Both the position numbers and the translations under genes were made by a program. The notes under the pieces were generated by a model. It searched no databases. It had not been told where the DNA came from and saw only the letters and a list, made by a program, of their open reading frames with translations. A stretch of DNA of 15,268 bases, from the NCBI GenBank assembly GCA_011364905.1, contig RDNZ01000055.1, positions 1 through 15,268 of the forward strand, given 5' to 3'. This DNA is from Candidatus Thorarchaeota archaeon. Its GTDB lineage: Archaea > Asgardarchaeota > Thorarchaeia > Thorarchaeales > Thorarchaeaceae. Below, one piece after another: positions 1 through 15,268 of the stretch (position 1 is its first letter; each line of letters begins with the position of its first letter).

Positions 1-2
1 GT

Positions 3-704
3 GTCATAATAATTGTAGGTGCGGTTGCAGGTCAGAAGACCAGATCTAGAAGAATTCGAAAGAAGCACGCAGAAGCACTATTAATCAAGAATAGATTCAA
101 TGATGCTAATAATATTCTAGGTTTTCTTGTGCTGCACAAATTAAGCGGGATGCCTATATATTCACGGCTTTTCAAGGGTGGACTTGACGAGGGCATTCTC
201 TCAGCATTCATCTCAGCCATCATGCACTTCAGGACTGAGTTCGAATCGAGTAAGGAACGTGATGAATACGTAATAATTCCAATCTCTGAAGTTGTCCGCG
301 TTGTTCCGACCGGGCACTTGATCTGCGCATTCATAACTGTGACATCTCCATCGGTTGAACAAGAAGCGAAGATGAAGAGTTACGCGCGAGCAATCGGCAT
401 GATGTTTGATGAAACACTGGCTGAGGTTAGTGTAGAGGTGATCGATGAAAAGATGTCAGCAACTTTCGGGTTGATGTTTGACGATTTTATGGACGGCCTC
501 TTGATAAGAAGATATCAGAAGAGCGAGAGGAAGTTTCCAAAAAGCCTGAGATTCATCGAAAAAGCCATCCCACTTGAAGAACGAGATGGCACCTTCAGTC
601 TTGTGCGACTGATTCGTTTGCTTGCATCATCGGGTGTGTCCGAAGACGAAGTGTACGTAGGTATGGGCAGAGCCATCGATGGCGACTACATTCTACCTCT
701 GTAA
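3..704 (+). CDS. 5'-truncated paralogue 1 of the receptor-like family: end of TM helix, basic stop-transfer segment, cytoplasmic longin-like plus winged-helix-like module
   Basis: The frame is open from base 3 (VIIIVGAVAGQKTRSRRIRKKHAEALLIKNRFNDANNILGFLVLHKLSGMPIYS...), so the track's start at 129 is internal. It aligns with the C-termini of 853..4974 and 5189..10825 (RFxDAxNxxGxxVxHKxSGxPIYS...KGGxxEG...HFRxEF...IPISxxxR.V...LICAFITV). Confidence 0.9.
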   Translation, partial: VIIIVGAVAGQKTRSRRIRKKHAEALLIKNRFNDANNILGFLVLHKLSGMPIYSRLFKGGLDEGILSAFISAIMHFRTEFESSKERDEYVIIPISEVVRVVPTGHLICAFITVTSPSVEQEAKMKSYARAIGMMFDETLAEVSVEVIDEKMSATFGLMFDDFMDGLLIRRYQKSERKFPKSLRFIEKAIPLEERDGTFSLVRLIRLLASSGVSEDEVYVGMGRAIDGDYILPL

Positions 705-736
705 CCGTTTAATACCTGCAATTAGCAGATTTCAGT

Positions 737-750
737 TGAACAAGTGTTCA
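737..750. promoter_or_regulatory. Intergenic palindrome TGAAC-AAGT-GTTCA (GAAC-N4-GTTC), possible transcription-factor site
   Basis: Inverted repeat read directly between paralogues 1 and 2. It has the same GAAC-N4-GTTC core as the sites at 12909-12920 and 14281-14292. Confidence 0.35.
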
Positions 751-852
751 TCGATTTTTAGCCAATATGTTCTCTTTTTCATCAATCAATGGTACCAAGT
801 ATGATTATAATACCGAAATAGCGCTAGTAGTATATTATCTGAGGCTGCGGTT

Positions 853-3800
853 GTGAAAAGAGGTCCATTTGTGACATTGGTACTCCTATTCATAATTAGT
901 GGCAGCTTTACCTTTTTGAATTTTCCAAATACCAACATGAATCTAGGATCTTCTGACAATTCATTAAATGAAACCAGTGCCGTACAACCTTTTCAAACGA
1001 ATAGTTACTCAGACATGCATGAACTTCAAGGCAAGCTAGATCCTGTTATTGTTGAACAGAGAGGATACCGCAGCTCAGGACTTCAAGCCGCGCGTACTGA
1101 CATCAATCCCTCAGTTACAAATGACCTTCCTCTTGATGATACTCATGGATGGGTTGGCAGCCAAGCTCAGGTTGACATAACAGACTTGAAGCGACTCTAT
1201 GTTGCTAATGGAACATTTGAGAACGGACTCCCTGGTTTAGACCAGCTAGTTCCTGATACTGCAATCCACCACTATCCATATGGATGGAACGCTACTGCAT
1301 ATAATCCTGATAATGGTCAAACTCAGTATTCCGCTTATGATGACTCGGGGAGCAAATTTGTTGTCGTTGAGAATCAGGGGAAGAAGATCGGACCAAGTGG
1401 AAATCAATATGACCATGTTGCTGGTTCAGAAATAGTCTGGTACCAGATTTTGGAAAACAGTCCATACACCGAGAACTTCTACCTCAGCTTTGATTACTAT
1501 TACTTGAGAGGCCCCTTAGGAAACGGAGTAATTGGTGAAGGTAGGATCTTTGCTATGGTGGATGGTACCGTTATTTGGAACACTTCGATTCCTGACCTCC
1601 CACAAAGGCAAACTTGGTATTCAGTTGAGAATTTTCCAGTGACGATTAGCGGTGCAAGCTCCATCCTGAATTTCTCGATTGGTATTATTGTGGACCAGAC
1701 GTTCGATTTGAATTCCGATCAAGATAATGATGGTGATGGTTATGCAGATGGCTTAGCTAACACGTTTTATCTTACAACTTGGTTTGATGACATCTCTTTT
1801 GTTGGTCAATCGGCTCCTTATTTCGAATCTGTGGACATGCAATTTACTGCTGGAGCAAATACTACATCCATTGCAGGATCACTTGGTTCTGGGACTGCTA
1901 TCATTGCTAATCCAGCGAACTGGATATCGAGTCCGGTATTTACAGGCATCTCATCAAACGCCAGTGTATCATTCAACTACGAAGTCAAGTTACTGTCTCA
2001 CAAATACTCCGCATCAAACTCAGGCACGAGCGCTTCTGAAATAGGAGTCAACTATTATACGAATCCAGACTCATCTCCTGAGTTATCATTTTACACATAT
2101 GTTGGATCCCTAGGATCATATCAAAATCTGAACATCAGCATAGAGCATCCAAGCGATTGGGAGAATGCAACGATATACGACCCGCAATCTGATGATGTTA
2201 CAAGTCAATGTACTCTCTCTCAAGGGTCGATTCTCATTCCCACTTCATTGTTAATTGATCAGTTGGGTTGGTGGTTTGTTTCGATTAGATCTTCAAATTA
2301 TATCGACTCTTTGGTGCCTGAAATCTACGATTCTGGTGAAGATCTGTGGAATACTGAGTATGTTTTCAGAAGCACCAATGTTTCCAGAATCGCAGTTAAT
2401 ATTGGTTCAGGGACCAGCATTCCAAAACCTCTGAATCTAGTCAATGTATCTTGGATAATGCCTGATAGCACAATATGGTTCACTGAGTCTGTCAGTGGTG
2501 GAACCATGGGCTCGATTGATTCCAGCGAAGTGGTGTTTGGTTCACTGAACACAACAGCTGGCCAGTGGCAAGCACTAGTATCTTGGACTAATGGTACTGA
2601 GCTGGCATTTGGTAGTGTTAGTTTTGAGGTTCATCATAGGGCAACTCTCTATCCCGATGAAGGTGTTATCGATATAGAAGGTCTTCTGAGTGTGTCAACT
2701 TATGTTTACTACAAGGACAATGAAAGCGGCGCATTCTTGATGGATTCCACTGCATCTATAACTGCTAACTGGTCATCAACAATTGTTACATTTACACCTG
2801 TACCGCTTGAAAACAGATGGATTGGCACTTTTGACACTGCATTAGTTGGTCCTGGTGCATATACTGTGGTTGTTAATGCGAGCAGATCTTTCTTTGACAA
2901 AGCTACATGCACATTCGTTATATCTGTTAGTTCCACTGATAATGAACTTTCAATCGATAATCCAACAGCAGTGATTGGAATTGGTGACACGTTTCTCGCC
3001 ACGTTCAGTTACAGAGATGCCAATGGGATTGGAATTCCAAATGCCAATGTAAGTGTTGATTTATCAGGTCCACCAGAAGGAATAACGTGGAGTGATGCAA
3101 ATGACCTTGGTGGCGGTGAATACTCTATTGAATTCAAAGCCGCGCATTCAGGGGACTATAAAATTAAAATCTCGGCTCTGAAGGAGTACTACCAAAAAAG
3201 TGATGACACATTATTTATCTCGGTGGGCGATAAGACGACTTCTCTTTCCCTTGAAAATGGAACCTCGGCAGTTATCAGCTTCGGCGAGCAGTACCGTTTA
3301 GTGGTTCAATACGCAAATGGTACGGGTTTCGGCCTTGAGAATGCAAGTGTGACTGTGCAAGGCACAGCTCCTGGAACAGGAATCATCTATACTCCTACTA
3401 CAGACGAGGGAAACGGATATTACTCAATTCTCTTGATCCCCACAAATACTGGAACATATACTATTCTTATTAACGCTTCAATTACTGACCACAAGGAGCA
3501 ACTCAAATCATTCACATTGACAGCCACTCCTATCGCTACACAACTTAGGATTGCAGGTGGAATAAACTCCGCATCAGTTGGTGTGTTTCAACCTTTTCAG
3601 CTGCTTGTGTTATATGAAGAAATCGATAGCACTCCTGTTAACATTTCTGGGTCAACATTGCAGATTATCTTCACAAGTTTCGAAAGCGTGAATTGCACAA
3701 TCACTCCGCTGTCCGAGGGCTATCTTATCCAAATTCCAACAGATACAATGGGAAGTTATGAGTTCACTATAACTGCAAGTAAACCCGGATACCAAAACGA

Positions 3801-4974
3801 TGCCGTGGACTTCATTCTCTTTATCAGAGAACGAGCAATGCGGATCGAGATGAACACTCCTATCTGGGAACGTACTAAGGATTTGAATATTACACTGCGT
3901 CTTTTGGAGGTCGATACTGACAATCCTATTTCAGGCGCAAATGTGACATATAGACTCTCTAGATTCTTAGGAGTGGTGATGGAAGGGTATCTGACTGAAG
4001 TAACACCGGGAATCTACTCAGTGTCCCTTCGACCGAGTTGGGGCGATGGAACTGGCTATTCAATTCGTTTCTTTGCGGATGTAGAGAATTTCGCACTTGA
4101 CAACAACTATGTGTTCGATATCATCCAGACAACTCTCCCAGGTGTTGTACTACAGATTCTCATCCAAACCTATGTTCCCCCAATCATAGCAGTTTTTGTC
4201 GTATCAATTGTGTCTCTATCCAGTCGAGTCGTCTATAAACGAAAGAAAAAGGCTGAATTCGCTGTTGATTTAGCAAACAAACGCCGCTTCGACGATGCAG
4301 ATAACATCATTGGCATTATTGTGATGCATAAGCTGAGCGGCATTCCAATATACTCTCGGATTGTTAAAGGCGGTTTTGAAGAGGGGATAATTGCAGCGTT
4401 TATTGCTGCAGTCACTCACTTCAGAGAGGAATTTGAGATATTGGAGGAGCAAAGGATGCAGGTCATCCCTATCTCCGACATAATCCGTGCCGTTCAGACT
4501 CAGAATCTCATCTGTGCTTTCATCACTGTGAAATCTGCTTCAATCGAGCACAATCGAAGGATGGAAGCTTTTGGAATGCAGATCGGCACCTACTTGGACG
4601 ATTTCTATGCTGAAAAAACGCCTCAATCTGCGCAGGACTTGAGGATTGCTGAGATTGTTGACTATGTGTATTATGAAACAATGGATGGCAACTTACTCAA
4701 ATTCCATAAGGTCGCAGAATCCGCCTCGTTTCCAAAGCGATACAGATCCATTGAACTGGTGTTCCAAGATAGGGAATCAGCTCACTGCACCAAACCCGTC
4801 TATCTTGCCAAAGCTCTATCGAAATATGGGGTTTCAGAAGGGCGAGGATGCACCCTCGTTTCAGAAGTCTTAGAGAAACGACTCCTTGTGCCATGTGAAG
4901 AACATGAGATTCCTCCAATGGATGTTGATCTTACTCCTTTCTTGGAGAAGGACGACTCTGAGAATATAGAATAA
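853..4974 (+). CDS. Paralogue 2: 1373-aa single-pass surface glycoprotein (signal peptide, N-terminal head, ~5 Ig-like repeats, TM, cytoplasmic longin-like and wHTH-like domains)
   Basis: GTG start and MKRGPFVTLVLLFII signal peptide. Many N-x-S/T sequons and a DQDNDGDGYADG loop. ~100-aa beta-rich repeats (Y...NG.GI.NA.V...G.G.YSI...G.Y.I.I.A). TM YVPPIIAVFVVSIVSLSSRVVY (~4171-4236) followed by KRKKK, then a ~245-aa cytoplasmic tail. Confidence 0.9.
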   Translation: MKRGPFVTLVLLFIISGSFTFLNFPNTNMNLGSSDNSLNETSAVQPFQTNSYSDMHELQGKLDPVIVEQRGYRSSGLQAARTDINPSVTNDLPLDDTHGWVGSQAQVDITDLKRLYVANGTFENGLPGLDQLVPDTAIHHYPYGWNATAYNPDNGQTQYSAYDDSGSKFVVVENQGKKIGPSGNQYDHVAGSEIVWYQILENSPYTENFYLSFDYYYLRGPLGNGVIGEGRIFAMVDGTVIWNTSIPDLPQRQTWYSVENFPVTISGASSILNFSIGIIVDQTFDLNSDQDNDGDGYADGLANTFYLTTWFDDISFVGQSAPYFESVDMQFTAGANTTSIAGSLGSGTAIIANPANWISSPVFTGISSNASVSFNYEVKLLSHKYSASNSGTSASEIGVNYYTNPDSSPELSFYTYVGSLGSYQNLNISIEHPSDWENATIYDPQSDDVTSQCTLSQGSILIPTSLLIDQLGWWFVSIRSSNYIDSLVPEIYDSGEDLWNTEYVFRSTNVSRIAVNIGSGTSIPKPLNLVNVSWIMPDSTIWFTESVSGGTMGSIDSSEVVFGSLNTTAGQWQALVSWTNGTELAFGSVSFEVHHRATLYPDEGVIDIEGLLSVSTYVYYKDNESGAFLMDSTASITANWSSTIVTFTPVPLENRWIGTFDTALVGPGAYTVVVNASRSFFDKATCTFVISVSSTDNELSIDNPTAVIGIGDTFLATFSYRDANGIGIPNANVSVDLSGPPEGITWSDANDLGGGEYSIEFKAAHSGDYKIKISALKEYYQKSDDTLFISVGDKTTSLSLENGTSAVISFGEQYRLVVQYANGTGFGLENASVTVQGTAPGTGIIYTPTTDEGNGYYSILLIPTNTGTYTILINASITDHKEQLKSFTLTATPIATQLRIAGGINSASVGVFQPFQLLVLYEEIDSTPVNISGSTLQIIFTSFESVNCTITPLSEGYLIQIPTDTMGSYEFTITASKPGYQNDAVDFILFIRERAMRIEMNTPIWERTKDLNITLRLLEVDTDNPISGANVTYRLSRFLGVVMEGYLTEVTPGIYSVSLRPSWGDGTGYSIRFFADVENFALDNNYVFDIIQTTLPGVVLQILIQTYVPPIIAVFVVSIVSLSSRVVYKRKKKAEFAVDLANKRRFDDADNIIGIIVMHKLSGIPIYSRIVKGGFEEGIIAAFIAAVTHFREEFEILEEQRMQVIPISDIIRAVQTQNLICAFITVKSASIEHNRRMEAFGMQIGTYLDDFYAEKTPQSAQDLRIAEIVDYVYYETMDGNLLKFHKVAESASFPKRYRSIELVFQDRESAHCTKPVYLAKALSKYGVSEGRGCTLVSEVLEKRLLVPCEEHEIPPMDVDLTPFLEKDDSENIE

Positions 4975-5188
4975 TCTCTTCTGATATTACGATTCATTGA
5001 TACACCAAAGCTACTTCAATGGGATTTCATAATATTGGAATGCTTGAGGTCATCCGAGGATAGTGCTTACATTAGCACAAACATAATTAGACGAATTACA
5101 TTGTATGCAGTCGCTCAGCCGCCCCTTGGAATGAATTTCAAGAAAACTCAATGGATAATGTATCAACAGGATGTAGGTGATGAGGGAT

Positions 5189-8100
5189 ATGACAAGACGA
5201 TTCCTTCCTTCGTTAGTTATACTATCAATGTTCATAATCACAATAACTTGGGTGCCCCAAATCCCAATTGCAGCACCCGCGATTTCAAACCTTAAACCGC
5301 AAGACAAGTCATCACCAACACCTGTTGAACAGGATGAGGCTATTCCAATTGAAGAAACGAAACCTGAAGGTAAGAATGTCTATAGTCTAGCTGATGCGGC
5401 ACCAGCTGATGGAGTTTTGAATCCAGTGACAGTTGAGCAGTCCGGTTATGCAGCTTCTGGGAATATCTCTGCACGAAGTGACAATTATCAAAACTTGGCA
5501 TATGATCTTCCACTCGATGTGACGCACGGTTGGGTTGCTGATGTCACTGAGGTTTCAGTCTGGAATTTGGAGAAACTCTATGTGGCTAATGGTACTTATG
5601 ACCAAGGATTTCCAGGAGTTAATGTCAATCCGAATGGTACAATAGATTACTATCCTCTTGGTTGGAGTGCAAATAGCACCGATACTGCTACCTATTCTGA
5701 TGATGTTCAACTTGCTGCCTATGATGACACAGGTAGGCAGTATGTAATGGTAGAAAACCAAGGTGGCAAGGTGGGTCAAAATGCTTTCGGACACTCAGCT
5801 GGCACTAGCATTATTTGGACACAATCAGTTCAAAATGCACCATATACTGAAGACTTCCTTTTGGATTTCAACTACTTCTACTTAAGAGGGCCTTTAGATA
5901 AAAACCCTGGAGATCCGATTTCAGGGAATTGTAGTATCGCAGTTCTCATCGATGGTATTACCGTCTGGAATATGAGTCTTCTAACACTATCACAGAGAGG
6001 TGTCTGGACAGACACAGGGGTGATTCCAATAACAGTTACTGGTGCCCCCTCGTCATTCGTTTTTCAAATTGGTTTAGTAATCGATCAAAGCCTAACTCTA
6101 GACAAAAGGCTAGACTATGACAATAATGGCATAGCTGATGGAATTGGTAATGCCGCCTACATCACTGTCTATTTAGATGATGTGTCCTTCATAAAAGCAA
6201 CACCTCCCACAGCAGACCAAGTGCAACTCGAATTCTCAACCGGTGGTATCTCAGAAGCGCTTGCTGGTTCAGTGGGTACTTATTATGCCTCAATCACAAA
6301 CTCGTCATACTGGACCACAACGCCTGTTCCTGTTACTTTGACTTCAAACACTAGTGTTTCCTTTGACTATAAAACCCGGCTTCACTCTCACAGATTCACA
6401 GATTCCAATTGGAGAACTAATATTGATGATGTTGGTGTGGCTTATACCGTAGACCATGGAATAAGCTCGGACTTGACATTGTATACATATGTTGGGTATC
6501 TTGGGAACTATGAAGATCCAGAAATGATGCTCTTTTTCCCTGACGATTGGGAAAATGCTACCGTATCAGACCCGTTTCTTGTAGATTTAACCGGAAATTG
6601 TACAATTTGGACTAATAATCTTACAGTTCCTACCTCGGTCATTGACCGCCTTGGCTGGTGGCAGATCAAGATGGAGTCCCCGAACTATGCCAAGTCGATA
6701 AACTCGCAGATACTAGATGCTGTCTGGATTGATGAAACGACCTTTAGGATTGGGAACACGACTCGTGCAGATATCTCCATAGGGACCGTCACAGAAACTC
6801 CTGTCACGTTGACAGACGTAAACATCACATGGTTCAATCCCTATGATCAGATTTGGTTTTCTGAGCTTCGCCCTGGTGCCTCAGGTGAAGTCACGAGCAC
6901 AGGTCGTACATTCAATTCCGGTTCCTCACCAGCTGGTGAATGGTGGGTGGAGGTCCTTTGGACAAATGGTACCGAAGTGGCGTATGACATGGCTGGTTTT
7001 GAGGTGCGTCATTCTACGAAGCTTGAAGCAGACCCGATTGATATAACAACAGATGCTGGGTCAACTTTCAAGGGTGTTGTTAGGTATACTGATAATGATA
7101 TTGGCGCATACCTAATGGATCCGGCCGCGACCATCGAAGGAAACTGGTCTGCAAGTACGGTTCCATTTGATGCTATTTCCGTCAAGAACTGGTGGGAGGC
7201 TGACTTCGATACTTCATTGGTAGGTGCAGGTGAGTTTGTCATCTCTGTGACTGCATCGAGGCAGTACTATGATGATGCTAGTTGCATAATCTATGTCCAT
7301 TCGATAAATGTCACACGGCTCACATCACCAAATGCTCCGTGGACAGCTGCGAAGTTGGGTAGTTCTGTTTCACTAACTTTCAAGTATGAGTCTTATTATT
7401 CTCTAACAGACACATGGACTCATGTGAAGAATGAAACTGATGTCACCGCTTCTCTCAACTGGACATCAGGATACTGGTCTGTTACGGAGAACAGAGCACT
7501 TGGCATCTATAACATGTCGCTCGATACAAATATCGTTAACTCAGGAACTTACCTTCTCAATGTCACATTCAACAAACCTAATCATTACTCTCAGACGCTA
7601 TTTCTAACACTCATACTATCTCCAATGACGAGCTCTCTTACTGTTGTTGATGGTTTATCCGCAAGAGTTGATCTCGATACACCAAAAGCAATCACACTTA
7701 GATTCACGGACAAGGATGGCTATCCAGTTCAGGATGCAAGCGTTGTTGTAGATAGTACATCTCCATCAAGCGGACTGAGTTACACGTCGGTTATTGAAAA
7801 AGCCGGAGAACCAGGTAACTATACCGTGACCCTTACACCTTACTCGCCCACAGTATTTACAGTACGATTTCTAGCAACTGGCAAAAACGTAGAACCTGCA
7901 ATATCGGTCTTTGTTCTAGTGGTCAATGATGTGCCAACCAAATTTGAGATTTTCAGTCCTCCTAGTGTTGAGATTGGGCTCTCGGAAGCCTATAATACCA
8001 CATTCCGATACGAGTTGTCCAACGGAACCGGCATTGAGAATGCAGGAATAGATGTTGTCTATTCAGGAACTATTGGGACCCTTGGTTGGACCTCTCCGAG

Positions 8101-10825
8101 TGAACATGGTCTTGGTAACTACAGTCTCGAATTCAGTGCAATTCTCCCTGGTACATATGTGATTACAATCATCGCCTTCAAACCATTCCATCAACGGAAC
8201 TCAAGTTCATTCTCACTCATCGTTAGGAACATCCCTACAAATCTCACACTCTCAGTCGGAACCAGCGAGGAGATGGGCCTTACTGACACCTATGAGATGA
8301 GTTTCCGTTATGAGATGTATAATGGAACCGGAATTGAAGACGCGAGTGTTAGTATAGTCCATCCTTCAGGTGTAACACACAAAGTCATTCAGCTTGGACT
8401 CGGAAACTATAACGTGCAATTCAATGCCACTCTTCCTGGTAGTTATCTGGTCACGATAAGTACTTCTAAGCAGTATTGCCAAGCCAATTCAAGCTCATTC
8501 TTGCTTGTTGTCCAAGAAATTTCAACAAATCTCACACTCTCAGTTGGCACCAGTGAGGAGATGGGCCTTACTGACACCTATGAGATGAGTTTCCGTTATG
8601 AGATGTATAATGGAACCGGAATCGAAGGTGCCTCGATTAACATTATTTACAATTCCGGAATAATCCCAAATCTTGTTGAACAGGGTCTTGGAAACTACAG
8701 TATTCAATTCAATGCTGATTCATCTGGTCAATACTTGATAACGATTGATGCATCAAAGCAGTATTGTCAGCGTGTCTCAGATTCCTTCTTACTTGTTGTT
8801 CGTGAAATCAGTACAAACATGGTTTCATTGAATGGTACATCGGACTTCATTAGTTTTGGCAAGAGCTACCGGCTCTTTGTTTCTTATACGAATACCTCTG
8901 GTTATGGATTAGTTGGAGCGAATGTTTCTGTTGTCGATGCTGATGCAGGTATCGATTACACTCCGGGTGAATTTGAAGCGCCTGGAATCTATTCGATTCT
9001 GCTAACTCCATTGTCATCCAATACATTCTCAGTTACAGTTCAAGCAAACCTAACGAATTATCGTACCCAAACTTTGTTTTTCACATTGGTTGCAACCGCT
9101 ATTTCTACCACACTTACGACATTAAATGCCAGTGCGTCTGTTTCTGTCGATCAAAGTTTCACTGTCTATCTACGTTACCAAGATGAAGACTCAAACAATC
9201 TTGAGAATGCAAGCCTAAGTATTCTAAATCCTCCTCTGAATCTGACCCTCTCTCTGTTTGAAGATCTTGGCGATGGATTATATAGAATTACACTCTCTCC
9301 TGAAGAAATCGATACTTTTGATGTCGTATTTAGTGCAAGCAAGGATGGTTACCAGACTGACTACGCATCATTTACATTGATAGCAACGATTGTTCATACA
9401 GATCTAGTCATTAGGGGATTGTCTTCAGTAAGCATAACTTATTCTGAGCAATACGAACTGATTGTTTTGTACACACGAATAGATACTGGATTAAACATAA
9501 CTGGAGCATCAATCACAGTTGCCCCGGGAGGTCCTGGGTTGAACTGGACATTAACAGAAGAGGCCACTGGCGGATATCGTATTCGTCTTGATCCTCAGAT
9601 AGCTGGCAATTGGAGTATCAGCATTTACGCTATTGGGGACAAATATGCAGGAAACTTCGTTCCTTTCAGACTTGAAGCGAAGCCCATTTCGATGGCGGTC
9701 GAGTTGGTATCTGGCTCATCGCATATGGAAGCAAGCCCTTTTACTATCATTGTAAGGCTTTTTGAGTATGGTTCTAACACACCAGTGGATGAAGCATCAG
9801 TTAGCTATAGATTTTCTGTTTCAAAAACCGGTTCATTCAAAGAGATGGACCCAGGTGACACTCCAGGTGAGTATACCGCTCTGCTTCCAGCTGTGCCTCT
9901 GTATGCCCAATCTCAATATAGACTTGAGATCAAAGCTGAAAAAGAGAACTATGTTATGCTACAAGATTACGACATTGAGTTCACAATAACTCAGAACTTC
10001 GTTGCAAGAAATAGCTTGACAATTACTGCATCTGGTGGAATTGGTATTTCACTTGTCGTCTTTTTTGTGGCTCTACGTATTGTTTCGTCAAGAAAGAAGA
10101 AACAGCTCAATTATGATCTGGTTAACAAGCGTCGATTTGACGACGCTGACAATCTCATTGGTGCGATTGTGCTTCACAAGAAGAGTGGTATCCCTATCTA
10201 CTCGAAAATACCAAAAGGTGGATTCGACGAAGGGATAGTTGCAGCTTTTGTGTCTGCAGTGACTCACTTCAGAGAGGAGTTTGAGATGTTTGATGAGGAG
10301 CAGATGCAGGTCATCCCCATTTCGGATATCATTCGTGCCGTTCAGACTAGAAATCTCATCTGCGCTTTTATTACTGTAAAGTCTGCCTCAATAGAGCAGA
10401 ATAGAAAGATGGAAGCTTATGCCATGCAGGTTGGTACTTATCTCGACGACCTGTTTGAGGACCAACCGGGTTCACTGATTGATGAGAAAATCAAAGATAT
10501 GCTTGACTTCATTTTTGACACGACAATGGATGGGAATCTGGTCAAGTACTTCAAGGTGTCCACATCGGAGCCGTTTCCGAAACGATACAAGCTTCTTGAG
10601 AGATTGATGAAAGACATTGACATGAGGCATTGCTCAAAACCCGTGTACTTGGCTCAAGGCGTAGCCACATATGGTGTCACGCAAGCCAGAGGCTGTACAC
10701 TGGTGCTTGAGGCCATCGATTTGGGTCTGATCTCCATATGTGAAGAGCACGAGGTGGACAGGTCTGGGATTGACTTCAAGGAATTCTTCAGAAGTTCGGA
10801 AGAACGAGCCAATTCAGAAGCATGA
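5189..10825 (+). CDS. Paralogue 3: ~1880-aa single-pass surface glycoprotein (signal peptide, N-terminal head, ~10 Ig-like repeats, TM, cytoplasmic longin-like and wHTH-like domains)
   Basis: Long ORF. ATG at 5189 is preferred because GGTGA (5176-5180) lies 8 nt upstream; alternatives are 5177 and 5180. Signal peptide MTRRFLPSLVILSMFIITI. The head is colinear with paralogue 2 (DLPLD.THGWV, LYVANGT, YYLRGPL, YTYVG.LG.Y, DWENAT..DP, LGWW, WTNGTE). TM at ~10022-10090 followed by RKKK. Confidence 0.9.
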   Translation: MTRRFLPSLVILSMFIITITWVPQIPIAAPAISNLKPQDKSSPTPVEQDEAIPIEETKPEGKNVYSLADAAPADGVLNPVTVEQSGYAASGNISARSDNYQNLAYDLPLDVTHGWVADVTEVSVWNLEKLYVANGTYDQGFPGVNVNPNGTIDYYPLGWSANSTDTATYSDDVQLAAYDDTGRQYVMVENQGGKVGQNAFGHSAGTSIIWTQSVQNAPYTEDFLLDFNYFYLRGPLDKNPGDPISGNCSIAVLIDGITVWNMSLLTLSQRGVWTDTGVIPITVTGAPSSFVFQIGLVIDQSLTLDKRLDYDNNGIADGIGNAAYITVYLDDVSFIKATPPTADQVQLEFSTGGISEALAGSVGTYYASITNSSYWTTTPVPVTLTSNTSVSFDYKTRLHSHRFTDSNWRTNIDDVGVAYTVDHGISSDLTLYTYVGYLGNYEDPEMMLFFPDDWENATVSDPFLVDLTGNCTIWTNNLTVPTSVIDRLGWWQIKMESPNYAKSINSQILDAVWIDETTFRIGNTTRADISIGTVTETPVTLTDVNITWFNPYDQIWFSELRPGASGEVTSTGRTFNSGSSPAGEWWVEVLWTNGTEVAYDMAGFEVRHSTKLEADPIDITTDAGSTFKGVVRYTDNDIGAYLMDPAATIEGNWSASTVPFDAISVKNWWEADFDTSLVGAGEFVISVTASRQYYDDASCIIYVHSINVTRLTSPNAPWTAAKLGSSVSLTFKYESYYSLTDTWTHVKNETDVTASLNWTSGYWSVTENRALGIYNMSLDTNIVNSGTYLLNVTFNKPNHYSQTLFLTLILSPMTSSLTVVDGLSARVDLDTPKAITLRFTDKDGYPVQDASVVVDSTSPSSGLSYTSVIEKAGEPGNYTVTLTPYSPTVFTVRFLATGKNVEPAISVFVLVVNDVPTKFEIFSPPSVEIGLSEAYNTTFRYELSNGTGIENAGIDVVYSGTIGTLGWTSPSEHGLGNYSLEFSAILPGTYVITIIAFKPFHQRNSSSFSLIVRNIPTNLTLSVGTSEEMGLTDTYEMSFRYEMYNGTGIEDASVSIVHPSGVTHKVIQLGLGNYNVQFNATLPGSYLVTISTSKQYCQANSSSFLLVVQEISTNLTLSVGTSEEMGLTDTYEMSFRYEMYNGTGIEGASINIIYNSGIIPNLVEQGLGNYSIQFNADSSGQYLITIDASKQYCQRVSDSFLLVVREISTNMVSLNGTSDFISFGKSYRLFVSYTNTSGYGLVGANVSVVDADAGIDYTPGEFEAPGIYSILLTPLSSNTFSVTVQANLTNYRTQTLFFTLVATAISTTLTTLNASASVSVDQSFTVYLRYQDEDSNNLENASLSILNPPLNLTLSLFEDLGDGLYRITLSPEEIDTFDVVFSASKDGYQTDYASFTLIATIVHTDLVIRGLSSVSITYSEQYELIVLYTRIDTGLNITGASITVAPGGPGLNWTLTEEATGGYRIRLDPQIAGNWSISIYAIGDKYAGNFVPFRLEAKPISMAVELVSGSSHMEASPFTIIVRLFEYGSNTPVDEASVSYRFSVSKTGSFKEMDPGDTPGEYTALLPAVPLYAQSQYRLEIKAEKENYVMLQDYDIEFTITQNFVARNSLTITASGGIGISLVVFFVALRIVSSRKKKQLNYDLVNKRRFDDADNLIGAIVLHKKSGIPIYSKIPKGGFDEGIVAAFVSAVTHFREEFEMFDEEQMQVIPISDIIRAVQTRNLICAFITVKSASIEQNRKMEAYAMQVGTYLDDLFEDQPGSLIDEKIKDMLDFIFDTTMDGNLVKYFKVSTSEPFPKRYKLLERLMKDIDMRHCSKPVYLAQGVATYGVTQARGCTLVLEAIDLGLISICEEHEVDRSGIDFKEFFRSSEERANSEA
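8237..8339 (+). repeat. Intragenic direct repeat, copy 1 (N-terminal third of Ig-like repeat 5)
   Basis: 103 bp matching 8525-8627 with 4 mismatches, all synonymous. Perfect 68-bp core at 8267-8334. Offset 288 bp (96 codons). Encodes TNLTLSVGTSEEMGLTDTYEMSFRYEMYNGTGIE. Confidence 0.95.
8525..8627 (+). repeat. Intragenic direct repeat, copy 2 (N-terminal third of Ig-like repeat 6)
   Basis: 99/103 identical to 8237-8339. Confidence 0.95.
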
Positions 10826-10958
10826 TTCCAATGTCATTAGCGCATCGATATGCTCCTATATTCACCGATGTGCTGACCTAAGCAAATCAAGGTGCCCCAA
10901 ATAAACTCAGACTCTGCAAACGCTCCTTAGATACCATCGAGAAGAAGCGAATTCGAAA

Positions 10959-12152
10959 CTATCGCTGCTTCTTCAGTTGAAAACGCATGACAACAGCAAC
11001 CACAACCAAAGCCACTCCTGCAATTCCTAGAATCAAAAGCAAATTGACCCCATTATGACTTTCCGTCAAAACAGAATCATGAACGTATCGGAGAATGTCG
11101 TCACTGACATCCTCTCCCGGTTCGTCTGCACTCGCTGTGATCGCGACCACAACATTATACTTCCGTATGACATGTATATACTGTCCTTCACTACCAATCG
11201 CGCTACACAAACCCTCTCGTGGATTGACCCACCATTGGTAGCCGTAGTTTGTTGAGAGAAGAGTTGCGTTGGCATGCGGAGCGAACGATTGAGCGACATA
11301 TTCCTCTGTCATGATCTCGTTTCCATTCCAGGTGCCATTGTTGATATAGAGGAGTCCAAGTTTCGCCATCGAGCGAGGCGTGACAAATAGTAGTGTTCCG
11401 CCAATATGGATGCCCTGGTTATCCGTACCCCAACCTCCAATTGTCATGTTGAGAGGGTCAAAGAGGTATTGCTTAGCAAAATCATATGTTGACATGCCTG
11501 TGGCTGCCTGAATGATTGCAGAAAGGACATGCGAAGCGCCAGTGGTATACACCCAGTGTTCTCCGGGTTCAAAGACCATTGGCAGGCTCAAGAAGAACTC
11601 TACGGAATTGACACCAAATCCAAACATCTGATTATACATGTTATCGGGTTGAGTGTAGGAGATGTTCCACTCATTCCAATCTAGACCTGTAGTCATAGTA
11701 AGCAGATGCTCTATTGTCATTTCTTCCTTTCGAGCGTCGGGGTTTCCAATCGTCAACTCCGAGAAGAAGTCCAGTACCTTTTGACTTACATTATCAAGAA
11801 AACCTTCCTTCAGTGCAATGCCCACAAGCGCACCCGTGAAGCTCTTTGTGCAAGAGAATATGTGGCGAGTAGTGTTCTCAGTGTTGTATCCCCAATACCC
11901 CTCCTTTACAATGTACCCATTTCTTGTGATGACTAGTCCTTTTATTGCAGCATTCGAATCATCGATGAACTGCATCATGTCGTTCAATACAGCGGAGCTC
12001 ATTCCCTGCTCTTCAGGACTTGTACTCGTCCACATGTTAGTAGGGAAGTACGTGTCTGCTTCGGCTGTAACCATTGGTACGCCATTCACGCTCAACTGAA
12101 GTACGAGCAAAAGGATGGTGAGTGCAACTCCTTTCGAATTCAATCCTAACAC
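10959..12152 (-). CDS. Membrane-anchored serine hydrolase, beta-lactamase class C / 6-aminohexanoate-dimer hydrolase-like fold
   Basis: S-x-x-K motif (FSCTKS), TIEHLLTMTTGL, FEPGEHWVYTTG (catalytic Tyr), PRSMAKLGLLYINNGTWNG, YGYQWW and AIGSEGQYI. N-terminal signal peptide and C-terminal TM helix followed by KKQR. Confidence 0.9.
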   Translation of the reverse strand: MLGLNSKGVALTILLLVLQLSVNGVPMVTAEADTYFPTNMWTSTSPEEQGMSSAVLNDMMQFIDDSNAAIKGLVITRNGYIVKEGYWGYNTENTTRHIFSCTKSFTGALVGIALKEGFLDNVSQKVLDFFSELTIGNPDARKEEMTIEHLLTMTTGLDWNEWNISYTQPDNMYNQMFGFGVNSVEFFLSLPMVFEPGEHWVYTTGASHVLSAIIQAATGMSTYDFAKQYLFDPLNMTIGGWGTDNQGIHIGGTLLFVTPRSMAKLGLLYINNGTWNGNEIMTEEYVAQSFAPHANATLLSTNYGYQWWVNPREGLCSAIGSEGQYIHVIRKYNVVVAITASADEPGEDVSDDILRYVHDSVLTESHNGVNLLLILGIAGVALVVVAVVMRFQLKKQR

Positions 12153-12167
12153 ACTTCTAGCTTGTAA

Positions 12168-12186
12168 AGATAGTATCTAATAAAAA
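12168..12186 (-). promoter_or_regulatory. Putative TATA box (TTTTTATTA) of the hydrolase gene with an adjacent AGATA-N-TATCT palindrome
   Basis: The AT-rich box lies ~26-34 nt upstream of GTG 12152, which fits a near-leaderless archaeal transcript. The inverted repeat 12168-12178 sits between the box and the start. Confidence 0.45.
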
Positions 12187-12390
12187 TAAGATTTCGAGCA
12201 ATCTCTTGCTGCTCTCAGTGTGACCGTCCGAAAACAAGCAACCCCCTCTCCCCTTTTCTTCTTCTGGAACATGAAACGTAGAGTCTTCTACAGTGTGAGA
12301 TCCGGCTTTCTAGTGGCATTCTATGGCTGTATTCTCCATATACGCCACATGTATTCTCTATGTAACACCTGCGTACATCTCCTCATAACG

Positions 12391-12404
12391 CTAAGGGTTA
12401 AAAG
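12391..12404 (+). promoter_or_regulatory. Putative BRE/TATA promoter (CTAAGGG-TTAAAAG) for the small-ORF unit
   Basis: TATA-like element ~75 nt upstream of ATG 12477. Similar CTAG/CTAAG-TATA arrangements occur at 12931-12941 (+) and 14174-14163 (-). Confidence 0.4.
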
Positions 12405-12476
12405 CGGAATCAGTGGAAATAGAGGTGAGTTGTACCACAGAAAGAAAATATAGAAATCAACACGGAGACGCAAGCG

Positions 12477-12617
12477 ATGACCAAGGAAAACCGACCCGCC
12501 TCAACCCTCGCGAAAAATGCAGAAGTCCTCCATACCCTCTATGGCCTTTTGGACAGCGACCGTGAACCTACCGACCAAGACGCGCAGAGCCTTCGCTACC
12601 TCTACGCGAGTTCCTGA
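12477..12617 (+). CDS. Small hypothetical protein, 46 aa (MTKENRPASTLAKNAEVLHTLYGLLDSDREPTDQDAQSLRYLYASS)
   Basis: ATG with GGAGA 8 nt upstream, an upstream TATA-like box and a perfect hairpin just after the stop. The sequence has an amphipathic helix-loop-helix pattern. It is below the ORF-track cutoff. Confidence 0.55.
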   Translation: MTKENRPASTLAKNAEVLHTLYGLLDSDREPTDQDAQSLRYLYASS

Positions 12618-12629
12618 CATTATTACGAT

Positions 12630-12722
12630 CCTCATTTTCCAATGAGGTCAATTCGCTGTCTCCGTGCACCTCCCGGCATCAGAGACACAGTGGGGGCGGA
12701 CTCCCCTAGGTCTGTCCCCCAC
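12630..12722 (+). other. Three consecutive stem-loops (structured RNA or ssDNA element)
   Basis: CCTCATT-ttcc-AATGAGG (12630-12647). TGTCTC...GAGACA with inner GTGC/GCAT (12657-12687). GTGGGGG-CGGAC...GTCTG-t-CCCCCAC (12690-12722). Confidence 0.6.
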
Positions 12723-12745
12723 ACCATCTTCATGAGTTGATCAAG

Positions 12746-12862
12746 ATGGCAACTACGGAAAAAACAAAACTGGCACGATCAAAGGGCACATCCACCATTC
12801 TCAGAAGGTACCGTCTCGAGGCGGATAGGACTCTTCGTCGGCGGCTCAAGAATCGAAAGTGA
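12746..12862 (+). CDS. Small very basic peptide, 38 aa (MATTEKTKLARSKGTSTILRRYRLEADRTLRRRLKNRK), or remnant of a gene 3' end
   Basis: ATG preceded by GAGTTGA. Its last 15 codons and the stop are conserved in frame at 14187-14234, mostly through synonymous changes. Confidence 0.35.
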   Translation: MATTEKTKLARSKGTSTILRRYRLEADRTLRRRLKNRK

Positions 12863-12922
12863 TCATCCCGGATTTTTTTGCACATGCAGAATTATACCAG
12901 CAAAGTTGGAACACGTGTTCTA
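12814..12922 (+). repeat. Bipartite direct repeat, copy R1
   Basis: Ungapped match to 14186-14294 (offset 1372). Block A is 36/40 identical, the 52-nt spacer 26/52, and block B (TTGGAACACGTGTTCTA) 17/17. Confidence 0.9.
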
Positions 12923-12930
12923 ATTCATCA

Positions 12931-12982
12931 CTAGATTTAAGGACAGCAAATACTGGATATTCCTACATTCACAGACAGGTGA
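12931..12982 (+). promoter_or_regulatory. Putative TATA box (TTTAAG 12936-12941) and Shine-Dalgarno (AGGTGA 12977-12982) of the membrane-protein gene
   Basis: Canonical archaeal SD 5 nt before ATG 12988. The TATA-like box is ~15 nt downstream of the GAACACGTGTTC palindrome. Confidence 0.55.
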
Positions 12983-12987
12983 TTCGA

Positions 12988-13662
12988 ATGACTGAGAACA
13001 TTGGACCCAAATTGAAAGTCGTATCAGTATTCGTCTTCCTTGGGTTCCTTATGACCTTGGGACTGACTGCGACAACCCTGCTCAATCCTGGAGGAGGTAA
13101 CCTCTATGAGATCCGACCAATCGCGAATGTGATTGCTGACCTTGTTGCTGCAACTCCAATGGACATCAACATCAAGCTAGCGAGTCTGGTGTTTGACAAC
13201 TTCTTCATGATTGGCTACCTCAGCATCTTCTATGGACTTTACCTGCTGACAAAGGGAAAGGAGGATCTATTTGCAAAGGTGGCATTTGCCCTTGGCAGTC
13301 TGACCTTCATCTCTGACCTGATTGAGAACGCATTTCAGGTTGCACTCCTGACCGGGGTGCCCAATGGATGGGTGCCAGCTGACAGTGTCTTCTCAACATT
13401 CTGGACTGTCATGTTCGTGAAGGATATATCGAGCTACATGGCTGGCTTCACATTCATTGTGCTCCTGCTCCTGTCCCTAAGCGAACCCGTAGAATTTAGA
13501 ATGTCAAAGATGATCTTTGTCATTCTCTTGGGTCTCTATGTCGGTCTTGGAGTGATTGCAATCATCCAGCCTTCTCTCCTAGTCTTCAGGAACCTGAGCT
13601 TCATGATTGACTTACTTATTGCATCGCTTCTTTTTCGGCAGTTATCTCAAAGGATGGGATAG
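12988..13662 (+). CDS. Multi-pass (about 6 TM) integral membrane protein of unknown function, 224 aa
   Basis: Hydrophobic helices with embedded polar motifs (FDNFF..Y, SDLIEN, VKD). The start was moved from 12859 to the ATG following AGGTGA because the 5' extension is hydrophilic and overlaps repeat R1. Confidence 0.85.
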   Translation: MTENIGPKLKVVSVFVFLGFLMTLGLTATTLLNPGGGNLYEIRPIANVIADLVAATPMDINIKLASLVFDNFFMIGYLSIFYGLYLLTKGKEDLFAKVAFALGSLTFISDLIENAFQVALLTGVPNGWVPADSVFSTFWTVMFVKDISSYMAGFTFIVLLLLSLSEPVEFRMSKMIFVILLGLYVGLGVIAIIQPSLLVFRNLSFMIDLLIASLLFRQLSQRMG

Positions 13663-13664
13663 AA

Positions 13665-14096
13665 CTACTCCGAAACAAGAAACGCTTGCTTGATTCCTCC
13701 AGCACGCTGAACCTCAAACAGACACCAGAACAACACAAAATCAATCGTTGTATTTGCAATCAGTGGCAAAATTCTCCAATCTGGACCAAATGTCACGAGT
13801 AGTGATGCCCACACGAGACCTGAGAGTACCACCGCAATTAGAGCAATCACCATAGATGCATGCACACTATACTTGACCTTTTGAAGTAGAGTTCTCAAGA
13901 GTATCAACTGAAGGAACCCAACTGCATAGAGAACACCAAATGCTAGTACCCAGTGAATTGGGATGATTGAAACTATGTCACTGAATGCAAGGAGGCTCCC
14001 GATGAAGAATATTCCAGAAACTGCCTGCAGTCTAAGACTCAGTCCAAGGTATGATCGAGTAGGCGGTATTGCTGTCATCGCGTTTTTGTATCGCAT
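13665..14096 (-). CDS. 4-TM membrane protein of unknown function, ~143 aa
   Basis: Four hydrophobic segments. Its stop is 2 bp from the stop of the convergent gene. The start is likely ATG 14096 (or 14078), downstream of a TTATAT box at 14168-14163. The track's extension to 14255 runs through repeat R2. Confidence 0.75.
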   Translation of the reverse strand: MRYKNAMTAIPPTRSYLGLSLRLQAVSGIFFIGSLLAFSDIVSIIPIHWVLAFGVLYAVGFLQLILLRTLLQKVKYSVHASMVIALIAVVLSGLVWASLLVTFGPDWRILPLIANTTIDFVLFWCLFEVQRAGGIKQAFLVSE

Positions 14097-14160
14097 CAAT
14101 CCTTCTAAAGACTTGGTTTCCGAGTATTTCGAAAACCTATGAGCTATCAAGACTCGTTTG

Positions 14161-14174
14161 ACATATAACCCTAG
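14161..14174 (-). promoter_or_regulatory. Putative BRE/TATA promoter (CTAGGG-TTATAT) for the 4-TM gene
   Basis: TATA-like box ~70 nt upstream of ATG 14096, abutting the left edge of repeat R2. Confidence 0.45.
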
Positions 14175-14185
14175 ACAGTGAAGCA

Positions 14186-14294
14186 TCTCGAGGCGGATAG
14201 GACGCTTTGTCGCCGACTCAAGAATAGGAGATAGTTTTTCAGCATCTCTTTTCAATTGGAATTTTCTGCCAAGAATCTTGGAACACGTGTTCTA
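14186..14294 (+). repeat. Bipartite direct repeat, copy R2
   Basis: TCTCGAGGCGGATAGGAC-GCTTTGTCGCCGACTCAAGAAT, then 52 nt, then TTGGAACACGTGTTCTA. 79/109 identical to R1 without gaps. Confidence 0.9.
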
Positions 14295-14379
14295 GGAATT
14301 CTCTGTTCTGAGGTTGTGTTTACATTTACTAGCTGTAATGTCCTGTTTTACTGTCGCGAAATACTCTCATCAGTTATTG

Positions 14380-14419
14380 TTTCGAAAATTTATATTTTAT
14401 TGGCTTTTTTTTCGAAAAT
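14380..14419. promoter_or_regulatory. Tandem palindromic TTTCGAAA(AT) sites 30 bp apart in an AT-rich region
   Basis: TTTCGAAAAT at 14380-14389 and 14410-14419, with TTTATAT between them. A third TTTCGAAAA lies at 14127-14135. Confidence 0.45.
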
Positions 14420-14506
14420 CAGTGAAACTTATATGCAACATCATACAAGTAATATAATTACACATTTGAGCGTTACGAAAACAATCAGCGGGTCCTGGGG
14501 GGTCTC

Positions 14507-14586
14507 GACTCGTGGTGGGGACGAGTCTTGTTGACCTTGACTACTGTAGAGCAATATGTGATACTCCCTACGGATTCGAGTAGGGA
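14507..14586 (+). other. Two perfect 7-bp hairpins in the leader of the beta-propeller gene
   Basis: GACTCGT-ggtgggg-ACGAGTC (14507-14527) and TCCCTAC-ggattcga-GTAGGGA (14565-14586). The second is directly before the AAGGAGG SD. Confidence 0.55.
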
Positions 14587-14602
14587 TGAAGGAGGATAGA
14601 AT

Positions 14603-15268
14603 TTGAAACAGAACAAGATGAGAATACTAACAGCAACTCTGTGTTTGCTTTTTTGCATGTCGCTAGTCGGTCCATTGGCCGCGAAACACTATGGAAGCCA
14701 CGCATTCGATGAATCCGTATCTTGGGCTGATTACGATATAATGGGAGCTAGGCAGGTCCCCTTTGATGCTGGTTATTACAATATAATCGCGGATGTACCT
14801 CATAACGATCATGGATATTCAGTTGTAGAAGTGTTCAACGAATTTGGTGTGTTAGACGGTTATGCAATTGCAGGATCTTCGATGAACAGCAATGGCGACC
14901 TGGACTTCTTGCTAATTCGGACTGATGTTGCTGGAAATGAAATTTGGCGACAAACATATGATTATGGTGACCATTCCACTAATGTAGCCTACGATTTAGT
15001 GCAATGTAGCGACCAGGGATTTGCGTTGGTTGGGCAAACTATAGACTATAGTGTAAATTATGGTGATTGCCTGCTGTTGCGAACCTACGCCGATGGTACT
15101 TTGTGGTGGGCACAGCCACTTGATAACTTTGGGAGGAATGATGTGGGCTACTCGCTTGTTGAGCTTGATAGTGGCGGGTTTGCTATTGCTGCTGCAACAT
15201 CAGATGGTCCTGGTTCTGGCGGCAATTGGGACGGGTGGCTCATAATCACTGATGCGATGGGGGTGATT
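14603..15268 (+). CDS. Secreted beta-propeller-repeat protein, 3'-truncated by the window (not in ORF track)
   Basis: AAGGAGG SD then TTG, with the frame open to the window end: MKQNKMRILTATLCLLFCMSLVGPLAA (signal peptide), then three ~50-aa blades of type D.GYS.VE...GGFAIAG.......D..LIRTD..G...W.Q (e.g. DHGYSVVEV..GYAIAG..DFLLIRTDVAGNEIWRQTY; NVAYDLVQCSDQGFALVG..DCLLLRTYADGTLWWAQ; DVGYSLVELDSGGFAIAA..DGWLIITDAMG). Confidence 0.9.
   Translation, partial: MKQNKMRILTATLCLLFCMSLVGPLAAKHYGSHAFDESVSWADYDIMGARQVPFDAGYYNIIADVPHNDHGYSVVEVFNEFGVLDGYAIAGSSMNSNGDLDFLLIRTDVAGNEIWRQTYDYGDHSTNVAYDLVQCSDQGFALVGQTIDYSVNYGDCLLLRTYADGTLWWAQPLDNFGRNDVGYSLVELDSGGFAIAAATSDGPGSGGNWDGWLIITDAMGVI

Follow-up and report, generated by a model that had tools for sequence, protein, structure and literature searches.

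The 109-bp direct repeat that brackets two membrane-protein genes in a Thorarchaeota contig is likely to consist of the coding tail of a conserved micro-gene and a palindrome that would bind a regulator, which together were copied a single time into an intergenic gap close by. The window analyzed here is that whole contig (15,268 nt), part of a 3.08-Mb assembly that is 81% complete. A sequence-only reading had offered three options: sites at which an integron-like or excisable cassette recombines, one end of a non-autonomous element, or a dispersed regulatory repeat. Had the evidence borne it out, an Asgard archaeon with a mobile two-gene cassette and novel recombination sites would have been of note; once orthologues are compared, the "bipartite repeat" resolves into a coding tail and a putative operator.

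The repeat pair and the genes between its copies

The two copies, R1 (12814-12922) and R2 (14186-14294), align without gaps over 109 nt at 72% identity, with a start-to-start spacing of 1372 nt. In this ungapped alignment they match at 36/40 positions of a first block (block A), 26/52 of a spacer, and 17/17 of a second block (block B), so that re-alignment returned the counts originally given. Identity differs between block A and the spacer (Fisher p = 4e-5), and the outer flanks of R2 match those of R1 at a random level. To argue from their sizes, chance in 15 kb cannot account for a 17-mer identity together with a 36/40 match at a single fixed offset. R2 is also found, together with its surroundings, in independent assemblies from two studies (X1 and X2), and thus is not an assembly artefact. 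Two genes lie between the copies:

12988..13662, + strand: gene 1, encoding a Thorarchaeota-specific multi-pass membrane protein of 224 aa
13665..14078, - strand: gene 2, encoding a 137-aa fast-evolving membrane protein

These are exactly two convergent membrane-protein genes, as had been read from the sequence, each with several hydrophobic windows of at least 19 residues; neither belongs to a Pfam family. Gene 1 is 72-87% identical in the relatives examined, and gene 2 is 31-38% identical in most relatives and 79% identical in the closest, G042. The closest gene 1 relatives, P0007 and P0010, are 92% and 89% identical. By eye, gene 1 bears no similarity to gene 3, which lies beyond R2, and there is no sign of gene duplication. 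Each enclosed gene seems to be transcribed from a promoter of its own. Of the TATA-like boxes proposed just inside the repeats, that of gene 1 recurs in relatives, and that of gene 2 was judged by eye only.

The micro-gene locus at the first copy

R1 would be no discrete repeat element but the 3´ terminus of a micro-gene locus conserved in Thorarchaeota. The parts of this locus are as follows:

12411..12439, + strand: promoter-like motif at the 5´ edge of a conserved ~515-bp segment, nearly invariant in 7 species
12477..12617, + strand: smORF1, a micro-gene of 46 aa with family-wide conservation
12624..12726, + strand: three-hairpin structured RNA element, between smORF1 and smORF2
12746..12862, + strand: smORF2, an Arg/Lys-rich micro-gene of 38 aa, with block A of R1 as its last 13 codons
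12814..12853, + strand: block A of R1, coding by alignment and codon-position evidence
12863..12905, + strand: T-rich 3´ spacer of R1, with T7 at 12873-12879, a probable terminator zone
12906..12922, no strand: block B of R1, the palindrome GAACACGTGTTC at 12909-12920 with its flanks
12936..12942, + strand: putative TATA-like box of gene 1, TTTAAGG, 15 nt past the palindrome

Comparison of orthologues shows block A to be coding sequence, in so far as patterns of nucleotide change can. smORF2, which is preceded by a Shine-Dalgarno-like sequence, has exactly 38 codons in 14/14 species, and its pairwise differences number 954, 551, and 1889 at the first, second, and third codon positions. Synonymous codon changes total 1200 in frame versus 174 and 95 in the shifted frames. 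Block A is free to vary at synonymous sites between species, and most of the invariant residues are held by the 20 N-terminal codons. The inverted ends of block A (6/7 pairs) and its GAC-N5-GTC, both part of the sequence-only reading, are present in R1 and R2, but the orthologues from 13 other species retain 1-4/7 pairs of the former and 0-2/3 pairs of the latter. These symmetries are therefore fortuitous, and we dropped a reading of block A as RNA structure because they are not conserved. With up to 10 mismatches allowed, block A occurs twice in the assembly, which is 81% complete; no further smORF2-like fragments were found there, and an exact-pattern scan for block A among the metagenome contigs of public collections gave no match.

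The spacers are T-rich in all species and poorly alignable. The R1 spacer is a fast-evolving 3´ region in which transcription probably terminates. The palindrome that follows is invariant after smORF2 in the loci of 13 relatives, at a nearly constant distance from the stop codon (46-49 nt, counted by hand on the alignment). It is a perfect palindrome of 12 bp, extends to 16-20 bp in some species, and is clustered in groups of 3-4 at one locus. All genomes of the genus (28/28) carry it in 4-13 copies, compared with 0-1 for the reversed control, and it is the commonest GAAC-N4-GTTC word in the Thorarchaeota source genome. The source genome has five sites, 4/5 of them intergenic. Sites in G005 that match those of the source genome precede an HdrA-like gene, follow a pair of ferritin-like genes, or fall within a PolX-like gene. 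Across the genus the sites are mostly at promoters and at orthologous positions, and several to many relatives have an A/T-rich box at the same distance from the palindrome. From this distribution, block B is most likely an operator for a regulator; at R1, it would precede the TATA box of the following gene by ~15 nt. What had been taken for one functional site of two blocks at fixed spacing would thus rather be a coding end, a 3´ region, and a putative operator.

In relatives, 3-4 copies of the palindrome flank the gene for a ~100-aa protein that is absent from the source assembly and has no Pfam family; its model has a ferredoxin-like fold, for which a fold search returned only weak resemblance to Cas2 and CutA (E ~0.04). 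The LexA box of Gram-positive bacteria also fits GAAC-N4-GTTC. We rejected a LexA/Cheo-box reading for this archaeon, since the genome encodes TBP and a Pfam search gave no LexA-type domain above the cut-off. Our literature search for the palindrome found nothing on archaea, and one match for GAAC-N4-GTTC as a LexA box (PMC11442139). A different candidate, GAACACGTATTT upstream of MetRS in relatives, was considered as an R2-like relic and set aside, as it belongs to a separate conserved MetRS leader.

The remainder of the segment is also conserved. We infer that the motif at its 5´ edge is BRE/TATA. smORF1, which has no Pfam family, shows synonymous variation in alignment, and in 14/16 loci from the family's other genera an ORF for this peptide immediately precedes the RNA element. 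The RNA element is near-invariant within the genus and has no Rfam match. Its covariance model finds one copy in 24/26 genomes of the family and in 0/125 genomes of other families, with 94.6% of cells paired and changes on both sides in 20/28 pairs. The sole metatranscriptome contig spans 12285-12591, reaching smORF1 and ending short of smORF2. Searches of the window for tRNA, tmRNA, and Rfam families returned no tRNA, a single sub-threshold C/D-box match at 368-426, and nothing at R1 or R2. As far as we searched, we found no published description of the palindromic operator or of the micro-gene/structured-RNA locus. For Asgard gene regulation, a genus-wide putative operator and a family-wide locus of this kind are the more valuable leads.

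The second copy in its setting

R2 lies in a stretch that appears to be particular to the source lineage among the genomes compared:

14136..14349, + strand: ~214-bp stretch with R2, not found in the relatives examined
14178..14234, + strand: R2 remnant frame, a shortened version of the smORF2 C-terminus (GTG, 17 codons, and a stop)
14186..14225, + strand: block A of R2, matching R1 at 36/40 positions and no other species at more than 30/40
14226..14277, + strand: spacer of R2, of a type common in the genus
14278..14294, no strand: block B of R2, with a second perfect palindrome at 14281-14292, between the divergent genes 2 and 3
14350..14602, + strand: conserved leader of gene 3, common to G018, G021, and G002

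The boundaries of the ~214-bp stretch are drawn from relatives that are only 70-85% identical. Similarity to G042 ends at 14130, with no palindrome after it; X5 contigs continue into unlike sequence after 14116 and 14135; and similarity of G018 to the downstream leader begins at 14350. Parts of the stretch left uncovered in X2, X5, and X20 were not counted as evidence. In G018, ~63 bp separate the gene 2 start from the leader, compared with the 57 bp from 14078 to 14135 in the source genome. About 75-95 bp of the stretch have no recognizable origin.

The enclosed genes exist in relatives that do not have R2. G018 carries gene 1, gene 2, the ~63 bp, and the leader with no palindrome. G021, which has one palindrome, runs from blac through the conserved segment and the palindrome to gene 1, then an inserted pair of genes, and then gene 2, the leader, and gene 3. 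The palindrome is immediately followed by gene 1, with no second copy, in four relatives (G021, G020, G004, and G015) and six metagenome contigs, and none of 14 metagenome loci with gene 1 has a second palindrome. Since R2 lies in a stretch not found in the relatives examined, genes 1 and 2 were most likely in place before R2; likewise, the adjacency of gene 2 and the leader, common to G018, G021, and G002, predates it. Elsewhere the genes downstream of the palindrome differ. There is only MetRS in G011, which is without genes 1 and 2, a 375-aa gene in G005, a 2980-aa gene in G002, and, in G013, a 586-aa and 113-aa gene pair flanked by two palindromes.

By position-by-position comparison, R2 is a mosaic. 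Its block A is like that of its own R1, whereas the last codons and the spacer are like the alleles of other species, and the switch falls at the end of block A. The R2 spacer matches G011 at 36/53 positions and G020 and G008 at 32, versus 26/52 for R1. The mosaic implies an origin of R2 in recombination or gene conversion of alleles that had already diverged, and not in recent simple duplication. We suggest that R2 would be a single ectopic copy of a smORF2-tail/palindrome module of ~120-140 bp, inserted between the gene 2 promoter and the gene 3 leader. That block A is still 90% identical, although this copy shows no evident function, may be accounted for by gene conversion or recency.

The remnant frame is identical to the smORF2 C-terminus at 13/15 residues. 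Over the 16 codons shared with R1 there are ~10 base changes and 2 residue changes, and the stop is kept; this would fit a short frame that could still be in use. The TATA box of R2 is mutated (CTGAGG, versus TTAAGG in relatives). Given a truncated frame, a mutated TATA box, and a perfect palindrome, the copy has probably been kept as a second operator in the control region of genes 2 and 3. The perfect palindrome suggests a relic co-opted as a regulatory site, on which selection would have acted. Copying of a gene-tail fragment with an operator into another control region may be a route by which a regulon gains a site.

Other histories and known systems

R1 and R2 could instead be scars of the attL/attR type, formed when a segment with its own smORF2 3´ end was integrated at the 3´ end of that gene by a site-specific recombinase or by Campbell-type homologous recombination of a circle, leaving the displaced tail as R2 at the far side and the enclosed genes as the remnant of an integrated element or cassette. 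R2 repeats a 3´ part of the gene whose end is R1, as is also the case with tRNA-targeting elements; a single crossover of diverged alleles would give an R1-like left side and another allele on the right, with the genus-typical spacer kept in R2; gene content downstream of the palindrome varies between species; and the inserted pair of G013 has a palindrome on either side. We nonetheless consider this history unlikely, given gene 1 loci with a single palindrome, a gene 2-leader adjacency older than R2, and only two copies of block A. There is also no integrase or transposase domain in the window, in agreement with the original observation that no recombinase is encoded there: a Pfam scan of eight ORFs gave only Ig-like domains and a beta-lactamase fold. 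By eye, no recombinase domain was found among ORFs in the variable stretches of relatives. The sequence-only reading had also called for copies of blocks A and B that delimit other cassettes, and for an empty site or a 1372-bp circle. No copy of block A was found beyond R1 and R2, and no empty site, R1-R2 deletion, or circle joint was seen in the contigs of four runs, which would miss rare excision products. What that reading had named as evidence against a cassette is therefore largely what we found.

It is very unlikely that R2 works as a paralogue in its own right, in the form of an Arg-rich micro-gene of 18 codons that has a terminator and an operator and whose peptide is under selection. 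Most differences in the frame are synonymous or conservative, the stop surviving two base changes, from TGA to TAG, and CGA to AGG preserving an Arg, but the same pattern is expected from the tail of a functional allele of another lineage, which R2 resembles. Unlike smORF2, the frame starts with GTG and by eye has no Shine-Dalgarno-like sequence before it, and the 20 N-terminal codons are missing. No other genome has a short form, and a smORF2 profile search of 1.84 billion representative proteins returned 3 clusters, none of them short.

Highly improbable, in our judgment, is a recombination hot spot of Thorarchaeota chromosomes at the smORF2 tail and palindrome, with the palindrome serving an unlinked recombinase as the point of crossover for inserting and swapping gene blocks, in addition to or in place of an operator role. 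The blocks flanked by palindrome copies would be genes 1 and 2 here and the gene pair of G013, whose two palindromes may leave room for recombination at this site. If true, an Asgard archaeon would have an integron-like system with no integrase linked to it. That block A, 52 nt, and block B form one unit of a dispersed regulatory or structural repeat family is hardly credible: spacing is equal in both copies and the distance from stop to palindrome is nearly constant, but block A is limited to two copies, varies synonymously, and does not conserve its inverted repeats, and the palindrome occurs elsewhere without it. The earlier suggestion of a dispersed regulatory repeat thus survives for block B alone, which is genus-wide and promoter-associated, and not for block A.

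We return to a micro-gene tail and putative operator copied once, and to how this compares with known systems. Integron cassettes with attC are alike in that short conserved blocks flank a small gene group. They differ from what we see here, where block A is coding, its inverted repeats are not conserved, the genes have apparent promoters of their own, and there is no array of cassettes with the same site; the window, which is the whole contig, encodes no integron-type tyrosine recombinase, genes farther away being outside its scope. Non-autonomous, MITE-like elements fare no better as a model, with two copies and no conserved terminal inverted repeats. The attL/attR sites of integrative elements, such as those that target tRNA genes, including archaeal ones, are alike in part: the downstream copy is a truncated 3´ gene fragment, here derived from the last codons of smORF2 and the region after them, and the neighborhood varies between species. 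They differ in that the present repeats are 72% identical and mosaic and enclose two membrane-protein genes and no integrase, and in that relatives keep these genes with one palindrome, no empty site with one att and without the genes being seen. Also comparable are gene-fragment relics of segmental duplication or ectopic gene conversion, in which a truncated, promoter-damaged copy lies near its source with patchwork similarity; R2 differs from these in its perfectly kept embedded palindrome. Block B resembles the operators of dimeric archaeal and bacterial transcription factors with small regulons, which are likewise over-represented, promoter-proximal, and conserved at orthologous sites.

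Anatomy of the repeat and the coding nature of block A

The repeats lie on a contig (C54, 15,268 bp) taken in its entirety from a 3.08-Mb assembly (95 contigs, 81% completeness). A repeat search of the window recovered R1 and R2 as 109-nt sequences with 72% identity, 1372 bp apart, which align ungapped, with matches at 36/40 positions in block A, 17/17 in block B and 26/52 in the spacer between them; block A is significantly more alike in the two copies than the spacer is (Fisher p = 4e-5). The bipartite direct repeat is thus present as the sequence-only reading described it, as are the two convergent membrane-protein genes between the copies. Metagenome runs containing this DNA were from sediment, mangrove and marsh, and R2 in its context was recovered in two independent studies. 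Source databases assign the gene 1 homologues to Candidatus Thorarchaeota. Elsewhere in the window, 368-426, within the ORF at 3-704, scored below threshold for the C/D-box sRNA family sR10 (24.6 bits, gathering threshold 45, E = 0.012).

A DNA search found matches in 20 of the 24 genomes of the genus, and the aligned loci define a conserved segment of ~515 bp (12411-12925) whose 3´ limit coincides exactly with the end of R1.

Features of the conserved segment and the enclosed genes
12411-12439: conserved promoter-like motif
12477-12617: smORF1, 46-aa micro-gene
12624-12726: nearly invariant non-coding stretch, ~103 nt
12746-12862: smORF2, 38-aa Arg/Lys-rich micro-gene
between smORF2 and the palindrome: T-rich stretch, poorly conserved
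3´ end of the segment: palindrome
12936-12942: TATA-like box TTTAAGG
12988-13662 (+): gene 1, several hydrophobic segments
13665-14078 (-): gene 2, several hydrophobic segments

Block A corresponds to codons 24-36 of smORF2 and is coding sequence: ORF length is exactly 38 codons in 14/14 species, pairwise differences at codon positions 1/2/3 number 954/551/1889 (309/203/716 for block A alone), and 1200 synonymous codon changes are seen in frame, whereas shifting the frame leaves 174 and 95. The inverted ends and the GAC-N5-GTC motif, previously noted in block A, do occur in both R1 and R2 but are lost in orthologues, and block A identity among species is 52-80%; block A is therefore under no DNA-level constraint beyond coding.

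The palindrome as a putative operator

The palindrome GAACACGTGTTC lies unchanged 3´ of smORF2 in 13 relatives' loci, usually in the context TT[AG]GAACACGTGTTC[CT]AA, and occurs five times in this genome.

Palindrome sites in this genome
Sites 1 and 2: the window (R1 and R2)
Site 3: contig C6, upstream of an HdrA-like gene
Site 4: contig C31, between a ferritin-like gene pair and a small gene
Site 5: contig C11, within a PolX-like gene

Each of 28 genus genomes carries 4-13 copies, versus 0-1 for the reversed control, so the earlier idea of a dispersed regulatory repeat holds for the palindrome only. The sites of one relative (G005) correspond to those found here, with additional promoter regions. 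In many species a TATA-like A/T-rich box follows the smORF2 palindrome at a fixed distance, reading TTAAGG in G021, G020 and the second G013 copy. Dispersal, the position near promoters and the fixed-distance box together suggest that the palindrome is a putative operator for a dimeric regulator. The genome encodes TBP; a search for the LexA DNA-binding domain gave no match at the Pfam cut-off.

In several relatives, three to four palindromes cluster within 650 bp around a Thorarchaeota-specific gene of ~100 aa (L029, 3084-3739; also L030, L031, L032 and L033), which is placed between AlaDH/saccharopine-DH-like genes and an IorAB-like pair and is absent from this assembly. Its product, a candidate for the regulator, gave a high-confidence ferredoxin-like fold model, with only weak matches to Cas2 and CutA, and the locus may be autoregulated or heavily regulated. 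A sequence with one mismatch to block B, GAACAAGTGTTC, is found at 738-749, intergenic and upstream of the gene for a 1373-aa surface protein; it may be a weaker putative site for the same regulator. The 8-mer ACACGTGT has only 12 copies in the 3.08 Mb, at least five of them inside the full 12-bp palindrome, and on this basis the genome seems to avoid the CACGTG core except within the motif.

Most likely, R1 combines three successive signals, namely the coding end of smORF2, putative termination at the T-tract, and the putative operator and promoter for the next gene. R2 is then a relic copy whose surviving working part is probably the putative operator. Located between the divergent genes 2 and 3, this operator may bring either or both under the putative regulator that would also act ahead of gene 1.

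A small probability is kept for recombination in or close to the palindrome, given that gene content past the palindrome differs between species and that, in G013, two palindromes (L019, 3642 and 5974) flank a gene pair that encodes 586-aa methyltransferase-like and 113-aa Fe-S proteins and precedes gene 1. The same pair follows gene 1 in G021 and G004, such that gene order is rearranged around the palindrome between these genomes. A domain scan of the window turned up no recombinase, and none was recognised by eye among the methyltransferase-like, Fe-S and surface-protein ORFs of the relatives' variable stretches.

Origin of R2 and the enclosed genes

Combined A and B units do not recur elsewhere in the assembly, where block A is limited to two copies even with up to 10 mismatches allowed. 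For smORF2-like sequence, sensitive tblastn found only the R2 fragment, and an exact-pattern scan for block A in metagenome contigs gave no match.

The similarity of R2 to other species is slightly wider than 14186-14294, extending left possibly to the AAGCAT of prior codons and right to a mutated box, CTGAGG (TTAAGG in relatives). R2 is a mosaic. Its block A matches R1 at 36/40 and other species at no more than 30/40, while from the last two codons on it matches the allele type of G011, G020, G018, G008 and G010, with a spacer matching G011 at 36/53 and R1 at 26/52. The R1 spacer is unlike that of all sampled species (13-27/53), and the outer flanks of R2 match those of R1 at random level (11/30 and 10/30). 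This pattern cannot come from neutral duplication with uniform decay: diverged alleles must have recombined or undergone gene conversion, and selection or conversion must have kept the palindrome perfect. R2 may have begun as a copy of an ancestral allele made within the genome, with the R1 tail replaced later; it may be a fragment captured from a relative, with its block A converted afterwards; or a Campbell-type crossover may have produced it. In the remnant frame (14178-14234) the first 20 codons are missing, and no ribosome-binding site is visible.

Gene 1 immediately follows the palindrome in G021, G020, G004, G015 and six metagenome contigs, with one palindrome each. Homologues of gene 2 lie just ahead of the gene 3 leader in G021, G018 and G002, where R2 is absent; the distance from gene 2 start to leader is ~63 bp in G018, and 57 bp here (14078 to 14135). 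Similarity to the closest gene 2 relative (G042, 79% aa) ends at 14130, related strains in metagenome run X5 diverge past 14116 and 14135, and G018 similarity restarts at 14350. By these comparisons, R2 lies within a stretch of ~214 bp (14136-14349) that no relative examined was found to carry and that is placed within an older gene 2/leader junction, and the enclosed genes were most likely in place before R2. The suggestion that genes 1 and 2 form a mobile cassette is not borne out: relatives carry the genes without R2, no recombinase was found in the window or, by eye, in the relatives' variable stretches, and contigs from four runs contained no R1-R2 joint indicative of excision or a circle.

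The gene 3 leader is strongly conserved at 14440-14602 in G018, G021 and G002, with two clear hairpins (GACTCGT...ACGAGTC and CCCTAC...GTAGGG) and no Rfam match, and could represent a structured 5´ UTR.

A micro-gene and RNA locus

The locus at 12411-12862 comprises a promoter-like motif, smORF1, a three-hairpin RNA and smORF2. With a covariance model built on this 103-nt RNA, a single copy was found in 24 of 26 family genomes (13/14 genera), and 125 genomes from the phylum's other families gave no match. Across 30 sequences, 94.6% of cells are paired and 20 of 28 pairs are changed on both sides, in an alignment that was fitted to the model and so favours structure; slid controls gave 36-56% pairing. 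Of 16 loci in other genera, 14 have an smORF1 frame immediately 5´ of the element; smORF2 was not found at these loci. A profile search of 1.84 billion representative proteins returned only three clusters, all over-extended gene calls. One 145-aa database gene call (P0005) starts before smORF1, takes its TGA stop for W, continues through the RNA into smORF2, and looks like a gene-calling artefact rather than a fusion protein. In G020 the RNA model matches two separate contigs (C45:4171-4275 and C261:247-348); the extra match may be a genuine duplicate, or the bin may mix strains.

In relatives, methionyl-tRNA synthetase is preceded by a conserved leader of ~200 nt, in which long invariant blocks come after a TATA-like box (L024, 4880-5094; L026, 3557-3760; L023, 5540-5751; L020, 5990-6196). 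This leader may be a cis-regulatory RNA. The 103-nt element has no Rfam match; by eye, its last hairpin plus ACCA resembles a tRNA acceptor/T-arm minihelix, and its middle loop includes CACCUCC, like the 16S 3´ end.
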